This document shows, in pieces, positions 1 to 64,000 of a stretch of 64,000 bases of DNA (position 1 is the stretch's first letter; each line of letters starts with the position of its first letter). The position numbers were made by a program, and so were the translations under genes. The stretch covers positions 79,023 through 143,022 of the forward strand of contig JAFCGA010000002.1 of assembly GCA_017608345.1 (NCBI GenBank). Direction: 5' to 3'. Source of the stretch: Candidatus Pacearchaeota archaeon. GTDB taxonomy: Archaea; Nanobdellota; Nanobdellia; UBA10117; JAFCGA01. The notes under the pieces were generated by a model that worked only from the letters and a program-made list of their open reading frames with translations, did no database searches and was not told the DNA's origin.

Positions 1-751
1 AAATTTTATTTTCTTTCATTGATTCTATGAGTGCTTTGATGTTGAAATCTGAGTTAGGCAATTGGAGATGGTTCTTTTCTCCTTTAGCGCCATAGTTGAT
101 CCCAGAAACATGCATATGTAAGTTAGACAGTCCCGGAGCTCCGAGATAATCTTTTACAGTATCGAATACTGCGTCGAACTCGCGTTTAGAATTGAACTTG
201 CCATTTGAGCGAGCATGCAGGTGAGCAAAATCAATGCACAGCCAGACTTGTTTGATTTCTTTGGCTAGCTGAAGTAATTCTTTAAGCTCTCCGAACTGAG
301 AAACTTTTCCAGTTGTCTCTGGCGAGACGCGGATCGGATTATTCTCTTTCTTTAACTCTGCAACCATTTCAATCAGCTGAGCTTTAACTATTTCGTAAAC
401 TTCTTTTGGATCTTTTTTCATGTAATACGCTGGATGAAATGTAACTGAAGTTGCGCCAGCAAGATTCCCGATTTTTGCAGACTTTAAAATTCGCTGTACG
501 CTAGCCTTAATTTTCGCTTCTTCTGGAGAATTGAGATTGATATAATATGGCGCGTGAACTGTAAGAGCAATTTTATTCTTTGTAGCTGTTTCTTTGACTT
601 TTTTAGCTAGCTCCGGAGTCATGTAAATGCCGCGCACAAATTCAATTTCTGTAGCTGTTAATCCTAGCTCAGCAACGCGCTTTATTCCTTCTACTGTGCC
701 GGATTTCTTTGTGGAATGTGGTATACCTGCAGTACCGATTAATATTGACAT
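1..751 (-). CDS. Endonuclease IV-like AP endonuclease (xylose-isomerase-like TIM barrel); C-terminus lies beyond the window edge
   Basis: Not in the ORF track because it is open to the window edge. My translation from the ATG at 751 reads MSILIGTAGIPHSTKKSG...LTVHAPYYINL...VTFHPAYY...SPETTGK...IDFAHLHAR, the His/Glu/Asp ligand pattern of the AP endonuclease 2 fold. Confidence 0.65.
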   Translation of the reverse strand, partial: MSILIGTAGIPHSTKKSGTVEGIKRVAELGLTATEIEFVRGIYMTPELAKKVKETATKNKIALTVHAPYYINLNSPEEAKIKASVQRILKSAKIGNLAGATSVTFHPAYYMKKDPKEVYEIVKAQLIEMVAELKKENNPIRVSPETTGKVSQFGELKELLQLAKEIKQVWLCIDFAHLHARSNGKFNSKREFDAVFDTVKDYLGAPGLSNLHMHVSGINYGAKGEKNHLQLPNSDFNIKALIESMKENKI

Positions 752-785
752 GACTGAATTAAGAATTGCTAGGATAAAAGAATTC

Positions 786-938
786 CTATAAAGTGCTTAG
801 AATTATACCAACTATAATTATAGCTATGCAAACTCCGACGACATACCACGGGTTAATCACGAATCTGCTCCTACACTCTTCGTCGTATCTGACTAAGCCA
901 CCTTCAGAAGATGGCATCCGGATTTTGTTTTTGCCCAT
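786..938 (-). CDS. Preprotein translocase subunit Sec61-beta (archaeal SecG), 50 aa
   Basis: Below the ORF-track size cut-off. My translation is MGKNKIRMPSSEGGLVRYDEECRSRFVINPWYVVGVCIAIIIVGIILSTL: a GL-x-RY motif followed by a single C-terminal TM helix. Confidence 0.6.
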   Translation of the reverse strand: MGKNKIRMPSSEGGLVRYDEECRSRFVINPWYVVGVCIAIIIVGIILSTL

Positions 939-984
939 GTTGATGAATAGATTAATTACTTTTTAAAGCTATTGATTAAAAGAG

Positions 985-1310
985 AGTAGCGAGACTATAA
1001 GCCGCCTTATGTTCTGCTCCGTGGTCGGACAGCAGACGCAAGCATTCTACTTAGCGGTCTAGGACCTTGCACTCACTCGAATCGACAAGTTTCACTCACA
1101 ACTCAGCAACCTCACCGAGGATCATCGTGCGCTAAGCATGATTGCTTTCTGTCTATATCGATTTACAGTATTAACCATAGCTAGATTTCCTAGCCGAGCT
1201 GCCTTTTCTTTCACTCCGAGAAGCGAAATCATTAGGGCGTAAGAGGGCGGACTTTCCTCAGTGCTTTGGAGATTAATCCAAGAACTCCGATAGCTTGCCG
1301 TCCCGCTACT
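985..1310 (-). ncRNA. rnpB: RNase P RNA
   Basis: The minus-strand reading contains GAGGAAAGTCCGCCC (CR-I) and GCAGAACATAAGGCGGCTTATAG (CR-IV/V-like). The termini AGTAGCGGGAC and GTCTCGCTACT pair as P1. Confidence 0.85.
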
Positions 1311-1399
1311 GAAAATAAATTTTATTCACCATTTAAAAGCATTATGGTCTGTATTTTAAAGCTAGAAATATACTTAAAAGATCAAACTGAATAAAAATT

Positions 1400-1876
1400 A
1401 TGAAAGATGTTTTTCATAGTTCTGCTATTTTTTCACCCTGTCGAAAATATCGATATACTCTGACTAGGATTTGGAATGGGAATAAACCCTTAGCCTCCTT
1501 TATTGGTCTTAATCCTTCTACAGCAGACGAGATAAAGAATGATCCAACTGTGACTAGATGTATAAATTATGCTAAAAGATGGGGTTATGGTGGAATAATA
1601 ATGCTAAATATATTTGCATTTAGGGCTACAGTACCCAAGATGTTGAAATCTGCTGCTGAGCCGATTGGGAAGGATACTGATGTTTGGATAACGGCTAAAT
1701 CGCAAGAAACTGATTTGACAATTGCTTGTTGGGGTACACACGGGGAATTTATGGATCGGGGCAAAGAAGTTCTAAAATTATTGAATGATTTTAAATGTTT
1801 AGGAATTACAAAGCACGGATATCCTAAGCATCCACTATATCTTAGAAATGATTTAGAACCAATTGATTTTTATTAG
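1400..1876 (+). CDS. DUF1643 domain protein
   Basis: FSPCRKYRYTL...IGLNPSTAD...DPTVTRC...WGYGG...NIFAFRAT...KHPLYL is the typical DUF1643 motif series. Confidence 0.7.
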   Translation: MKDVFHSSAIFSPCRKYRYTLTRIWNGNKPLASFIGLNPSTADEIKNDPTVTRCINYAKRWGYGGIIMLNIFAFRATVPKMLKSAAEPIGKDTDVWITAKSQETDLTIACWGTHGEFMDRGKEVLKLLNDFKCLGITKHGYPKHPLYLRNDLEPIDFY

Positions 1877-1909
1877 AGGTAGGATTGTGCTAGCCCGGAG
1901 GCAGTCGGA

Positions 1910-2104
1910 CTAGCACAGGCGCAGCGATTCCCGGATAAAAAGGTGAGAATTTGAGGCGTTGTCTGTTGAGTATACGTCAGCATTAGACGAAATACCTTGT
2001 AGTTTCTTCATAATCAAGTAGACTGCTTCTTCGAGATTTATTTCGGGATAGAACTGTTTAATTCGTTTGATCTCGTTGGCAAGCATCTTGTATTTGTTCC
2101 TCAT
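1910..2104 (-). CDS. Hypothetical small protein
   Basis: ORF only; convergent with the DUF1643 gene. A 7-bp hairpin (gtgctag...ctagcac, about 1888-1917) lies at the convergence point and overlaps the ORF's last codons and stop. Confidence 0.3.
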   Translation of the reverse strand: MRNKYKMLANEIKRIKQFYPEINLEEAVYLIMKKLQGISSNADVYSTDNASNSHLFIRESLRLC

Positions 2105-2215
2105 ACTAGCATGAAAGAGCTGCCCTTATAAAGCAATTATGAAAAAACAATTAAGAAAAGCAATTAAGAACCGAATTTCATAAAGTACTTAAAGAATATT
2201 TATAAATCGTAATGC

Positions 2216-2902
2216 GTGGAACTGCAAGTACTGATTAACCCGTGGGTTAGTGGAGTTGATTGCGCATTTGATTTAATCGCCATAATCGTGGCTCTGTTAC
2301 TTACTTTATTTGCATATAAGATATATCTATTCTGTAAAATTAGAGAGTACAAATTCTTTAGCTTAGCTTTTCTAGCTATAGCCGGATCATTCTTTTTTAA
2401 GATTTTGACACATATTTCGCTGCATAAGGATCCAGTTTTAGAAGTAGTCACGAATACAGTTAGCTTCGCGGTGCATTCATCTACCAACCTGCGCTTAGCT
2501 TTTATTATATCCATTTTCGCATGGAGAGCATTATTCTTAGCGGGTTTTCTGTTATATTATGTGTTATTAGATAAATCAAGAAATAATCGTCAGCTTTTCC
2601 TTTCACTTTACTTTGCTACCGCAATTGCAGCATTAAGTATCTATCAATCTGTCGTTTTCTATATAACTTCCGCAATCGTATTTGTATTTATCGTATACAT
2701 GTTATATATTAATTCACAGCAAAATAAAGCAAAACACGTTTCAGCGGTTTTTTATGCTTTTACCTTACTTCTCGCTGCACAAGTTACCTTTATATTTGTA
2801 TCGCTCCATAAAAACATATACTTCGTCGGCGAAATCTTGCAGCTAGTAGGGTTTGGTTTGCTTTTAGCGAACTATGTACTGCTAATGAAGCGCAAGTGTT
2901 AG
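2216..2902 (+). CDS. Polytopic membrane protein, unknown function
   Basis: About 7 hydrophobic segments. It overlaps the next ORF by a few nt, suggesting an operon with the wHTH and NUDIX genes. Confidence 0.55.
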   Translation: MELQVLINPWVSGVDCAFDLIAIIVALLLTLFAYKIYLFCKIREYKFFSLAFLAIAGSFFFKILTHISLHKDPVLEVVTNTVSFAVHSSTNLRLAFIISIFAWRALFLAGFLLYYVLLDKSRNNRQLFLSLYFATAIAALSIYQSVVFYITSAIVFVFIVYMLYINSQQNKAKHVSAVFYAFTLLLAAQVTFIFVSLHKNIYFVGEILQLVGFGLLLANYVLLMKRKC

Positions 2903-3180
2903 AAGCGATAATGTCAGTAAGACGAACTAATATAGAAATAATTGGAGATATTCTTAAAGCTATCCGACAGGCTCGAGGTTTGAAGCCGACACATGTTATG
3001 TATAAGGCTAATCTTTCTTATAAGCTGTTGAAGGATTATTTAGATGAATTAAGAGAAAAGGACCTGATAGTTGAAGCAGAGGATAAAGGTCATAAGATGA
3101 TTAATATTACAGATCGGGGATTGAAGTTCTTAGAAAAGTACGAGCAGATGGAGAAGTTTAAGGAGAGCTTTGGGCTATAA
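2896..3180 (+). CDS. Small winged-helix DNA-binding protein
   Basis: About 90 aa; IIGDILKAI...KPTHVMYKANLSYKLLKDYLDEL..KDLI resembles archaeal wHTH regulators. The stop abuts the NUDIX start (TAATG). Confidence 0.5.
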   Translation: MLEAIMSVRRTNIEIIGDILKAIRQARGLKPTHVMYKANLSYKLLKDYLDELREKDLIVEAEDKGHKMINITDRGLKFLEKYEQMEKFKESFGL

Positions 3181-3575
3181 TGGTTAAGGATAGAGTTGCA
3201 GCAATTATTCTAAACAATAAGAAGATGTTGCTGGTTACAGGTTACGATGAATTATATTATTGGACTCCCGGTGGCAAAATAGAAGAAGGAGAGGCCCATG
3301 AAGCATGTTTAAGACGAGAACTAAAATCTGAATTAAATATAGAAATGACTTCTCTGAAACACTACGGCACCTATAAACTCATCAACAAGGTCGAAAACGA
3401 AATGCAGGTAAATAATTACTATTTGGTTCAATACGAAGGAGAATTTAAACCAGGAGATGAGATTACCAAAACAATTTGGTACTCTAAGCAGAATTTTCTA
3501 GATAAGTCACCTAGAATTTCTGAAGGAGTAGAAACAACTCTAATCCCGAAATTAATACAAGATGGATTTTTCTAG
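3180..3575 (+). CDS. NUDIX hydrolase
   Basis: Nudix box GGKIEEGEAHEACLRRELKSELNIE. Confidence 0.8.
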   Translation: MVKDRVAAIILNNKKMLLVTGYDELYYWTPGGKIEEGEAHEACLRRELKSELNIEMTSLKHYGTYKLINKVENEMQVNNYYLVQYEGEFKPGDEITKTIWYSKQNFLDKSPRISEGVETTLIPKLIQDGFF

Positions 3576-3587
3576 TAATTGAACAAT

Positions 3588-3620
3588 GATAGATTCAAAG
3601 ATCTGAATAGCATAATATAA
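3588..3620. repeat. 3'-flank arm of the 23S rRNA processing stem (pairs with 6532-6560)
   Basis: gatagattcaaagatct (3588-3604) is the exact reverse complement of 6544-6560. gcataatataa (3610-3620) is the exact reverse complement of 6532-6542. Confidence 0.8.
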
Positions 3621-3639
3621 TCGAGCTGTTAGTAACTGC

Positions 3640-6525
<2,886 letters not shown>

Positions 6526-6531
6526 CGTGTT

Positions 6532-6560
6532 TTATATTATGCAAGATCTTTGAATCTATC
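6532..6560. repeat. 5'-flank arm of the 23S rRNA processing stem
   Basis: See 3588-3620. Confidence 0.8.
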
Positions 6561-6661
6561 AATTGAATATCAATTATTCAATTACATTGTTCTCGAGCCG
6601 AGAAAATCTCAGTTCGAGTAAACTGTACAAAATCAACGAAGATTCTGAACAGAAAGTAAAG

Positions 6662-6846
6662 TGGACCCGGAGGGATTTTCAAGCTACAAAGTTGCCGAAG
6701 GTATATTCGGAGCGACGAAGTCGCGTAGTAAAATACCTTTTCTTTGGGCTACCTTACACCTTTCTTTTTCTAAAAGAAAGGGGCAGTTTGAACCCCCAGC
6801 CTCCTGCATGCAAAGCAGGCGTTCTACCGGGTTGAACTACAGGCCC
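6662..6846 (-). tRNA. tRNA-Ala(UGC) in the 16S-23S spacer, with an inferred 111-nt insertion (about 6676-6786) in the T-loop
   Basis: The sense strand reads GGGCCTG TA GTTC..GAAC G CCTGC TT TGC AT GCAGG AGGCT GGGGG TTCAAA [111 nt] T CCCTC CGGGTCC A. The acceptor closes with the G3:U70 Ala identity pair. Confidence 0.8.
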
Positions 6847-6964
6847 ATAGTTTTAAGACAGATTGGTCGATTTATAAGGTTTTTCTTTGGGCCACTTATC
6901 GCGAACCGAAGTTCGCGATCTGTTCGTCCGCGTACGCTTGGAATTAGCGTACAAACATGAGTAT

Positions 6965-6981
6965 AAGTAGATGAATAGCTT
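6965..6981. repeat. 3'-flank arm of the 16S processing stem (pairs with 8730-8745)
   Basis: aagtagatgaatagctt versus aagctattcatctact form 16 complementary bp bracketing the 16S gene. Confidence 0.75.
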
Positions 6982-7653
6982 AACCTTCTTTGAGTATTAA
7001 TCAGGATACTTGCAAGCAAGTATCCTGATTTTAAAAGGAGGTGATCCATCTGCAGGTTCCCCTACAGATACCTTGTGTTGACTTCGCCCGCCTCGCTGAA
7101 CCAGGATTCGACTTAACCAAGAAGTTGAGCCTCATCCCAACCCAACTCGGTTGGCGTGACAGGCAGTGTGTGCAAGGGCCAGGGACACATTCACCGCACG
7201 ATGCTAACGCACGATTACTAGGGATTTCGTTTTCACGAGGGTGAGTTGCAACCCTCGATTCGAAAAGATTGAATTTAAGGGATTGGCTTCTCCTTTCGGA
7301 GTTGCAGCCCGTTGTTTCAACCATTGCTTGCCGCGTGTAGCCCAGAGGATTCGAGGCATACTGACCTACCGTAGCCTACACCTTCCTCTCCCTTTCGAGA
7401 GCAGTCCCTTCAGTGTGCTTATTCTCAATGAGAATAGTGGCAACTGAAAGCGTAGGTCTCGCTCGTTGTCTGACTTAACAGAACACCTCACGGCACGAGC
7501 TGACGGCGGCCATGCACCATCTCTCAGCGCGTCGAGTGAGCCATTCAGGCTGACCTTCATTCTGCTGTCGCTTCTGGTAAGGTTCCGGGCGTATAATCCA
7601 ATTGAACCGCAGCACCCACCCCTTGTGGTAGCCCCCCGCCAATTCCTTTAAGT

Positions 7654-7698
7654 ATACTGTAGCTACATTTCTCTAATATTTGTAAGAAAATATAGCAA
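7654..7698 (-). other. 16S insertion 1 (45 nt, putative intron) splitting GGCTGAA | ACTTAAAGGAATTGG
   Basis: The conserved block is contiguous in ordinary archaeal 16S but interrupted here. Boundary is +/-2 nt. Confidence 0.7.
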
Positions 7699-7817
7699 TT
7701 CAGCCTTGCGACCGTACTCCCCAGGTGGCCTGCTTAACGACTTCTCTCCGACACTGCATGCTCACGAAGAACATGCAGCACCTAGCAGGCAGCGTTTACG
7801 GCTAGGACTACGAGGGT

Positions 7818-7882
7818 TATTAGGGCTCTGGAAAATAGTTTTCTTTTTCCAGGGTTTTTCTTTTTAAAAAAAGAAAAAGCCT
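7818..7882 (-). other. 16S insertion 2 (65 nt, putative intron) splitting GGATTAGAT | ACCCTCGTAGTCC
   Basis: The interrupted block is the 785-806 'universal primer' region. The insert folds into two hairpins: TTTTTCTTTTT/AAAAAGAAAAA and CTGGAAAA/TTTTCCAG. Confidence 0.75.
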
Positions 7883-7980
7883 ATCTAATCCTCTTTGATC
7901 CCCTAGCTTTCATCCCTGACCGTCAGACCCGTTCTAGTTAGACGCCTTCGCCGCTGGCGGTCCTCTGGGGATTAAAACAA

Positions 7981-8071
7981 TGTAACTGCACTTTTTCGCT
8001 GCTTTGCAGCAAGTAAAGTAGTTTCTTTTGGGCTACCTTACACCTTTTCTTTCCTAAAGAAAAGGGGCAGT
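7981..8071 (-). other. 16S insertion 3 (about 91 nt, putative intron) splitting GAGCGGTAAAA | TTGTTTTAATCCCCAGAGGACC
   Basis: It interrupts the conserved GGTAAAATCCTGTAATCC-type block and carries a module shared with the tRNA-Ala insertion. Confidence 0.7.
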
Positions 8072-8235
8072 TTTTACCGCTCCCCCCAGAATACCTCTAA
8101 CTCCTCCCGGTCTCAAGCTAAGCAGTATTTTCAGCACGCCTGACAGTTGAGCTGCCAGATTTCACTAAAGACTTACTTAGCCGGCTACGGATGCTTTAGA
8201 CCCAATAAACGTGACCACCACTAAGGGCGCCGGGA

Positions 8236-8266
<31 letters not shown>

Positions 8267-8729
8267 CCCTTTATTCCTGAAGCGTTTTGGACTCCAGAAA
8301 AGCAGACGCAAAAAGCGCCTGCACGTAGGATTCCCCCATCACGCTTGCGCGCATTGTGGAGTATTCAGAACTGCTGCACCCCGTAGGGCTGGGAGCCTTA
8401 TCTCAGTCTCCCTCTCAGGGCTAGGACTCTCATCCCCCTTACAGATCTTAGGTTTGGTGAGCCGTTACCTCACCAACAGCCTAATCTGCCGCCAACTCAT
8501 CCTATGGCGCCGAAGCTTTGGATAAAAGCGCATTCCAGCCTCTTTTATCTATCGGGAATTATCTTCAGTTTCCCGAAGTTATGCCCGACCATAGGGTAGA
8601 TTATTGACGTGTTACTGAGCCTTTCGCCATGATTTCTCATAGACTTGCATGTCTCATGGATCCTACTAGCAGTGGTCTCCCGCAGGATAAACGGGAATTG
8701 TGATCGCATTAAAATAGAATTGGCTATTA

Positions 8730-8745
8730 AAGCTATTCATCTACT
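8730..8745. repeat. 5'-flank arm of the 16S processing stem
   Basis: See 6965-6981. Confidence 0.75.
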
Positions 8746-8835
8746 AATTCATACCAATTTCTAACTGGTATACATAACAAACACAAATCCGACAAAAGTT
8801 GTCTTCACGTGTGCAATTCTATTGTAGAACTAGCC

Positions 8836-8850
8836 TTTAAAAATCTTTCT
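8836..8850 (-). promoter_or_regulatory. Candidate rRNA operon promoter (BRE AGAAAG + TATA ATTTTTAAA on the minus strand)
   Basis: This is the only strong TATA-like element upstream of the 16S processing stem. It is a guess from sequence only. Confidence 0.3.
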
Positions 8851-8891
8851 TATTGAATGCCGCAGATTTAGTAATTTGCAATTTAATTAGG

Positions 8892-8920
8892 GGTCTGACT
8901 GAAGGCGTATTTTGGTTATT
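8892..8920. repeat. 29-nt direct repeat, copy 1 (ggtctgactgaaggcgtattttggttatt)
   Basis: Exact second copy at 9010-9038, 118 bp apart. Confidence 0.9.
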
Positions 8921-9009
8921 GAACGTCGCGGGATTAATACTTTGCATTTTAATGCGGTGTTCAATTCCAAATCGCCGTTGGACCAATAATACCTAGCACT
9001 TTAGTGCTA

Positions 9010-9038
9010 GGTCTGACTGAAGGCGTATTTTGGTTATT
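9010..9038. repeat. 29-nt direct repeat, copy 2; overlaps the stop codon of the antiporter gene
   Basis: Identical to 8892-8920. Confidence 0.9.
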
Positions 9039-10251
9039 TTCTGAGCTTTCGCGGTAGTTTGTTTGCTATTGATGGCAGCATAAATACTGAGAAAGAGGTT
9101 ACTAATATTATTGAGAATACTATCGCGATTATTAATTCTGGGTTTGGAAACTGAGATGAGTAAGACAATGCTAGAACTGCGCAAACTATTCCTCTCGGTC
9201 CGCCGATTAGTTGAAGTTTCCTTACTGCCGGGTCCAGCTTGCTTGAAGTTATTCGAATTGCTAAGAATCTTGCTAGAAGTATGCTTGCTACAAATACTGC
9301 GATTATACCGAAAGTCCAAAGACCGTAACTTAGGAAAACATCGAATCTCAGGATTGCTCCGAGAATTACATACACAAATGTTACTAGCAATAATTCCATC
9401 TCTCCGCCAAATGAGTGAATGATCTTCGGAAGTTGAGGTTTAGCATTACCAAATATTATTCCTACAATTAATGCCGCTGCGATTCCACTAGCTCCGATTA
9501 ATTCTGTTATTGCGTATATTAAGAATACGGCACCGAGCGATAAGATATGTGGTTTTTGATCTGGACTAAGTTTCTGAATTATTTTAAAAATTACATACCC
9601 ACAAACTGCACCCATTCCTATTCCTACGAAGATATTATAGAAGAACGTGCGTGCTGCGAAGGCAACCGAGCCCTTTCCAATTTCCATAACATTTACAACT
9701 ACTATAGCGATAATTACTGCAGGTATGGAGTTCATTGTTGCTTCTAAGTCTAGACTATCTTTGATGAATTTTGAAATTTTCAGATTTTCCAGTGCGGGCG
9801 CTAGAATAGTCAGATCGGTTGATGCAACTAATGCTCCGAGCAGAGCAGATAATAACCAGTCAAATCCGAGCAAGAATCTGGCAGCTAGCATAACTAATCC
9901 AATTGTAATTAATACTCCGACTACTGCTAATCCCGCTGCAGTTTCCAGCTTTTTTTCTAAACCATGTAATTTAATCCCATAACCTACATCGAATAATATG
10001 ACTACTAATGCAAATGTGACAACTGCGTGTATAATTGGTTCAAATTCTGCGGGCGTGAACACCTTAGTTAGTGGTCCGAGGATTATTCCTAGAATTAATA
10101 GCAGAATTATAAGCGGAGACTTTGTTCTTTTTGATAAGATTGTTAAAATTACTCCGAGAATTATAATTGCTCCGACGATGCCAATGGTTGCAGCAGATGA
10201 GATCATAAAGAAGTCTATACTTGAGAATATATAATGGTTTTGGAATCCCAC
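9034..10251 (-). CDS. Cation:proton antiporter (Na+/H+ exchanger family)
   Basis: 405 aa with about 11-12 TM segments and typical CPA-family composition. An 8-bp hairpin cctagcac/gtgctagg at 8992-9011 lies just downstream. Confidence 0.75.
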   Translation of the reverse strand: MGFQNHYIFSSIDFFMISSAATIGIVGAIIILGVILTILSKRTKSPLIILLLILGIILGPLTKVFTPAEFEPIIHAVVTFALVVILFDVGYGIKLHGLEKKLETAAGLAVVGVLITIGLVMLAARFLLGFDWLLSALLGALVASTDLTILAPALENLKISKFIKDSLDLEATMNSIPAVIIAIVVVNVMEIGKGSVAFAARTFFYNIFVGIGMGAVCGYVIFKIIQKLSPDQKPHILSLGAVFLIYAITELIGASGIAAALIVGIIFGNAKPQLPKIIHSFGGEMELLLVTFVYVILGAILRFDVFLSYGLWTFGIIAVFVASILLARFLAIRITSSKLDPAVRKLQLIGGPRGIVCAVLALSYSSQFPNPELIIAIVFSIILVTSFSVFMLPSIANKLPRKLRK

Positions 10252-10268
10252 GTTCTTGATCAGACGGA

Positions 10269-10490
10269 TTATCCCTTAATATATTGAAATGATATTAAAA
10301 AGTATAATATGCTTGTCATCGTAATAAACAGTGCTAAGGTAAGAAGGTTTTCTAAGAGGGTTATCGATATCCCTGCCGAACGCATGATTGTAAGACTGAT
10401 GATAAACGCAACAAATAAGATAATGCTAACTAATAATCCTCTGATTCGGTGTTTTATAATCCACCCCTCATATTTTTTGTTTAAACTCAT
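10269..10490 (-). CDS. Small membrane protein
   Basis: 73 aa with two hydrophobic helices. Confidence 0.35.
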   Translation of the reverse strand: MSLNKKYEGWIIKHRIRGLLVSIILFVAFIISLTIMRSAGISITLLENLLTLALFITMTSILYFLISFQYIKG

Positions 10491-10498
10491 TTAATTAG

Positions 10499-10641
10499 TG
10501 CAGGGGACAGGGTTCGAACCTGCGTAGGCACTAAGCCACTGGGTCCTAAACCCAGCCCGTTCAATCGCAACCAACGCTAAGCTATCTTCTTTCCGCCAGC
10601 GCTTTCTTAAAGGGCTGCTTTGACCACTCCGGCACCCCTGC
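10499..10641 (-). tRNA. tRNA-Leu(UAG) with an inferred 57-nt insertion (about 10561-10617) in the D-loop
   Basis: GCAGGGG TG CCG GAGTGGTCAAAG [57 nt] A CGG G CTGGG TT TAG GA CCCAG, followed by a long variable arm, GCAGG TTCGAAC CCTGT CCCCTGC A. Confidence 0.75.
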
Positions 10642-10679
10642 TTAATAAGATTGAATAGAATTCGGTTTAAAAAGTTAAC

Positions 10680-11024
10680 CTATAAGTATGCATTGATATA
10701 TGGGCCGATTTTTGTTTTTAATATTCTAATTGCGTTATCTATATTCTCAATCTCTACTCTGTTTTCAGTAAGTTGGAGCTGTGATTGAAGCTCTAAGTAT
10801 GCTCTGTTTATGTGTGGGCATGCAGTCTGTATGTATTCGGCAATCGGAGAATCTCCAATGAATGTTTTAAATAGCGCGAACATCAAGTCACGAGTTCTCT
10901 CCTCAAGAAACCCTTCATTTTTTCTAGCGACTTTTAATTTATTAGTTAACGTGAGATTACAGAACTGACCATCTACCATCACTATTCCGAAACCAATTGG
11001 TTTTTCTAAGGGAGTTAAGGGCAT
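10680..11024 (-). CDS. Hypothetical protein
   Basis: ORF only. Confidence 0.4.
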   Translation of the reverse strand: MPLTPLEKPIGFGIVMVDGQFCNLTLTNKLKVARKNEGFLEERTRDLMFALFKTFIGDSPIAEYIQTACPHINRAYLELQSQLQLTENRVEIENIDNAIRILKTKIGPYINAYL

Positions 11025-11081
11025 AACATCGCTAGGGTGTTATAGCTTATAATTATTTAGATAATAAAAGCGATAGTAGAA

Positions 11082-11201
11082 TTATTTCTTCTTCTGTCTA
11101 CGCAGTCTCTTTTTCTTATTAAGCTTCTTTCTGTACCACTTCCAGCGTCCTCGATAGCCAGACTTGTTCTTCTTTTTCCACTTCCGAGAGGATCTTTTCA
11201 T
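11082..11201 (-). CDS. Possible very basic 39-aa protein (MKRSSRKWKKKNKSGYRGRWKWYRKKLNKKKRLRRQKKK)
   Basis: Below the ORF-track cut-off. It fills an otherwise empty 250-nt gap. The composition recalls tiny ribosomal proteins, but I do not recognise the family. Confidence 0.3.
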   Translation of the reverse strand: MKRSSRKWKKKNKSGYRGRWKWYRKKLNKKKRLRRQKKK

Positions 11202-11273
11202 AGTTTTTATTTTGCGTAAGGAACGCTACTTATATCTCCGGCAGAGAGTTTTATAAAGATTTTGCTAAAAATC

Positions 11274-11507
11274 TCAGTCTTCTTCCGCAGCGTCAATAGC
11301 GCGATTTATTTCAGCGACTATCTGATCGGCTTTAAGTCCGTGCATTTTAGCAACATTCGCGAGAGTTCCAAAGTTAACCGAGCCGCATCCACTACATCCG
11401 GCGCAGCCTAGCCCATGCATCATAAGTACTTCTTCTGCAGCAGGAATGTTTAATACTTCTTCTATTGGAGTATCTTTAGTTATTGTCATGGGATAAGCTC
11501 TGAGCAT
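11274..11507 (-). CDS. DUF1858 / hybrid-cluster-protein-associated redox disulfide domain protein
   Basis: TKDTPIEEVL...HGLGCAGCSGC...LANVAKMHGL. The real start is probably the Met at 11489. Confidence 0.65.
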   Translation of the reverse strand: MLRAYPMTITKDTPIEEVLNIPAAEEVLMMHGLGCAGCSGCGSVNFGTLANVAKMHGLKADQIVAEINRAIDAAEED

Positions 11508-11513
11508 CCCTTT

Positions 11514-12191
11514 TTAAAGCTTGCCATTTCTTTCTTTTCGTAAAATAGCTCTTCCCTCTTCGAGTAAATAGATCTCACCAATATTACTTATTTGACCATT
11601 ATTATAAATAAGTGCACTTCTTTCTGGAATAGCATAAATTGTCTTATCCTCTGCTTTAGATAACTTCTGTATTTCTGGCTTCCCCTTACCCGCATGTATT
11701 GGATCTGAGCTACCGTAATGAACCGTAACATAAATATCTGCTAATCCAAGACCTGGGAGAAGAGTTGTTCTCGGTTCCAAATCTTGTCCTTCTACAGCGA
11801 CGTATTTTTTACAAAAAGCAAGTGCTCCAGCACTATTACCAATAATAACTCCCTTGTATTCTTTCAGAATCTGAATTAGTTTATGATCTCTGATTCGATT
11901 AACTAGTAAGCGAGGATTCCCTCCAGGCAAATTAATTATGTTTGAGGTTTTTATCTTCTTTATTAGCTCTTTTTTAGAATCTGAGAGCTCAGCGAAGATG
12001 CTCTTTTTTGCACCTAACTCCCGGAAAAAGTCAGAAGTTATCTTTCGATAAGATTTATCCTCATGTTTTCTCGTCCAAGGGAAAGTCAAAATAATTGGAG
12101 ATTTGCCTGCATCAGAGAATGCTTTTTTGTAAATATCTGCTCCTTCTCGTTTTCTTGTACTTGCTCCGCCAATAAAATAAAGCTTTGGCAT
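11514..12191 (-). CDS. Peptidase S51 (dipeptidase E-like) family protein
   Basis: GGNPRLL and GNSAGA motifs. I moved the start to MPKLYFIGG (12191), 1 nt after the argS stop. Confidence 0.7.
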   Translation of the reverse strand: MPKLYFIGGASTRKREGADIYKKAFSDAGKSPIILTFPWTRKHEDKSYRKITSDFFRELGAKKSIFAELSDSKKELIKKIKTSNIINLPGGNPRLLVNRIRDHKLIQILKEYKGVIIGNSAGALAFCKKYVAVEGQDLEPRTTLLPGLGLADIYVTVHYGSSDPIHAGKGKPEIQKLSKAEDKTIYAIPERSALIYNNGQISNIGEIYLLEEGRAILRKERNGKL

Positions 12192-12192
12192 T

Positions 12193-13896
12193 TTACATCT
12201 CCGCAACTTCTTCAATTCCGAGCAAATTCAAAGCATTTTTTAGCGTATGAGCAAATGCCTTCACAAGAGCTAACCTTGCTCCCTGTAACTTCTTTTCAGC
12301 TCGAATTACTGGACAATTCTCATAAAAGCTAGAAAACAGTTGCGCTAGTTCGTAGGCGTAATTCGCAACCAACTGCGGCGAATAAGAATCAGCTGCTTTT
12401 TCAACAATTTCCGGAAAAAGAGCTATCTTTTTGACTAGCTCAAATTCATAGGGTTTAACTAATAATTCTAAGCTTGCTTTGCTTGGTTTTGCTTCTGATT
12501 TTTGCAAGATTTTGTTAGATCTTACTAATGCATACTGTAAATATGGTCCAGTGTTGCCTTCTAACGAAAGAACTTCGTCCCAATTAAAGCTAATCTGTTT
12601 GGTTGGAGAAACCCGAAGTTCGAAATATCTTATTGCTCCAACAGCGATTTTCTCAGCTAGTTTTAGCGGAGTTTTCTTTTTAGAGATTATTTTTTCTATC
12701 CCTTCATCTAGAATAGCGTCGGCCGGTAGCGTTGTTCCTGATCGAGTTGAGATCTTAACTTTATCGAAATTAACAAAAGATAAGAAAACAACATCGAGGG
12801 TCTTTGATTTTAGTATTCCAAAAATCTCGAGGAGTTTCTTAAGCTCAACAGCTTCGATTTTATGGTCTTCTCCTAGTACGATTATGTTCTTATCAGCAAG
12901 GCTTAGCTTATATTTATGATACGCTAGATCTCTAGTAATATAAACTGATGTTCCATTAGCTCTCAAAAATACAGTTCCTCCGCCCCTACGCTCGAATCCG
13001 TATTTGCTTAGATCCACAGCATGAGCGCCTTCTTCTAATATTTTATATTCGGGTAAGGCCTTTAGTTTATTAGCTATTTTCTTTTGCTCACCTGCTGCTA
13101 CAAGATCGCTTTCAAAGTCGAACTCATCAAAATTTATTCCAAATCGAGCAAGCATCTTTTTCTGTCCTTCCAGGCAAGTTTTGGCAACTTTGTTTAGCTC
13201 TGAAGCGTATTGCTTATTATTTTCTGCTGCGATTAAGAAATCATCAATTTCTTTCATTAGTTTCGGATTTTTCTCAACCAGCTTCATTGCGGTGACATAA
13301 ACGAACATAATTTTGAAGTCTGGGTTGTTCTTATATTTAGAGAATTTCTTAATCAGCGACGCAGAAGTTTTAATTTTATTTTTTATTCCCCAGTTGATTA
13401 TCGCGATTTGCTTGCCCATATCATTGACATAGTAATGCGTTTCTACATTGTAGCCGATTGCTTTGTATAATCTTACTAACGTATCTCCTATGAAAGAATT
13501 TCTTATACGTCCGACATGAGTTGGTCCGGAGGGATTAGTTGAAGTATGCTCGATTATTAATTTCTTGTTCTTCCCCTTATTTGATTTTCCGTAATTCTTG
13601 CTAACTTGTTTGAGTATTTCTGCAGCATATTTGCCTTCATCAACAAAGAAATTCAAATAAGGTCCGGCAATTTCTACTTTTTTAAAAATAGAGCTTTTCG
13701 GAATTGCTAGCTTTTTTCTTATTTGCATAGCAATCTCGCCCGGATTTTTCTTTAGCTTCTTAGATAAAATAAAGCAAGGGAAAGCTAAGTCTCCTAATTT
13801 TGAGTCAGGTGGGATCTCGATTAAATTTATGATCTGATTCTTGTTCAGCGAAATTAGCTTGCTTAGAATGCTAGCTGCTTGGGATTTGATATCCAT
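12193..13896 (-). CDS. argS: Arginine--tRNA ligase
   Basis: HTSTNPSGPTHVGRIRN, DLAYH, and the C-terminal anticodon-binding domain ending ..EVAEM. Confidence 0.9.
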   Translation of the reverse strand: MDIKSQAASILSKLISLNKNQIINLIEIPPDSKLGDLAFPCFILSKKLKKNPGEIAMQIRKKLAIPKSSIFKKVEIAGPYLNFFVDEGKYAAEILKQVSKNYGKSNKGKNKKLIIEHTSTNPSGPTHVGRIRNSFIGDTLVRLYKAIGYNVETHYYVNDMGKQIAIINWGIKNKIKTSASLIKKFSKYKNNPDFKIMFVYVTAMKLVEKNPKLMKEIDDFLIAAENNKQYASELNKVAKTCLEGQKKMLARFGINFDEFDFESDLVAAGEQKKIANKLKALPEYKILEEGAHAVDLSKYGFERRGGGTVFLRANGTSVYITRDLAYHKYKLSLADKNIIVLGEDHKIEAVELKKLLEIFGILKSKTLDVVFLSFVNFDKVKISTRSGTTLPADAILDEGIEKIISKKKTPLKLAEKIAVGAIRYFELRVSPTKQISFNWDEVLSLEGNTGPYLQYALVRSNKILQKSEAKPSKASLELLVKPYEFELVKKIALFPEIVEKAADSYSPQLVANYAYELAQLFSSFYENCPVIRAEKKLQGARLALVKAFAHTLKNALNLLGIEEVAEM

Positions 13897-13934
13897 AAGA
13901 TATAATTCAGCTGCAAGTTTATAATCTTAATTAT

Positions 13935-15083
13935 TTAGAACTTAAATCTCTTAATCTCAGCTCGCTTGATACTATCGCTAATTAGCATTTTCTGGCGCTT
14001 AATATTCTTTTCAATCGTTTCAATTTCGCTAAGCTTAGCTCTAGTTTCAGGATGCTTAGCAATCATAAATGAGCAGCAATCTGGATAGGGTTGAATAGAA
14101 TATTCATAAGTTCCAATTTTCTTTGCGATATCAACAATTTCTTCCTTGTTCATGCCAATCAGAGGAGCAAGAATTGGTAATTCTGCGGCAGAATAAATGC
14201 AGGTTATATTCTCAATTGTCTGTGAAGCGACCTGCCCGATGCTATCTCCCGTAATGATTCCTTTAATCTTTTCAGTCTTAGATATTTCATTGATTATTTT
14301 CATCATGAAGCGCCGATAAATTATCATTCTGAATTTTGCAGGAACATTTGCAATTATTTCTTGCTGGATTTTCTCAAAAGGAACAATGTAAATCTTCGAA
14401 TTTAGTTGGAATTTAGTTAGCTGTTTAACTAGATCATCCAGCTTTGATAAAATCCCTCTGCTAACTGTTGTGTTATGAACGTGCACGAAAACGATTTCGC
14501 AGCCGCGCTTCATTAGCAGAAATGCGCTTACTGGACTGTCTATTCCGCCGGATAGCGAGCAAGCTATTTTGCCGCTAACGCCAACAGGTAATCCGCTAAC
14601 TCCTTGATATTTCTTGCAGAAAAGTAGTGCTTCTTTCTCACCAATTTCAATATAGAGTCTCAGCTCCGGAGTCTTAACGTCCACTTTTTTCTTTAATTTC
14701 GTTATGATATGATCGCCCAGCTCGCAATTTAATTGCTGTGAAGTTAGTTTGAATTTCTTATTAGATCTTTTTGTATCTACCTTGAATGTTTTGAATTTCT
14801 CTTCTTTCAAGAGTTTAATTGAATCAGCTTTAATTGATTTTAGATCTAAAGTTGTCTTAACAGCGAAGGAGAAATTAGCTATCCCTGGCAGTCTTTCTAG
14901 AATTTGTTTTATTTTTTCGAGACCCTCTTTTTTATCTAGCTCACAGATTATTCTTCCATAGCGTCGGTAAGCTTCTTTTTCGATAGCTTTGTTAATATTT
15001 TTAACAAGTCGATTTTCAAAAAAAGCTCTATTCTTACCTTTAGTTCCGATCTCGCTGTAATGAATTACTATACTGTTGTACAT
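13935..15083 (-). CDS. thiI: tRNA 4-thiouridine synthase ThiI (THUMP + PP-loop)
   Basis: SGGIDS PP-loop with an N-terminal ferredoxin-like/THUMP region. Confidence 0.85.
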   Translation of the reverse strand: MYNSIVIHYSEIGTKGKNRAFFENRLVKNINKAIEKEAYRRYGRIICELDKKEGLEKIKQILERLPGIANFSFAVKTTLDLKSIKADSIKLLKEEKFKTFKVDTKRSNKKFKLTSQQLNCELGDHIITKLKKKVDVKTPELRLYIEIGEKEALLFCKKYQGVSGLPVGVSGKIACSLSGGIDSPVSAFLLMKRGCEIVFVHVHNTTVSRGILSKLDDLVKQLTKFQLNSKIYIVPFEKIQQEIIANVPAKFRMIIYRRFMMKIINEISKTEKIKGIITGDSIGQVASQTIENITCIYSAAELPILAPLIGMNKEEIVDIAKKIGTYEYSIQPYPDCCSFMIAKHPETRAKLSEIETIEKNIKRQKMLISDSIKRAEIKRFKF

Positions 15084-15120
15084 GTCTTTTTACTTGTTTT
15101 TTGGTTTAAAAAGCTAGTGC

Positions 15121-15801
15121 TTAGACGGTCCAAGTGAGAAACATAAATATCGCGTAAAGGATTACTCCGGCGAGGAAATATTTCGGATCGCCCTTGCGCC
15201 CAATCGGAAGCATATCTCTTATTGCTATATAAAATAGCGCCCCTACGACGAATCCGAGGAAAATGTGATATACGACTGGAGCAATATTAATATAAATTGC
15301 TAGAAAAACTCCGATAAGTGTCGATGCAGATAATAATACTTTAATAATTGTCTTCTCGCTTATGCTGACGTGAATCTCTTTTAGAGATATTTTACTTAGT
15401 ATTGTGTGGAATGTAATTGGAATAAAGAAAATAGTTCCCATTAGTATGCTGGTTCTGGTGAGCTTTACTAATATAATACCAATAAGTAAATAATATACGA
15501 AAAAGATTATAGCATGGGCTTCAGCTAGTTCGGTTTTAGCTTTTCTTGCCGGATGGTTCCAAATGTGCTTTTCAATTAAATGCAGAACACTAAATCCCAC
15601 TAATACGAATACAAATGCTAGCTTATGGAGATGTTCTACTGTTTCTAATACTTCTGGTAGGAGGAATAAGAAAATGTAAGATATGGTTATGCCTCCTGCG
15701 AAAGACATTAAGCTGACTCTCCCTGCAGTGAATTTTTTGTAAAAGAACTTGTTGAAGTAGTGAATTAGCGCAAGAATTGCACCGAAAATTATTGCTAGCA
15801 T
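15121..15801 (-). CDS. Polytopic membrane protein (possibly a ZIP-like metal permease)
   Basis: 7-8 TM segments with a His-rich loop, HLIEKHIWNH. The functional call is weak. Confidence 0.4.
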   Translation of the reverse strand: MLAIIFGAILALIHYFNKFFYKKFTAGRVSLMSFAGGITISYIFLFLLPEVLETVEHLHKLAFVFVLVGFSVLHLIEKHIWNHPARKAKTELAEAHAIIFFVYYLLIGIILVKLTRTSILMGTIFFIPITFHTILSKISLKEIHVSISEKTIIKVLLSASTLIGVFLAIYINIAPVVYHIFLGFVVGALFYIAIRDMLPIGRKGDPKYFLAGVILYAIFMFLTWTV

Positions 15802-15860
15802 TTAATGAACTTGTAGTTAGAAGTATATAATTCTTTTTGATTATAACACTTACTTAAGCG

Positions 15861-16793
15861 CTATATTTTACTAAGAAACTCTTCCAAAGTTATTTTAGAG
15901 AACAACTGATAATGCTTGATTTGCTCACGCATCCACTTTTTAATACTCTTCTCTAAATTCGGATGCCTTCGGCACTGTTCTATGCACCAGTCCACTGCTC
16001 CGAGAATTCGGAGTTTAATGAAATAATAGATTGCTTTTTTCTCCTCCAAATTTAGTTTAATTCTAGATTGATATGCTTGCAGTAATAGTTTTATTTGGTT
16101 CCAATAAACTAATTTGATTTTAATTAGCATGTGCGCAATGAATATTGCTGATTCCGCAGCATAGAATCCATAATGAGCATCACCCCAATCGATAAGAACT
16201 ATCTTGTTTTCTCTCGACCGAAGCATATTTGATGCTTGAACATCCCCATGTATTACTCCTTCTTTTAGCTTAGATAATTCTAATTTCTTGATCGAAGCTA
16301 TCGTTTTTTTAAACTCGCCCGTAAGATCTATTTCGGGAATTGTTGATGTTATTTCTGTTGCAAACGGACCATAGCCTTCGCGCTTACCGCTTATTTCTGA
16401 AAGTGCTAGATGCATCTTTGCTAAATCTATTCCAAGAGCACTTATTTCTTCATTTGTAAATTTTACCGGATAGTTACCTTCGAAGAAATCTTGTAAGAAC
16501 ATAGTTTTCTTTTTGTAAGTTATATATGTAGTACCGGTCCTAGTTTTAATCAACTTAGGTGTAGCAATTTTCTTATCAGATGCTAGTGCTTGTATTTTAA
16601 TCTCGAATCTCGAATGGTCTCGATACTGTCCTTCGAAGATTTTTAGAACGTATTTTCCTTTCGAAGTTCGGATGAAATACACCGTTGTCTCAAGTGCTTG
16701 AGAACTGTGTCTTGCAGAATGGAATTCACCAATACAATAATTGCTTAATATTTTCTCGAAATCCGCTTTCACTAGTTTTGTTAATATAGTCAT
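15861..16793 (-). CDS. Aminoglycoside phosphotransferase/choline-kinase-fold small-molecule kinase
   Basis: HGDVQASNML catalytic loop and IDWGDA metal-binding motif. Confidence 0.7.
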   Translation of the reverse strand: MTILTKLVKADFEKILSNYCIGEFHSARHSSQALETTVYFIRTSKGKYVLKIFEGQYRDHSRFEIKIQALASDKKIATPKLIKTRTGTTYITYKKKTMFLQDFFEGNYPVKFTNEEISALGIDLAKMHLALSEISGKREGYGPFATEITSTIPEIDLTGEFKKTIASIKKLELSKLKEGVIHGDVQASNMLRSRENKIVLIDWGDAHYGFYAAESAIFIAHMLIKIKLVYWNQIKLLLQAYQSRIKLNLEEKKAIYYFIKLRILGAVDWCIEQCRRHPNLEKSIKKWMREQIKHYQLFSKITLEEFLSKI

Positions 16794-16827
16794 GTTTAGT
16801 TATTCTGAATCGAATATAAAAAAGTAG

Positions 16828-16947
16828 TGCCCCCAGCGGGATTTACCTCGAACGTACCGTTCGTATAAATGCTCGTCACGCTCGCATTTGAACCCACGTC
16901 ACTGGCTTGAAAGGCCAGCATGCTTGGCCGGGCTACACTATGGGGGC
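16828..16947 (-). tRNA. tRNA-Glu(UUC) with an inferred 45-nt insertion in the T-loop
   Basis: GCCCCCA TA GTGT..GCAT G CTGGC CT TTC AA GCCAG TGAC GTGGG TTCAAAT [45 nt ending GGTAAAT] CCCGC TGGGGGC A. Confidence 0.75.
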
Positions 16948-17040
16948 ATGAGTTTTCACAAGTAAAATTGGTTTAAAAAGATTTGGCTTTAAGGCATATT
17001 AAAGTAAGCAAAGGGAAGAGTAAATTATTATAATTCTGAA

Positions 17041-17733
17041 TTAAATTTTTCTGAAGCTTACGATCCAGTGCGCGTTTAACCCTTCTTTTCTGGAATAAAC
17101 GATTTCTTGCATACTTAAAATCATTAAAGAATTTCTTGCTGCTAACTCCTCGAGCTCTTCTCTAGAATAATGATGTAATATTATTCCTGCTTTCTTCCCA
17201 GCTTTTTGTACAAAGGTAATTCCTCTATCTGGGACACGCTCTCCGGGCAACTGTCTCATCTTAGTCGATCTCACGGATAATAGAAATAACCCGTTCTTCT
17301 TTAGAACTCTGCTAACTTCAGAGAATGATTTTTCAGCACCCTTCCAATCGTTATGCTGAAAAACACGCATGCTTAAAATATAATCGAAAGTAGCTTTTTT
17401 ATAAGGTATTTTATAAAAACTTCCTACCCGAACATCTGCTTCGAGCTTATCTTCTTTTAATATTTCCTTAAGTTGTGCTATCGCACTTTTAGAAATATCA
17501 ATTCCGTAAGTTTTGAAGCCTAATTTGGCAACGTATTTAGTATTTCTACCATTTCCGCATCCGATATCTAAAATACTTCCCTTCTTGAATTCATCTCCGT
17601 ATCTGTTTAAGAAATTTCGGACGTGCGGATCTACGTTTCGCTTAAGATAAGGCTTAGTCTTAGTATATCTTGTATCCCATATTTTTTTAGCCGCGTCTTC
17701 GCGGGATTTAAATTTAGCAGTTATATTTATCAT
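17041..17733 (-). CDS. Class I SAM-dependent methyltransferase
   Basis: ILDIGCGNGRN motif I. Confidence 0.8.
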   Translation of the reverse strand: MINITAKFKSREDAAKKIWDTRYTKTKPYLKRNVDPHVRNFLNRYGDEFKKGSILDIGCGNGRNTKYVAKLGFKTYGIDISKSAIAQLKEILKEDKLEADVRVGSFYKIPYKKATFDYILSMRVFQHNDWKGAEKSFSEVSRVLKKNGLFLLSVRSTKMRQLPGERVPDRGITFVQKAGKKAGIILHHYSREELEELAARNSLMILSMQEIVYSRKEGLNAHWIVSFRKI

Positions 17734-17805
17734 TATATGTTCGTAATGTATGTTTATTATATGTCTTATTGGATATTATTCCGCCGTCAGTTTTTAAAAA
17801 GAATA

Positions 17806-17981
17806 TGGCCGAGATGAGATTTGAATTCGTGCACCAATTCCAGTTTAAGGGAAAGGGCGGCTCACGACCTCTGGTTGGCTTAAACGCATCGTAGCCGATG
17901 CGTGTCATATAAGACCAGCGCTCTAACCAGATTACTCACTTTCTCTTTTTCTAAAAGAGAAAAGCTCTAAGCTACTCGGCC
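17806..17981 (-). tRNA. tRNA-Ile(UAU) with three inferred insertions: D-loop 17931-17965, canonical 37/38 site 17877-17907, T-stem/T-loop junction 17826-17860
   Basis: Exons of 16+23+16+20 nt assemble into a 75-nt cloverleaf: GGCCGAG TA GCTT AGACTGGTTA GAGC G CTGGT CTTATAA ACCAG AGGTC GTGAG TTCAAAT CTCAT CTCGGCC A. At the 37/38 insertion, CTTA/TAAG forms the 4-bp helix of a bulge-helix-bulge (BHB) splice motif. Confidence 0.7.
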
Positions 17982-17984
17982 AAG

Positions 17985-18214
17985 CGCCCGTGGTCAGATT
18001 TTCTAAAGCCTGGGAACCAAGGTTCCCTTCTTTCTTCCAGAGAGAAATCCCCGAGATTTCTCTTGGCCACGCGAAACTTAACGAGTTTCGCTTGGTTTCC
18101 CGAGGGTTTTTCTTTCTTCGGGAAGAAAGAAAAAGGCTCTTTGAACTGACGGCCTCACGGTTTCTAACATAAGGCTAACAGCCGTGCGCTATAACCAGAC
18201 TAAGCTACACGGGC
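17985..18214 (-). tRNA. tRNA-Asn(GUU) with an inferred 14-nt anticodon-loop insertion (18162-18175) and a 141-nt T-loop insertion (17999-18139)
   Basis: GCCCGTG TA GCTT..AGC G CACGG CT GTT A [14] A CCGTG AGGCC GTCAG TTCAAA [141] T CTGAC CACGGGC G. It lies only 3 nt upstream of the tRNA-Ile 5' end. Confidence 0.65.
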
Positions 18215-18341
18215 AAGATAATACTCATAGATTCGTTTATAAAATTTGCGCAAGCGAATTTTATTCTCGAAAATCCGCGATTTTTGAGTTGAAAGAGTTT
18301 CTTATCGGAAGAAATATATTATAGTAAAACATTATTTCATT

Positions 18342-18539
18342 ATGCCCTACTCAAAAAACTCTGAATTACCTGCTGCAGTAAAAGATAATCTTCCAGCAAG
18401 AGCACAGACAATCTTTAGAAAAACCTTCAACTCAGCTCATGAGCAGTATAAAGAAGAAGTTCGAGCTTTCAAAGTTGCTTGGGCTGCAGTTAAGAAAGTT
18501 TATATGAAAAATGCTCAAGGTAAGTGGGTTAAGATCTAA
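18342..18539 (+). CDS. ChaB family protein
   Basis: MPYSKNSELPAAVKDNLPARAQTIFRKTFNSA...AFKVAWAAVKK closely follows the ChaB pattern. Confidence 0.7.
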   Translation: MPYSKNSELPAAVKDNLPARAQTIFRKTFNSAHEQYKEEVRAFKVAWAAVKKVYMKNAQGKWVKI

Positions 18540-19102
18540 GTCAGAGAAAGAACTGCTTCTGGATCAACATCGATTCGATCAAAAATATGTTTCTCAATCG
18601 CGTAGACTTTTGGTTTTACTAATTCAAAAAAAGTCATACTTCGCGGGGAGAGACTCCCGTACCGTTTATTAAAGTACTCGAATCGTTCTTCTACTGTGAC
18701 GATTTGATCATTATTTACTCTTTGATCTGCATATAAAGTTATCAGCTCTTCCCAACTCCAAGTGCGGAAATCTTTTTCTTTAAATAGATAAGTTAGAATA
18801 TGTTTGCGAGCGCTTTCACCGATTTCAGGATAACCTTCCTTAGTTAAAGTAGTATATCCAAGCTCTCCATGTCCACTACCGTGTAGCGTTACTCTTATCT
18901 CCTCGGGCTTTCCGATATCGTGGAGCATTGCTATCCTGCTAGCTAGATCTAAATTAACTTCTTCGCCCGCAGCTATTAATTTCTTAGCTAAGAAAACTAC
19001 AATCTTTTCAACCACGAGACTGTGTTTAGTTATGTGTGCAAATTCTTGACCCATGTATTTGTCTAATAATCGCAGACATTCGTCTCGCGTCGGAATTATC
19101 AT
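18536..19102 (-). CDS. HD domain phosphohydrolase
   Basis: H...HDIGK motif. I moved the start to MIIPTRDE (19102) to avoid overlapping top6A. Confidence 0.7.
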   Translation of the reverse strand: MIIPTRDECLRLLDKYMGQEFAHITKHSLVVEKIVVFLAKKLIAAGEEVNLDLASRIAMLHDIGKPEEIRVTLHGSGHGELGYTTLTKEGYPEIGESARKHILTYLFKEKDFRTWSWEELITLYADQRVNNDQIVTVEERFEYFNKRYGSLSPRSMTFFELVKPKVYAIEKHIFDRIDVDPEAVLSLT

Positions 19103-19139
19103 AACGCGCTGTCTAAAGAATATTTTATAAGAGTATTGA

Positions 19140-20249
19140 TTAAACAATAAAGTCTTTATTATCAATAATTGTAGGCAAATAAACCTTAGACGTGAAATCA
19201 ATTGATTTGCTGACCAAAGAATCTGATTCAACTTTATATTTGAAATCTTTCAAAGCTTTTAGCTCAGCCTGCCAAGCCTTATTCTTAAACCAATCATAGT
19301 TCTGGATCTCTTTGATTCTCTTGTAATCAAGATCATTCATCTCAATCCAATTTGTTTTAGGAATATCAAATCGCTTTATATCTTTAGTTTTCAATCCAAT
19401 GTATTTAGCGTCTGGGCAGCCTGCTTTTTCAGAGAAGAAAGCTAGGTTAATTGAGCCTTGCTTGTAAACAGAATAGATGTAATACCCGTAAGCATCCATA
19501 TCTGTGAAGATATAAACTGGAATCTTTAGTTCCTTGCTAATCCTCGCCAGTAATCTCCTTGCAGAACGGGAAGCCTGACCTTTTCCAGTCATAAGCAAGC
19601 AATTATTTTTCTTCCAGTACCGCTCCTGATTTAATAGATTCCAAACCGCGAACTTCTCAACTACGAGAATATAATCTGCGCTGCACTCTTTAAAATTAAC
19701 TACATGATTTTCAGTATTCGGAGGAATAGCCGCTCCGGCAGAGCCTAATTTAGCGCAATTAATAATATCATTAGTTTTCATGTCTTCATATACTAGTGGC
19801 CCAGCTATAACTCCGTCCGGCGTTGCTTCTAATCCGAGTTGTTCTCTAAGGACATCAATCGTAACTTCAACATCTTCAATTACTGGGTCTGTTTCAGTCT
19901 TCTGATCGTCAAAAGTATTTTCTTTTGAGCCTTCTATTGTGTGTTTTAGAATATAGTAGAGCTGTCTAGTTGAGATTGCAGGTTTGTTCTGTTCAAGGAG
20001 CTGTTTAATTCCTGCCGCAACTAAGGAAGTCTGCATGAATTTCTTAGCTTGACCTACGTTGAAAAATGTACGCGTCTGAGTTTTATCACCTAGTTTAATC
20101 AGCCGATCTTTCTCATCAAAGTAAGCATTGCTTAATGTTCTAAGTGGCATAGTCATGCTTGGATTTTTCAGCGCTTCAATAGCTCCATTCATGTCTACAC
20201 CCAAGTTCTTTAATCGTTGAATTATAATATCTCTAGTTAGCTCAGTCAT
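19140..20249 (-). CDS. top6A: DNA topoisomerase VI subunit A (Spo11 family)
   Basis: Winged-helix plus Toprim arrangement (..LVVEKFAVWNLL.., ..IFTDMDAYGYYI..). Confidence 0.9.
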   Translation of the reverse strand: MTELTRDIIIQRLKNLGVDMNGAIEALKNPSMTMPLRTLSNAYFDEKDRLIKLGDKTQTRTFFNVGQAKKFMQTSLVAAGIKQLLEQNKPAISTRQLYYILKHTIEGSKENTFDDQKTETDPVIEDVEVTIDVLREQLGLEATPDGVIAGPLVYEDMKTNDIINCAKLGSAGAAIPPNTENHVVNFKECSADYILVVEKFAVWNLLNQERYWKKNNCLLMTGKGQASRSARRLLARISKELKIPVYIFTDMDAYGYYIYSVYKQGSINLAFFSEKAGCPDAKYIGLKTKDIKRFDIPKTNWIEMNDLDYKRIKEIQNYDWFKNKAWQAELKALKDFKYKVESDSLVSKSIDFTSKVYLPTIIDNKDFIV

Positions 20250-20631
20250 TTTCTTCTCCCTCTACCCAAGCAAATTCAGGTAGCTCTGCTTCTGGCCAGC
20301 CACATTGAAAAGCTAATTCTCTATTATCAAAGGCCGTGATATATGAATCATTTGCGCCAAGATGCTCTCTGATTTGGGCGATAAGCATTGAGCAGTTCCC
20401 ATCTGCGTGCCAATTCTTACAATAAGGGGTTCCGCAAGCCATAGGATGAAGCTTCCCATTTTTTAAAACAATACAGTCGATAGTGGTATCTTGCAAGACG
20501 CTCCGCATGGCGTATTTAGATACTCTAAGCTGGAAGCAGTAGTCTGCATCTTCTGGTTTTCCACCAAAATGCCCTTTTCTTTTATCTAGGATTCTACTTA
20601 AATCTTCTGAGGGAACAATTAACGGTCGCAT
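20242..20631 (-). CDS. Hypothetical 129-aa Cys/His-rich protein between top6B and top6A
   Basis: Start taken at MRPLIV, 7 nt after the top6B stop. The stop overlaps the top6A start (ATGACTGA). Motif HPMACGTPYCKNWHADGNC. Confidence 0.55.
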   Translation of the reverse strand: MRPLIVPSEDLSRILDKRKGHFGGKPEDADYCFQLRVSKYAMRSVLQDTTIDCIVLKNGKLHPMACGTPYCKNWHADGNCSMLIAQIREHLGANDSYITAFDNRELAFQCGWPEAELPEFAWVEGEEND

Positions 20632-20638
20632 TAATAGT

Positions 20639-22429
20639 TTATTCTTCATCCTCTTTAAACTCCGCTTTTTCTTCTTTCCTTTCAGCCTCAAGTTCTTTTT
20701 CTTCAGCTATTTCTTCAGCACCTTCTTTTTCTTCTTTATCGATCTTCTTCTCAGCTTTTTCCAATTTCTTTAATTCTTCAGCTTCTTCTTTTTCTGTCTC
20801 AGCTTCTTCAACTTTAGATAATTCAATTTCGCTCATATACATTGACTCAGCGATTTTTAATAATTGTTCGTGTATCTTCTTAGCTTTCTTTTCTAAATCC
20901 TCAGTTGATAGTTTGAAAGATTCGTCAGTAATTAAATTTGCTACAGATCTAGCAACTTCTCCAGAGTAAGCTTTAAATTTCTCCCGTTTCTTTGCTTCAA
21001 TCTCTGCTCTCTGTCTTCGAGCGACATATCTATACAGACTCCGACCGCATTCTTGTAAAGCTAATTTAGTTTCTTTAATAATTTCAGGATAATTTGCAAT
21101 AGCTTCCTTTCCCTCTGATGTGAATGGAACCCAAACTGAGGCCATGTGGACGAGAACTATCGCTGCGCCAGTTGGCATATTCCCACTGCTTTGACTTAAT
21201 CCGTAGGATTTCCAGCTCATCTTTTTGATAGCTTTTGTTATTGCGCAGGCTCCTTCTTGGTATAGCAGAGGAACTTTATTTGCAAACCTAACCATTTTAA
21301 CTGATCCTTCGGGATCCAAATCTCCGCCATATCCAATTGCAATTTCTATTTGAAAGGGATTTCCGCGATAAACAGATGGCGAACGGGTGATAGCATATGA
21401 GAAATCAATGCTGTATTCGGAATCTAGACTTTTCTTAAGCAATTCCGAGCCAATTGGAGATAAGCAGTCCATTGATGGCTTCATTATCTTTGCTTCTTGC
21501 ATGCCCTTAAGTAACCGCTCGATTTGTTCAGGTTTCAGTAATTTAGGTAAGAACTTCCCGTTGATTTGTGCGTCAACATCTAAAGTATTATTCGCGATCT
21601 TAATAATGTCATTCGCGGAAGTTGAACCTATCTTATCGAATTCTTTCATTAAAAATGACTTTACTGACCGCGCTTTTGTACCATCTATCATCCGTTTAAG
21701 AATTCCTAGCTCAACTCCGTATGGATGTGGTTTTATTTGTTTCGACGGTTTAGGAAGTTTATCTGTAACTCTTGGAAATTCTAGCTTTTCTCCACTCGGA
21801 GCAACATAAACTATTTTAGCGTGCGGGTTAACAATCGCCGTGGCTTTGATATATTCGATAACTGATTGACGATGTTCAATATATTTAGCTTGCATATCCA
21901 CCTCGACTTTAATTCCATGCTCTCTGTCCCATTCGATCCCTGTTGATTCAATTATGTCCGGTTCATTCTTCTTGACGTCGATATGCAGAATATATAATCT
22001 GGCTTTATCATCGTCCTTTGTTTTGGAGATTATTTTAGCTGGCTTTCCAGTAGTTAATTGACCGTACAGAATTACTGCAGAAATCCCAATACCTTGCTGT
22101 CCTCTACCTTGTTTTCCGCCAATGGATTGGAATTTAGAACCGTAAAGTAATTTACCAAATGATTTTGTAAGATGCTTTTTACTGATTCCCGGGCCATTGT
22201 CTTCGACGATCATCTTGAATTTATCCTCGCCGAGATCTATGAGTGATATTTTGATTTCAGGGAGAACTTTAGCAGCCTCGCAAGCGTCTAATGAATTATC
22301 AACTGCTTCTTTTACAGAGGTTAGAAGTGCTTTAGTTGGATTATCAAATCCTAAAAGATGGCGATTCCTCTCGAAAAACTCAGCAATAGAGACAGCCTTA
22401 TGTGTTTCCTTGCTTTTAGAATCAGTCAT
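20639..22429 (-). CDS. top6B: DNA topoisomerase VI subunit B (GHKL ATPase) with an E/K-rich C-terminal tail
   Basis: Bergerat fold motifs EAVDNSLDA and DNGPGI..GSKF..GGKQGRGQQGIG. Confidence 0.9.
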   Translation of the reverse strand: MTDSKSKETHKAVSIAEFFERNRHLLGFDNPTKALLTSVKEAVDNSLDACEAAKVLPEIKISLIDLGEDKFKMIVEDNGPGISKKHLTKSFGKLLYGSKFQSIGGKQGRGQQGIGISAVILYGQLTTGKPAKIISKTKDDDKARLYILHIDVKKNEPDIIESTGIEWDREHGIKVEVDMQAKYIEHRQSVIEYIKATAIVNPHAKIVYVAPSGEKLEFPRVTDKLPKPSKQIKPHPYGVELGILKRMIDGTKARSVKSFLMKEFDKIGSTSANDIIKIANNTLDVDAQINGKFLPKLLKPEQIERLLKGMQEAKIMKPSMDCLSPIGSELLKKSLDSEYSIDFSYAITRSPSVYRGNPFQIEIAIGYGGDLDPEGSVKMVRFANKVPLLYQEGACAITKAIKKMSWKSYGLSQSSGNMPTGAAIVLVHMASVWVPFTSEGKEAIANYPEIIKETKLALQECGRSLYRYVARRQRAEIEAKKREKFKAYSGEVARSVANLITDESFKLSTEDLEKKAKKIHEQLLKIAESMYMSEIELSKVEEAETEKEEAEELKKLEKAEKKIDKEEKEGAEEIAEEKELEAERKEEKAEFKEDEE

Positions 22430-22534
22430 AATATTGATAGTTGATTATCTTAAATTAAAAGGTTTTCTATCGCTATTCTAGAAATGAAGGTTTATGATTT
22501 ATAAAATCGAGCAGATAGCAGAAAGTTAATATCT

Positions 22535-23590
22535 TTAGTTAGCAGTTGTTTTAATATTAGCTAGCTTAACATAGAGTTCTTCTTTTAACTCACCATTCTT
22601 CCAATATAAAACTTTCGCAGATCGTTTAGCAAGATTTACCTTTATTCCGAAATCGATTTCTGGATTTTGCTCAAGTCCGTCTGCAATTGCTACTTCAAGC
22701 TGCATAAAATTCATAGATGGTTTTGATCTTGGCCTCAAGCCCAATTCTTCATCTACTTTTCTTTCTAATTCATAAATCTGAGTATCAATTTCACTCGAGG
22801 AATATGGTTTGAAGAAATCATCTTTAACTGCATCGGTTTCAGCAATACTTTTGCTGCCATTCTTCACTAAAGTTCCAATATTATATCTGTCTTCGTCTGC
22901 GATTGCTTGCAGAACTGCGCGGTCTTTTTCTGAGAAGGTAATCTCTTTTGTTTGAGGGGTATTTGTAGCAACGCTCTCAGTAGAAGGTAAAATTAATAAT
23001 TTTGTTTGTTGTTCTAATGTATATTGTTCATTTAATGTTTGGGTCTGCTCAGTAAGATAAATTACTTGTTGTTCGATAGACTCATATTTTATTTGAAGAT
23101 TATTCCTTAATGTGATTTTAGCACTTATCTTCGGACTATCTTTAACTTTAAGTTTCTGTTTACTTAGGTCTATTGCGTTTATGCTCGACGCTAATGTTCT
23201 AAATCTGGTCTCTTGTTTGTTAGCTAATGCAGCTTTTGCTTGTGCTCGAAGATCTTCTTTGCGAGTATCGTGAGCTTTAAGTTTTTTTCTGTATCCATCT
23301 ATTACTTTAGTTAATGAAGCTATCTCTATGTCTGCTCTATTAAGTTGAGTCTTTGCTTTCTGTAAATCAGTTTTAGTAATGGCGATTTTATATTCCAGTG
23401 TTCCTTCCTCTGGAATGCGTCGATTTGTTGATCTGAGCGACAAAGTAGTTCCATTTTCAGATTGTTGCGCGTCTAATCCCGCCAATCTTTCTGCGCGATA
23501 CTTAGCTACATCTGCTTTCGCTACAGCTTTCTTAGCCTTCCATCTAGCTTTCTCCGCCTTCTGCTGTCTATATTTATCACCATTAAACAT
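22535..23590 (-). CDS. Hypothetical coiled-coil protein
   Basis: 351 aa; the N-terminal two thirds are heptad-like and K/Q/E-rich. No recognisable family. Confidence 0.45.
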   Translation of the reverse strand: MFNGDKYRQQKAEKARWKAKKAVAKADVAKYRAERLAGLDAQQSENGTTLSLRSTNRRIPEEGTLEYKIAITKTDLQKAKTQLNRADIEIASLTKVIDGYRKKLKAHDTRKEDLRAQAKAALANKQETRFRTLASSINAIDLSKQKLKVKDSPKISAKITLRNNLQIKYESIEQQVIYLTEQTQTLNEQYTLEQQTKLLILPSTESVATNTPQTKEITFSEKDRAVLQAIADEDRYNIGTLVKNGSKSIAETDAVKDDFFKPYSSSEIDTQIYELERKVDEELGLRPRSKPSMNFMQLEVAIADGLEQNPEIDFGIKVNLAKRSAKVLYWKNGELKEELYVKLANIKTTAN

Positions 23591-23655
23591 TTTTACTAAT
23601 AAGTGAATAATCTTCTCTTAAAAACCTACCGATAGAAGAGATAATTCATACTTCT

Positions 23656-23677
23656 TCGTATTTTTCCCTAAGAAATC
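23656..23677. repeat. 22-nt direct repeat, copy 1 (tcgtatttttccctaagaaatc)
   Basis: Identical to 23751-23772, which encodes the last codons of the KH gene. Confidence 0.9.
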
Positions 23678-23740
23678 TGCGACTCGCTTTTCCTCGCCAC
23701 CTTATAGGGGTTCGCAAAACCGAGGCCAAAAACCTGTGCT

Positions 23741-24259
23741 TCATTCGAGCTCGTATTTTTCCCTAAGAAATCCGAATGCTGAGCCTTGCTTGGCTCCAGA
23801 TAGAATTCTTTCTACTGCTTGCCGAGCCATAAATGCATCTTCTGTCTTTCCAATTATTCCAATTGTCTTTCCCTGTATTGCTATTTTAACACCCGTGTAT
23901 TTCTGAATGACTCCCTTGACCTTACCTTCTGTTCCAATTATTCTTCCGCGCATCGTCTTTTGCCGATCTTTAGATTTACCACTGAACTCTCGCATGTCAA
24001 TTAATTCAAAAGAATAGTCATCTTTGAAAAGCAGGATTGCATCTTGCGGTGAGAAACCTCTACCAACCGCTTCGATAACTGACTCAGCTATCCATACAGT
24101 GGTTGGATCTTTTGAAATAATCTTAATATTTCCCGTATCTGACTCTATCCAGAGCTTTATTTTTCCAGCTTTTTCAATTAGCTTTCTAGATGCGCCTTTC
24201 TCTCCGATTAGAGCAGCTATTCTAGCTTTTGGAATTAGGATTTCTTGCGTATGGATCAT
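23741..24259 (-). CDS. KH-domain RNA-binding protein (archaeal Dim2/Pno1-like, two KH modules)
   Basis: IGEKGASRKLIE and IGTEGKVKGVIQ GXXG loops. Confidence 0.8.
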   Translation of the reverse strand: MIHTQEILIPKARIAALIGEKGASRKLIEKAGKIKLWIESDTGNIKIISKDPTTVWIAESVIEAVGRGFSPQDAILLFKDDYSFELIDMREFSGKSKDRQKTMRGRIIGTEGKVKGVIQKYTGVKIAIQGKTIGIIGKTEDAFMARQAVERILSGAKQGSAFGFLREKYELE

Positions 24260-24289
24260 AATAGAAATAAGTTTAATTGCTTTAAAAGA

Positions 24290-25885
24290 TTAGCTCTCCG
24301 CTATTTCTTCAAGAGTATATTGAAGTAATTCATCTTTTTTTGAGGATATAGCAGAAGGGAGGTAATTACTTGTATTGTCCATCTGAAACTGTAATCCCAG
24401 TTCATCGAGGATGCTCGTAGTTTCCTGTAAATAATCTCTTTTTTCAGCATCAGATAATTCCTCTCCCGCGTCGATTTTTTCCTCTAGTTGTAATATAATA
24501 TGTTTTTCATCTAAGTTATCGAAATGTTCATACACAACCTCTTCGAATTTGCATTCCCAGTATCTCTGTGGATTAGTAGTTATGCTGATCTTATCGAGCA
24601 CAGGTTTGCAGTATTTTTCGTCTACCTCCTTGGAAGGCATTAAGAAGACCTGCGGCCATTCTTTTTCTAAAGCTTCTTTGTTATCTTGAATAATGATCGA
24701 AGTCTGTTTGTAAGGCTTAGTAGTATCGATGCTTATTCCGAGTTCATCTAGAATTGAATTTGAGTCGTGTGATTTTAGCTCACAAATTGGAGCAACAAAA
24801 GTTTCAATTAAGTCCAGTTTATCTTTCTTGTTTAATTCTCGCCTATATGCAACAGCTGTCGCATGTATAATTTCATTTGCATAGTAAGTTATTATTTTAA
24901 GATTATCCTCAATCCACGTCGCAGCGGAACTGGAGTAAAAAGTTAAGTATGTTAAATGATTAGTTTTTGAGATTGCTTCAAGATTACTTACTATTTTCTG
25001 TAAATTATATTTGATTTTCTGCTGCCCTACTCTTAGAATAATTTCATTTTCGTTGGCTGAATTAACAGTATTTTCTAATCTCGCTCCGAGTTTAATTAAA
25101 TCAGAGTAGACCTGAGAAAAATTATCTAATCCACCTTCATTGAAGAATTCCTGCGCAGTAATTAAGTCTTCAAGAGAATAATGATAATCAGATTTGAGAT
25201 TATCTAATAACTGCGAATACTTGCTGTTTGGTAACATTTCAGAAAGAATAATTGGATTTAGCTCCGCGAAAAATTCTATTAAATATGGTGGTACTATACC
25301 TTCTATTCCTCTTGCTTCTAAATCATCATAAATATCTCCAAATCCGAAATATCCCAACATATTTTCTTCGGTCGGACTCGACTGAATTCTAACTCGATGT
25401 AGTAATTCGTGCGCTAAGGAAGTAAATGCAAGCGTCTCGGGATTGAATCGTGTTTTATTCAACCGAACAATATTTTCAGACTTGTTCGCAGTAGTGGTTC
25501 CTCCGGAATCTCGGCTAATTCGTTCTCTAGTCAAGAAGTGTCTCCGATCAGATACCTCTGCGTCATAATCTGCCAGAAGAAGTTCCAGCTCAGCCTGTGC
25601 GTTATCTGTATCAATCTCACCATTTTCATGACGATCACTCATTTTGCTAATTATTTTTTCTCGAGTTCTATCAATTTTGCGTAGCTCTAGTTCCTCGTCT
25701 CTAGTTCGTGGTTCTACGATTCGAATCTCGGGCATAGCGAAGTTGATATTTGCACCTGTGCGCTCATTAATTTTTGTAGTAGTCTGATCAAAGAAATATT
25801 TACCAAACTCTTGAACCCATCCATCGACAGCTTCCGAGCTAGTAAGATTATATTCTTGCATCTGCGCTTGCGTTAATATTGCCAT
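24290..25885 (-). CDS. Hypothetical acidic 531-aa protein with an HExxH motif
   Basis: LAHELLHRV, and two copies of a SILDELG(I/L) segment in the C-terminal part. Confidence 0.45.
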   Translation of the reverse strand: MAILTQAQMQEYNLTSSEAVDGWVQEFGKYFFDQTTTKINERTGANINFAMPEIRIVEPRTRDEELELRKIDRTREKIISKMSDRHENGEIDTDNAQAELELLLADYDAEVSDRRHFLTRERISRDSGGTTTANKSENIVRLNKTRFNPETLAFTSLAHELLHRVRIQSSPTEENMLGYFGFGDIYDDLEARGIEGIVPPYLIEFFAELNPIILSEMLPNSKYSQLLDNLKSDYHYSLEDLITAQEFFNEGGLDNFSQVYSDLIKLGARLENTVNSANENEIILRVGQQKIKYNLQKIVSNLEAISKTNHLTYLTFYSSSAATWIEDNLKIITYYANEIIHATAVAYRRELNKKDKLDLIETFVAPICELKSHDSNSILDELGISIDTTKPYKQTSIIIQDNKEALEKEWPQVFLMPSKEVDEKYCKPVLDKISITTNPQRYWECKFEEVVYEHFDNLDEKHIILQLEEKIDAGEELSDAEKRDYLQETTSILDELGLQFQMDNTSNYLPSAISSKKDELLQYTLEEIAES

Positions 25886-25923
25886 ACTACTTACAGGTGA
25901 ATTTTACTTAAAAACCTACCTAT

Positions 25924-26268
25924 TTAAAATTCCTCTAGCTCAATCAGCTTCTTCAAAAAGCCTTTTCTTTCTAGCCACTGCCGCTGATTTGGCCGATAAT
26001 TTAGAATAATGTTTCCTTTTCGATCGCCTTCTATTTCCCATGGCTCAATTAGAACAATATCTCCTGGTCGAACCCATAGTCCTCTTTTTAGGTGACCTGG
26101 AACTTTGCAGAGTCTTGTTTTTCCATCTGTGCAATGGACTCTTGACTTTCCGTAGCCGAGCCGAATTTCAACTATGCCGAGGCACTGCCTTCCTTTTGGT
26201 AGCGGCACTCTAATTGCTGCTCCAACTTCTTCTTGTGCACGTTTACGGAATTTCTTCTTCTTAAACAT
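25924..26268 (-). CDS. eif1a: Translation initiation factor aIF-1A
   Basis: S1-like OB fold: ..GIVEIRLGYGKSRVHCTDGKTRLCKVPGHLKRGLWVRPGDIVLIEPWE.. Confidence 0.85.
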   Translation of the reverse strand: MFKKKKFRKRAQEEVGAAIRVPLPKGRQCLGIVEIRLGYGKSRVHCTDGKTRLCKVPGHLKRGLWVRPGDIVLIEPWEIEGDRKGNIILNYRPNQRQWLERKGFLKKLIELEEF

Positions 26269-26315
26269 ACTAAGAAAGCTAAATTAAGGTTTAAAAGGTT
26301 TGTTACGCTTAGAGA

Positions 26316-27026
26316 TTAATCTGTATTAGCTGATCTATCTCCGGCGTCTCCACAGCCCGGATCGATATAGCAGTCCTTATTCAATCCAGAACCATTTATT
26401 CCTCCGGTATCTATCGCACAAGTATAGAAGTTTACTTCTGGAAATTGACTAGCCATTTTCTCAATACCATATTTAGCTGCAAATATGCTTAACGAAACTA
26501 TTTTTTTGTATTTACGTTCTTGCTGTAATCTCTCAATAACATGCCTTAAGGTAGAGCCGCTAGCTAGCATTGGATCAAGCACAAATATTACTGACTCTTC
26601 ATTTGATTGAGGTACTTTCCAAGTAGTATATTGTATATTAACATCAATAATCTTATTATTTAGTATAGCATCTTCTATACAATAATTTTCTCCTTCAAGT
26701 CGCTTGGCATCAACAATCCCCCATGAACGAGATATGTTTTCTAATTCATCTACGCGTTCTCGAGCGCCAGATGCCATCGGCATTGCAGCACGCAGAATCT
26801 CGATTAGAACGAGATTCTCAGCTATTTCTTCACCTTTAGCAGATCCGACTGGAGTCTCCAAATCGACGACTCTACTTGAGGTTTCGTGACGGATAATGTC
26901 ATAGAGCATATCCCTTCCGATGTGCTTTAGTGTCCATGTAAAATAATTGGGTTTAGTATGCTTATTTCTTAATATATTTATGTAGCCATTGATAAATGGA
27001 TTATCTAGAACAACTATATTTCTCAT
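26316..27026 (-). CDS. upp: Uracil phosphoribosyltransferase-like protein
   Basis: PRPP-binding loop VIFVLDPMLASGSTL and C-terminal DPGCGDAGDR. Confidence 0.7.
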   Translation of the reverse strand: MRNIVVLDNPFINGYINILRNKHTKPNYFTWTLKHIGRDMLYDIIRHETSSRVVDLETPVGSAKGEEIAENLVLIEILRAAMPMASGARERVDELENISRSWGIVDAKRLEGENYCIEDAILNNKIIDVNIQYTTWKVPQSNEESVIFVLDPMLASGSTLRHVIERLQQERKYKKIVSLSIFAAKYGIEKMASQFPEVNFYTCAIDTGGINGSGLNKDCYIDPGCGDAGDRSANTD

Positions 27027-27074
27027 CCGAAGACTTCACGAATTATTTGCTATATAAGTTCTTGTATTATATAC

Positions 27075-27752
27075 TTATCTTTCCCGTAACAAAATAGTTA
27101 GCTTAGTCAGCGGCTTGCTTCTTATTTTATCCCAACCGTGTTGTTTAGATGAGAGCGTCATCTTGCAGTTAAGTCTTTTCCTGGCTTCCATAGCTACTGA
27201 TTTTGCAATATCTTTTCGGTCTAAATAAAGGTCTATTCCTTGCTTTCGCTCTTCAGCTTTGATTAGTTTAGCTTTTTTTGTGAACATTCGCGAGGCCTTC
27301 TTGACAAATGCTTCGACGTCTTTGTCGGTTCTTATTTGTACAATGGCTAGATAAGAAGTGCTATTTTCCCGTGAACACTCTGGACAGCAGAATTTTTCAA
27401 TTGTCAATTGGGTTATGTATTCTTTCTCGATCTCTGAATTACCTATTCTGAGCAAGAGTTTAAGTTTTCCTTTTGCTCCGAGCTTTTTGATTTCAGCGTC
27501 GGTAATTGTAGTATTTCGAGGGAGCTTTATTCTTTCAATAACTCTCCGCATAAGATAAGTTTCCAGTGGTTCTTCAGCCTTAATCCAAATACCTCCGAGC
27601 CAGACAGAATTGCATATTGTGCAATGTCTAATTGAAGTTTTTTTTGGAATAGTGATTACATGATTAGCTAAAAAGCATTCTGCGCAGAGACCATCAGCTA
27701 GCTTATCTGTTGAAACTCCGCATTTAGCGCAAAATCTTGACTTTAAGGTCAT
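27075..27752 (-). CDS. NMD3-family protein (short archaeal form)
   Basis: N-terminal CAKCG..CAEC and CTICNS Cys clusters typical of NMD3. Confidence 0.6.
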   Translation of the reverse strand: MTLKSRFCAKCGVSTDKLADGLCAECFLANHVITIPKKTSIRHCTICNSVWLGGIWIKAEEPLETYLMRRVIERIKLPRNTTITDAEIKKLGAKGKLKLLLRIGNSEIEKEYITQLTIEKFCCPECSRENSTSYLAIVQIRTDKDVEAFVKKASRMFTKKAKLIKAEERKQGIDLYLDRKDIAKSVAMEARKRLNCKMTLSSKQHGWDKIRSKPLTKLTILLRER

Positions 27753-27787
27753 GTAGAAATAGAAAAAAAGAGAATTAAAAGGGTTTG

Positions 27788-27970
27788 CTATTTGATTACT
27801 TTGAAGTATTTAGCAAACATTACTAGCGCGATTATTAATGTAACAAAGGTAGCTACAAGTGAAACACCTGATCCAACTGCAACGCTATAACCTGTAATCC
27901 CTGAGTAACTGCCGAAACTTATAACTGCAACTACTAGCGCAATGAAACCTGCCAAAAGTTTTGAATCCAT
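27788..27970 (-). CDS. Small membrane protein
   Basis: 60 aa with two hydrophobic helices. Confidence 0.35.
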   Translation of the reverse strand: MDSKLLAGFIALVVAVISFGSYSGITGYSVAVGSGVSLVATFVTLIIALVMFAKYFKVIK

Positions 27971-28096
27971 ATTTTATTACCTCCTTAGGAATTTAATATA
28001 GAAATGACCCAGAAATATAAAAGTATTTTGTTACTTCTCTCAGTGATTATCCTTGGCTTGATAAATTCTTTTAAAGTTTGAGCTAATTATATTTCT

Positions 28097-28483
28097 ATGG
28101 CGGACTGTGAAATCTGTGGCAAGTCTTCGATAGTGCTAAATGAAATAATTATCGATTCTGCTCATTTTAGCGTTTGTAGCGCTTGCAGAAACTTAGGACC
28201 AGTAGTACAAAAAGCTGCGATCGCTTCGCGACCGAAGATTGCGCCCTCGACACCTTATATTATAAGTCCTGAGCCAGAATTTGACATAACAATTGAATAT
28301 CCGAATCTAATTAGAAATTCTAGAGTTAAGCATAATATGTCTCAGAAAGACTTAGCTAAGATGCTAGCTGAGAAAGAATCTGTAATTCACCGTTTGGAGA
28401 CTGGCAAGTTAAATCCTTCCTTGAGTTTAGCTAGGAAGATGGAGCGGTTTTTAGGGATTAAGTTGGTTGAGAAGGAAGAGTAA
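28097..28483 (+). CDS. Archaeal MBF1 (N-terminal zinc ribbon + C-terminal HTH)
   Basis: CEICGK...CSACRN followed by a cro/C1-type HTH, SQKDLAKMLAEKESVIHRLETGK. Confidence 0.8.
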   Translation: MADCEICGKSSIVLNEIIIDSAHFSVCSACRNLGPVVQKAAIASRPKIAPSTPYIISPEPEFDITIEYPNLIRNSRVKHNMSQKDLAKMLAEKESVIHRLETGKLNPSLSLARKMERFLGIKLVEKEE

Positions 28484-28514
28484 GCTCTTTAAACCCCCCA
28501 AGTTCTTTATTTTT

Positions 28515-29735
28515 ATGGAAAAATATATATTTGTCTTTGCCTGGAATCCATTATTATCGCTAGCTGAAGCTGTTTCTTATTTCCGAACTAGAAATATTAA
28601 ATTCAAGCTAGAAGAATACATCTCGAATACAGCGATATTTTCATTTGAGAAATCAATCAATCAATCAGAAGTTATTTCTTGGCTGGGCGGAACTCTGAAG
28701 ATTGGAGAATTAATCCTTACCGCTAAGCAAGCGGATTTGGTCGAAGAGCTGGATAAGATTACAGCGTATAGCGATGCAGATAAATTCAAGTATGGAATAA
28801 GTATGTTTGGAGCTCACGGAGATGTAGCAGTTTTTGAGCTATTGAGACAGTTCTTTAAGAAGCGATTTAAAGAAGAGCGGACTAAGGCTCAGTATAAGGG
28901 TTTTTCAGCGGCTAGGAAGAAATTGCAGCACGCTCTCGCGGAGCAGCAGAAGCTGGATTTAGAATTTCTAGCGGTTCTTGATGGCGAAGACGTGCACTTT
29001 GGAAAGGTTTTGGCAGCTTCGGAGTTAGATGAAAGAAGGAAGCGAGACAAAAAAAGACCAGTACAGCGACCGAGTTTGAGTATATCTCCGCGTTTGTCAG
29101 AGATTTTGATTAATTTATCTGGAGCTCAAAAAGGCCAGCATTTGCTAGATCCCTTCTGCGGCATTGGAACTATTCTCAGCGAGGCTTTAGTAAAACGAAT
29201 AAACATAACTGGAGTTGACATAGATCGCAATGTAGTCTCTGGCGCAAAGGGCAATTTGAAATGGCTAGTTAAGCAATACAATCTTAGTCCTAAGCTGATT
29301 AAGCAGCTAGTTCAAGGAGATACCAAGCAGCTAGGCAAGCTAGTTGCTGAAAATTCAATTGACGCAGTCGCTACAGAGCCAGATCTCGGACCTGTTCTGC
29401 GTAAGCTACCTATGATAAGAGAAGCGCAGAGGACAATTTCATATGTTGAAGATCTCTACCTAAAGACATTAAAAGAGGTTAAGAAAGCGCTACGCTGCGG
29501 AGGAAAGATTGCTATAACTGCTCCGCGGATCAAAGCGCAAGGCGGAAAGCTGTCAATAGATATGAAAAAGATTGCGCGGAGAGCTGGTTTGGTGGTGGTT
29601 CATCCTCTTGAAGGTGTTTTAGAAGCTAAGATGCCTTTTGTTGATGCACGGAGAAGGCACAAGGTTGAGCGGGAGATTTGGATTCTGGAGAAACTCTTAC
29701 AACCCAGAACTAGTTCCGGGAATAAAACTCGCTAG
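28515..29735 (+). CDS. Trm11/Trm-G10-like RNA methyltransferase
   Basis: LLDPFCGIGTILSEA SAM motif. I moved the start to MEKYIF (28515), downstream of the MBF1 stop. Confidence 0.6.
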   Translation: MEKYIFVFAWNPLLSLAEAVSYFRTRNIKFKLEEYISNTAIFSFEKSINQSEVISWLGGTLKIGELILTAKQADLVEELDKITAYSDADKFKYGISMFGAHGDVAVFELLRQFFKKRFKEERTKAQYKGFSAARKKLQHALAEQQKLDLEFLAVLDGEDVHFGKVLAASELDERRKRDKKRPVQRPSLSISPRLSEILINLSGAQKGQHLLDPFCGIGTILSEALVKRINITGVDIDRNVVSGAKGNLKWLVKQYNLSPKLIKQLVQGDTKQLGKLVAENSIDAVATEPDLGPVLRKLPMIREAQRTISYVEDLYLKTLKEVKKALRCGGKIAITAPRIKAQGGKLSIDMKKIARRAGLVVVHPLEGVLEAKMPFVDARRRHKVEREIWILEKLLQPRTSSGNKTR

Positions 29736-29837
29736 CGTAAGTTTTATAAATCCTCCCCCCGTCTCTCAAATTACCCCTTATAGAATTCTGTCGTCATTAG
29801 ATTTGAGAATAAAAACAGCGTACATAATAGCAGCAAC

Positions 29838-29846
29838 CTTTAAAAA
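29838..29846 (+). promoter_or_regulatory. Candidate TATA box (ctttaaaaa) for the ribosomal protein supercluster
   Basis: It lies about 31 nt upstream of the 29877 ATG, which has a GAGGT Shine-Dalgarno at -9. Confidence 0.4.
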
Positions 29847-29876
29847 CTCATACTCAAACCCTAGAAAGAGGTAGTA

Positions 29877-29942
29877 ATGGGACACAACAAAAGACAGCGA
29901 CCAAAAAGAGGAGCAAATAGTTCTGCAGCCTCGAGCTCTTAA
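29877..29942 (+). CDS. 21-codon upstream ORF whose first 13 residues equal the L3 N-terminus (MGHNKRQRPKRGA)
   Basis: My translation is MGHNKRQRPKRGANSSAASSS*. Compared with rpl3 codons 1-13 there are 8 nucleotide differences, all synonymous. Confidence 0.5.
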   Translation: MGHNKRQRPKRGANSSAASSS

Positions 29943-29978
29943 AAAGAGTTCGTGCAGAAATCACTAATTGAGGCAAAA

Positions 29979-30018
29979 ACACGTCGGAAAACCACGATGT
30001 TGGTTACTTTCCTCGTGT
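29979..30018 (+). ncRNA. 40-nt conserved hairpin ACACGTCGGAAAACCACGATGTTGGTTACTTTCCTCGTGT in the L3 leader
   Basis: Nested stems ACACG/CGTGT, GGAAA/TTTCC and ACCA/TGGT. A near-identical copy sits at 56132-56171. Confidence 0.55.
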
Positions 30019-30055
30019 ATTTATCGCTATTGAAGCGATAAGGAACGCGATAAAC

Positions 30056-31045
30056 ATGGGACACAATAAACGACAAAGACCAAAGCGAGGCGCGAAGCAA
30101 TTCTGGCCGAGAGTCAGAGCTAAACGTATGTATCCGCGGATTCGCTCTTGGCAGAAGCATTCTCAAACTAAGTTATTGGGATTTGCTGGCTATAAGGCCG
30201 GTATGACACATATTCATTTCGTGGATAACCGTGCTAATTCTCCGACAAAGGGCGAGGAGATACGGATGCCCGTTACGGTTCTCGAAACCCCGTCGATTCA
30301 TATTCTTTCTGTTCGTTTATACCAAAAATCTGGTTATGGTCTTTCTTTAATTTCTGAAGCTTGGGCGGATACTCTAACTCAAGATCTCAAACGAAGGCTA
30401 AAATTACCTAAGAAGCGATCAAATAAACTTCAAGAGCTTGAAAAGCAGTTAGAAAAAGCAGCCGAAGTAAGAGTTTTAATTTATACACAACCGAAGTACA
30501 CTGGTTTTGGAAAGAAAAAACCAGACGTATTTGAGTTAGGGATCGGTGGAAGCGATCCAAAGGCTAAGTTTGATTTCGCAAAATCTATTCTGGGAACGGA
30601 TGTTCCACTGTCTCAAGTTTTCAAGGAAGGAGAAATCTTAGATGTCCACGCAATAACCAAAGGAAAAGGATTCCAAGGAGTAGTAAAGCGGTTTGGAGTA
30701 AAAATTCAGCCAAGAAAGGCAGAAACCAGAAGAAAGATCGGAACCCTTGGTCCATGGACGCCAAAGAACGTACCTTACTGGGTTCCAATGGCCGGTCAGA
30801 TGGGTTTCCACCCGCGGACAGAGTACAATAAGCATCTTCTAAAAATTGCAAACGCTAAAGATCAAGAAGTAACTCCGAATGGCGGATTTGTAAGATACGG
30901 GCAAGTCAAAGGAGATTATATCTTGGTTGCAGGATCCGTTCCTGGTCCGAAGAAGCGATTAATCACACTCACACATGCAACACGAGCGTACAAAACAATT
31001 CCCGCTCCAGAGAATGTAGAAATTAGTCGGAGGAGTCAGCAATGA
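30056..31045 (+). CDS. rpl3: 50S ribosomal protein L3 (uL3)
   Basis: N-terminus MGHNKRQRPKRG..FWPRVRA plus cluster position. Confidence 0.95.
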   Translation: MGHNKRQRPKRGAKQFWPRVRAKRMYPRIRSWQKHSQTKLLGFAGYKAGMTHIHFVDNRANSPTKGEEIRMPVTVLETPSIHILSVRLYQKSGYGLSLISEAWADTLTQDLKRRLKLPKKRSNKLQELEKQLEKAAEVRVLIYTQPKYTGFGKKKPDVFELGIGGSDPKAKFDFAKSILGTDVPLSQVFKEGEILDVHAITKGKGFQGVVKRFGVKIQPRKAETRRKIGTLGPWTPKNVPYWVPMAGQMGFHPRTEYNKHLLKIANAKDQEVTPNGGFVRYGQVKGDYILVAGSVPGPKKRLITLTHATRAYKTIPAPENVEISRRSQQ

Positions 31046-31791
31046 AAGCTGATATATATTCGCTAGCTAATACAAAAACAGCAAGCATAGATCTACCTCC
31101 GCAATTCCTAGAGCCAGTCAGAAAAGATCTGATTAAGCGAGCAGTGCTAGCAATTCAATCTCATAATCGACAGCCATATGGTGCTGATCCAAAAGCAGGA
31201 ACAAGGCAAGGTAAGGCAACTTCAAAGCGAAGAAATAGTTTTGGTACAGTTTATGGTCGCGGAGTTTCAAGAGTTAGAAGAAAGGCGATGTGGCATCGTG
31301 GTTCTCAGTTTGGCTGGGTAGCAGCTTTCATCGCAAACGCAACAAAAGGTAGAAAAGCATTCCCCCCAAAAGTAGAGAAAGTAATCAAAGAAAAAATTAA
31401 CAAAAAAGAACGAAGGAAGGCTATTCGATCAGCAATTGCAGCAGCAGACTCAAAAATAGTAGAAGATAAGTTAGAATCAATTGATAAAACTAAGAACTTT
31501 TTAAGCTCACTTAATCGACTTGGCTATGAGAAAGATCTTGGAGAAAGGAAAATCCGAGCCGGAAAAGGAACGCGGCGCGGAAGGAAATATCGAACTAGCA
31601 AAGGTCCGCTAATTGTAGTTTCTCAGGAATGCAAAGCAATGACTGCTGGAAGAAATATTCTCGGAGTAGACCTAGTCGAAGTTAAGAATCTGAATGCTGA
31701 ACTATTAGCTCCCGGAACAAACCCTGGAAGAAAAACAATTTGGACAAAGTCAGCAATTGAAAAATTAAGCAAGGAGAGTTTATTCATATAA
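31042..31791 (+). CDS. rpl4: 50S ribosomal protein L4 (uL4)
   Basis: Position after L3 with ATGA overlap; ..HNRQPYG..AGTRQG.. Confidence 0.9.
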   Translation: MKADIYSLANTKTASIDLPPQFLEPVRKDLIKRAVLAIQSHNRQPYGADPKAGTRQGKATSKRRNSFGTVYGRGVSRVRRKAMWHRGSQFGWVAAFIANATKGRKAFPPKVEKVIKEKINKKERRKAIRSAIAAADSKIVEDKLESIDKTKNFLSSLNRLGYEKDLGERKIRAGKGTRRGRKYRTSKGPLIVVSQECKAMTAGRNILGVDLVEVKNLNAELLAPGTNPGRKTIWTKSAIEKLSKESLFI

Positions 31792-31792
31792 A

Positions 31793-32053
31793 ATGGATCC
31801 ATATAAAATACTTCAATATCCACTAAGCACAGAAAAAGCAGTTAGGGAGATGGAATCAAGCAATTCTCTGCTTTTCGTAGTGTTCAGAAACGCGAAAAAG
31901 CAAGAGATTAAAAAGGCTACCGAAGAAGCTTTTGGTGTCAAAGTACTTAAAGTCAGAACATTGGTAGATCGAGAAAACAAGAAGCGAGCTTATATTCAGC
32001 TCTCGCCAGACACACCAGCTATTGATGTGACGACTAAATTAGGATTAATCTAA
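31793..32053 (+). CDS. rpl23: 50S ribosomal protein L23 (uL23)
   Basis: Size, position, and ..PLSTEKAVREME.. Confidence 0.9.
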   Translation: MDPYKILQYPLSTEKAVREMESSNSLLFVVFRNAKKQEIKKATEEAFGVKVLKVRTLVDRENKKRAYIQLSPDTPAIDVTTKLGLI

Positions 32054-32769
32054 TGGGAAAGAGAATTATATCACAACGTAGAGGAAGAGGATCACCTACT
32101 TACAAGTCTCCGAAGCATAGATTTGTTGGTGCAGTGGGCTTTACAGACTTCGCAACAGAAAAAATCGATGGCGAGGTAATCGAGTTGGTTAACTGCCCAG
32201 GACATTCAGCACCTTTAATGATCGTAGAATACGCGAACGGAAACGCTAGCTTACTTCCTGCACCAATCGGAATCCGGAAAGGCCAGTTTGTTCAGGCAGG
32301 TATGGGCTCAGGAGTTGCAGCTGGTAATGTGCTTTCGTTATCTGAGATTCCCACCGGTACAAAAATATCAAACATCGAAAGAGTACCTTTTGATAAAGGT
32401 CAGCTAGCAAGAACAGGTGGCTCGTCGGCATTAGTAGTTGGAAAGGAAGGAAAAAAAGTGCTAGTTAAAATGCCTTCAAAAAAGATTGTGAAATTTGATT
32501 CAAAATGCAGAGCTATGATTGGAAAAATAGCTGGCGGAGGAAGGCGCGAAAAACCATTCCTGAGAGCAGGAAGTAAATATCATGCTATGCGAGCTAAGAA
32601 TAAGCTATATCCGCGCGTTAGCGGAAATGCAATGAATGCGGTAGATCATCCGCATGGTTGTACTCACACACGTAATACTAAAAGATCAACGACTGTTTCA
32701 AGAAACACGCCACCTGGAGCAAAAGTTGGTTTAATCGCAGCTAGGAGAACTGGGAGGAAGAAGAAGTAA
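32053..32769 (+). CDS. rpl2: 50S ribosomal protein L2 (uL2)
   Basis: MGKRIISQRRGRGSPTY...NAVDHPHG. Confidence 0.95.
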   Translation: MGKRIISQRRGRGSPTYKSPKHRFVGAVGFTDFATEKIDGEVIELVNCPGHSAPLMIVEYANGNASLLPAPIGIRKGQFVQAGMGSGVAAGNVLSLSEIPTGTKISNIERVPFDKGQLARTGGSSALVVGKEGKKVLVKMPSKKIVKFDSKCRAMIGKIAGGGRREKPFLRAGSKYHAMRAKNKLYPRVSGNAMNAVDHPHGCTHTRNTKRSTTVSRNTPPGAKVGLIAARRTGRKKK

Positions 32770-32774
32770 TTACT

Positions 32775-33164
32775 ATGGCTAAAGAATTTTTCTACAGAGG
32801 CAGGAAAGCAGAAGAAATTGCTAGCATGAACCATAAAGAGTTCGCTCCACTGCTAAAAGCTCGTGCTCGGAGAAAGATCACTCGTGGACTAACTGATGTC
32901 GAAAAGAAACTACTTCTGCGAGTAAAAAAATTCAAAGACACTAAAAAGAAGATTAAGACGCAGTCAAGAGCAATGATTGTTCTTCCAGAGATGATCGGAG
33001 CAACAATTCACATCTACAACGGTAAGGATTATTTACCCGTTATTATCACTGTAGAAATGCTAGGTCATAGACTTGGCGAATTTGCATTAACTAGAAGGGA
33101 GGTTAAGCATAAAGCACCGGGTATCGGAGCTACTCGATCCAGTAAAGCGGTATCTGTTAAGTAA
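32775..33164 (+). CDS. rps19: 30S ribosomal protein S19 (uS19)
   Basis: ..IHIYNGKDYLPV...GHRLGEFALTR.. Confidence 0.95.
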   Translation: MAKEFFYRGRKAEEIASMNHKEFAPLLKARARRKITRGLTDVEKKLLLRVKKFKDTKKKIKTQSRAMIVLPEMIGATIHIYNGKDYLPVIITVEMLGHRLGEFALTRREVKHKAPGIGATRSSKAVSVK

Positions 33165-33796
33165 TGGCGTTTAAGGGAAGTTTCCAAGCATATGATAGCA
33201 AAACAATGGCAAAAGTAGTTGGGACTCACCTTCCGATTTCCTCAAAAAACTCACGCGAAATAGCTAGAGTGATTGCAGGCATGAATCTAGATGCTGCGAT
33301 TAAATACCTCGAGGATGTAATGGACAAGAAGCGTGCAGTTCCATACAAGCGATATAATCGAGATACTCCGCATCGAAAAGGAAATGGTTTCGGAGCAGGC
33401 AGATTTCCAAATAAGTCAAGCATGTTCATCATTAATTTACTAAAATCCTTAAAGGCAAACGCTTCAGATAAATCGCTTGATTCAGATAATCTGCAAATCG
33501 TTCACGTTGCAGCACAGCGAGGATCAGTTTTATGGCACTATGGGCGATTGAGAGGTCGGAGAAGAAAATGTACTCACTTCGAAGCCATTGCTAAAGCAAT
33601 AGATAAACCAAAAAAAGACGTAAAGACGATGGATAAGAAAGCAATTCCGAAAGAGATAAAGGAAAAGGTTAGTCCGGAAGTTAAAGTGGAAAAACCAGCA
33701 CAGAAAAAAGAAGAAATTAAGGTTGCGGCACCGAAAGTTGAGAATAAACCAGCGCTAAAGAAAAAAGAAAACGCTACAGTGGAGAATAAAAAATGA
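33164..33796 (+). CDS. rpl22: 50S ribosomal protein L22 (uL22) with a K/E-rich C-terminal tail
   Basis: Core matches archaeal L22 (..SSKNSREIARVIAGM..); about 65 extra low-complexity residues. Confidence 0.9.
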   Translation: MAFKGSFQAYDSKTMAKVVGTHLPISSKNSREIARVIAGMNLDAAIKYLEDVMDKKRAVPYKRYNRDTPHRKGNGFGAGRFPNKSSMFIINLLKSLKANASDKSLDSDNLQIVHVAAQRGSVLWHYGRLRGRRRKCTHFEAIAKAIDKPKKDVKTMDKKAIPKEIKEKVSPEVKVEKPAQKKEEIKVAAPKVENKPALKKKENATVENKK

Positions 33797-34623
33797 TTGA
33801 GCGAGAATTTATCAAAAACAAAGTCCGGGATCTTAATATACAGAAGGAAATCGGATTCATCGTCAAGAAGAATGCAAGTATAGGTAGTATTATTGTTGAA
33901 AAAACACCATTGAGCGAGACTATAACTATTGATGCAGTTAGACCCGGAATAATAATCGGTAGACGCGGAGAAGTAATAAAGAGGATAACTTCGGAGATTA
34001 AGCGTAAATATAAGTTAGATAATCCTCAGATTAAAGTTCGAGAAATCGCACAGCCATTCTTAAACGCACGAGCAGTAGCAGAGAGAATTGCATCGACTCT
34101 GGAACGATTCGGGTCAGCTAGATTCAAGTCAACAGGACACAGATCTGTTTCCTCGATCTTGTCTGCAGGTGCGTTGGGTGCAGAAATCATACTTTCAGGT
34201 AAATTGCCAGGTAAGCGAGCAAGATCTTGGCGATTTTATGATGGGTACATGAAGAAATGCGGTGAGATTTCAGATGTTTATGTTGATAAGGCAATAGAAT
34301 ATGCTACCCTCCCTTCAGGAGTTATCGGGATAAAGGTTAGCATAATGCGAGAAGATGTTCCGCTTCCAGATAAAATTACTATTTTCGAGCCGAAAGAAAG
34401 CGTAGAAGAAATACCTAAAATCGCTATCAAGGCTGCTGAAAAAACCGAAACTAAGCTAGCGGCCGCTGAACAAATAAAAAAATCAGAAGCGGCGACAGTA
34501 AATGCGGAACCCGCTAAAAAAGCAGTAGTTGTCAAGAAAACTGTAGCTAAGAAAGAAAGTAGTTCGAAATTAAAAGTAATTATCAGTAAAGCAACTACGG
34601 AAAAGGAAACCAAAAAGAAGTAA
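33793..34623 (+). CDS. rps3: 30S ribosomal protein S3 (uS3) with a K/A-rich C-terminal tail
   Basis: KH domain ..GIIIGRRGEVIKRI..; position. Confidence 0.95.
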   Translation: MIEREFIKNKVRDLNIQKEIGFIVKKNASIGSIIVEKTPLSETITIDAVRPGIIIGRRGEVIKRITSEIKRKYKLDNPQIKVREIAQPFLNARAVAERIASTLERFGSARFKSTGHRSVSSILSAGALGAEIILSGKLPGKRARSWRFYDGYMKKCGEISDVYVDKAIEYATLPSGVIGIKVSIMREDVPLPDKITIFEPKESVEEIPKIAIKAAEKTETKLAAAEQIKKSEAATVNAEPAKKAVVVKKTVAKKESSSKLKVIISKATTEKETKKK

Positions 34624-34832
34624 TGGCAATACTTAGATATAAAGAAATAGTTAAAATGGGAGAAAAAGAGCTAGATAATAAGTCAACTGAGCTCAAGAAA
34701 GAGCTAATGAAAGTTCGATCTCAAGTAGCTACTGGAACTCCACCAGAGAACCCCGGTAGAATACGGGAAATTCGAAGAACCATGGCTAGAATTAATACTC
34801 TAAGAACAATTAGGGAGGTACAAAACAAATAA
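34623..34832 (+). CDS. rpl29: 50S ribosomal protein L29 (uL29)
   Basis: Size, position, and ..ELKKELMKVRSQ.. Confidence 0.9.
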   Translation: MAILRYKEIVKMGEKELDNKSTELKKELMKVRSQVATGTPPENPGRIREIRRTMARINTLRTIREVQNK

Positions 34833-35141
34833 ATGAGTGATATATGTCCTGTTTGCGGTTTACCAAAGGACCTCTGCATGTGCTCTGCGGTTGCTAAGGA
34901 AAAACAGAAAGTCCTAATAAAGCTTGACAAGCGTCGATACGGTAAGCTTTTGACGCTTATCGAAGGGATCGATAAAAAACAAGTTAACATCAAGGATCTT
35001 GCAAAGCAACTCAAGGGAAAACTTGCATGTGGCGGAACAGTTAAGGATAGCACGATTGAGCTTCAAGGAAGTCATAAAAACGCTGTGAAGAGAATCTTGC
35101 TGACGCTTGGTTTCACCGAAGATTCAATTGAAATAAGGTAA
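34833..35141 (+). CDS. Translation factor SUI1/aIF-1
   Basis: N-terminal CPVCGLPKDLCMC knuckle plus SUI1 fold ..KLACGGTVKD..IELQG.. Confidence 0.9.
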   Translation: MSDICPVCGLPKDLCMCSAVAKEKQKVLIKLDKRRYGKLLTLIEGIDKKQVNIKDLAKQLKGKLACGGTVKDSTIELQGSHKNAVKRILLTLGFTEDSIEIR

Positions 35142-35158
35142 GCTGCGAGGAGAAAAAT

Positions 35159-35422
35159 ATGATAACACCACAAACTATAATTCGACACGAGCTAATCGGA
35201 TTGCGGGCTGAAGTCAAGCAAGCAAAAAACAAAGCCGCGATCGGAATTCGAGGCGTGATCACCGATGAAACTCAGAATACGCTTGAGGTCGAAGGTAAGA
35301 AAGTGTTCAAGGCAGGCTCTGAATTCCAAGTAGAGCTGCCAAATAAAGTGAAAGTATTGGTCGCTGGAGATAACCTCAAAATGCGACCTTGGGAACGGAT
35401 TAAAAAACGGAGAAATGGTTGA
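35159..35422 (+). CDS. rnp1: RNase P protein component 1 (Rpp29/Pop4)
   Basis: HELIGLRAEV..IGIRGVITDETQNTLEV; canonical position before S17. Confidence 0.85.
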   Translation: MITPQTIIRHELIGLRAEVKQAKNKAAIGIRGVITDETQNTLEVEGKKVFKAGSEFQVELPNKVKVLVAGDNLKMRPWERIKKRRNG

Positions 35423-35879
35423 AGCAAAGAAAACAAAATCAAAAGTCGAGAAGAAAACAGCTAGCCCTGCTAAGCCAAAGGTACAAAAGAAACCTGCTGA
35501 AGCGAAACCAAACGCAGTAGCTAAGAAAGCTACGGTGCCGAAAGTGGCTAAAAAATCAGCAAAAGTAGTAATTCCAAAAGCTCCTGAGACGGAAGGAGTA
35601 TGCGAAGATAGGCACTGCGCAGTTCACAAGCATATGAGCGTACGCGGTAGAGTGTTCATTGGAACTGTAATTAAAGATAAAATGAATAAATCAATTGTTG
35701 TTGAGTGGCCACGAAGGGTCTTAATTAGAAAATATGAGCGGTATGCGAAAAAGCGCTCTCGAGTTTCAGCTCACAATCCTAAATGTATTACTGCTAAGGT
35801 CGGCGACCGAGTAAAAATCGCTGAATGTAGACCAATTTCAAAGACTAAGAAATTTGTAGTTGTGGAGGTGCTGAAATGA
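35415..35879 (+). CDS. rps17: 30S ribosomal protein S17 (uS17) with a roughly 55-aa K/A/P-rich N-terminal extension
   Basis: Core ..VRGRVFIGTVIKDKMNKSIVVEW... Confidence 0.9.
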   Translation: MVEAKKTKSKVEKKTASPAKPKVQKKPAEAKPNAVAKKATVPKVAKKSAKVVIPKAPETEGVCEDRHCAVHKHMSVRGRVFIGTVIKDKMNKSIVVEWPRRVLIRKYERYAKKRSRVSAHNPKCITAKVGDRVKIAECRPISKTKKFVVVEVLK

Positions 35880-36232
35880 GCCCGTTCAAATATGATCCTG
35901 TTGAAGTAGCAAGATTAGACGCAGAACGCTGGAAAGCGATAGATGATAAGAATATAGAAAATATTATAGCGGTTGCTACTAAGTTTTACACGGCTCGTTA
36001 TGGTATTTCTGAGAAATCTGCATCAGAACTAACTAATATTCGAACTGAAGCAGCAATGTGCAGAAGAAATGAAAATTATGATGGCGCAGCAGAGCATCTG
36101 ATTCGATTTTATACTCAATTACAAGAGATAATGAGAAAATCAGGAGAAGAAAATGCTACAGGCGTACGAGCTACAGAGTTAGTTGGTAGGATGAATCAAG
36201 CTGAGAAACATTACAGAGATCTTGAAAGATGA
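35876..36232 (+). CDS. Hypothetical 118-aa non-basic protein inserted between S17 and L14
   Basis: ATGA overlaps at both ends. Predicted all-helical, with no ribosomal protein signature. Confidence 0.6.
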   Translation: MSPFKYDPVEVARLDAERWKAIDDKNIENIIAVATKFYTARYGISEKSASELTNIRTEAAMCRRNENYDGAAEHLIRFYTQLQEIMRKSGEENATGVRATELVGRMNQAEKHYRDLER

Positions 36233-36633
36233 AAGCAATAAAATCAAAAGTATCCAAAGGGCTCCCAATAGGAGCTTACGTGAATGTTGTAGATAATTCT
36301 GGAGCTAGAATTATGCAAGTAGTTAGCGTAAGAGGATACAAGACAAGAACAAGAAAGCTAGCTGAGGCAGGTGTTGGAGATAGAATTACTGCAGCTGTAA
36401 CTTCAGGGAAGCCAGATATTAAGCACAAAGTTGTGCACGCAGTAATTGTTCGGCAGAGAAAGCCGTACCATCGCCCAGACGGCACGCGAGTAAAGTTCGA
36501 AGATAATGCAGGAATCATACTCAAAGATATCAAATTAGGTATGCCCAAAGGAACAGTAATAAAGGGTCCAATAGCAAAGGAGGTAGCAGTCCGCTGGGCT
36601 AATGTAGCTAAGATTGCTAGTATGGTATTATGA
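36229..36633 (+). CDS. rpl14: 50S ribosomal protein L14 (uL14)
   Basis: ..VVDNSGARIMQVVSV... Confidence 0.95.
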   Translation: MKAIKSKVSKGLPIGAYVNVVDNSGARIMQVVSVRGYKTRTRKLAEAGVGDRITAAVTSGKPDIKHKVVHAVIVRQRKPYHRPDGTRVKFEDNAGIILKDIKLGMPKGTVIKGPIAKEVAVRWANVAKIASMVL

Positions 36634-36944
36634 CAGAGATGAGACTAACTGCTGACGACTTTCCTGGAAAGAAGAGGAGTGAGCCAATTAACACAGATGA
36701 ACTAATGAGTGAAATTGGTCGTAAATGCGAATTATTGTTTAACAATGACGAATTAGAGCAAGTCAAAGCAGGCAACAGCGGAAAGATCGGGATCTATGGT
36801 ATGAATCGGCATACCTTAGAGATTGCAAGAATAGCTATTGTCGATACGGATATAGATTGCCTTGATTTCAAGACCGCTGAACCATGGGAAAGAGTATATT
36901 GCCAAACATTTGGTGACCGAAGATATGGGGGCACAGTAAATTAG
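36630..36944 (+). CDS. Hypothetical 104-aa acidic protein inserted between L14 and L24
   Basis: ATGA overlap with the L14 stop. Its own stop abuts the L24 ATG directly. Confidence 0.6.
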   Translation: MTEMRLTADDFPGKKRSEPINTDELMSEIGRKCELLFNNDELEQVKAGNSGKIGIYGMNRHTLEIARIAIVDTDIDCLDFKTAEPWERVYCQTFGDRRYGGTVN

Positions 36945-37346
36945 ATGAGAAAGAAATTCAGTCTGAGCTGGAATAGCTCAAAACAGCCCAGGAAACAACG
37001 CAAATACAAATTCAACGCTCCGCTGCACATCAGACACAAGCTAATGGCAGCTCATTTATCAGAAGAGCTAAGGAAAAAGCACAAGAAGAGAAGCTTTCCA
37101 GTTAGAAAAAAGGACAAAGTCAAGATCCTACGGGGTCAATTCAAGGGAATCATGGGAGAAATCGAAGAAGTTAACCTTAAAAAGTACAAAGTTTACGTAA
37201 AAGGAGCTGAAATCGATAGAGGCGAAGGAAGAAAGATAAGATATCCAATATCCCCTTCAAATTTAATCATACTCACATTGAATTTAGACGATAAGCGTAG
37301 AAAAGCTGCACTTGAGCGAAGTAATTCGAAGGAGGAAAAGAAATGA
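36945..37346 (+). CDS. rpl24: 50S ribosomal protein L24 (uL24)
   Basis: KOW motif ..VRKKDKVKILRGQFKG.. Confidence 0.9.
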   Translation: MRKKFSLSWNSSKQPRKQRKYKFNAPLHIRHKLMAAHLSEELRKKHKKRSFPVRKKDKVKILRGQFKGIMGEIEEVNLKKYKVYVKGAEIDRGEGRKIRYPISPSNLIILTLNLDDKRRKAALERSNSKEEKK

Positions 37347-38056
37347 GCAAAAAGCAACACCTAAGTAGGCTAGCAGCGCCGAAAAGCTGGCCAATAAAGC
37401 GAAAAGGAATCAAGTGGGTAGCGAAGCCTACTCCCGGCCCGCATAAATTGCAAGACTCAATGCCGCTTGTCGTAGTACTGCGAGAAATATTAAAAGTAAC
37501 TAAGGATTCAAAAGAAGTAAAATATCTTGTGAGAAATAAGGAAATATTAGTTAATAGTCGGGTTGTTAGAGATATAAAATTAAGTGTTGGATTATTCGAT
37601 ATAATTTCGCTATCTAAGTTAAAACTGCATTACCGAATGGTATTGAGCAAGAATGGTAAGTTTAGATTAATTGAAATCCCTGAGAAAGAATCCGCTTCAG
37701 TGCCGCTTAAAGTAGATAATAAAGTAAGTCTCGGAAAAGATAAGATTCAGATTAATTTTACTAACGGCTGGAACCTTATATCTAAAGAAAAAATTAAGGT
37801 TGGCGATTCAGTTTTGTTTAATGCTAGCACAAACAAGATCGATGCTAAATTACCTTCGGATAAAGGTGTTACAGCATATGTTACTGGCGGTAGACACAGC
37901 GGAGTCGTTGGTAATATTGCAGATGTTCAAAGTATTGGCGAATTCAAGAAGCGAAAGATTGTTTCGATTGCCGTATCTAAAGATGAGACAATAGCTACTG
38001 ATTCTTCACATATATTTATTGTTGGAGGCGCTAAGGCTGCGATTAAAGTAGAATGA
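37343..38056 (+). CDS. rps4e: 30S ribosomal protein S4e
   Basis: MSKKQHLSRLAAPKSWPIKRKG.. Confidence 0.95.
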   Translation: MSKKQHLSRLAAPKSWPIKRKGIKWVAKPTPGPHKLQDSMPLVVVLREILKVTKDSKEVKYLVRNKEILVNSRVVRDIKLSVGLFDIISLSKLKLHYRMVLSKNGKFRLIEIPEKESASVPLKVDNKVSLGKDKIQINFTNGWNLISKEKIKVGDSVLFNASTNKIDAKLPSDKGVTAYVTGGRHSGVVGNIADVQSIGEFKKRKIVSIAVSKDETIATDSSHIFIVGGAKAAIKVE

Positions 38057-38089
38057 AGCGAATTAATTTAAGCGAGGAGATAATTCGCT
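38057..38089 (+). promoter_or_regulatory. Hairpin AGCGAATTA...TAATTCGCT directly after the S4e stop
   Basis: 9-bp stem. One of the few non-coding gaps inside the cluster; the stem sequence recurs at 41529-41550. Confidence 0.4.
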
Positions 38090-38134
38090 ACCTCTCAATT
38101 GTTCTTTTAGAGCGTAAATCCCCGCGTAATTAAG

Positions 38135-38686
38135 ATGACTGCAGATAAGAAACCAGAGATAAAGAAGAAAGCAACTAGCTCGGGCAATAAAATGCGAGAG
38201 ATAAAGGTGGCTAAAGTTACAATTAATATGGGAATTGGTGCAGATCAAGATAAAATAGAGGTTGCAGCTAAGCTGCTGGAAAATATTGCGGGTAAGAAAC
38301 CGGTAAAGACCTTGTCTAAGAAGCGGATTGCTACTTGGAAGATTCGACCAGGTCTGCCGTTAGGGTGGAAAGTTACAGTAAGAAATAAGCAAGCTCTTCA
38401 GCTCCTTTTACGATTACTTAAGGCTATCGATTTTAAGATTAAAAAATCAAGTTTCAATACAAATGGATTTTCATTCGGAATAAAAGAGTATATCGACATT
38501 CCTAATGCGAAATATGATCCAAAAGTAGGAATTATCGGAATGGATGTTTGTGTTACATTAGAACGTCCGGGATTTAGAATAGCAAGAAGAAAATTATTGC
38601 AGAAAAAGATTCCGGCGAAGCACATAATAAATAAAGATGATGCTCGGAAATTTGCTGAGGAAAAATTAGGAGTAATTGTGGAATGA
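38135..38686 (+). CDS. rpl5: 50S ribosomal protein L5 (uL5)
   Basis: ..MREIKVAKVTINMGIG... Confidence 0.95.
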   Translation: MTADKKPEIKKKATSSGNKMREIKVAKVTINMGIGADQDKIEVAAKLLENIAGKKPVKTLSKKRIATWKIRPGLPLGWKVTVRNKQALQLLLRLLKAIDFKIKKSSFNTNGFSFGIKEYIDIPNAKYDPKVGIIGMDVCVTLERPGFRIARRKLLQKKIPAKHIINKDDARKFAEEKLGVIVE

Positions 38687-38901
38687 GACGAATTGGTATA
38701 GAGAAAATAACTGTTGGAAAAACAAAGCTAAAGCGTTTTCTAAGGCACAACTCAAAAAAGGAGCGTAAATTCGGTTCAGATCTAGTTCGCTGTAATCTCT
38801 GCGGTACTTCACGTGCGGTGATTCATAAATACAAATTAGATATTTGTAGGCGCTGTTTTAAGGAAGTAGCGCTGAAGATCGGATTTAGGAAGTTAAAATG
38901 A
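38683..38901 (+). CDS. rps14: 30S ribosomal protein S14 (uS14, zinc type)
   Basis: CNLCG..CRRCF zinc knuckle; position. Confidence 0.85.
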   Translation: MRRIGIEKITVGKTKLKRFLRHNSKKERKFGSDLVRCNLCGTSRAVIHKYKLDICRRCFKEVALKIGFRKLK

Positions 38902-38938
38902 TTCAAATTAAAATTAAAAGTTCAGAGGAGAAAGTAAA

Positions 38939-39331
38939 ATGAGTATGAATGATCCAATGGCCAATGCATTGTCTAAGGTCGACAATGCTGAGCGTGCTGA
39001 AAAAACAGAGGTAGTAGTATCTCCGATATCTAAGCAGATGGTCGCGGTTTTCAACATCCTAAAGAAAGGGGGCTGGATAAAAGATTTCGAAGCAGTTCTT
39101 GACGCAAGGGGTGGACAGATTAAAATTACCTTAGCTAAGAGTATGAATCGAATCGGAGCAATAAAGCCACGTTTTCCAGTTAAGTTCGAAGATTTAGAGA
39201 AGTTCGAGAAGAGTTACCTCCCTGCTAAAGATTTCGGGCGGCTGATAATCTCTACACCGCAAGGAATGATGACTCATATTGAAGCAAGGAAGAAGAAAAT
39301 TGGAGGAATATTAATAGCATATGTCTACTGA
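38939..39331 (+). CDS. rps8: 30S ribosomal protein S8 (uS8)
   Basis: MNDPMANALSKVDNAE.. Confidence 0.95.
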   Translation: MSMNDPMANALSKVDNAERAEKTEVVVSPISKQMVAVFNILKKGGWIKDFEAVLDARGGQIKITLAKSMNRIGAIKPRFPVKFEDLEKFEKSYLPAKDFGRLIISTPQGMMTHIEARKKKIGGILIAYVY

Positions 39332-39854
39332 GCTCGAATTACCTGAAGGATATGAAGCAAAGGTTGAAGCTAGCCAGATATCTATCAAAAAGGAGAATAG
39401 CGAGTTAGTAAGGCGATTTCCAGCTCAGAAAATGGCTATTCGAGTTGAAAACAAAAAGATAATTATCGACTTAAAATTTAAAGATGCTAAGACCCGCGCG
39501 CTTCTTGGCACGTTTAAAGCACATATTAAAAATATGCTTGCGGGATTAAAGGAAGAATTTGTGTACAAGCTAAAGATTTGTTCAGTTCACTTCCCGATGA
39601 ATGTGCAGGTTAAAGGTAATGAACTGTCAATTAATAATTTCATTGGTGGTAAGAAAGCGCGCAATATTAAGATACCTCCTAGTGTAGATATTAGTGTTAA
39701 GGGTAATGATATTTTAGTAAAATCAAGAGACATTGAGCTAGCAGGAATGGCAGCCGCCAGGATTGAACAAATTACAAGGTTATCTAAGAAGGATCGGAGA
39801 GTCTTTCAAGATGGAATATTTATGGTAGAAAAAGCTGGGAAGGTAATTCGATGA
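39321..39854 (+). CDS. rpl6: 50S ribosomal protein L6 (uL6)
   Basis: Position and two-domain L6 pattern. Confidence 0.9.
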   Translation: MSTELELPEGYEAKVEASQISIKKENSELVRRFPAQKMAIRVENKKIIIDLKFKDAKTRALLGTFKAHIKNMLAGLKEEFVYKLKICSVHFPMNVQVKGNELSINNFIGGKKARNIKIPPSVDISVKGNDILVKSRDIELAGMAAARIEQITRLSKKDRRVFQDGIFMVEKAGKVIR

Positions 39855-40609
39855 CTGACTTAAAACAAAAGCTCGCTGAGCGCAAGAAATTGAAGAAAAA
39901 GACACCAACTTTCGCTAGACAGGAAGCTCATGTTAGAAAAAGATTGCCTAGCTCTTGGAGAAAACCACGAGGAGTTCACTCGAAAATGCGCAGAGGGAGA
40001 GCAGGAAAGCACGCAGTAGTTAAAATTGGATATGGTGGCCCCACTGAAGTCAGAGGGCTAACAAAAGAAGGTTTAGTGTCAATAACAGTTAGCACAGCAA
40101 AGGATCTTGCGATGATTACTGGAAAAGCAGCGATTTTATCTAGCACTATTGGGCGCAGGAAGAAATTGCAGATATTAGAAGCTGCAAAGAAGTCAAATAT
40201 ATCTTTTCAGAATGTCAAAGACGTAGCTGCCGAGATAATTAAACTCAAAACCGCTGTTGATAAGCAGAAGCTCGAAAAGAAAAAGCGATTCGAATCTAAG
40301 AAGAAAAAGAGGAAGCTATTCGCGAAGAAAGAAAAGAAAGACGACAAGAAACTTGAGAAAGAAGAGACGAAAGCAGAAGAGAAATCGCCTGAAAGTAAAG
40401 AGCAGAAACCCGCGGAGAAAAAGCAGGAAGCTAAACCTTTAGATGCCGTAAAGAAGACAGAGAGTAAGGAAAAGAGACCTGTAGAAAAGAAGCCGGAACC
40501 AAAAGTTGAGGCACCGAAAGTCGAGAAGAAGCAGCAAAAGCCTGCTGGAAAAGTATTAGAATCAAAACCAAAGAAGGTAGTTCCAAAAGTCGAGGAGAAA
40601 CGCCAGTGA
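39851..40609 (+). CDS. rpl32e: 50S ribosomal protein L32e with a roughly 125-aa K/E-rich C-terminal tail
   Basis: ..FARQEAHVRKRLPSSWRKPRG.HSKMR.. core. Confidence 0.9.
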   Translation: MTDLKQKLAERKKLKKKTPTFARQEAHVRKRLPSSWRKPRGVHSKMRRGRAGKHAVVKIGYGGPTEVRGLTKEGLVSITVSTAKDLAMITGKAAILSSTIGRRKKLQILEAAKKSNISFQNVKDVAAEIIKLKTAVDKQKLEKKKRFESKKKKRKLFAKKEKKDDKKLEKEETKAEEKSPESKEQKPAEKKQEAKPLDAVKKTESKEKRPVEKKPEPKVEAPKVEKKQQKPAGKVLESKPKKVVPKVEEKRQ

Positions 40610-41064
40610 AATTAAAATTACAAAAGAAACTTGCAGCAGATGTTGCTGGAGTGGGAAAAGGAAGAGTAAAATTAGGTAGCGAGAGCCTTGATGATATTAA
40701 ATCTGCGATTACTAAAGCAGATATTCGCGATTTGATTAGAGAAGGTGCAATAACGATTTCAGCGCTTACTGGTACTTCAAGACACCGAGCGCGAAAAAGA
40801 CAGATAAAGCGGAGCAAGGGACGTCAGCGCGGTATGGGTCGGAGAAAAGGAAAAGTCGGCGCTAGAACTCCGAAGAAGCGGACGTGGATGAATAAGATCC
40901 GCTTGCAAAGAAGCATACTCAAACGGCTTAGAGATAATAAAACGCTAGAGACAGCAACTTATCGTAAATTATACTTGCGAGCAAAAGGTGGCTTTTTCAG
41001 AAGCCGCAAGCATTTGTTGTTGTATATGGATCAGCAAGGTTATCTAAAAGGAGCACAAAAATAA
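40606..41064 (+). CDS. rpl19e: 50S ribosomal protein L19e
   Basis: MKLKLQKKLAADV...SRHRARKR.. Confidence 0.95.
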   Translation: MKLKLQKKLAADVAGVGKGRVKLGSESLDDIKSAITKADIRDLIREGAITISALTGTSRHRARKRQIKRSKGRQRGMGRRKGKVGARTPKKRTWMNKIRLQRSILKRLRDNKTLETATYRKLYLRAKGGFFRSRKHLLLYMDQQGYLKGAQK

Positions 41065-41526
41065 GTGGCAACCGGACCAAGATACGCAGTCAGGTTTAGA
41101 AGAAGACGTATGGGTAAAACTAACTATACAAAACGATTAGCTTTACTAAAATCAAAGTTACCGAGAATAGTTATTAGAAAATCTAATAGATATATAATTG
41201 CTCAAATACTCGAGACGACAAGCAAAGGCGATAAGGTTCTAGCCTCCACTCACTCGAAAGCACTTAAAAAATTAGGTTGGAAGCATGATTGCAAGAATAA
41301 ATATGCTGCTTATCTAACTGGATATATGCTTGGAAAATCAGCTAAAGTAGAAAAAGCTATAGCAGACCTTGGGCTAACAACTTTGACTAAAAATTGCAGG
41401 ATTTATGCCGCTCTGACCGGAGCAATAGATTCTGGTCTTGAAGTTCCGCATAGCGATAGTATGCGAGTAGAGATAAAAGGCAAGCTTGAAAAAGACTTCG
41501 AGGAGATTAAAAAGAAGATAAAATGA
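41065..41526 (+). CDS. rpl18: 50S ribosomal protein L18 (uL18), GTG start
   Basis: ..RFRRRRMGKTNYTKRL.. Confidence 0.9.
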   Translation: MATGPRYAVRFRRRRMGKTNYTKRLALLKSKLPRIVIRKSNRYIIAQILETTSKGDKVLASTHSKALKKLGWKHDCKNKYAAYLTGYMLGKSAKVEKAIADLGLTTLTKNCRIYAALTGAIDSGLEVPHSDSMRVEIKGKLEKDFEEIKKKIK

Positions 41527-41528
41527 TA

Positions 41529-41554
41529 AAGCGAATTTGATTATTCGCTTTTTC
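41529..41554 (+). terminator. Hairpin AAGCGAAT/ATTCGCTT followed by a T5 run, between L18 and S5
   Basis: 8-bp stem, 6-nt loop and oligo-T. It resembles an archaeal terminator or attenuator inside the cluster. Confidence 0.4.
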
Positions 41555-41565
41555 TCAATCACATC

Positions 41566-42366
41566 GTGATCAAGATGGTAACAGAAAACAAACCAGAAAC
41601 AGCAAAGCCGGAGAACGTAGAGACAAAGCTAGAAAAAGGAATAGCAATGGTTCCGCAAGAGAAGAAGGTCGAGATAGTTCGGGAACCTACGGCAATGGAT
41701 TTGTGGGAACCTCGGACTGAACTAGGAAAACGAGTAAAAAGCGGAGAAATTAATGATATATCTCAAGTAATTGAATATGGAACTAGAATTATGGAGCCGG
41801 AAATAGTTGATTTCCTAGTCTCGGAGTTAGGTTCAGAGTTCTTATTAATCGGTCAAGCTAAAGGTAAATTCGGTGGCGGCCGAAGAAGAATATTCAAGCA
41901 GACTCAGAAAAAGACTAAGGCAGGTAACAAGCCGCATTTCACTGCCATGGCAGTAGTTGGAAATGATAATGGCTACGTCGGTGTCGGAACAGGAAGTTCC
42001 AAGGAAACCCTCCCAGCAAGGCAAAAAGCTCTACGTATGGCTAAATTAAACATATCTCAAATTAGCCGTGGCTGCGGAGCATGGGAATGTGGCTGCGGAG
42101 AACCTCATTCGCTTCCATTTAAAGTCAAAGGTAGATGCGGAAGTGTTAGGGTGGAATTGCTTCCAGCACCAAAAGGAGTTGGTCTTTGTGTGGATAAAGA
42201 CATTAAGAAGCTAATGAAGCTCGCGGGAATAAAGGACGTATGGTCGAAGACCTACGGTCAGACTAAAAGTAAGATTAATTTTGTAAACGCATGCAAGAAT
42301 GCATTGGAAAAAACAATCAGCACCCGTACGAATAAGGACCAGGAGAAGCAAATTAAGTTTGGATAA
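41566..42366 (+). CDS. rps5: 30S ribosomal protein S5 (uS5) with an N-terminal extension (GTG at 41566 or ATG at 41575)
   Basis: ..AMAVVGNDNGYVGVGTGSSKE.. Confidence 0.9.
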   Translation: MIKMVTENKPETAKPENVETKLEKGIAMVPQEKKVEIVREPTAMDLWEPRTELGKRVKSGEINDISQVIEYGTRIMEPEIVDFLVSELGSEFLLIGQAKGKFGGGRRRIFKQTQKKTKAGNKPHFTAMAVVGNDNGYVGVGTGSSKETLPARQKALRMAKLNISQISRGCGAWECGCGEPHSLPFKVKGRCGSVRVELLPAPKGVGLCVDKDIKKLMKLAGIKDVWSKTYGQTKSKINFVNACKNALEKTISTRTNKDQEKQIKFG

Positions 42367-42834
42367 ATGAAATTAGCAGTAGTTAGAGTAAGAGGCATAG
42401 TTGGAGTAAATCAGCGGATAGAGGATACTATGAAACTTCTTCGGCTGTATAAAAAGAATCACTGTGTTGTTGTCGAAGATTCCAAAGCTGTTCGAGGCAT
42501 GCTAAATAAGATTAAAGATTATAGCACTTTTGGAGAGGTCGACGAAAAGACCGTTAACGAGCTCCTAGAAAAGCGCGGGCGAGTAGTTGGTAATAAACCA
42601 CTCACTGAAGCTTGGACTAGAAAGCAAGCTAAGATGGATATCAAACAGTTAGCTGCTAAGTTCTTCAAAGGAGATATTAAGTTAAAGGACGTTCCAGGAT
42701 TAAAGCCTTGGTTTAAACTAGCTCCTCCGCGAGGCGGTTTCGAGCGAGAGGGTATAAAGAAGGCTTTCTCAGTCGGCGGGGTTTTGGGTTATCGGAAAGA
42801 TAAGATTAGTGCTTTGATTCGGAGGATGATTTAG
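42367..42834 (+). CDS. rpl30: 50S ribosomal protein L30 (uL30)
   Basis: MKLAVVRVRG....TMKLLRL.. Confidence 0.9.
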   Translation: MKLAVVRVRGIVGVNQRIEDTMKLLRLYKKNHCVVVEDSKAVRGMLNKIKDYSTFGEVDEKTVNELLEKRGRVVGNKPLTEAWTRKQAKMDIKQLAAKFFKGDIKLKDVPGLKPWFKLAPPRGGFEREGIKKAFSVGGVLGYRKDKISALIRRMI

Positions 42835-42835
42835 A

Positions 42836-43231
42836 ATGGCAGATATAATTGCAGAGGTAATAGTCTCAAATATAGATACGGATTATCTTAGGATGTGTAT
42901 ATTAAGTGGAGAATCTAGCTCCGCAACGCTAGCTGATAAGAAGCAGACAGAGTTAGAAGGAATACGAAGATTTGTCCCCGCACTAGAGTCTCTCAGAGAT
43001 AAATTGGATCTAGATTTTGATATCTTTGCGCATAAGCGGAGCTGGGATGGCCAGATTTTTTTGTATTTAGGAGAACGTACATATTCAGATAGACCTTATA
43101 TGAATAGCCGATGGCATACAGCGATCACCACAGCTAGTCCGCTTTCTGAGCAAATATCTCTAGATGTTCAATCTACAATTGCTCAACAATTTGTTGACGC
43201 AGTAGAGAACTATAAAGCAGAGAATAATTAA
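42836..43231 (+). CDS. Hypothetical 131-aa acidic protein inserted between L30 and L15
   Basis: 1-nt spacers on both sides. No ribosomal protein signature. Confidence 0.6.
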   Translation: MADIIAEVIVSNIDTDYLRMCILSGESSSATLADKKQTELEGIRRFVPALESLRDKLDLDFDIFAHKRSWDGQIFLYLGERTYSDRPYMNSRWHTAITTASPLSEQISLDVQSTIAQQFVDAVENYKAENN

Positions 43232-43232
43232 C

Positions 43233-43622
43233 ATGTCAATAACTCACAAAACCACAAAAACTCGGAAAAAGCGAGCTAGTCGTACTTATGGCTGGGGCGG
43301 AGGTAAAAAACACCGCGGAGCTGGCTCTAGAGGTGGAAGAGGTAAGGCTGGTTCTGGAAAGCGAGGTCAGCAGAGAGAAACCAAGTATCTTGCTAAACAT
43401 ATAAAAATGGTTGGGAAGCACGGTTTTAAATCACATATAAAGCGATTGAAGATAATTAATGTCTCAGAGATTTCTAAATTAGCAAAAAACAACGAAGTCG
43501 ATATAACTAATTACAAACTCCTTGGCAGCGGAAATATCAGCGAAAAGCTTAAAGTTAAAGTTAAACAATACACTAAGAAAGCTGAAGAAAAAATCAAAGC
43601 TGCTGGTGGAGAGATTGTGTAA
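43233..43622 (+). CDS. rpl15: 50S ribosomal protein L15 (uL15)
   Basis: ..GGGKKHRGAGSRGGRGKAG.. Confidence 0.95.
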   Translation: MSITHKTTKTRKKRASRTYGWGGGKKHRGAGSRGGRGKAGSGKRGQQRETKYLAKHIKMVGKHGFKSHIKRLKIINVSEISKLAKNNEVDITNYKLLGSGNISEKLKVKVKQYTKKAEEKIKAAGGEIV

Positions 43623-45016
43623 TGGTCGACTGGAAAAAGATAGTAGAGTCTTTTCCTGAAGTAGATAGGCCTAAAACAAAGAAACTTGGCTTTAACGCAA
43701 AACTCAAGTGGACAGGTATTGTCCTTTTATTATATTTTCTCTTACTTCATATTCCCTTGCATGGTTTGGGGGCTAATGCTCTTGAGCAATTCGAGTATCT
43801 TTCTATTATTCTTGGAGCGAGTTTTGGTTCAATAATCTCTTTAGGTATTGGACCTATCGTAACAGCGTCTATTGTTCTGCAATTATTAATGGGCTCGGGC
43901 ATGCTTAATCTCGATATGAACACGCACGAAGGCAAAATCAAGTTCCAAGCTCTGCAAAAAATCGCAACCATCGCGTTCATAATTTTCGAAGCAATAGTTT
44001 ACGTTTTCATGGGTGGTCTCGCACCAGCACCGGAACTGGCAGGAACATCTGTTTTCTTGTATATTCAGATTGGATTAGTGATTCAGCTAGCTATTGGCGG
44101 TTATATGCTCGTGCTTATGGATGAAATTATAACTAAATGGGGCTTTGGTTCAGGAGTTTCACTATTTATTGCGGGTGGAGTTTCAAGACAAATATTTATT
44201 TCTGCGCTGAATTGGCTACCTTCGCCGACAAATCCAAATGTACCGGTCGGTAGAATTCCTTTTTTAATTCAAGCTTTAGGGCAAGGAGATCCGTTAGGTG
44301 CATTGATTGCGATTATAGCCATAGTTGCTACTATCGTCGTTTTCTTGCTCTGCGTATATGGGCAGGCTATGAAAGTAGAGATACCGCTCTCCTTTGGTAG
44401 AGTGAGAGGGTATGGTATGCGATGGCCGCTTAAATTCATGTACACTTCTAATATTCCCGTTATACTTATTGCTGCACTGATGGCGAATATCCAGCTATGG
44501 GCTAGACTGTTGCAGAACTGGGGGCACCCGATATTAGGCACTTTTTCAGGTAATGCTCCTGCTACCGGGCTTGTAAAATGGATAGCATCTCCAGATATTG
44601 TAAGATCTTTAGTTGTAGGTGCTGCTACCGGAGAAATGGTCATCCAAGCTGTTGTTTATACTGCGCTGATGGTCGGTGGAGCAATCTTATTCTCGGTTCT
44701 GTGGGTAAAAACCGCTAACATGGACGCTAAGGCTCAAGCTAAGCAGATTCTAGCTTCGGGATTGCAAGTTCCGGGATTTAGAAGAGATCCTAGAATTTTA
44801 GAGTCGGTACTTAATCGATATATTCCTGGTTTAACGATTATGGGTGGAGCACTAGTTGGTTTGCTAGCAGCAGTGGCAGATCTATCTGGCGCATTAAGCC
44901 GAGGTACAGGTATTTTACTTACAGTTATGATTGTGTATAAGCTATTCGAGGATATTTCTAGACAGCATGCGTATGATATGCATCCTGCATTACGTAAGTT
45001 CATGAGTCCCGAATAG
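43622..45016 (+). CDS. secY: Preprotein translocase subunit SecY
   Basis: 10-TM SecY pattern and its position after L15. Confidence 0.95.
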   Translation: MVDWKKIVESFPEVDRPKTKKLGFNAKLKWTGIVLLLYFLLLHIPLHGLGANALEQFEYLSIILGASFGSIISLGIGPIVTASIVLQLLMGSGMLNLDMNTHEGKIKFQALQKIATIAFIIFEAIVYVFMGGLAPAPELAGTSVFLYIQIGLVIQLAIGGYMLVLMDEIITKWGFGSGVSLFIAGGVSRQIFISALNWLPSPTNPNVPVGRIPFLIQALGQGDPLGALIAIIAIVATIVVFLLCVYGQAMKVEIPLSFGRVRGYGMRWPLKFMYTSNIPVILIAALMANIQLWARLLQNWGHPILGTFSGNAPATGLVKWIASPDIVRSLVVGAATGEMVIQAVVYTALMVGGAILFSVLWVKTANMDAKAQAKQILASGLQVPGFRRDPRILESVLNRYIPGLTIMGGALVGLLAAVADLSGALSRGTGILLTVMIVYKLFEDISRQHAYDMHPALRKFMSPE

Positions 45017-46006
45017 TTAGAATTCTTTATTTGGTATTTCTTTCATAAATTCAGAAATAGCGTCTGCTGGCGGTCTATTTTCAAATAAAATAGAATAAAT
45101 CATTTCTATTAATGGTAGCTTTAAATCATGCGTTTTGGCTAGATCCTTAGCAATCTTAGTAGCAGAAACGCCTTCTGTAACTTGAGTCATTTCTGATTGA
45201 CCATCGCTCAAGGATAGTCCTTTTCCGATTTTCTCGCCAAGAGTTCGATTTCTGCTATGCTTGCTAGTCGAAGTTACAAATAAATCCCCCAGTCCACCTA
45301 AGCCAGTCATCGTTAGTGGCTGCGCACCTAATTTAACTGCTAGTTGAGAGATTTCAGCTAGCCCACGAGTTACTAGCGCAGATTTTGTGTTTGGGCCGAA
45401 TCCAAGGCCGTCGCAAATGCCGGCAAGTAGTGCGATTATGTTCTTGAAAGCTCCACCTAGCTCAACGCCTTTGACGTCGTTACTTAGGTAAATTTTGTAA
45501 TAAGGTGCTGAAAAAGTAGCTTGCGCAGTCTTTAGAGCTTCATCGTCTTCGGAAGCAAAAACTACGACTGTTGGAATCTCCGCTGCAAGCTCGTTAGCAA
45601 TAGATGGACCGCCTATAGCAATTATTGGGTTATTCGGAAGCTCTTCTCGGATGACTTCGGACATTAATTTATTTGTGTTTTGTTCTAATCCTTTGGCTAC
45701 GTCCACAATGATCTGATTCTCTTTTATGAATTGTGCAGCTTGTTTTGCAACCACTCTGACAATGTGTGAAGGGACTGCGAGGAGAATTATTTCTGCTTCA
45801 GAAATTGCTTCTTCGATATTTAGCGTCACGATTAATGCTTTTTCTAGCTTTATTCCTGAAAGATATTTCTTATTTTCATTATCCTTGTTTATGCTTTCAA
45901 AGACTTCCTTTTCGATAGTCCAAGTGACTACTTCATGCTTGTTTTTAGTAAGAAGATTAGCTAAAGTAGTGCCCATGTTGCCAGCACCGAGAACTGCTAT
46001 TTTCAT
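45017..46006 (-). CDS. gpsA: NAD(P)H-dependent glycerol-3-phosphate dehydrogenase (bacterial GpsA type)
   Basis: MKIAVLGAGNMGT.., GGAFKNIIALLAGICDGLGFG.N, LVTRGLAEI, GLGDL.VT..S..SRNR. Its stop codon abuts the secY stop with 0 nt between them. Confidence 0.85.
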   Translation of the reverse strand: MKIAVLGAGNMGTTLANLLTKNKHEVVTWTIEKEVFESINKDNENKKYLSGIKLEKALIVTLNIEEAISEAEIILLAVPSHIVRVVAKQAAQFIKENQIIVDVAKGLEQNTNKLMSEVIREELPNNPIIAIGGPSIANELAAEIPTVVVFASEDDEALKTAQATFSAPYYKIYLSNDVKGVELGGAFKNIIALLAGICDGLGFGPNTKSALVTRGLAEISQLAVKLGAQPLTMTGLGGLGDLFVTSTSKHSRNRTLGEKIGKGLSLSDGQSEMTQVTEGVSATKIAKDLAKTHDLKLPLIEMIYSILFENRPPADAISEFMKEIPNKEF

Positions 46007-46092
46007 AATTAGTTATTAAGACAAACTCTTAAAAGAATAGTTGGTGCCACTCTATCCAAAAACCTTAAGAATACTTAGTAAATAGTAGAAGC

Positions 46093-46533
46093 ATGACATT
46101 TTTAGCAGCCGAGCCAGTGGTATTAGGGCTTAGTCCATTTTGGTTTTTATTACTTATTTCGATAGCGTTGTCTGTATTTGTCTCTCTTGTCTATAAATTT
46201 ATGACCGATCAGACGCTTATGAAGGAGCTAAAGAAGGATCTTAAAAAATATCAGGCAGGTATGAAAGACGCAAAGGACGATACTGCTAAAGTTAGCGAGC
46301 TGTCTAAAAAAGCAATGTCTGCGAATATGAAATACATGAAGCAGACTATGCGGCCGATGCTGATAACTATGCTGCCATTTATGCTTATATTTTGGTGGCT
46401 TCGAAAAATATTCGGAGAAGTTATTGTAGTTCCCCTATCTTTCTGGCCAGGTCATTTAGGATGGGTTGGGACATATATAATATTCTCGATGATCTTTACA
46501 ACTCTATTTAGGAAATTACTTAAAGTTTCTTAA
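46093..46533 (+). CDS. DUF106 / EMC3-Oxa1-superfamily membrane insertase-like protein
   Basis: A TM helix, then a K-rich coiled loop (KELKKDLKKYQ), then TM helices. This is the usual position in the archaeal secY-adk-DUF106-cmk neighbourhood. Confidence 0.7.
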   Translation: MTFLAAEPVVLGLSPFWFLLLISIALSVFVSLVYKFMTDQTLMKELKKDLKKYQAGMKDAKDDTAKVSELSKKAMSANMKYMKQTMRPMLITMLPFMLIFWWLRKIFGEVIVVPLSFWPGHLGWVGTYIIFSMIFTTLFRKLLKVS

Positions 46534-46668
46534 CGTCTCAAAAAGAGAAAAAGGATTTTCCGCCTCCGCTTTGCGAGTCGGTTTGTAGACCCACGGGGAA
46601 AGGGGAGTTGTGGAAGTTGCTGAAGGTGTCTTAGAAAGTTTTTTAAGTTTTAGTTTGGCCTCTCAACT

Positions 46669-47337
46669 ATGGCTAAAACTGTGATCAAGCTCGGTGGATC
46701 GTTAATTGTACCGGATCGGATCGATACTAACTTTTTAGTGGGATTTAAGACGGTTGTAGCGGATTATATTCATGCAGATAATCAAGTCGGTCTTGTAATT
46801 GGTGGCGGCGCAACGGCACGTAATTATCAGATAGCGGCGGAGCAATTTAATTCTTATGAACACAGCTTAGACGAAATAGGCATACAGGCTACGCGTTTAA
46901 ATGCCTTGCTTGTAAAATCTGCGTTTGGAGAGCTAGCTTATCCTCAGATTTATGTTGATTACTCTCAGCAAATCTCTGATTTCAAGCTCTTGATCGCAGC
47001 AGGGGATGAACCGGGTCACTCTACAGATTATGGTATGGTACGCCTTGCTCGAAATATCGGAGCTACAAAAGCGATAGTTATGACAAATGTTGATTGTATT
47101 TATTCTTCTGATCCTCGCAAGGATTCTGCTGCTAGTCCAATATTCAATATGCGTTGGGCACAATATCGAGATATGGTGGGAAGCTGGCAGCCAGGAATGC
47201 ATGTTCCAATTGATCCCGTTGCAGCTCAGGTCGCAGAGTCGATTGAGCTAGAAATAATTGTAGCTGGCTCGGACCTCGGAAATCTGGAGAATATCTTGCA
47301 GGGAAAAGTATTCCGCGGCACGACTATCCGACCGTAA
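46669..47337 (+). CDS. pyrH: UMP kinase (amino-acid-kinase fold)
   Basis: VIKLGGS..., VIGGGATARNY. Confidence 0.7.
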   Translation: MAKTVIKLGGSLIVPDRIDTNFLVGFKTVVADYIHADNQVGLVIGGGATARNYQIAAEQFNSYEHSLDEIGIQATRLNALLVKSAFGELAYPQIYVDYSQQISDFKLLIAAGDEPGHSTDYGMVRLARNIGATKAIVMTNVDCIYSSDPRKDSAASPIFNMRWAQYRDMVGSWQPGMHVPIDPVAAQVAESIELEIIVAGSDLGNLENILQGKVFRGTTIRP

Positions 47338-47376
47338 CTTATATAAACCCACTTTTCAAGCTTAGTTTATATGTTC

Positions 47377-47440
47377 ACACGTCGGAAACTCGCTTTTCAG
47401 AAAAGCGAGGCCAAAACCGATAGCCCAAATTTCCTTGTGT
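47377..47440 (+). ncRNA. 64-nt variant of the ACACGTCGGAAA...TTTCCTTGTGT hairpin element, in the L34e leader
   Basis: It has the same outer stems as 29979-30018. The inner part is replaced by CTCGCTTTT CAG AAAAGCGAG plus GCCAAAACC. Confidence 0.45.
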
Positions 47441-47474
47441 GTTTATTCCTGTGCAGTTGAGTAAGTTAATAAAA

Positions 47475-47825
47475 ATGGCATTAAAAACAATCAAAAAGCG
47501 TACGCCCGGTGGAAAAACCGTCATTCATCGAAAGAAGAAAATGACTTCTAAGCATAAGTGCGCTATCTGTCATGATCTCTTGCATGGAACGCCAAGAGGG
47601 CCAAGAGTTGAAATTAGACGATTATCTAAGACTCAGCGGCGTCCGAGCAGGCCGTTCGGAGGTCAATTATGTTCAAAATGCTCACGAAAGATCATTAGTT
47701 TTAAAGCAAGAGTTAATAGCAAGCTAATCGAGCCAAGTGCGGTTCCAATTAGCTTAAGGAAGTATGTAAATAACGCGAATAAATTCGCGAATTTTATTCG
47801 CAAAACGAAAGAAGAAGGCAAATAA
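47475..47825 (+). CDS. rpl34e: 50S ribosomal protein L34e
   Basis: MALKTIKKRTPGGKTVIHRKKK...CAIC...CSKC. I moved the start to the second Met. Confidence 0.9.
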   Translation: MALKTIKKRTPGGKTVIHRKKKMTSKHKCAICHDLLHGTPRGPRVEIRRLSKTQRRPSRPFGGQLCSKCSRKIISFKARVNSKLIEPSAVPISLRKYVNNANKFANFIRKTKEEGK

Positions 47826-47826
47826 A

Positions 47827-48204
47827 ATGGTAGTTGAAATAGGTAGATTATGTATAAAGATCGCTGGCAGAGACGCTGGCAAGGAATGTTTAATTATAGA
47901 TAAAGTTAAGGAAAATTTTGTTCTCATTGACGGAAACACTAGACGCAGAACGTGTAATATTCGTCATTTAGAATTCTTGCCGCAGATAGCTAAGATCAAG
48001 AAAGGAGCTTCGCATGATGAAGTTATGAAAGCTCTCGCGGATTTAGGAATAAAAGCTAAGGCTCGATCTGAATATAAGAAGAAAGAGAAATCTCCTAAAG
48101 CGCAAAAAACCGAGAAAAAGAAAGTATTCTCTCTTAAGAAGAACAAGCCTGAAGCTAAGAAAGAAGACGCTCCTAAGGCGGAAAAGAAGGTTGCTAAAAA
48201 GTAG
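47827..48204 (+). CDS. rpl14e: 50S ribosomal protein L14e with a K-rich tail
   Basis: MVVEIGRLCIKIAGRDAGKECLIID.. Confidence 0.9.
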   Translation: MVVEIGRLCIKIAGRDAGKECLIIDKVKENFVLIDGNTRRRTCNIRHLEFLPQIAKIKKGASHDEVMKALADLGIKAKARSEYKKKEKSPKAQKTEKKKVFSLKKNKPEAKKEDAPKAEKKVAKK

Positions 48205-48243
48205 CCCTAAAAACTTAAATACCAGCAGCAGTTTTATTCTTGC

Positions 48244-51200
48244 ATGAGTACTCACATTAGCCAGCTACAAGTAAAACGATTCAAATCTTTTAATAAACCC
48301 GTAAGACTCACTTTTAATCCAGGATTATCAGTAATTGTTGGACCAAATGGTTCTGGGAAATCTAACTTGCTTGACGCACTCTGTTTTTCTTTAGGCAGAT
48401 TATCAACAAAGAGCATCCGAGCAGATAATTATTCTGATCTGTTACACCGAAATAAGAAGAATGAGATTCTTGGAGAAGGTTACGTAGCGTTCTCTCTAGA
48501 TAATTCATCGAAAATATTCCCGGTAAACACGCCGAAATTAGATATAATCCGGGAGATTAACAAATCCGGGCAGATTGTATATCGAATAAATAGAAAGCGA
48601 GCAACTAGACAGCAAGTCTTAGAGATTCTCTCAATGTCAAAAGTGACGCCGGAGGGGCATAATATAATCTTGCAGGGAGATGTATCTCGCTTTATTACTA
48701 TGTCTCCGATGGAGAAGCGAAAGATAATTGAGGAGATTGCTGGAATTGGTGCATATGAATCTAAAAAAGACGCAGCGCTTAAGCACCTCGAAAAAGTCGA
48801 CAAACGGCTAAACGATGCTCAAATAGTTCTTACTGAGAAGCGCACGTATTTAGAGGGACTAGAAGCTGAGAAAAAGCAGGCGGAAAGATTCAAGTCTTAT
48901 CAGACAGAACAGCTTAGTTCAAAAGCTACTGAACTACGAATGAAGCTAGCTTCAGTTAATCAGCGCAAGGATACGCTAGAAACTAAATTTAGACGGATAC
49001 AAGATGCTGATAAGAAAGCAGAGAAGATTCTTAAGATATCTGAAAAAAAGATCGAGACAATTAGATCGAGGATGTCTATAATTGAGAAGCAAATCGAAAA
49101 GAAAGGCGGAGAAGATCAGCTAGCACTGCAGAAGACAGTAGAGAATCTAAGAATAACTCTTGAGAATAGTAAAAACTTAGTTCAGAGCTCTAATAATGAG
49201 ATACGGAGAATTGAGAATCGAAAAGCTCAGCTTCAGGATAGTCTGAAAGATATTGAGATAAAGATTGCAGAAAAGACTAGAGAGAAGCAGAAATTAGCTA
49301 GCGAAGTAGCTGAGATTAAATCGAGAGAATCTGAGCTGAAGAAAGTATCTCTTGGGGCTGTTAAAAACATTCGGGATTTTGAAATTAAAGCAGAAAAGGC
49401 AGAAATCGCAGTTCTGGAATTAAATAGTCAGAGGGAGGCAGTAAAAGGGTTGCTCCAAAAGACCGAGAGCGATTTGCAAATTGTAGAGTATCGGCTTAAT
49501 GAATTTGGAAATAAGTTCGCAGAGGCTAAGGAAGTACAATCTAAGATTTTTAAAATAAGCAAGGATAAAGAGCAATATAAGAAATTAATACAGCAAGTCA
49601 ATGAGTTTTCTACTAAAAGTTCAGAAATCGGAGCAGAGATCGATGAATTATATAATCAGCAAGTTAATCTAAAGGAAGAGCTAGCTAGAATTCGGATAGC
49701 TGCGACAGCTACTCAAGATATTTTGCAGAGAGACCGAGCAATTAGTACAATTATCAAGTCTAATACTGTAGGAGTTTCCGGAACTGTAGCAGAACTAGGA
49801 AAGGTTGATTCTAAGTATTCAAAAGCACTTCAGGTAGCTGCTGGAGGTAGAATGAAGAATATCGTAGTCAGAGATCCGAATGTTGCTATTCGATGTTTAA
49901 GTTTACTGAAAGAAAGCAGGGCAGGAACAGCAACCTTCTTACCACTTTCTAATCTGAATGTGTCTCCAGTGTCTCAATTTGTGCGAAGTGCAGTTAGTGC
50001 TAAGGGAGTTATAGGTCTAGCAAAGAATTTGGTTTCCTGCGATGCGCGGTTTAGGAAAATATTTGATTATGTTTTTAGAAATACGCTAATTATCGAGGAC
50101 ACAAATACTGCTAAGCGACTTGGTATCAGTAAATTCAGTATGGTTACTCTGGACGGAGATGTTTTTAGCACATCTGGAGCAATTACTGGCGGATATAGGC
50201 GGAGTTTTGGTTTAAGTTTCGGTGAAAAAGCAGCACATAGAAAGCTAGATAATAAGATTGACGAACTTTCTAAGTTGAAGAAAGAAATAGCTGCTAGAGA
50301 AAAAGAGCGTGCGGAGATTGAGAAAAATTTAATGCAGTTCAGTAGAGCAAAAGCAGAGCTCGAGGGAACGATTGCTGCTACAAAAGATCTTTCTGTAGAT
50401 GTTGGTGCACTAACAAAGGAGCAGCGAACGCTATTGCAACAGAAGCGGGATCTAGATTCTCAAAAAAAGAAACTTGAGAAAGAGTTGACGTCGCTAGAAG
50501 ATAAAATAACTAAAACAAAAATAGAAAAGAATGCACTGAAATCCAAAGTTCAGTCCATAAAGTTTGGAAAGCAAAAGCAAGAATTGAGTACATTAGAATC
50601 TAAGCGAAGTTTGCTAGAGAGCCAGAACGCCGCAGTTAAAGCTACTCTTGAAAATGCCTTGCTGCCCGAACAGAGGAATATTCTGAAAGTTCTGATGAGT
50701 TTGGAAAAAGAAAAGAGAGAATTTAATGTACAGATAAAATCTGAGGAAACCAATGCGACCCGGCTTCAGCGAGACCTAGCCAAACAAGAAAAAGCTGAAA
50801 AAGACTTTTTTGGAGCGCTAAAGGAGTTGTTTAGCAAGAAGAATCAGTTCTTCGAAATTGTCAAGCAAGAGGAAGATGTTCTTGCCAGATTAAGACAAAG
50901 TCAGATTGAAGAAAATGAAGAGCGCAACAGTATTTCTATTGCCACAGCTCGTCTGGAAGCAGAACATGCTGCGCTAAAAGAAGAATTAGAGCCAGTTAAG
51001 AAAGCAAATGTCTTGCCTTATTTAAAGACTATAACTGCTGCTAGAGCTAAGCAAGAGGAATTGAGTCGAAAGATTGAAGAAATGGGCAATGTAAACATGC
51101 GAGCGCTGGAAGTCTATAATGAAATTAAGGTTGAATTCGATAAGCTGACTTCTAGAGTTTCTATATTAAGCCGAGAAAAAGAAGACATTCACTCAGTTAT

Positions 51201-51672
51201 CAACAAGATCGAGTACAAGAAGAGATCATCTTTCTTAGAGACGTTTAATGGAATAGCAAAGAATTTCCAAGGGATCTTTGAAAAAGTTTCAGATAAAATG
51301 AATGGCGAAATATTACTTGAGAAACCTCAGACTCCGTTGGAAGGTGGAGTGATAGTTAAGATCACAAACGATAAGGGTCGGCATATGTCTCTAGCGTCTT
51401 TGTCTGGTGGAGAGAAAGTTTTAGTTGCTCTGGCGTTTATATTCTCGATTCAAGAGCATGAGCCAGCACCGTTTTATCTTTTAGACGAAATCGATGCTGC
51501 ATTAGACGGAGTTAATTCAGAAAAGGTTGCGGCATTATTGCAGGAGTATTCCCAAAAAGCACAGGTTATTATAGTTAGCCATAATGATGCAATTATTTCC
51601 GCGGCAGATCAAATTTATGGTGTTTGGAGAGATAAGGAAGGAGAGAGCTATATTAATTCGCTTAAGATATAA
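48244..51672 (+). CDS. smc: Chromosome segregation protein SMC
   Basis: Walker A GPNGSGKSN, a hinge, long coiled coils, signature LSGGEK and Walker B FYLLDEIDAALD. Confidence 0.95.
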   Translation: MSTHISQLQVKRFKSFNKPVRLTFNPGLSVIVGPNGSGKSNLLDALCFSLGRLSTKSIRADNYSDLLHRNKKNEILGEGYVAFSLDNSSKIFPVNTPKLDIIREINKSGQIVYRINRKRATRQQVLEILSMSKVTPEGHNIILQGDVSRFITMSPMEKRKIIEEIAGIGAYESKKDAALKHLEKVDKRLNDAQIVLTEKRTYLEGLEAEKKQAERFKSYQTEQLSSKATELRMKLASVNQRKDTLETKFRRIQDADKKAEKILKISEKKIETIRSRMSIIEKQIEKKGGEDQLALQKTVENLRITLENSKNLVQSSNNEIRRIENRKAQLQDSLKDIEIKIAEKTREKQKLASEVAEIKSRESELKKVSLGAVKNIRDFEIKAEKAEIAVLELNSQREAVKGLLQKTESDLQIVEYRLNEFGNKFAEAKEVQSKIFKISKDKEQYKKLIQQVNEFSTKSSEIGAEIDELYNQQVNLKEELARIRIAATATQDILQRDRAISTIIKSNTVGVSGTVAELGKVDSKYSKALQVAAGGRMKNIVVRDPNVAIRCLSLLKESRAGTATFLPLSNLNVSPVSQFVRSAVSAKGVIGLAKNLVSCDARFRKIFDYVFRNTLIIEDTNTAKRLGISKFSMVTLDGDVFSTSGAITGGYRRSFGLSFGEKAAHRKLDNKIDELSKLKKEIAAREKERAEIEKNLMQFSRAKAELEGTIAATKDLSVDVGALTKEQRTLLQQKRDLDSQKKKLEKELTSLEDKITKTKIEKNALKSKVQSIKFGKQKQELSTLESKRSLLESQNAAVKATLENALLPEQRNILKVLMSLEKEKREFNVQIKSEETNATRLQRDLAKQEKAEKDFFGALKELFSKKNQFFEIVKQEEDVLARLRQSQIEENEERNSISIATARLEAEHAALKEELEPVKKANVLPYLKTITAARAKQEELSRKIEEMGNVNMRALEVYNEIKVEFDKLTSRVSILSREKEDIHSVINKIEYKKRSSFLETFNGIAKNFQGIFEKVSDKMNGEILLEKPQTPLEGGVIVKITNDKGRHMSLASLSGGEKVLVALAFIFSIQEHEPAPFYLLDEIDAALDGVNSEKVAALLQEYSQKAQVIIVSHNDAIISAADQIYGVWRDKEGESYINSLKI

Positions 51673-52577
51673 TGAAAGTTATTGTTAGTAGATACGCAGA
51701 ACATGTTGGATTAAAACTTGCAAGTGCACCGTATAATTTAGAAATCTTGCTTACAGGTAGGAATAAAGAGAAAAAAAGAGATTTTCCAGATGGAGACCCG
51801 TTTATTCAATTATTACCTCAAAATGTAGACTTAAGAGATAATTCAGCAATAGATAAGGCATTAACACAGCAATTAGAAGATGAAGATATAAAGATTTTGA
51901 CCTCTGGGCAGCCAAGAGGTATGTTTTGCATATATGAATCCGAAGCGCTAGTCGATCTTGCTGAAAGATATAATGCTCGGAGCGTTGAAATATTCTTTAT
52001 GTATTTTCCAATGAGTATGGCAGATGCTGAATTCAAACCCGGTATAAGCAATCTTGCGAGAAAGAATTGCGAGAGATTTAAAGATTATCAAATGTATACT
52101 ATCGCTCCGCATTTTGGTAATAAATCATGGGTTTCAGAGTATCGTTTAGAAGCGATATCTGCTGAGCAATTAATTATTAACGAGATAAATAAGCACTTTG
52201 ATTATTCGCAGTATGTTCCTGTTGCTTGTGATGTTGGAGAAGAAGAACGAACGGGAATTCCGGGCTTTTATAAAAAACGCATAGATTCTAATAATGTAAT
52301 AGTTGAAGCAAGCCCTGAGCTCATCAAGAGAATGAGCGGTAATCGTGTCGCGTTAAGGGATGATATAATTGAAACGGGCAATACTGCTTATACTTGTGGT
52401 AAAGTTGCTAAAGAATATGCTTCTGAAGTGATATTTATAGCAACACATGCAGTTATGTCTGAGGGAGTTAGTTTAGTGAGGTCTATTTTTGATGAGGTTT
52501 ACTTTACAAATACAATTGCTAGACGAGATGCGAATGTGGATATAACTCCCGTAGTGTATGAAGTGTTTACAAGATGA
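51672..52577 (+). CDS. Divergent ribose-phosphate pyrophosphokinase-like (PRTase fold) protein
   Basis: FPDGDPFIQL and LRDDIIETGNTAYTCG..FIATHAV. The start overlaps the smc stop (TAATG). Confidence 0.55.
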   Translation: MKVIVSRYAEHVGLKLASAPYNLEILLTGRNKEKKRDFPDGDPFIQLLPQNVDLRDNSAIDKALTQQLEDEDIKILTSGQPRGMFCIYESEALVDLAERYNARSVEIFFMYFPMSMADAEFKPGISNLARKNCERFKDYQMYTIAPHFGNKSWVSEYRLEAISAEQLIINEINKHFDYSQYVPVACDVGEEERTGIPGFYKKRIDSNNVIVEASPELIKRMSGNRVALRDDIIETGNTAYTCGKVAKEYASEVIFIATHAVMSEGVSLVRSIFDEVYFTNTIARRDANVDITPVVYEVFTR

Positions 52578-52669
52578 TAATATGAAAATACAACGGCTCA
52601 AATGAAACAAGAATTATATTTAACGCATCTGGAGTCAGGGCTAAATGCCTTTCTCTTTTGGATGCCTAG

Positions 52670-52693
52670 TTTTCTCTTTCGCGAAAGAGAAAA
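52670..52693 (+). promoter_or_regulatory. Perfect 24-nt palindrome TTTTCTCTTTCGCGAAAGAGAAAA abutting the scpA ATG
   Basis: 12-bp stem. It has the same arm sequence type as the tRNA/rRNA insertion hairpins. Confidence 0.5.
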
Positions 52694-53458
52694 ATGGCGA
52701 TGACAAAACAACTATACGAAGCAATCTTTGATGAGAACAATATCAAATGGCGGTCTCTAATTTATGAGATGGTTAGATCTGGGAAGATAGACCCGTGGGA
52801 TATTGATCTGACGCACTTTACTAAAGAGTATATGAATATGATCCATAAACTAAAAGAGCTGAACTTTAGAGTTTCTGGAAAAGTTGTGCTTGCTGCAGCT
52901 ATTCTTCTTAAGTTAAAGACTAACGGTCTCCGACTAAACGAATTTTTGTCTATGACTGAAGAAGAGCCAGACTATGCAATTGATGTCGAAGAAGATGAGG
53001 AACAATTTATGGACGAAGATGAGCAAAAGCTGGTGAAGCTAGCTAAACATATTGAACATAACAAAAAGAAAGAGTACAAGCTCGAGCCGAACATTTACGG
53101 AGAGCGAACTCGGAAGGTTACTGTTTTTGAATTAGTTGGCGCGCTTAAGAAAGCTCTTGAGGTTGACGAGCGAAGAAAAACTCGAGAAATTGAGCAGGTC
53201 GAAGCGCCAAAACTTATGCAATACAAAGTCAAGATGGTCGATATTGTTGAGAAGATGATTGAAGTTTTTGAAAGGTTAAGTAATCACCTATTAAAGCACC
53301 GCAGGAACAGGGTCCATTTTAGTAAAATAGTTCCTAGTGAAGAAAAGAAGGATCGGATTTGGACCTTTGTTCCGCTTTTACATTTAGCTAATGATGGTAA
53401 AGTCTTCTTACATCAAGATAAACCTTTTGGAGATTTGTTTGTGGAGGTGAAGACGTGA
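52694..53458 (+). CDS. scpA: Segregation and condensation protein A (kleisin)
   Basis: ..KIDPWDIDL...; position after smc and overlap with scpB. Confidence 0.8.
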   Translation: MAMTKQLYEAIFDENNIKWRSLIYEMVRSGKIDPWDIDLTHFTKEYMNMIHKLKELNFRVSGKVVLAAAILLKLKTNGLRLNEFLSMTEEEPDYAIDVEEDEEQFMDEDEQKLVKLAKHIEHNKKKEYKLEPNIYGERTRKVTVFELVGALKKALEVDERRKTREIEQVEAPKLMQYKVKMVDIVEKMIEVFERLSNHLLKHRRNRVHFSKIVPSEEKKDRIWTFVPLLHLANDGKVFLHQDKPFGDLFVEVKT

Positions 53459-53937
53459 GAGAACTAAAATCCAAACTCGAAGCAATCCTTTTCTGCTCTC
53501 CGCAGGGAGTGGAGCTAGCCAAGCTAGCCAAGCTCTGCGGGATTGGAGCAAAGGGGCACGTTAAGGCAGTTCTTAATTCAATTAAAGAAGATCTAGAAAA
53601 ACGCGAAGCTGGAATTAAGCTAATTCGAAACGAAAACGTTTGGAGATTTAGAGTTAGGGATGAGCACGTCGGATTAGTTACAGAATCTGCAAAGCCAGAA
53701 ATTGACAAGGCGATTCTGCAAACTTTAGCATTTATAGCTCATAAGGGATCTGCTCGTCAGTCAGATGTGGTTAAGCTTAGAAGCAATAAGGCATATGATC
53801 ATATTAAACAACTAGTTGACCTCGGTTTTGTCGAAGCTAAGAAAAAAGGAACTACTAAGCTGATTGCTCCGACGAAGAAGTTTTATAAATACTTTAATCT
53901 TAATGAGAATGAAGTTCTCGAAGTTGAAGGAGCATAA
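53455..53937 (+). CDS. scpB: Segregation and condensation protein B
   Basis: LEAILFCSPQGV..; tandem winged-helix pattern. Confidence 0.8.
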   Translation: MRELKSKLEAILFCSPQGVELAKLAKLCGIGAKGHVKAVLNSIKEDLEKREAGIKLIRNENVWRFRVRDEHVGLVTESAKPEIDKAILQTLAFIAHKGSARQSDVVKLRSNKAYDHIKQLVDLGFVEAKKKGTTKLIAPTKKFYKYFNLNENEVLEVEGA

Positions 53938-53973
53938 CCAAAGAAATAAATACTGTAAATCTATTAGTCTTTT

Positions 53974-56091
53974 ATGACAAACTTGCAACGCAGTCATATT
54001 CTTACTTTTGTTCTAATTAGCGTAATTGCTATAATTTCTTTTTCTCTTATTTATCATATTGCTAATCCTCCGATTGTAGTTTATCCAAGAGTAACTGGCA
54101 TGTCAACCGGACAAAGATTTCGAGTAATGGCTGCCGGAACCTTTACAGATACGTCTACAGCGGACTTTGATGCCGGGAATAAGACGGATAATAGTGATGG
54201 GAATTATCAGATTGAGACAAATACGGATAATCCAACTAAGGCAGTAGATAGTTTGTCTTTGTGCGATCGTTATGGATATAATTTTAACAAGCCACACGTT
54301 GATTCGGATATTTGGAAGTTCAACTATCGAACGGTAACTGGAGCACCGACCACAGATGACATTGATACTACTGCTAATGATGAATTATACTTTCTTGGTG
54401 GTGGAGGAGATCAAACTGCGTTTTGGTTCGGAACAACCGATGGCACGGATTATTTGTTTGGTGGAGACTTTTCGATTACAACCAAATTCAAACATCAGGT
54501 CGGTGCAGCAGCGGGAGATAGTATAATTGTTGGAGTATACGCTAATAGTGCAAGCAATCCAGGGTCAAACTACGTTAATCACCCGAAGCGAAGATTGGCT
54601 GAACCGGAACGATTTAGACCGCAATATTCAATAAACGGTGTTGTGACAGGTCATGCAATATCTAATAGTGTTGATACTGATTTTACAATGCGTATAAATC
54701 GCGTTGGTGTATCTACGACCGCAGACATCGATTTAGCTGGTGGTGAAACTTGGACTGCGTTAGGTGGAGCATTTAACTGGCAGGGCGCTGATGTCAACGT
54801 TAGATTTAATTTAAGAAAGGGTCTTGCTGGCGATCATTTTCGATCTGTAGAATATTATAAAATAACTTGTGATTCAGTAGACTCGTCGATTGATATGTAT
54901 CGAACAACCGGAAACTTCACCTCCCAAACCCACAACATCTCCCAAGCAATCTCAATCTCCGAGCTAAGATTCAACTCAACAATCCCAAAAGCTACAGACA
55001 ATATCTCAAAAATAGAACTCTACGGCAGCGATACCAATGACACAAGCGCTGCCGCACTAGTAGACGCCTTCGTAAACGGTACCGATTTCACCATAACGTC
55101 GGGAGAATCCCAAACACTCCATACTATAACAGATTCCAACATAGCCAACGACGCATATCAATTCTGGTGGTACAAATTCACACTCGCAGGAGCAGGAAAC
55201 AGCAGCCCAATTATCTACGACGTAGCGATGGACTATGACACCAACGACGCAACAGCACCAGCAATAATATTACTAAGCCCAACGAACAACTCAATCTTAA
55301 CCACTTCAATCCTAAACATCACCGGCACAGCCAGCGACACAAAGCCAGACTCAATCACAACAAATTCCCCATACTTCGCAACAAACTCCGGAAATTTCAC
55401 CAACTGGAACTTCACAAACACATCGCTAGCAGACGGAACCTACACAATAATAATCTCAGCTAATGACTCTTTCGGAAATACCAACTCAACAAGCATAACT
55501 TTCACAATAAACACCTCCGCACCAACAATCACTCTCTCAGAACCAGTAGACCTAACAATCGGCACATCTTCAACAGCAGTATTCACTTACACCCCAAACT
55601 CCGCAGGAACAATCAGCGATTGCTCCCTAATAATCGATAATAATATCGAGCAAACAGACGCATCTATTACCAAAGGAACTGAACAATCTTTCACACAAAC
55701 AGGTCTATTCGACGCTAAGACTTACATCTGGAGCATCAATTGCACTGACGCAACCGGCGCTACAACTGCCTCCAGCTCAAGAACTCTAAGGATTAGCATA
55801 CCTTCTGAAGCAACCACCGTCCGCCGAACTGGAGGAGCCCCAGCAACTACACCAACCGAAGCACCAACCCAAAAGCCAACAACTTCCTTTAGGCAGCCAG
55901 CTCCAACAAGAAGCGAACCAGCAAAGGAACAGCTAGAAGGTCAAGCAGGGGAAGCAGTATTTGGTACCGTCAGCCGCTCTGAAAAATCAAGTCCAAGCTC
56001 AACGCAAATAGCTATTCTTACTGGAATAATAGCAGTATTTACTCTTGTGTGTCTACAAGGAATCAAACCACTTCTATTAAACACCAAATAA
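53974..56091 (+). CDS. Large surface (S-layer/adhesin-like) protein: N-terminal signal anchor, Thr/Pro-rich stalk, C-terminal TM anchor
   Basis: 705 aa with many N-x-S/T sequons, a PTEAPTQKPTT linker and the terminal helix IAILTGIIAVFTLVCL. Confidence 0.7.
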   Translation: MTNLQRSHILTFVLISVIAIISFSLIYHIANPPIVVYPRVTGMSTGQRFRVMAAGTFTDTSTADFDAGNKTDNSDGNYQIETNTDNPTKAVDSLSLCDRYGYNFNKPHVDSDIWKFNYRTVTGAPTTDDIDTTANDELYFLGGGGDQTAFWFGTTDGTDYLFGGDFSITTKFKHQVGAAAGDSIIVGVYANSASNPGSNYVNHPKRRLAEPERFRPQYSINGVVTGHAISNSVDTDFTMRINRVGVSTTADIDLAGGETWTALGGAFNWQGADVNVRFNLRKGLAGDHFRSVEYYKITCDSVDSSIDMYRTTGNFTSQTHNISQAISISELRFNSTIPKATDNISKIELYGSDTNDTSAAALVDAFVNGTDFTITSGESQTLHTITDSNIANDAYQFWWYKFTLAGAGNSSPIIYDVAMDYDTNDATAPAIILLSPTNNSILTTSILNITGTASDTKPDSITTNSPYFATNSGNFTNWNFTNTSLADGTYTIIISANDSFGNTNSTSITFTINTSAPTITLSEPVDLTIGTSSTAVFTYTPNSAGTISDCSLIIDNNIEQTDASITKGTEQSFTQTGLFDAKTYIWSINCTDATGATTASSSRTLRISIPSEATTVRRTGGAPATTPTEAPTQKPTTSFRQPAPTRSEPAKEQLEGQAGEAVFGTVSRSEKSSPSSTQIAILTGIIAVFTLVCLQGIKPLLLNTK

Positions 56092-56131
56092 AACATCTTA
56101 AATATTTTAGCTGCTTTCTATTTATTGTGTT

Positions 56132-56171
56132 ACACGTCAGAAAGCCACGAAATTGGTTACTTTCCTCGTGT
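56132..56171 (+). ncRNA. Second copy of the 40-nt hairpin (ACACGTCAGAAAGCCACGAAATTGGTTACTTTCCTCGTGT)
   Basis: It aligns without gaps to 29979-30018. Differences keep or wobble the pairing (ACCA/TGGT becomes GCCA/TGGT). Confidence 0.55.
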
Positions 56172-56254
56172 TTCACCAGAGAAAACTCAGAGAGTTTTCT
56201 TGGCCAAGAGAATTTCAATGAAATTCTCTCTGGTTTCACCCAAGGTGAAACGAA

Positions 56255-58222
56255 ATGACTAAAATACTAACTAGCCTGGAACTTCTAGCTGTTGTTAATG
56301 AGCTGAAGGCTTTGCGAGGCGCTAGAATTAATAAAATATATCTCCCTGAGACGAGACTTCTTTTATTAGTATTACACAAACCCGGTGCGAACTATCAGCT
56401 TAAGATTGATTCAGGTGTAGGCGCATATTTAACTTCATATAAATTCGAGATGCCGCAAGCGCCACAAGGTTTCTGCCTCTTCCTCCGAAAGCATCTAAAC
56501 AATGCTATTCTAGATAATATTATACAAAAAGATATCGAGCGAATAATTGAATTTCATTTCCAAACCACGCAAGGTCCGCGCATTTTAATTTGCGAGTTGT
56601 TTTCAAAAGGAAATTTTATTCTGACAGATAGCAAATATGAGATAATAAATGTAGCTTCGATCCAAACCTGGAAAGATCGAATAATCAAGAAGGGCGAGAT
56701 CTATCAATACCCTCCACAACGATTTAACCCACTAAGATTAGATCGGCCTCAATTTATGCAGGCCTTGCAGAATTGGAAATCAAATGAGATTGTTAAGCTA
56801 ATTGCGTCAGGAATTGGATTAGGCGGAATATATGCAGAAGAAGTTTGTCTTAAGGCGGGTGTTGATAAAAATAAGCCGGGTGATAAATTAGATGACCCAG
56901 AAGTTGAGAAAGTTTACTTAGAAATTCAGGCAGCGATTTATGCTGTCCAAAAAAATCCAGATGCACAAGTTATCTATGAAGATTCTCAAATAGTAGATGC
57001 TACTCCGTTTAAATTGGAATTGTACAAGAACGAGATTAACAAACCTGCTGGAAGTTTCAACCAAGCACTAGATGTATTATATTCTCAAGAAGCCATCGCG
57101 CGGTTTAAGGCGGAGAAGTCAACAGTGTTTGACCAAAAACGCCAGCAGTTACAAACCATTTTAGATACTCAGAAACGATCGCTGGAACAATATAAAGTAG
57201 AATATATTCATAACCAAAAGCTAGCCGAGAGCATATATAATAATTATCAATTAATCTCAAACATTTTCAATAAGATAAAAAGTGCTAGAGATGCGGGCTA
57301 CAAATTGGAAGAGATTCATCAAGTTCTTGAAAATGAGAAGGCTCAAGGAGTATACGAAGCTCGAATGGTGCGGGACATAATTCCCGAGACAAATGCAATT
57401 ATTTTGAATATTGATAAAGAACTTAGTCTAGATCTAGCAAAATCAATAGAGCAGAATGCTGGGGATTATTACGAAAATGCTAAGCATTTAAAATCAAAGA
57501 TCGAGGGAGCGCAAAATACTGTTAAGCGAACTGAAAAAGAGATTGAAGAATTAACTGCGGGGAGATCTGAATTTGAACAGAAGCTAGAAAAGCAGCTACC
57601 AAAACCAATAAAGAAAGTTGAAAAAAAATGGTACGAGAATTTCAGGTGGTTCTTCACATCTTCTGGTTTGCTAGCTGTCGGCGGAAGAGATGCGACTAGC
57701 AATGATATTCTGGTTAAGAAATATTTGGAAGTGGGAGATATTATATTTCATACTGAGTTACCCGGATCACCTTTTTTTATTATCAAAGGCGGAAGAGAAA
57801 AGTCAACAGACAAAGATCGAGAAGAGGTTGCAAATGCTACAGCTTCGTTTTCGAGAGCATGGCGTACGGGTGTTGGAACTGCAGAAGTTTATTGGATTCT
57901 TCCAGAGCAAGTTACTAAAGAATACGGCTTGCAAAGAGGCTCATTTATGATCCGAGGCAAGAGAAACTACAACAGAAATGCTATACTTGAAGTGTCTGTG
58001 GGTGTTGATTCAGAAAGCAAGATTATGAGCGGACCAAAATCAGCAATTTCAAAACGCTGTCAGAAATCAGCAACCGTTAGACCGGGGCAAGAAAAGACTT
58101 CGGATGTTGCTAAAAAAATTGCTCAAAAACTAGAACTAAAAGATCAGCTAAACGAGATTATTGCTTCACTTCCTGCGGGCGGAAGTTATATTCAGAAACC
58201 AACGCATCCAGCAAGGTTGTAA
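56255..58222 (+). CDS. NFACT-family protein (FbpA/Rqc2/RqcH homologue, ribosome quality control)
   Basis: N-terminal NFACT-N, a coiled coil and a C-terminal DUF814-like ..FHTELPGSPFFIIKG.. Confidence 0.8.
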   Translation: MTKILTSLELLAVVNELKALRGARINKIYLPETRLLLLVLHKPGANYQLKIDSGVGAYLTSYKFEMPQAPQGFCLFLRKHLNNAILDNIIQKDIERIIEFHFQTTQGPRILICELFSKGNFILTDSKYEIINVASIQTWKDRIIKKGEIYQYPPQRFNPLRLDRPQFMQALQNWKSNEIVKLIASGIGLGGIYAEEVCLKAGVDKNKPGDKLDDPEVEKVYLEIQAAIYAVQKNPDAQVIYEDSQIVDATPFKLELYKNEINKPAGSFNQALDVLYSQEAIARFKAEKSTVFDQKRQQLQTILDTQKRSLEQYKVEYIHNQKLAESIYNNYQLISNIFNKIKSARDAGYKLEEIHQVLENEKAQGVYEARMVRDIIPETNAIILNIDKELSLDLAKSIEQNAGDYYENAKHLKSKIEGAQNTVKRTEKEIEELTAGRSEFEQKLEKQLPKPIKKVEKKWYENFRWFFTSSGLLAVGGRDATSNDILVKKYLEVGDIIFHTELPGSPFFIIKGGREKSTDKDREEVANATASFSRAWRTGVGTAEVYWILPEQVTKEYGLQRGSFMIRGKRNYNRNAILEVSVGVDSESKIMSGPKSAISKRCQKSATVRPGQEKTSDVAKKIAQKLELKDQLNEIIASLPAGGSYIQKPTHPARL

Positions 58223-58255
58223 GTGCGGAGGTGTCGGAACCCCTGGTTCTGACCT

Positions 58256-58657
58256 TTATTTCTTGCAGGAGGTTCTTCGCTTTTTTCTTCGACGGGTTCT
58301 GACTCCCGGTTGTTCTAATAACGCTATTGCGATTAGCATAATTGCTGCAGATGCGGTGAATACCATCCATATTGCGCCAGTGTGAAATGCTCTTTGCTCT
58401 ATCTTTACATTGCGAGCGTCCTTACAGTCTATAACGCAAGTGTATCTCTCGTGCGCTTCGCAAATATGATCTCCGCAGGTAGCTACACAATCCGTTGGAC
58501 AGGTGGCGACGCTTTCTTCGGTCTCGCAAACATAATTTCCGCATTTTGACGAAGATACATAGCCCGTGATATTATCTAATCCGAAAAGAACCATGACTGT
58601 TAAATAGACTACCACAAGAGCTAATCCAATTAACTGCTTCTTCATTTGCTTTTGCAT
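58256..58657 (-). CDS. Small Cys-rich membrane-anchored protein
   Basis: Signal anchor, two CG(N/D)xxCExxE..C..DC repeats, a TM helix and a basic tail. Confidence 0.5.
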   Translation of the reverse strand: MQKQMKKQLIGLALVVVYLTVMVLFGLDNITGYVSSSKCGNYVCETEESVATCPTDCVATCGDHICEAHERYTCVIDCKDARNVKIEQRAFHTGAIWMVFTASAAIMLIAIALLEQPGVRTRRRKKRRTSCKK

Positions 58658-58755
58658 ATTTTAATATATGTTTGATTATATTTAAGTATTTTGAATTATA
58701 GCAAACTTTTAATACTATTATTTATACTAATCTTAAGAATACTTAAATTAATAGT

Positions 58756-58935
58756 ATGGTTAAAGTACAGAAATTGCCTAGCGGACAGTTAGTTATCACT
58801 ATTCCTAAACTTCTTGCTGATTATGAAGGTATAAAGAAAGGTACGAACTTGGTTTTCAAGAAGTATAAGGGGGGAGCTTTCATTTTAGAAGTTGTGAAAG
58901 AGAAATCTAATAATGCGAATAAGAAGAGTAAGTAG
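58756..58935 (+). CDS. AbrB/SpoVT-type DNA-binding protein, 59 aa
   Basis: Below the ORF-track cut-off. My translation is MVKVQKLPSGQLVITIPKLLADYEGIKKGTNLVFKKYKGGAFILEVVKEK.., a swapped-hairpin barrel pattern. Confidence 0.6.
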   Translation: MVKVQKLPSGQLVITIPKLLADYEGIKKGTNLVFKKYKGGAFILEVVKEKSNNANKKSK

Positions 58936-59158
58936 GCTAACTCTGAGAGCAGGTAATGCGCTCTTGCTAGCTGGAATTATCACAGTAATAATTTCATTTT
59001 TAGCAGTAATTGATAGCTCTTCAAATGTGACTGGGATGAGTGTTAGCACTTTGTTATTAGCTATAAAGCCATATCAGATTGTAATACTCATATCTGTGAA
59101 GATAATTGTAATTTCAATATATTTTACGCTACGTAAGTTTAGATTAAGCTATAAATGA
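58913..59158 (+). CDS. Small membrane protein overlapping the AbrB-like gene by 23 nt
   Basis: 81 aa with 2-3 hydrophobic helices. Confidence 0.4.
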   Translation: MRIRRVSRLTLRAGNALLLAGIITVIISFLAVIDSSSNVTGMSVSTLLLAIKPYQIVILISVKIIVISIYFTLRKFRLSYK

Positions 59159-59192
59159 GTCTATCAGCGAGATCAAATAGGTTGTTGTAGCG

Positions 59193-59840
59193 TTATTTAC
59201 TAAACCTGCTTAGAATATTCTTGAACTTAGTCTGCAAGAAGCTTTCTGGTTTCTCAATAATTTTTTTAATGTCTTCGAAAACTTCTGCTCGAGTTCGGTT
59301 TCCATTTATAACATTGAAACCCTTGTCTTCGCTTATTAGTTTTTTATAAGAATCATATACTTTTTGCTGTATTTCTAGCGTCTCGAAGCGAGTCTTAGCT
59401 TCTCCTAATCGCTCTAAACATTCTTCTGGCGGCGTATCTATGAAAATCTTAATGTGCGGCTTAAGTGCATGCGCGTGCACGTTTTTCATCCATTGGAGAT
59501 CTGTTTTAAACAAAGCGCCTTCATACGCGAGGGTAGAGGGAATATAACGATCACAAATAACTATCTTGCCAGCTTCCAGCGCAGGTACTATTGTTTCAGA
59601 TAAGTGCTCATACCGATCAGCAATATATAGAAGAGTAATTGCTTCATCTGACTTTAATTCGAATTTGCTATCCAACCATTCCCGAATTAATTTGCTTATA
59701 GGGTTATCTGATGTTGGCTCGGAAGTAGATATAACTTCTTTATTTTTTGCCTCAAGATATTCCTTAAGCAAGTTCGCTTGAGTTTTCTTGCCAGCTCCGT
59801 CTAAGCCTTCGAAGATTATGAACTTTCCTTTAGTTGCCAT
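59193..59840 (-). CDS. tmk: Thymidylate kinase
   Basis: P-loop FEGLDGAGKKTQ and DRY motif. Confidence 0.85.
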   Translation of the reverse strand: MATKGKFIIFEGLDGAGKKTQANLLKEYLEAKNKEVISTSEPTSDNPISKLIREWLDSKFELKSDEAITLLYIADRYEHLSETIVPALEAGKIVICDRYIPSTLAYEGALFKTDLQWMKNVHAHALKPHIKIFIDTPPEECLERLGEAKTRFETLEIQQKVYDSYKKLISEDKGFNVINGNRTRAEVFEDIKKIIEKPESFLQTKFKNILSRFSK

Positions 59841-59885
59841 CCTTAAATAAGGGATGTTTAGAAATAAAAGGATTTCGGGGGTTGA

Positions 59886-60575
59886 CTAGTTAACTTCTGC
59901 TCTGATTAAGTTAATATTGAATTCCCGCTCAACTAATTCACATATGCTATTATGCACTACCTCTCGCGGAAGAATCTCTGATTTAGAAGTACCCGGAACT
60001 TTACTCCAGCCTTCGGAATCTGCAAGTTCACTATATAATTTAACGCATTCACGTAAATACTCAATTTTAGATTCGTGTATATCTTTTGTACGAGTAATAT
60101 CTCGCTCTGCTCTTTCGTCGATTAATTTTTGAGATATATCTGCATCCATCTGTATGTAAATTACTAGATCTTCTTCTGGCTCTCTTCGCTCGACGTCTTT
60201 AATAAACTGGATAAGGTTTTCTCTTGCTTTTCCGTGGTACTTTGCGCCTTGATGCACTAGATTCGATTGTCGATACCGGTCTAACACAAACCAGTGTCCG
60301 TTTTTTATCCCTTGTGTTATATACGGCACGGCTTGGTATCGATCTACAGCATACAATAAGATCGGTATCTCGGGGAGGACATCTTCAAGTTTACCGAATT
60401 CTCCATGCAAATACTTTGCGGTTAATCCACCTAGTAATGTGTGATATTGTGGAAAACTTAGGAGTTCTGATTTAATTCCGCTTAGAATTAATGAGTTTTT
60501 TAATAAGCTTGCCTGCGTGTTTTTCCCAGAACCATCTGAGCCTTCTATTACTATTAGTTTCCCTTGCATTATCAC
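59886..60575 (-). CDS. Thymidylate kinase paralogue
   Basis: P-loop IEGSDGSGKNTQ and LDRY. Confidence 0.75.
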   Translation of the reverse strand: MIMQGKLIVIEGSDGSGKNTQASLLKNSLILSGIKSELLSFPQYHTLLGGLTAKYLHGEFGKLEDVLPEIPILLYAVDRYQAVPYITQGIKNGHWFVLDRYRQSNLVHQGAKYHGKARENLIQFIKDVERREPEEDLVIYIQMDADISQKLIDERAERDITRTKDIHESKIEYLRECVKLYSELADSEGWSKVPGTSKSEILPREVVHNSICELVEREFNINLIRAEVN

Positions 60576-60606
60576 ATATTTCGCTTAAAATAAGCTATAA
60601 AAATAT

Positions 60607-61455
60607 TTATATGCTTAACAGCTTAACAACTTCAGAAGGCAATCTAGCAACTTTTATTCCCGCTTTCTCTAATGATTTTATCTTGGATTCTGCAGTTCCG
60701 GCCGAGCCCTCAATTATTGCGCCCGCATGACCCATTTGTTTTCCTTCTGGCGCAGTTCTGCCAGCAATATAAGCCACTATTTTTTTAGGAAACTTTGTTT
60801 TAATTATATACTCTGCAGCGCGCTCTTCTAAATTTCCTCCGATTTCTCCAAGTAGAATAATCGATTCGGTATTAGTATCTTTTCTTAATATTTTGAGAAT
60901 ATCAACAAAGTCAGTTCCAATTAGCTGATCGCCCCCAACCCCAACAACTAAACTCTGTCCGATTCCAGCTTTATTCATCTGACTTACAATTTCATAAGTT
61001 AGCGTTCCTGAGCGGGAAATAACTGCAACTGATCCTTTTTTGAAAATATGTGCCGGCATTATACCTATCTTGCTTTTCCCTGGCGCGATTATACCCGGAC
61101 AGTTTGGTCCGATGACAGTCCGCTTTTTTTTCTTAGCTAGCTTAAGTATTTCTAGCGTATCGAGTACTGGAATTCCTTCAGTTATAATTATAATATTCAG
61201 ATTATGTTCTAGCGCGTCTATTGCTGCTTCTTTGGCAAACTTCGCGGGAATGAAGAGGATAGAGTAATCTGCTCTGTGTTTTGCTAATGCATCAGCTAAA
61301 GTAGGATATATTGGAACACCTTCTAGCTCGCCAGTCTGCGATCTCGATACAGCTGCAACAATCTTAGTTCCGTATTCGCGCATTAATTTGAGATGGAACC
61401 TACCCTGCTTACCTATTCCCTGTACTATTACGTGAGTGTTCTTATTTATTAGCAT
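60607..61455 (-). CDS. sucD: Succinyl-CoA synthetase (ADP-forming) alpha subunit
   Basis: GPNCPGII, SRSGTLTYE and the phospho-His loop GHAGA. Confidence 0.85.
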   Translation of the reverse strand: MLINKNTHVIVQGIGKQGRFHLKLMREYGTKIVAAVSRSQTGELEGVPIYPTLADALAKHRADYSILFIPAKFAKEAAIDALEHNLNIIIITEGIPVLDTLEILKLAKKKKRTVIGPNCPGIIAPGKSKIGIMPAHIFKKGSVAVISRSGTLTYEIVSQMNKAGIGQSLVVGVGGDQLIGTDFVDILKILRKDTNTESIILLGEIGGNLEERAAEYIIKTKFPKKIVAYIAGRTAPEGKQMGHAGAIIEGSAGTAESKIKSLEKAGIKVARLPSEVVKLLSI

Positions 61456-62413
61456 CTTTAACTGCTATTCTTGCGCAGTCCTCCATAGAATCATATGATT
61501 TTATATTATTCTTATCCAATATTTCCTTAGCTTTTTCTTCACTAGTTCCTATCATCCTTATAACTAACGGTATTGAAAGTTTTTGATTAACAATTCCTCT
61601 GGCGATGTCGTCGCAGCGAGTTATTCCTCCGAATATATTGATGAAAATAACTTTTGGTTTTGTTTTTGCAACAATCTCGAGCGCTTTTTGCATCTTATTA
61701 ACTGCTGCTCCGCCGCCAAGATCTAAGAAATTAGCAACTTTCCCCCCGAAGTGCGAAATTACATCTAATGTGGCCATAACTAACCCCGCTCCGTTTCCGA
61801 TTAGTCCGATGTTTCCATCTAGCTCTACGTAGCTTAATCCGCTCCTTTCTGCCTCAAGTTCTAAAATAGTTTTATCTTGTTTGAAGTCTGGATGCATTAT
61901 ATTATCATCTAAAATTATCTTTGAGTCAGCTGCAATTAATTTTCCGTTCGATAGAACTAGCGGATTTATTTCTACTAGCAGGGCATTATACTCAATCATC
62001 AATTTGTGCATAGCACGGATTATTTGTATAATTTCTTTGTTCTGGAATTTATTAATATTCGAGTAAGCTAGATTCTGAATGTTCTTGCTATCCTCCACAT
62101 CTATCCCGCCAGATTCAGAAAACAAAATTACGATTTCTTTTTCAGTCTTATCAATTGTTAATGCTAGATAGTATTCTTTCTCGATTGTTAATTTTTCTTC
62201 TACGAGAATTTCTTTGCAGTGTTCAAATAAAGCCGTCAGATTTTCTTTTGTTGCAGGTTTTATTAGCCCCCGCTTTCCGCGCTTGCCTTCTAAGACTTGA
62301 GCTTTAGCAATCTTATCTGAGTTCGGTTTTATTGAAGTTATTAGTTCTCCGTGCGGAATAAGAATTCCGTACTTGTTGAATAGCTGTTTTCCTTGATATT
62401 CTTTAAGTCGCAT
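61442..62413 (-). CDS. sucC: Succinyl-CoA synthetase beta subunit, short form (323 aa)
   Basis: ATP-grasp N-terminus MRLKEYQGKQLF..; C-terminal ..NIFGGITRCD.. Confidence 0.75.
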   Translation of the reverse strand: MRLKEYQGKQLFNKYGILIPHGELITSIKPNSDKIAKAQVLEGKRGKRGLIKPATKENLTALFEHCKEILVEEKLTIEKEYYLALTIDKTEKEIVILFSESGGIDVEDSKNIQNLAYSNINKFQNKEIIQIIRAMHKLMIEYNALLVEINPLVLSNGKLIAADSKIILDDNIMHPDFKQDKTILELEAERSGLSYVELDGNIGLIGNGAGLVMATLDVISHFGGKVANFLDLGGGAAVNKMQKALEIVAKTKPKVIFINIFGGITRCDDIARGIVNQKLSIPLVIRMIGTSEEKAKEILDKNNIKSYDSMEDCARIAVKDANK

Positions 62414-62416
62414 TAT

Positions 62417-62824
62417 TTACTCAAAATTAGCACTAATAGCTGAGAGATTTTCACTTGAGAATTTCTTACCTAAGTAGATCTTAATATCTTTCTCAGTTAG
62501 CTGAAAGTTCAATTTATTTAATATTTTTCCCAATAAGCTCATGTTCATTACTTTTCGATTATCGTATTTACTGAGTAATTCTTGCTGCAGGGTTTTATCT
62601 CGTAAGTCATATTTAATATCTGGCTTATCGATTAAGGGGGTCGTTATTTTGTTTTTAGAAAATACAATGAATGCATTGCTATCTCCTGCCCTAACAAACG
62701 GAGAGTAATCTGTAGTTAGAGCAATATTGTATCCTTTGTTCATTAGAATTTTAGTTAAAATCTTACTGACTAGCTTGATCCCTTGTCCTGCGTTCCCCTT
62801 TAATGTTATTTTGCTTATTTTCAT
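62417..62824 (-). CDS. 2-oxoacid:ferredoxin oxidoreductase gamma subunit
   Basis: GNAGQGIK motif, size and position. Confidence 0.7.
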   Translation of the reverse strand: MKISKITLKGNAGQGIKLVSKILTKILMNKGYNIALTTDYSPFVRAGDSNAFIVFSKNKITTPLIDKPDIKYDLRDKTLQQELLSKYDNRKVMNMSLLGKILNKLNFQLTEKDIKIYLGKKFSSENLSAISANFE

Positions 62825-63543
62825 CGTGTTACAATTCCTAATTCATTGTCCTTTAATTTCCGATTTTTGTTGCTTATTTTATACCTTTGTTTGAGTTCGA
62901 TCATCATATCGCCCGCATTCTTGCCAGTCTGACGCGCATAATTAATCAAGCAAGGAGATCTTAATTCTACAAAAGAGAAACCCTTGTGTTTAATTGCTGC
63001 GGTTATGCATTCTTTGAGGTGATTTTGAAATGGTGTGCTAGTACGCGCGTAGAAATATTTCTCGTTTGTTAATAATAATTTCTGAGCATCAATTGGTGCA
63101 ATTGTATTTCCGTAAGGTGTATTCTTCGTTATGCTACCTTTTTCTGTTGTAGGAGAAGCTTGCCCTCCAGTCATAGCAAGAACATTATTATTATTGCATA
63201 TTACAGTAATATCATCGTTCCTCCTCGCAGCGTGAATTAAGTGATTTAATCCAATCCCCAAGAGATCTCCGTCTCCTGAGAAAACCATAACATTAAGCTT
63301 TGGATTGCCAGCTTTTATTCCAACTGCTAGCGGAATAGCTCGCCCATGTAGCCCATGAACTGAGTCTAGATTAAAGTATGCAGCTCCCCTACCGGTGCAG
63401 CCAATTCCCGAGACTACAACTGTGTTGGTCTTATTCAGCTTGTCAAGAACATTATGTGTTGCAGCGAATAGAATATGTAAGCCGCATCCTGGGCACCATT
63501 TTGAAGGCAGCATTTCCTTCCTAACGAATCTTTGAGAGCTCAT
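62821..63543 (-). CDS. 2-oxoacid:ferredoxin oxidoreductase beta subunit (TPP-binding)
   Basis: WCPGCG.., GIGC, GDGD..IG.NH. Confidence 0.85.
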   Translation of the reverse strand: MSSQRFVRKEMLPSKWCPGCGLHILFAATHNVLDKLNKTNTVVVSGIGCTGRGAAYFNLDSVHGLHGRAIPLAVGIKAGNPKLNVMVFSGDGDLLGIGLNHLIHAARRNDDITVICNNNNVLAMTGGQASPTTEKGSITKNTPYGNTIAPIDAQKLLLTNEKYFYARTSTPFQNHLKECITAAIKHKGFSFVELRSPCLINYARQTGKNAGDMMIELKQRYKISNKNRKLKDNELGIVTR

Positions 63544-64000
63544 TGTTAATTTCTTTTAATGAAATCTTACCTCCTAACAAACTAATTAATTTGACTTCCC
63601 GCTTAAGGAAAGCTTGAATTTCTTTCCGGTATTGCCCATCGTTCATTTCAATAACTATCACTTTTTTGTATTTGCTAGCTATTTTCTCTAGCCCTTTGAG
63701 TATAGGATATATTCGAATCGGGCGAAAGATAGAGTATTTGTCTTTAAGGTCAAGTATAACTCTAGAAGTTATTCCGTAGGCGATTAGAAGTGTATCTGAC
63801 TTCTTATTTTCCAAGTATTCGTAGAAATTGTACTTTTTTGCTACGTTAAGAATCTCACTTTTTCGTTTTGAGTACCATTTTTTATATACTTCTGGACTCT
63901 TCGAGCGAGGTATCGAGTCACTAGTTAATCCGGTTAAGTGCCGCTTTTCATCGCCTAATTTGGCCTGCTTCCGGGTTTTAACTCTCACTTTTACTTTGCT
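63521..64000 (-). CDS. 2-oxoacid:ferredoxin oxidoreductase alpha subunit, C-terminal part (N-terminus beyond the window)
   Basis: ..IAYGITSRV...IRIYPIL...VIVIEMNDGQY... The reading frame stays open to the window edge. Confidence 0.7.
   Translation of the reverse strand, partial: SKVKVRVKTRKQAKLGDEKRHLTGLTSDSIPRSKSPEVYKKWYSKRKSEILNVAKKYNFYEYLENKKSDTLLIAYGITSRVILDLKDKYSIFRPIRIYPILKGLEKIASKYKKVIVIEMNDGQYRKEIQAFLKREVKLISLLGGKISLKEINNELSKIR

Follow-up and report, generated by a model that had tools for sequence, protein, structure and literature searches.

Why should a reading frame that resembles no ribosomal protein be lodged between the genes for uS17 and uL14, within S17-L14-L24, a gene order that ranks among the most rigid found in archaea? 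The question is raised by a stretch of 64,000 nucleotides from Candidatus Pacearchaeota archaeon (GCA_017608345.1, JAFCGA010000002.1:79023-143022), hereafter called the window. The S10-spc ribosomal cluster runs there in the canonical archaeal order on the + strand, from L3 at 30056 to SecY at 45016. The best match of the L14 protein is found in a Candidatus Woesearchaeota MAG (71% identity), and the host organism is a Woesearchaeota-like DPANN archaeon. Hosts of this gene are genome-reduced, symbiotic DPANN archaea, and the DPANN translation apparatus is, to our knowledge, known from sequence only.

The S17-L14 junction in the window and in other archaea

An earlier note on the window had described a frame of 118 aa between S17 and L14, joined to each neighbour by an ATGA overlap. 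The frame, here called ORF1, is confirmed at 35876..36232 (+ strand). The uS17 gene (35415..35879, +; 154 aa; Pfam Ribosomal_S17, E 2.7e-26) has its stop in the ATGA at 35876..35879 (+), which also holds the start of ORF1. In turn, the ORF1 stop and the start of the uL14 gene (36229..36633, +; 134 aa; Pfam Ribosomal_L14, E 2.6e-33) share the ATGA at 36229..36232 (+). The N-terminus of the ORF1 protein reads MSPFKYDPVEVARLDAERWKAIDDKNIENII. A Shine-Dalgarno sequence, GGAGGTG, is located within the last S17 codons (35864..35870, +), 5 nt upstream of the ORF1 ATG. It is a perfect match of 7 nt, complementary to the 16S 3' end encoded in the window itself (...GGATCACCTCCT, also given as ...GATCACCTCCT); nine junctions were inspected, and no other Shine-Dalgarno among them is as strong. 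From the overlaps at both ends and the strong Shine-Dalgarno we naturally infer that ORF1 is co-transcribed with S17 and L14 and translationally coupled to them. For the same reasons the product would be made from the ribosomal protein mRNA, in roughly ribosomal protein amounts.

The codon usage of ORF1 is native. The gene has a CAI of 0.81 when the ribosomal protein genes of the window are taken as reference, against 0.69-0.78 for those genes themselves, and the resemblance to the neighbours that the earlier note had perceived is thereby borne out; GC3 is somewhat low (0.22 versus 0.25-0.42 in the ribosomal protein genes). No direct or inverted repeats were detected at the borders of ORF1 by a repeat scan, and an Rfam scan of the region 35300..37400 at a permissive threshold returned a sub-threshold snoRNA-like match only, with none at the gathering score. 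On the strength of these two scans we rejected the notion that ORF1 represents an RNA element or goes back to a mobile insertion.

The junction was surveyed in a reference set of 58 loci fetched with L14, mostly from Micrarchaeota, with seven from Nanoarchaeota, Woesearchaeota and Pacearchaeota. The reference-genome scan gave only these seven Nanoarchaeota-like loci, and the phylogenetic survey is hence sparse. L14 directly follows S17 in all 58 loci, with a gap ranging from -4 to 66 nt in all of them save one, and published maps of the cluster, that of the DPANN genome AR10 included, display the same S17-L14-L24 order (PMC10833476). The adjacency is thus as conserved as had been claimed. No ORF1 homologue was found in the closest reference genomes retrieved, namely L001, L002, L003, L055 and L058.

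The locus with the deviating gap is L003 (Candidatus Pacearchaeota JAFCGM010000002.1), in which S17 and L14 are 166 nt apart as the result of a short hairpin-repeat element. The repeat, about 41 nt long (CTGCTGTGGGTCCCTTCAGCAG...AAGGACA), occurs in five copies inside the ribosomal operon (2671-2711, 3884-3924, 3956-3996, 4824-4864 and 7933-7973). One insertion of about 170 bp resides exactly at the S17-L14 junction, bordered by the two copies of a perfect direct duplication of 26 nt (3810-3835 = 3980-4005), and another lengthens the L24 reading frame. The repeat is a MITE-like element tolerated in ribosomal protein genes.

Non-ribosomal genes within the archaeal S10-spc cluster are already known. 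They encode aIF1/SUI1, the RNase P protein Rpp29, SecY, adenylate kinase (Adk) and an EMC3/TMCO1-like protein (PMC10833476), and the window contains SUI1, Rpp29, SecY and the EMC3/TMCO1-like gene. ORF1 resembles these genes in being tightly packed and co-oriented with its neighbours, and some of them have roles in translation or RNA metabolism. Yet the known genes are near-universal in archaea and occupy other junctions, whereas ORF1 is confined to a few Woesearchaeota-like lineages, interrupts a junction that is otherwise invariant, and belongs to an undescribed family which has no solved structural relative.

Orthologues, selection and descent

A word-indexed protein search with ORF1 as query matched ORF1 itself only, and an exact-sequence contig look-up returned no record. 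Homologues came to light only in an exhaustive phmmer search of 1.84 billion representatives. Two of them, P0005 (114 aa, E 2.6e-7) and P0006 (99 aa, E 8.8e-6), reside in the same slot as ORF1; two others, P0008 (E 8.5e-5) and P0009 (E 1.1e-4), are two-repeat proteins, to which we return below. P0005 is encoded on L062, an ENA contig of 13.5 kb, between S17 and L14 and downstream of the array L3...L29-SUI1-Rpp29-S17. P0006 is encoded on L063, a contig of 507 bp, where it is preceded by the end of S17 and followed by the start of L14. In the S17-L14 slot of L064, a JGI metagenome scan identified a fourth version, P0129 (100 aa); the metagenome scan with the archaeal alignment gave only one locus. 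P0129 was recovered on 14 contigs, and the occurrences examined derive from JGI, ENA and Logan assemblies; its lineage recurs in the samples ERZ27247707, ERZ27247694, SRR9617868 and JGI Ga0315291. On its 36-kb contig P0129 is the sole non-canonical gene between L3 and SecY. Orthologues occupy the same slot also on L071, L072 and L073. The synteny survey which the earlier note had proposed therefore places homologues between S17 and L14 in at least three other metagenomic lineages. ATGA overlaps are found at both ends of the gene in L062, L063 and L064, as in the window. Altogether, the archaeal form makes up four clusters at 90% identity among 5.8 billion proteins.

The orthologues have diverged considerably. 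P0005 and P0129 are 45% identical, each of them is 31-35% identical to the window protein, and identity among the orthologues ranges overall from 31 to 45%. The versions of L063 and L064 are separated by a dS of 0.75 and a dN of 0.094 (dN/dS 0.125), and the ORF1 homologues of these two loci are clearly under purifying selection. Many polar positions, namely D7, R18, D23, N26, E51, T53, R56, N65, H74, Y79, T80, Q83 and E84, do not vary among the archaeal versions, which would fit a specific binding surface rather than a mere scaffold.

These data bear on the view that ORF1 is not a gene at all, or is a recent selfish insertion, being a chance reading frame, a mobile cassette, a component of a toxin-antitoxin pair or an anti-defence gene. 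The lack of a match to any curated family and the absence from the nearest reference genomes speak in its favour, and the insertion in L003 is a real case of a repeat element settled at this very junction. It has to face the low dN/dS ratio, a match of 43.9 bits to a protein family profile and a confident structure model (both described below), as well as the native codon usage, the repeat-free borders, and the lack of PADLOC or PHROG matches and of a partner gene. As orthologues are conserved, this view is essentially refuted, and a chance frame or a selfish cassette, to which we assign a very low probability, is essentially excluded. ORF1 is almost certainly a genuine gene. The native codons, the absence of flanking repeats and RNA elements, and the presence of diverged orthologues in the identical slot also uphold the opinion, voiced in the earlier note, that it is no recent foreign cassette. 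According to the earlier note, absence from close relatives would refute the gene: it is absent from L001, L002, L003, L055 and L058, but intact, with the dN/dS of 0.125, in more distant relatives. Because it is intact and under purifying selection in the latter, the distribution is to be called patchy, and is not of the kind produced by spurious reading frames.

How did such a distribution arise? A neighbour-joining tree was built from six shared proteins (S3, L29, SUI1, Rpp29, S17 and L14; 723 columns) of eight Woesearchaeota-like lineages. The carriers L062 and L064 fall into one clade with the non-carriers L055 and L058 (100% bootstrap), the topology inside the clade being (L062,(L064,(L055,L058))), and the window is grouped with the non-carriers L001, L002 and L003 (58% bootstrap). 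The deepest split among the eight relatives sampled thus has carriers on either side, and the similarities among the ORF products, with P0005 and P0129 set apart from the window protein, match the ribosomal protein tree. Both facts suggest an old acquisition followed by losses. The simplest reading would be one insertion in the common ancestor of the eight lineages, vertical descent and at least two losses. In a sample as sparse as this one, transfer among archaea by recombination through the conserved flanking genes is a possible, less simple alternative. We consider it probable that ORF1 is an old, vertically inherited resident of the operon. It evolves faster than its neighbours, since ribosomal proteins encoded nearby are 53-61% identical across the same genomes, compared to the 31-45% of ORF1. 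The gene is dispensable, as the closest reference relatives live without it and it has been lost within the clade of L062 and L064.

Predicted fold and the two-repeat family

The ORF1 protein has a pI of 6.15 and a net charge of -1, against a pI of 10.4-10.7 for S17, L14 and L24, and is therefore not basic, as had been noted. It was also said to be all-helical, and the AlphaFold2 model agrees (mean pLDDT 84.9, pTM 0.73). Five helices are predicted, four of which (residues 8-23, 27-42, 46-64 and 68-88) form a four-helix domain spanning residues 3-89 (35882..36142, +). Residues 90-118 (36143..36229, +; pLDDT 55-76) form a linker of lower confidence that leads to a C-terminal helix (95-117). This region is specific to the window version, and is missing from P0005 and P0006.

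Scans of ORF1 and its homologues against Pfam, NCBIfam, PHROGs and PADLOC gave nothing significant, and PDB sequence searches, carried out once with the ORF1 sequence and once with the profile of the family, detected no significant match. In the structural comparison that the earlier note had suggested, the helical model found no significant neighbour by Foldseek in either PDB (best E 0.6, TM-scores up to 0.48) or BFVD. TPR domains in the Foldseek listing had E values of at least 1, and a Pfam TPR match was also lacking. By sequence, the description of ORF1 as non-ribosomal stands: no ribosomal protein family is matched, and the protein is near-neutral and helical. The sequence itself indicates a cytoplasmic, non-basic, helical product.

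P0008 and P0009 belong to a much larger set. A profile search retrieved more than 200 relatives (counted as 90%-identity clusters), mostly bacterial and nearly all 200-226 aa long, none of which carries a precomputed Pfam domain. Where the source names them, they are hypothetical proteins of bacterial MAGs, such as Sumerlaeia (P0079) and Lentisphaerae (P0080). Members of the family consist of a four-helix unit repeated twice in tandem, the first repeat starting with FDPxxVAxAETxMWQAYY and the second with FDPxxxARAELAWWVARR. The P0008 model (pLDDT 93.5, pTM 0.88) shows eight helices in two repeats. Foldseek returned no significant PDB neighbour for P0008 as well; the best E values of the two models are 0.6-0.7, with TM-scores below 0.5, and the weak matches of either are TPR-like, designed-repeat or vinculin-like helices. 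A hydrophobic segment preceded by net positive charge is found at the N-terminus of 67 of the 80 aligned members, three of which carry lipobox-like sites. The segment is a signal anchor, and should put the domain outside the cytoplasm.

The relationship of ORF1 to this family was assessed with a profile made of 59 other members, ORF1 being left out. By hmmsearch ORF1 scored 43.9 bits (E 2.4e-13), its residues 3-89 being aligned to HMM positions 29-118; P0005, P0006 and P0129 are matched as well, and no other ORF of the window is. ORF1 is very probably a member of the family, with its four-helix domain homologous to repeat 1. ORF1 and the family share the start motif FDPxxVAxxE..W, the end motif ..L..(F/Y)Y..L.. 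and a repeat of four helices. Differences are also evident. Members of the family carry two repeats (about 200 aa), ORF1 one repeat and a single extra helix; the AYY of the family is changed into AID in ORF1; most members are anchored, whereas ORF1, P0005, P0006 and P0129 begin directly with the repeat; and bacterial members are found in varied loci, in contrast to ORF1, which is archaeal and resides in a ribosomal operon. MAFFT places the YRDLER of ORF1 beneath the terminal Y..L motif of the family, and the C-terminal helix may be what is left of the final helix of the second repeat. ORF1 is thus a truncated offshoot, with one repeat and no anchor, of an uncharacterised family whose fold is unsolved. 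In bacteria the family is both large and varied, and the archaeal form amounts to four clusters only; the gene would more likely have passed from bacteria to archaea and been truncated afterwards.

The gene neighbourhoods of five anchored bacterial members have no partner in common, and include RecO, an SNF2 helicase, a protein kinase, CoA-transferase fragments and a malectin-domain protein. A subgroup of nine bacterial members lacks the anchor and represents the cytoplasmic form of the family. At four loci of this subgroup the same genes follow one another, DUF498, a class-A beta-lactamase-like gene, a GNAT gene and then the family gene; the arrangement of beta-lactamase-like gene, RimI-type gene and family gene was noted at 5429..6588 in L061, 1950..3931 in L068, 673..2654 in L069 and 2241..4272 in L070. 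The GNAT proteins score 95-110 bits on TIGR01575 (RimI, the ribosomal protein S18-alanine N-acetyltransferase), for which the cutoff is 86.4 bits. The next gene, in convergent orientation, encodes a class A penicillin-binding protein (checked with Pfam in L061 and L069). The beta-lactamase-like, RimI-type and family genes form a possible functional module of the bacterial family. The RimI neighbourhood would be a second, weak link to the handling of ribosomal proteins; the loci come from related organisms, probably a single lineage, so that together they are worth roughly one observation, and they speak as much for the cell wall.

Candidate roles of the ORF1 protein

The explanation which we slightly favour as a whole combines a genuine gene, an offshoot of the family, a resident of the operon and a translation-linked binding module. 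According to it, a single-repeat, anchor-less copy of the family would have been fixed between uS17 and uL14 in a Woesearchaeota-like DPANN ancestor, and would have been inherited vertically and lost in several descendants. Its product would be a cytoplasmic all-alpha protein, made of one four-helix repeat and a C-terminal helix, which serves the translation apparatus as a non-basic protein-binding module. The module might act as an accessory ribosome-associated factor, or as an escort or chaperone for fresh basic ribosomal proteins, for example uS17 and uL14, and would not be a structural, rRNA-binding ribosomal protein.

Of the components of this explanation, the functional one is tentative: we regard a function linked to translation or to the ribosome as a serious possibility that falls short of being probable. 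Several findings argue for it. The P0129 lineage hosts the ORF1 homologue as the only insertion of the operon from L3 to SecY; the archaeal versions keep the polar residues listed above invariant; the predicted fold is a helical hairpin array whose structural neighbours, all of them weak, include TPR-like peptide-binding domains; a RimI-type gene lies directly upstream of the family gene at the four anchor-less loci; and eukaryotes employ dedicated non-basic chaperones for uL14, Bcp1 being one (PMC11248248). The rarity of the gene, which is limited to the four clusters mentioned, its dispensability and the unrelated neighbourhoods of the anchored bacterial members argue against such a function, and the anchor, which indicates an extracytoplasmic domain in 67 of the 80 members, gives no hint of a ribosomal role in the ancestor. 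As for the escort role, no likeness to known ribosomal protein chaperones was found by PDB sequence searches or Foldseek. The narrower proposition that ORF1 is an unrecognised ribosome-associated protein of Woesearchaeota-type DPANN, be it an escort or an accessory or regulatory subunit, derived from a transferred and truncated bacterial family, is to be viewed as doubtful.

The same evidence accommodates another reading, nearly as likely as the translation-linked one, and possible to a similar degree. A fragment of a bacterial, probably envelope-associated family, having an unrelated cellular role, may have settled in the operon and gained strong constitutive expression there, with no role in translation, much as SecY, adenylate kinase and cytidylate kinase reside in the archaeal cluster. 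That the parent family is mostly membrane-anchored, with the domain facing outside, fits this reading, as do the varied, non-translational contexts of the anchored members and the vicinity of the anchor-less subgroup to a class A penicillin-binding protein and a beta-lactamase-like gene. Many relatives do without ORF1, the operon of the window tolerates two further orphan ORFs, and non-translation genes in the cluster are well known (PMC10833476). Yet the archaeal versions have no signal or anchor, and a bacterial role cannot simply carry over. DPANN archaea, as far as we know, have no peptidoglycan. It must moreover be reconciled with the retention of the exact slot and of both ATGA overlaps across 31-45% identity, and with the P0129 lineage, in which the whole operon has no other insertion.

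Could ORF1 be instead a new structural ribosomal protein, built into the ribosome of Woesearchaeota and peculiar to that lineage? Precedents exist among lineage-specific archaeal ribosomal proteins with novel folds: aL45, aL46 and aL47 of Sulfolobus are small, have novel folds and occur in only some of the archaea (PMC10516650). The conserved position of ORF1 in a ribosomal protein operon, and its apparent coupling at both sides, would agree with such a component. Nonetheless aL45-aL47 are proven constituents of the ribosome that contact rRNA, whereas ORF1 is not basic. The orthologues have a pI of 5.3-6.6, against more than 10 for the S17, L14 and L24 of the window; they are distributed patchily among relatives whose ribosomal proteins are otherwise similar, are less conserved than the neighbouring ribosomal proteins (31-45% versus 53-61% identity), and match no ribosomal protein family in Pfam, NCBIfam or PDB sequences. 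A structural ribosomal protein is, on balance, improbable.

The escort role has analogues in eukaryotes, where dedicated non-basic chaperones assist single ribosomal proteins, as Bcp1 does for uL14 and the TPR-like Acl4 for uL4 (PMC11248248). Chaperones of this class are small to medium in size, shield a specific basic ribosomal protein before assembly, and in some instances have a helical-repeat architecture (PMC11248248). The likeness of ORF1 to Bcp1 and Acl4 would concern the proposed mechanism only, as there is no similarity in sequence or fold. If the escort role were true, ORF1 would be the first dedicated ribosomal protein chaperone described in archaea, where we know of none.

Since the slot is rigid and both junctions have been kept across deep divergence, ORF1 is a strong candidate to be a hitherto overlooked participant in ribosome biology. 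Irrespective of function, an unannotated family has been defined which, having a confidently predicted all-alpha fold and no significant PDB match, presents a clean target for studies of structure and function. Were ORF1 no more than a foreign guest of the operon, the junction would still have been shown able to accept and retain foreign genes.

The two further orphan ORFs of the operon are specific to the window genome, and bring to three the number of small acidic or neutral ORFs it hosts. ORF2 (36630..36944, +; 104 aa; pI 4.9), located between L14 and L24, begins in an ATGA overlap with the L14 stop, and its own stop abuts the L24 ATG. No homologue of ORF2 was found among 5.8 billion proteins, nor a match in Pfam or NCBIfam, and it is absent from every relative examined. 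These include L064 and L071, which host an ORF1 homologue without ORF2; on this ground we rejected the idea of a cassette, made of ORF1 and ORF2, that frames L14. The third ORF (42836..43231, +; 131 aa; pI 4.6) lies between L30 (42367..42834) and L15 (43233..43622). It is a single-member cluster with no Pfam, PHROG or PADLOC match, and in the P0129 lineage L30 is followed directly by L15.

Some ribosomal proteins of the window are extended. S17 has an N-terminal extension of about 80 aa (35415..35660, +), and long C-terminal extensions are found in L32e (39851..40609, +) and S3 (33793..34623, +). These tails are rich in Lys, Ala, Glu and Pro and of low complexity, and are similar in L001, not in L055 or L058. 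Peculiarities are found in the rRNA region as well. The 16S rRNA match (7036..8698, -) spans 1663 nt against a model of 1478 positions, implying an insertion of about 185 nt. The length of a tRNA match at 10499..10641 (-), 143 nt, suggests a long intron; this tRNA was not called by ARAGORN. The tRNA-Ala of the 16S-23S spacer is 94 nt long according to ARAGORN (6754..6847).

Follow-up and report, generated by a model that had tools for sequence, protein, structure and literature searches.

Why should a 104-codon open reading frame lie between the genes of uL14 and uL24, inside the ribosomal protein (r-protein) supercluster that is a textbook case of frozen gene order, and does its product belong to the ribosome? 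The 64-kb stretch of DNA analysed here, hereafter the window, carries on its + strand an archaeal r-protein supercluster spanning uL3 (30056) to SecY (45016). Its first half reads uL3, uL4, uL23, uL2, uS19, uL22, uS3, uL29, aIF1/SUI1, Rpp29, uS17, ORF1, uL14 and ORF2, and it continues with uL24, eS4, uL5, uS14, uS8, uL6, eL32, eL19, uL18, uS5, uL30, ORF3, uL15 and SecY. ORF2, the frame in question, is thus accompanied by two sister inserts, ORF1 and ORF3 (Table 1).

ORF2 and its junctions

The two ends of ORF2 are closely joined to the neighboring genes. At the 5' end, an ATGA overlap (36630-36633) comprises the ORF2 ATG at 36630-36632 and the uL14 TGA at 36631-36633. At the 3' end, within TAGATG (36942-36947), the ORF2 TAG (36942-36944) abuts the uL24 ATG (36945) with no gap, and ORF2 shares its reading frame with uL24. 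The resulting spacings of -4 and 0 nt are the same as those of native gene pairs, and both the uL14 C-terminus and the uL24 N-terminus that flank ORF2 are complete and conserved. A second in-frame ATG at 36639 (M4) lies 5 nt past the uL14 stop; thus, the true start of ORF2 could be either ATG. The product is acidic and hydrophilic, with a pI of 4.86, a net charge of -5.4 and a GRAVY of -0.61, and its C-terminus (...QTFGDRRYGGTVN) has neither an Ala/Gly-rich hinge nor an acidic tail. The first-pass annotation had described an acidic ORF of 104 residues at this very position, overlapping uL14 through ATGA and abutting uL24, and all of these points were confirmed.

Table 1. Features of the window that are discussed in the text, in window coordinates
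Feature	Position	Strand	Basis or remark
Archaeal rRNA operon	3609-8698	-	
GGAGGTG Shine-Dalgarno site in the uS17 3' end, before ORF1	35864-35870	+	-13.0 kcal/mol
ORF1, between uS17 and uL14, 118 aa, pI 6.15	35876-36232	+	ATGA overlaps at both ends
uL14 gene	36229-36633	+	Pfam Ribosomal_L14, E 2.6e-33
ORF2, acidic soluble-looking orphan CDS, 104 codons	36630-36944	+	ORF listing, coding statistics
AGATGAGA, 8-nt direct repeat, 5' copy	36637-36644	+	Contains ATG 36639
AGATGAGA, 8-nt direct repeat, 3' copy	36943-36950	+	Spans the uL24 start codon
uL24 gene	36945-37346	+	Pfam Ribosomal_L26/KOW, E 3.4e-29
GGAGGATGA Shine-Dalgarno site in the uL30 3' end, before ORF3	42821-42829	+	-14.4 kcal/mol
ORF3, between uL30 and uL15, 131 aa, pI 4.64	42836-43231	+	

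The closest uL14 sequences come from MAGs of Woesearchaeota, Pacearchaeota and Nanoarchaeia, at 71% identity in a one-genome-per-species collection and 69% in a metagenome collection. Among about 15 billion proteins, uL14, uS17, uL30, uL15, eS4 and SecY of the window each form a singleton cluster at 90% identity. Genomes whose r-proteins reach 90% identity to those of the window are absent from the collections searched, and exact look-ups of the ORF2, uL14, uL24 and uS14 sequences found no contig. Given the singleton r-proteins and a nearest uL14 of only 71% identity, the host is a DPANN archaeon of an otherwise unsampled lineage, which limits the meaning of "no homolog" for ORF2. A single genome carries ORF2.

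Coding character and homology of ORF2

Coding potential was scored by a 3-periodic second-order Markov model trained on the long ORFs of the window. The in-frame score of ORF2 is +17.1 bits, against -13.4 +/- 7.3 bits (maximum 12.4) for 2000 stop-free random frames, so that ORF2 exceeds the random open frames by about 4 sd, and its remaining five frames score clearly negative. Per nucleotide, ORF2 reaches 0.054 bits/nt, ORF1 0.077 and ORF3 0.045, compared with at most 0.016 for shadow ORFs. An open frame as long as ORF2 occurs in 4.4e-4 of mononucleotide shuffles, and just 1.3% of stop-to-stop frames on the antisense strand are as long. GC content at codon positions 1/2/3 is 0.47/0.38/0.38 in ORF2 and 0.48/0.35/0.33 in native genes, synonymous codon usage falls inside the native range (CAI 0.69), and overall GC content and purine skew are those of the operon. 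The CAI fails to separate r-protein genes from others here, and is therefore uninformative on the expression level. A chance ORF is a very unlikely account of ORF2. We conclude that ORF2 is a protein-coding sequence, or until very recently was one; a gene-like codon periodicity would also be expected in a young insertion copied from coding sequence.

Homology searches returned nothing beyond ORF2 itself. A word-indexed search of 5.8 billion (5.8e9) proteins and a full phmmer search of 1.84 billion (1.84e9) representatives recovered ORF2 alone, and database searches with ORF1 and ORF3 likewise recovered each query alone. No family matched ORF2 at E <= 1 in Pfam or among the PADLOC defence families, no match was found in PHROG, in IMG/VR or by tblastn against phages and plasmids, and the one NCBIfam match, at E 0.037, is noise, as it scores 13.6 bits where the cutoff is 246. 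PDB sequences yielded nothing significant (best E 0.75). The AlphaFold2 single-sequence model of ORF2 is of low confidence (pLDDT 49; 56 for the ORF3 model), and the best Foldseek hit of this model against the PDB, Mad2/HORMA with an E of 1.2 and a probability of 0.10, is meaningless. Between ORF2 and its two sisters, BLASTP found nothing significant (best E 2.3, to ORF3). The earlier claims that ORF2 is non-ribosomal and unlike ORF1 and ORF3 are thus borne out, the former by every profile test.

ORF2 was also compared with several specific identities. It is not a decayed duplicate of uL14 or uL24, as it resembles neither, and no second copy of ORF2 exists in the 64-kb window at the protein or DNA level. 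A ribosomal protein family, including the acidic stalk protein aP1, finds no profile match, no conservation and no stalk-type architecture. A Bcp1/BCIP-like chaperone family has no match to ORF2 in Pfam or PDB sequences, and no PADLOC model for a defence, anti-defence or toxin-antitoxin protein matches it. For a free-standing homing endonuclease, Pfam and PHROG detected no HNH, GIY-YIG, LAGLIDADG or other nuclease domain in ORF2.

Junction inserts and initiation signals in related operons

Comparison of the related loci revealed that the junction occupied by ORF2 is nearly always closed. Homologs of ORF1, ORF2 or ORF3 were not found by tblastn in 99 related loci, and uL14 and uL24 are uninterrupted neighbors in 88 of 91. 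Every sampled relative of the window's own Woesearchaeota-like group has this junction without ORF2. The three exceptions (L083, L086 and L049) are all Micrarchaeota-like, with inserts of 100, 107 and 55 aa that are basic, hydrophobic and unrelated to ORF2. Related loci hold none to two inserts of such kind, against three in the window, in agreement with the earlier remark that three coupled insertions are unusual.

Singleton ORFs of similar size occur at other junctions of some Woesearchaeota-like loci. Those between uL30 and uL15 measure 117 aa in L064 and 110 aa in L065, and those between uL24 and eS4 measure 112 aa in L065 and 132 aa in L066. These inserts contain no Pfam domain and have no relative in any other locus, and the two uL24-eS4 inserts have no relative in viral contigs. 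L064, which is identical over 4999 nt to the MAG contig L002, and L065 are about 90%-95% identical in DNA across the operon, including the flanks of the inserts. However, the uL24-eS4 insert is present in L065 and absent from L064, and their uL30-uL15 inserts are non-homologous (alignment z = 1.4). These differences indicate that the r-protein junctions of this clade hold fast-turnover, strain-specific small ORFs. Judging from this comparison, homologous recombination in the conserved flanks would be an easy route by which strains exchange inserts. Furthermore, L064 carries non-coding palindromic repeats of 75-90 nt, from two families, at four junctions, and in L058 two ordinary antisense genes separate Rpp29 from uS17. 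Such arrangements show that the supercluster is more permissive here than reputed. Since non-coding inserts are tolerated at the L064 junctions, the operon does not by itself demand an open frame, and this favors protein-level selection or a recent coding origin for ORF2. In the full-text literature searched, orphan ORFs between neighboring r-protein genes were not described for DPANN archaea; lineage-specific archaeal hypothetical proteins have been treated without this arrangement (PMC9258230).

The strength of Shine-Dalgarno sites was calculated for all operon starts as the duplex energy with the 16S 3' end (GGAUCACCUCCU). The two strongest sites of the operon are those preceding ORF1 and ORF3. 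In relatives, the site in the conserved uS17 3' end directly precedes uL14, and that in the conserved uL30 3' end directly precedes uL15. In the window, uL14 (-5.0 kcal/mol) and uL15 (-2.9 kcal/mol) have no Shine-Dalgarno site, and begin at, or 1 nt past, the stop of the preceding insert. ORF2 also has none (-2.9), and the sole Shine-Dalgarno-like element upstream of uL24 is a GGGGG at -17 to -13. As a well-placed site is lacking there, coupling matters for uL24. In some relatives, L001 and L066 among them, uL14 is linked to uL24 by the ATGA overlap that ORF2 now occupies. There is no run of at least five T between 32791 and 40993, and hence no oligo-T terminator around ORF2, and no TATA-like box was found inside the operon.

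A passenger-gene model and its alternatives

We propose, with moderate confidence, that ORF2 is a real, probably translated and lineage-restricted orphan passenger gene at the uL14-uL24 coupling point, and not a part of the ribosome. In this model, ORF2 was presumably inserted at the uL14-uL24 junction of a Woesearchaeota-like DPANN supercluster, and would be transcribed as part of the polycistronic r-protein message. After ending at the uL14 UGA, ribosomes may start again on the overlapping AUG or on that at 36639, and after ending at the ORF2 UAG they may do so on the abutting uL24 AUG. With re-initiation at both ends, ORF2 would replace the direct coupling of uL14 to uL24, so that uL24 synthesis would run through ORF2. 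The product is predicted to be a small acidic cytosolic protein of accessory, non-core function and, as a best guess, would bind a basic partner. Across the group, the junctions between highly conserved r-protein genes collect singleton ORFs that differ from strain to strain and whose acquisition or exchange probably took place by recombination in the conserved flanks. Analogous inserts are replaced quickly between strains and are lacking in almost all relatives, which argues against a core ribosomal role of ORF2. The first-pass annotation had left two readings side by side. That of a passenger gained from the initiation signals which relatives place before uL14 and uL15, and which now precede ORF1 and ORF3, as well as from the strain-variable singleton inserts. 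That of a ribosome-associated factor lost ground, given the lack of conservation, homology and confident structure and the turnover of the inserts.

A first alternative, which we regard as unlikely, is a translated spacer: a recent 0.3-kb insertion that is open and in phase by luck, encodes a peptide that is neutral or degraded, and would persist since ribosomes still reach the uL24 start. Such an origin would be in line with the singleton status of ORF2, the quick replacement of analogous inserts among close strains, the absence of a confident predicted fold, and the importance of coupling for a uL24 gene without a well-placed Shine-Dalgarno site. However, the codon-position composition of ORF2 is protein-like, its Markov score exceeds that of stop-free random frames by about 4 sd, and the non-coding inserts that L064 tolerates at equivalent junctions indicate that openness is not obligatory. 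Moreover, all three inserted segments of the window are open end to end, over 104-131 codons, with an acidic bias common to them.

This shared acidity bears on a second alternative, a lineage-specific ribosome-associated factor such as an acidic escort or chaperone of the basic uL14 or uL24, which we consider improbable. The pI values of ORF1, ORF2 and ORF3 are 6.15, 4.86 and 4.64, whereas about 80% of the remaining window ORFs are basic (median pI 9.45), and the chance that all three inserts are acidic is about 0.008 if they are independent. The putative clients of ORF2 have pI values of 10.6-10.7, and its co-expression with uL14 and uL24 would be obligatory, as read from the gene layout. Eukaryotes have dedicated acidic r-protein chaperones, for example Bcp1 for uL14, which may serve as a precedent by analogy. 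The acidity of the three inserts is compatible with basic partners such as r-proteins, and equally with many other roles. Against such a factor, ORF2 matches no ribosomal or assembly family and is missing from the 88 closed junctions, the three interrupted ones holding unrelated ORFs. The equivalent inserts of relatives are strain-variable and mutually unrelated, unlike a ribosome component, and those of the Micrarchaeota-like loci are basic and hydrophobic. We are similarly doubtful of a wider version in which r-protein junctions of Woesearchaeota-like DPANN archaea act as landing pads or cradles, where orphan genes would seize the initiation signal of the downstream gene and so enter the ribosome-synthesis programme, and in which ORF2, together with ORF1 and ORF3, would be a lineage-specific acidic escort or assembly partner of uL14 and uL24.

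We give very little credence to the view that the insert contains no gene, being instead non-coding DNA, a structured RNA or an assembly artefact with an incidental ORF. The orphan status of ORF2 would suit this view, as would a weak C/D-box-like Rfam match (snoZ168) at 36596-36686, which scores 21 bits against a gathering score of 36 (E 0.28). However, no Rfam family matches the ORF2 region at the gathering score and its RNA folds no better than shuffled sequences (z = -0.93), and a structured RNA, either a C/D-box sRNA or an r-protein leader, was rejected on these grounds. Furthermore, the open frame is improbable by chance, the coding statistics are native-like, the composition matches that of the operon, and both junctions are phase-perfect, unlike the product of a misassembly. 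Least credible of all is an N-terminal extension of uL24, in which read-through or a sequencing error at the TAG would give a fused protein of 238 residues: ORF2 and uL24 do share a frame with the TAG alone between them, and long extensions are found on DPANN r-proteins in the window, but frame sharing is expected by chance in 1/3 of cases, TAG is a genuine stop at the conserved C-termini of uL30 and SecY, uL24 begins with the conserved N-terminus MRKKFSLSW... as in relatives, and the extensions in the window are Lys/Ala/Glu-rich and of low complexity, whereas ORF2 is acidic and mixed.

As a passenger gene, ORF2 resembles several known systems in part. The aIF1/SUI1, Rpp29 and SecY genes of the archaeal S10-spc supercluster, the first two of which lie in the window at 34833-35422, are co-transcribed with r-protein genes, as is predicted for ORF2. 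Like ORF2, they are packed at spacings of 0 to -4 nt, and each lacks a separate promoter and terminator. However, they are archaea-wide, fixed in position and of known function, whereas ORF2 is a singleton at an otherwise uninterrupted junction. ORF2 shares with prokaryotic orphan genes an intact ORF whose coding statistics are native-like and for which even very large databases yielded no homolog. Such orphans are usually found in the flexible islands of a genome or close to mobile elements, whereas ORF1, ORF2 and ORF3 lie inside the most conserved operon, and, unlike usual orphans, ORF1 and ORF3 follow the initiation signal of the downstream r-protein gene. Free-standing homing endonuclease genes and phage morons are also small ORFs placed exactly between conserved genes, and their presence, absence and replacement between close relatives is paralleled by the inserts of L064, L065 and L066. 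ORF2 differs from them in having no nuclease domain, no promoter or terminator of its own and no viral relatives, and in residing on a cellular chromosome. ORF2 would be comparable to Bcp1/BCIP, the eukaryotic uL14 chaperone, in being an acidic protein with its synthesis tied to that of a very basic r-protein; without sequence relationship or conservation, the likeness to ORF2 is an analogy only.

The window thus holds three unrelated orphan genes inside the supercluster, two of them behind what are, judging from relatives, the ribosome-binding sites of the next r-protein gene. If real, this arrangement would mean that a flexible fraction exists even in the most conserved operon, and it would provide a clean natural system for the gain of expression by new genes through translational coupling. 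If any of the insert proteins binds r-proteins, it would represent a new kind of lineage-specific archaeal ribosome factor, and a partnership of ORF2 with uL14 or uL24 would define a class of archaeal r-protein chaperones not described so far. We find ORF2 moderately interesting, mainly for the wider pattern of junction inserts, in a case that rests on one genome.

The origin of the insertion was also addressed. The R/(R+K) ratios of ORF1, ORF2 and ORF3 (0.57-0.63) exceed those of all 41 native ORFs first tested. However, native acidic proteins reach 0.52-0.56, and the Arg codon choice and GC content of the inserts are native-like; the bias tracks acidity instead, and was rejected as a sign of foreign origin. 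As to a MITE or IS-type element, the insert ends bear no terminal inverted repeats, and the 64-kb window contains no second copy. Nor did the insert show an attC-like 3' repeat of an integron-type cassette, non-coding DNA at either end or an unusually stable fold (z = -0.93). The two copies of AGATGAGA, 306 nt (102 codons) apart, fit an insertion immediately behind the uL24 start that would have duplicated it. As 5.6% of operon start-region pairs share a word of at least 8 nt (P about 0.056), the repeat is not significant against this empirical null, and the target-site duplication is only putative. Ahead of uL3 lies a direct repeat of 54 nt, 74% identical, in which the uL3 start and its 13 initial codons recur; the result is a uORF of 21 codons, placed 179 nt before the genuine uL3 start. 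This repeat is a clearer trace of a similar process than AGATGAGA.

Insertions and repeats at junctions of related loci

Comparison with related ribosomal protein (r-protein) loci revealed that the uL14–uL24 junction, at which ORF2 resides, is colonised independently in the Micrarchaeota-like contigs L083, L086 and L049, where it harbors basic, hydrophobic ORFs of 55–107 aa. The uL14 genes of L083 and L086 are near-identical; their inserts share no similarity detectable by BLASTP. In Woesearchaeota-like metagenome contigs, singleton ORFs of 110–132 aa, mostly acidic, are located at the uL30–uL15 and uL24–eS4 junctions. Between near-identical genomes of this group, the junction ORFs show both presence/absence and non-homologous replacement. 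In addition, the supercluster of L058 is interrupted between Rpp29 and uS17 by two antisense genes, the second of which looks DUF523-like by eye.

Two families of palindromic repeat elements of 75–90 nt, REP/MITE-like, are positioned exactly at r-protein gene junctions of L064, a Woesearchaeota MAG. Elements of this type were also found in L002, L072 and L066, and are missing at the equivalent sites of L065, a relative about 90%–95% identical to L064.

Coordinates of features in the window and in related r-protein loci
Feature	Locus	Position	Strand	Remark
uL14–uL24 insert	L083	531–833
uL14–uL24 insert	L086	1044–1367
uL14–uL24 insert	L049	4410–4577
uL30–uL15 inserts compared	L064 vs L065	6948–7301 vs 14458–14790
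uL24–eS4 insert	L065	8818–9156
uL24–eS4 insert	L066	8806–9204
Two antisense genes	L058	2718–3623	-	150 and 137 aa; Woesearchaeota MAG
Repeat element pair	L064	517–607 and 4606–4696
Repeat element pair	L064	5643–5716 and 7732–7806
uORF upstream of uL3	window	29877–29942		21 codons; product of 54-nt duplication
uL22, C-terminal extension	window	33600–33796		Lys/Ala/Glu/Pro-rich
uS3, C-terminal extension	window	34350–34623		Lys/Ala/Glu/Pro-rich
uS17, N-terminal extension	window	35415–35600		Lys/Ala/Glu/Pro-rich
eL32, C-terminal extension	window	40250–40609		Lys/Ala/Glu/Pro-rich
tRNA-Ala	window	6754–6847		within 16S–23S spacer
16S rRNA gene	window	7036–8698	-	span 1663 nt vs model of 1478 positions
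tRNA match (Rfam)	window	10499–10641	-	complete model, spread over 143 nt

The uL3 5' end and the T run in ORF3

At the 5' end of uL3, a 54-nt direct repeat (copies at 29864–29917 and 30043–30096, 74% identity) duplicates the uL3 start and first 13 codons (MGHNKRQRPKRGA). The resulting uORF possesses its own GAGG Shine-Dalgarno-like site and precedes the real uL3 start by 179 nt, with TATA-like boxes shortly upstream of it at 29743 and 29839. The arrangement looks like an insertion at the uL3 5' end, bordered by a duplicated gene start. Within the uL30–uL15 insertion ORF3, a T7 run (43056–43062) lies 5' of uL15–SecY. Since oligo-T tracts are archaeal transcription termination signals, ORF3 might attenuate transcription into uL15/SecY.

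Proteins and RNA genes of the window

Outside the operon, window ORFs of at least 100 aa have a median pI of 9.45, and only about 20% of them are acidic; these acidic ORFs are poor in Lys, with R/(R+K) up to 0.56. Within it, uS17, uL22, uS3 and eL32 carry long low-complexity extensions. The uL24 protein read from 36945 (36945–37346) has no exact sequence in a 15-billion-protein collection, in which its neighbours are exactly represented; the public gene call probably has another start.

The excess span of the 16S rRNA gene implies putative insertion(s) of about 185 nt. The Rfam tRNA match, not reported by ARAGORN, is probably an intron-containing tRNA overlooked by that program.

Follow-up and report, generated by a model that had tools for sequence, protein, structure and literature searches.

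A probable translationally coupled cargo gene in a variable slot between the L30 and L15 genes of a Pacearchaeota ribosomal protein operon

The archaeal S10-spc ribosomal protein super-operon of a Candidatus Pacearchaeota archaeon holds, between its L30 and L15 genes, a 131-aa open reading frame that encodes an acidic, soluble orphan (ORF3, 42836..43231, + strand). Coordinates refer to the window, the whole 64 000-nt stretch analyzed here (assembly GCA_017608345.1, contig JAFCGA010000002.1, positions 79 023 to 143 022 of the forward strand). On balance we favor the explanation that ORF3 is a genuine protein-coding gene confined to this lineage, found so far in one genome, and is probably variable-slot cargo, translationally coupled and unrelated to ribosome function. 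The L30–L15 junction is a variable slot, with non-homologous tenants, precise empty alleles in relatives and non-random reuse. Because 8 of 62 non-redundant related operons hold an insert at this junction (the slot is empty in the other 54), ORF3 is better regarded as one tenant of a recurrent variable slot than as a one-off. The first-pass annotation had described the S5-L30-L15-SecY run as otherwise invariant. The canonical archaeal and DPANN gene order does keep that run (PMC10833476); within this organism's own lineage the description fails, given the inserts in those eight Woesearchaeota-type operons. The same annotation had presented ORF3 as a non-ribosomal ORF, and it is indeed acidic, soluble and devoid of ribosomal protein features, but its presence at this position is one instance of a recurrent occupancy.

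The super-operon is complete in the window, on the + strand, in the order L3-L4-L23-L2-S19-L22-S3-L29-SUI1-Rpp29-S17-(ORF1)-L14-(ORF2)-L24-S4e-L5-S14-S8-L6-L32e-L19e-L18-S5-L30-(ORF3)-L15-SecY. The upstream flank of the slot is L30 (42367..42834, +; Pfam Ribosomal_L30, 1.5e-16), whose C-terminus reads ...RRMI before a TAG stop at 42832-42834. A GGAGG Shine-Dalgarno (SD) core (42821..42825, +) lies within the two L30 arginine codons, 10 nt 5' of the ORF3 ATG at 42836. ORF3 terminates with TAA at 43229-43231, and its junction with the downstream flank L15 (43233..43622, +; Pfam Ribosomal_L27A, 7e-12, with tblastn matches to the L15 of relatives) reads TAA-c-ATG (43229..43235, +), preceded by gcagagaataattaac, in which we see no good SD. 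SecY (43622-45016) follows directly. A single nucleotide therefore separates ORF3 from each neighbor, as first annotated: TAG ends at 42834 and ATG begins at 42836, and TAA ends at 43231 and L15 begins at 43233. The L15 of the window is 129 aa long, compared to about 142-152 aa in relatives; the shortfall is internal, leaving the N-terminus intact.

The physical character first ascribed to the ORF3 product was confirmed by calculation. It is acidic (131 aa, pI 4.64, net charge about -8), has no transmembrane (TM) segment (the top Kyte-Doolittle 19-residue window is 1.03), and has no basic patch, its net charge never exceeding +2 in any 15-residue window; the neighboring L30 and L15 products have pI above 10. 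With the 6.4% off-frame stop frequency of the operon, 131 codons would remain open by chance with P ~1.7e-4. In a coding-versus-off-frame codon model the ORF3 frame alone is positive, the other five frames scoring -0.40 to -0.83 per codon. The GC fractions at codon positions 1/2/3 are 0.48/0.38/0.30, giving the order GC1>GC2>GC3 also seen in the flanking genes, and no composition break was found around ORF3. Its codon score stands at z=3.4 over stop-free random sequence and was equalled by 1 of 5000 random sequences; with the model trained on 59 long ORFs of the window, it falls at the 14th percentile among the window's own genes, and it overlaps the scores of long wrong-frame open stretches of real genes (mean -0.04, sd 0.15). 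From these signals we consider translation of ORF3 very probable, its codon usage being native though weakly adapted, and we have high confidence, on sequence grounds, that it is a real translated gene.

Homology searches assign the ORF3 protein to no known family. There was no relevant match at E<=1 in Pfam or NCBIfam and no ribosomal protein domain, no match in PHROGs or PADLOC, none at E<=10 among PDB sequences, and no relative in a scan of viral contigs; a lookup of the exact sequence in assemblies returned no record. A k-mer-seeded search of 5.8 billion protein clusters returned ORF3 alone. With exhaustive phmmer against 1.84 billion representatives the only match besides ORF3 was P0002 (E=2.6e-5), a 1346-aa eukaryote-type NB-ARC/TPR-like repeat protein that we judged a spurious, repeat-inflated match (four repeat copies over ~50 residues). 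Among 109 related loci tblastn found no ORF3 homolog, including in genomes whose SecY is 70-75% identical. An origin by duplication or frameshift of a neighboring gene was also considered, but neither tblastx nor blastn matched the ORF3 DNA to anything in the window or the 109 loci; nor does ORF3 show the similarity to ORF1 or ORF2 that a paralog would. The single-sequence AlphaFold2 model is of low confidence (pLDDT 56.5, pTM 0.55) and depicts a compact alpha/beta protein with the element order beta-alpha-alpha-alpha-beta-beta-loop-alpha. The best Foldseek matches of this model had E values of 0.45 in PDB and 0.16 in BFVD and a TM of about 0.3, too poor to mean anything.

Relatives were gathered by SecY-based scans, which yielded 29 loci from GTDB species representatives and 80 from metagenomes, almost all labelled Woesearchaeota, Nanoarchaeota or Pacearchaeota; the nearest relative with a usable L30–L15 junction on its contig has ~75% SecY identity. 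The occupants of the junction are varied. Four are orphans, of 105 aa (locus L003), 108 aa (L030), 110 aa (L049, 9238-9570) and 117 aa (L009, 643-996). The others are an 88-aa SemiSWEET/PQ-loop protein (L004; Pfam 8.5e-15), a 142-aa NUDIX protein (L070; 4e-7), a 105-aa TM protein (L076, with a relative in L084) and a 97-aa rubredoxin-like Zn-ribbon protein (L081), this last a weak match under the Pfam cut-off. In a comparison of eight occupants no mutual similarity was found apart from the L076/L084 pair, and no sequence among them resembles ORF3. Because no other occupant is homologous to ORF3, its orphan status stands. We also tried ORF3 as a fast-diverging ortholog of the 105-117-aa occupants (L003, L030, L049 and L009), obtaining unstable alignments and only a vague motif; we rejected this reading because the sister loci L009 and L049 already hold inserts that cannot be aligned with each other. 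The ...NGN ending before the stop that these two occupants share arises only from overlap with the L15 start.

Some occupants are conserved as proteins. The L030 occupant (protein P0003) recurs in three samples, always at the L30–L15 junction, and its DNA is identical in the three contigs with DNA; P0004 is an 84%-identical, indel-free variant in the same slot. The TM occupants of L076 and L084 are 43% identical, and their adjoining L15 47%. All 16 of the occupants scored in relatives have codon scores below their own genome's median (mean percentile 0.15), which fits young or acquired genes; the low scores may also be explained by training sets dominated by basic ribosomal proteins.

Comparison of close relatives captures turnover at the slot. 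Locus L030 and loci L032 and L033, from the same metagenome series and with 85-89% nucleotide identity, differ at the L30–L15 junction by exactly 324 nt (108 codons), placed at the stop/start overlap. The empty site of L032/L033 reads gatgatCTAATGG (...gatgatCTAATGGTAAC), with the TAA of L30 overlapping the ATG of L15. The filled site of L030 runs gatgatATGAGCG...CAAGTAATGG, the ORF being followed at the handover end by ...CAAGTAATGGTAAC: the insert brings an ATGA that combines the L30 stop with the start of the new ORF, and re-uses the ancestral TAATG overlap for handover to L15. In the sisters L009 and L049, DNA identity is 92.4% in L30, 89.9% in L15 and 93.1% in SecY, and collapses from the insert start codon to the L15 ATG; their 117-aa and 110-aa occupants are unrelated, and the difference looks like allelic cassette replacement. 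On a neighbor-joining tree of L30 and SecY the occupied genomes are scattered among empty ones, which points to many independent gains, losses or replacements. The contents of the slot are thus gained, lost and swapped as whole ORFs in the relatives, and we infer the same for ORF3.

Use of operon junctions for inserts is far from even. We built a gap matrix over all 24 operon junctions, removed duplicate loci and counted as an insert any gap of at least 150 nt. The 27 inserts in 762 junction observations are confined to 7 of 23 junction types (Monte Carlo P<5e-5): Rpp29–S17 (3/22), S17–L14 (3/31), L14–L24 (6/32), L24–S4e (1/34), L19e–L18 (3/45), L30–L15 (8/62, the most used) and L15–SecY (3/69). 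Sixteen junction types have no insert, for example S5–L30 (0/56) and L18–S5 (0/47). ORF1, ORF2 and ORF3 of the window sit in three of the hot junctions (S17–L14, L14–L24 and L30–L15), and L003 fills these same three and L19e–L18 besides. ORF1 (35876..36232, +; 118 aa) occupies the S17–L14 slot with ATGA overlaps on both sides; it has no family match, was a singleton in the 5.8-billion-cluster search, and is weakly similar (E=0.005) to the 102-aa occupant of S17–L14 in L004. ORF2 (36630..36944, +; 104 aa), in the L14–L24 slot, shares nucleotides with the L14 stop and runs right up to the L24 start, and has no family match in Pfam, NCBIfam, PHROGs or PADLOC. The Rpp29–S17 gaps, found in L004, L013 and L044, are larger (646-969 nt) and contain opposite-strand genes; they represent an operon break, of another kind than the coupled single-ORF slots. 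The L15–SecY gaps of 508-531 nt occur in more distant archaea (L026, L090 and L101; SecY 41% identical) and contain a conserved acidic ORF of 107-114 aa with a weak acyl-carrier (PP-binding) match (E=0.002).

The sequence around ORF3 fits the layout of a coupled operon gene, with one nucleotide on each side and an SD inside the upstream gene. The last L30 codons, cgg-agg-atg-att-tag, contain the GGAGG, to which the 3' end of the window's own 16S rRNA (...GGATCACCTCCT) is complementary. In nearly all relatives the (E/R)RMI ending of L30 with its stop is encoded by GAGGATGAT, whether L15 or an insert comes next; this retention of the SD regardless of the following gene suggests that inserts take over the ribosome binding site normally serving L15. 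ORF3 translation would accordingly begin 1 nt past the L30 stop by means of the GGAGG in the last L30 codons, a motif that would serve L15 itself in insert-free relatives. At the other end, 8 of 9 occupied slots (the window counted) have an insert whose stop codon overlaps the L15 start or comes right up to it, with stop-to-start offsets of -13 to +2 (the window's +2 meaning that L15 starts 2 nt past the end of the ORF3 stop, i.e. after one spacer nucleotide) and a single exception, L076, which has a 55-nt spacer. The 22 nt before the window's L15 ATG (aagcagagaataattaac) contain no good SD. Matches to internal promoters or terminators at ORF3 were not in excess; a TATAAA at 43211 was considered as an L15 promoter and rejected, its distance being wrong for a leaderless L15 transcript. 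ORF3 would have no signals of its own and be transcribed within the ribosomal protein mRNA.

In archaea, genes must overlap or be separated by very short spacers for termination-reinitiation to couple them, and operon RNA left untranslated is subject to polarity, likely via FttA (both reviewed in PMC12548453). Since L15 lacks a good SD of its own and starts 1 nt past the ORF3 stop, it most likely relies for translation on ribosomes that terminate at the end of ORF3 and then reinitiate. Reading through ORF3 would then be needed for efficient synthesis of L15, and probably of SecY, and translation of an insert from end to end would guard both genes against lost coupling and polarity. If ribosomes must read ORF3 to its end, a stop codon arising inside the insert would be costly; we propose that the exact ORF size of every insert in these slots reflects the protection that full translation gives to L15 and SecY expression. 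Such a coupling lock could stabilize an ORF irrespective of the role of its protein.

How the inserts arrive may also be read in part from their boundaries. Around ORF3, searches for direct or inverted repeats, target-site duplications, scars and microhomologies gave chance-level short matches only, and PHROGs and PADLOC revealed no mobile-element or defense gene there. The most likely route would be recombination within the conserved flanking ribosomal protein genes or at stop/start-SD motifs. That the boundaries coincide seamlessly with stop/start motifs suggests a recombinational exchange of whole ORFs, which could hypothetically be homologous, through the flanking genes, or microhomology-mediated at SD/ATGA motifs. 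In L041 the L14–L24 gap (875-1187) contains an ORF of 56 aa that ends in a copy of the L14 C-terminus (...AKEVAIRWTAVAKLATMIL); this duplicated L14 3' fragment may be the recombination scar of an insertion or deletion, and likewise suggests whole-ORF exchange.

Under the explanation we favor, the S10-spc super-operon of Woesearchaeota-type DPANN archaea would have a small number of positions that tolerate an extra gene, ORF3 filling one of them; its product, acidic, soluble and of alpha/beta fold, would serve as accessory cargo and be synthesized at about the level of ribosomal proteins. The strengths we attach to this and to the other readings are not mutually exclusive. ORF3 could instead be a new lineage-specific ribosomal protein, a ribosome-associated factor or a dedicated acidic chaperone co-made with the basic L30 and L15. 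Its place inside the operon, with 1-nt spacers and a ribosomal protein SD and coupling in common, would suit that role, as would a pI of 4.6 set against neighbors above 10 and the presence of SUI1 and Rpp29, translation-related proteins outside the ribosomal protein set, in the same cluster; archaeal spc operon ORFs that were once mysterious, moreover, later proved to be S4e, L32e and L19e. We nevertheless consider this reading improbable, and ORF3 is probably not a ribosomal component, since no homolog turns up in relatives with SecY as close as 70-75%, 54 of 62 operons leave the slot empty and others fill it with a SemiSWEET (sugar-transporter half), a NUDIX hydrolase or TM proteins, near-identical genomes hold unrelated occupants, and the protein has neither a basic or RNA-binding surface nor a ribosomal protein domain. 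As regards a chaperone in particular, by analogy with the eukaryotic Acl4, Yar1 and Sqt1 one would look for a repeat scaffold, and Pfam finds no TPR, ankyrin or WD40 domain in ORF3, its sole distant match (P0002) is spurious, and it is not co-conserved with L30 or L15. The evidence is less strong against a pure spacer ORF, one without protein-level function that stays stop-free only for the sake of reinitiation or polarity and that might be a proto-gene. A singleton among ~15 billion proteins with a low-confidence model (pLDDT 56.5) could well be such an ORF, the more so as ORF3 and all 16 scored occupants lie at the low end of codon scores (mean percentile 0.15), L15 has no SD of its own and archaeal coupling and polarity impose their constraints; yet codon usage far above that of stop-free random sequence (z=3.4), the GC1>GC2>GC3 order and a compact alpha/beta model with pTM 0.55 from a single sequence speak for a protein, other occupants are conserved as proteins (P0003/P0004 at 84% without indels, L076/L084 at 43%) or belong to bona fide families, and the low scores may only mirror training sets rich in basic ribosomal proteins. 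We rate the spacer reading as unlikely, somewhat less so than a ribosomal or chaperone role.

Two further readings carry less weight still. The patchy, cassette-like distribution and the replacement of occupants between close relatives are what one might expect if ORF3 had been carried into the operon, or left behind there, by a mobile or selfish element with this target (a toxin-antitoxin, a defense or anti-defense gene, a viral moron or a homing element), and genes of conflict systems are typically small acidic orphans. PADLOC, PHROGs and viral contigs all lack a match, however, repeats are at chance level only, composition is native, and no partner gene, endonuclease, integrase or promoter or terminator of its own accompanies ORF3, which makes such an origin very improbable. 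That ORF3 occurs on a single contig only might suggest an assembly or annotation artefact, whether through a chimeric join or because an expanded spacer happened to stay open; we give this almost no credence, given the seamless in-register junctions, the intact L30 and L15, the unbroken composition, the independent assembly of the same architecture in many relatives and samples, and the low probability of an open frame by chance (~1.7e-4).

The slot that ORF3 occupies follows the theme of flexible islets and morons, differing in that it holds a single ORF, lies in the ribosomal protein super-operon and is coupled on both sides. Flexible genomic islets are variable slots between core genes, for example in marine picocyanobacteria and in the hypervariable regions of SAR11. 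Like them, the L30–L15 slot has a fixed position among core genes, non-homologous and mostly orphan tenants, both empty and filled alleles, and a patchy distribution on the tree without mobile-element signatures; unlike them, it holds a single ORF inside the cell's most conserved and most highly expressed operon, and this ORF, joined to its neighbors by stop/start overlaps, comes without promoter, terminator or spacer. Phage morons are extra genes between conserved genes of phage late operons, usually with their own promoter and terminator. The slot resembles these in placing single unrelated accessory genes at exact operon gene boundaries, present or absent in close relatives, whereas ORF3 lacks promoter and terminator, lies in a cellular ribosomal protein operon and has no viral relative that we could find. 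Within the S10-spc cluster, ORF3 is like SUI1/aIF1, Rpp29 and SecY in being a co-oriented gene for something other than a ribosomal protein. Those residents, like Hsp20, belong to Pfam families with stable positions across phyla or clades, whereas ORF3 lacks a family, and lacks an ortholog even among the closest relatives. The Hsp20 gene that some Thor- and Odinarchaeota have added to the cluster (PMC10833476) is the closest report to variable slots; in the literature searched we found no description of variable slots in DPANN ribosomal protein operons. As in translationally coupled gene pairs, ORF3 is spaced by 1 nt on both sides with an SD in the 3' end of the upstream gene; such pairs often encode subunits of one complex, whereas ORF3 is an unrelated orphan between two ribosomal protein genes.

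The S10-spc cluster is usually held to be the most rigid gene array of prokaryotes, and one DPANN lineage repeatedly reuses a few of its junctions for unrelated single genes, with occupant swaps seen between genomes ~92% identical. As a tentative generalization, which we regard as possible but doubtful, the Woesearchaeota super-operon may contain a few hypervariable single-ORF slots whose strain-specific orphans are made at ribosomal protein levels and are locked by coupling to L15 and SecY. If translated, the occupants would rank with the strain-specific proteins that these reduced-genome episymbionts express most highly and most constitutively, and at such levels they would be candidates for host interaction or newly born genes. 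Were the hypervariable-slot reading true, the slots might give episymbionts a site for host-interaction or conflict proteins with fast turnover, or act as a nursery for de novo genes. A coupling lock, if real, would mean that an insert before an essential gene without an SD gains a stop codon only at a cost, and would explain how orphan ORFs are stabilized before having a function. Inserts of this kind also matter for annotation and for synteny-based marker extraction in DPANN MAGs.

Elsewhere in the operon and window we note several other departures in length. Long low-complexity extensions rich in Lys, Glu, Ala and Pro occur in L32e (39851-40609), S17 (35415-35879), L22 (33164-33796) and S3 (33793-34623); L32e reaches 252 aa, including a C-terminal tail of ~130 aa. 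The 16S rRNA match (7036-8698, - strand) spans 1663 nt, compared to the 1478-nt Rfam model, which suggests insertions of ~185 nt in total. A tRNA match (10499-10641, - strand) is 143 nt long and probably contains an intron.
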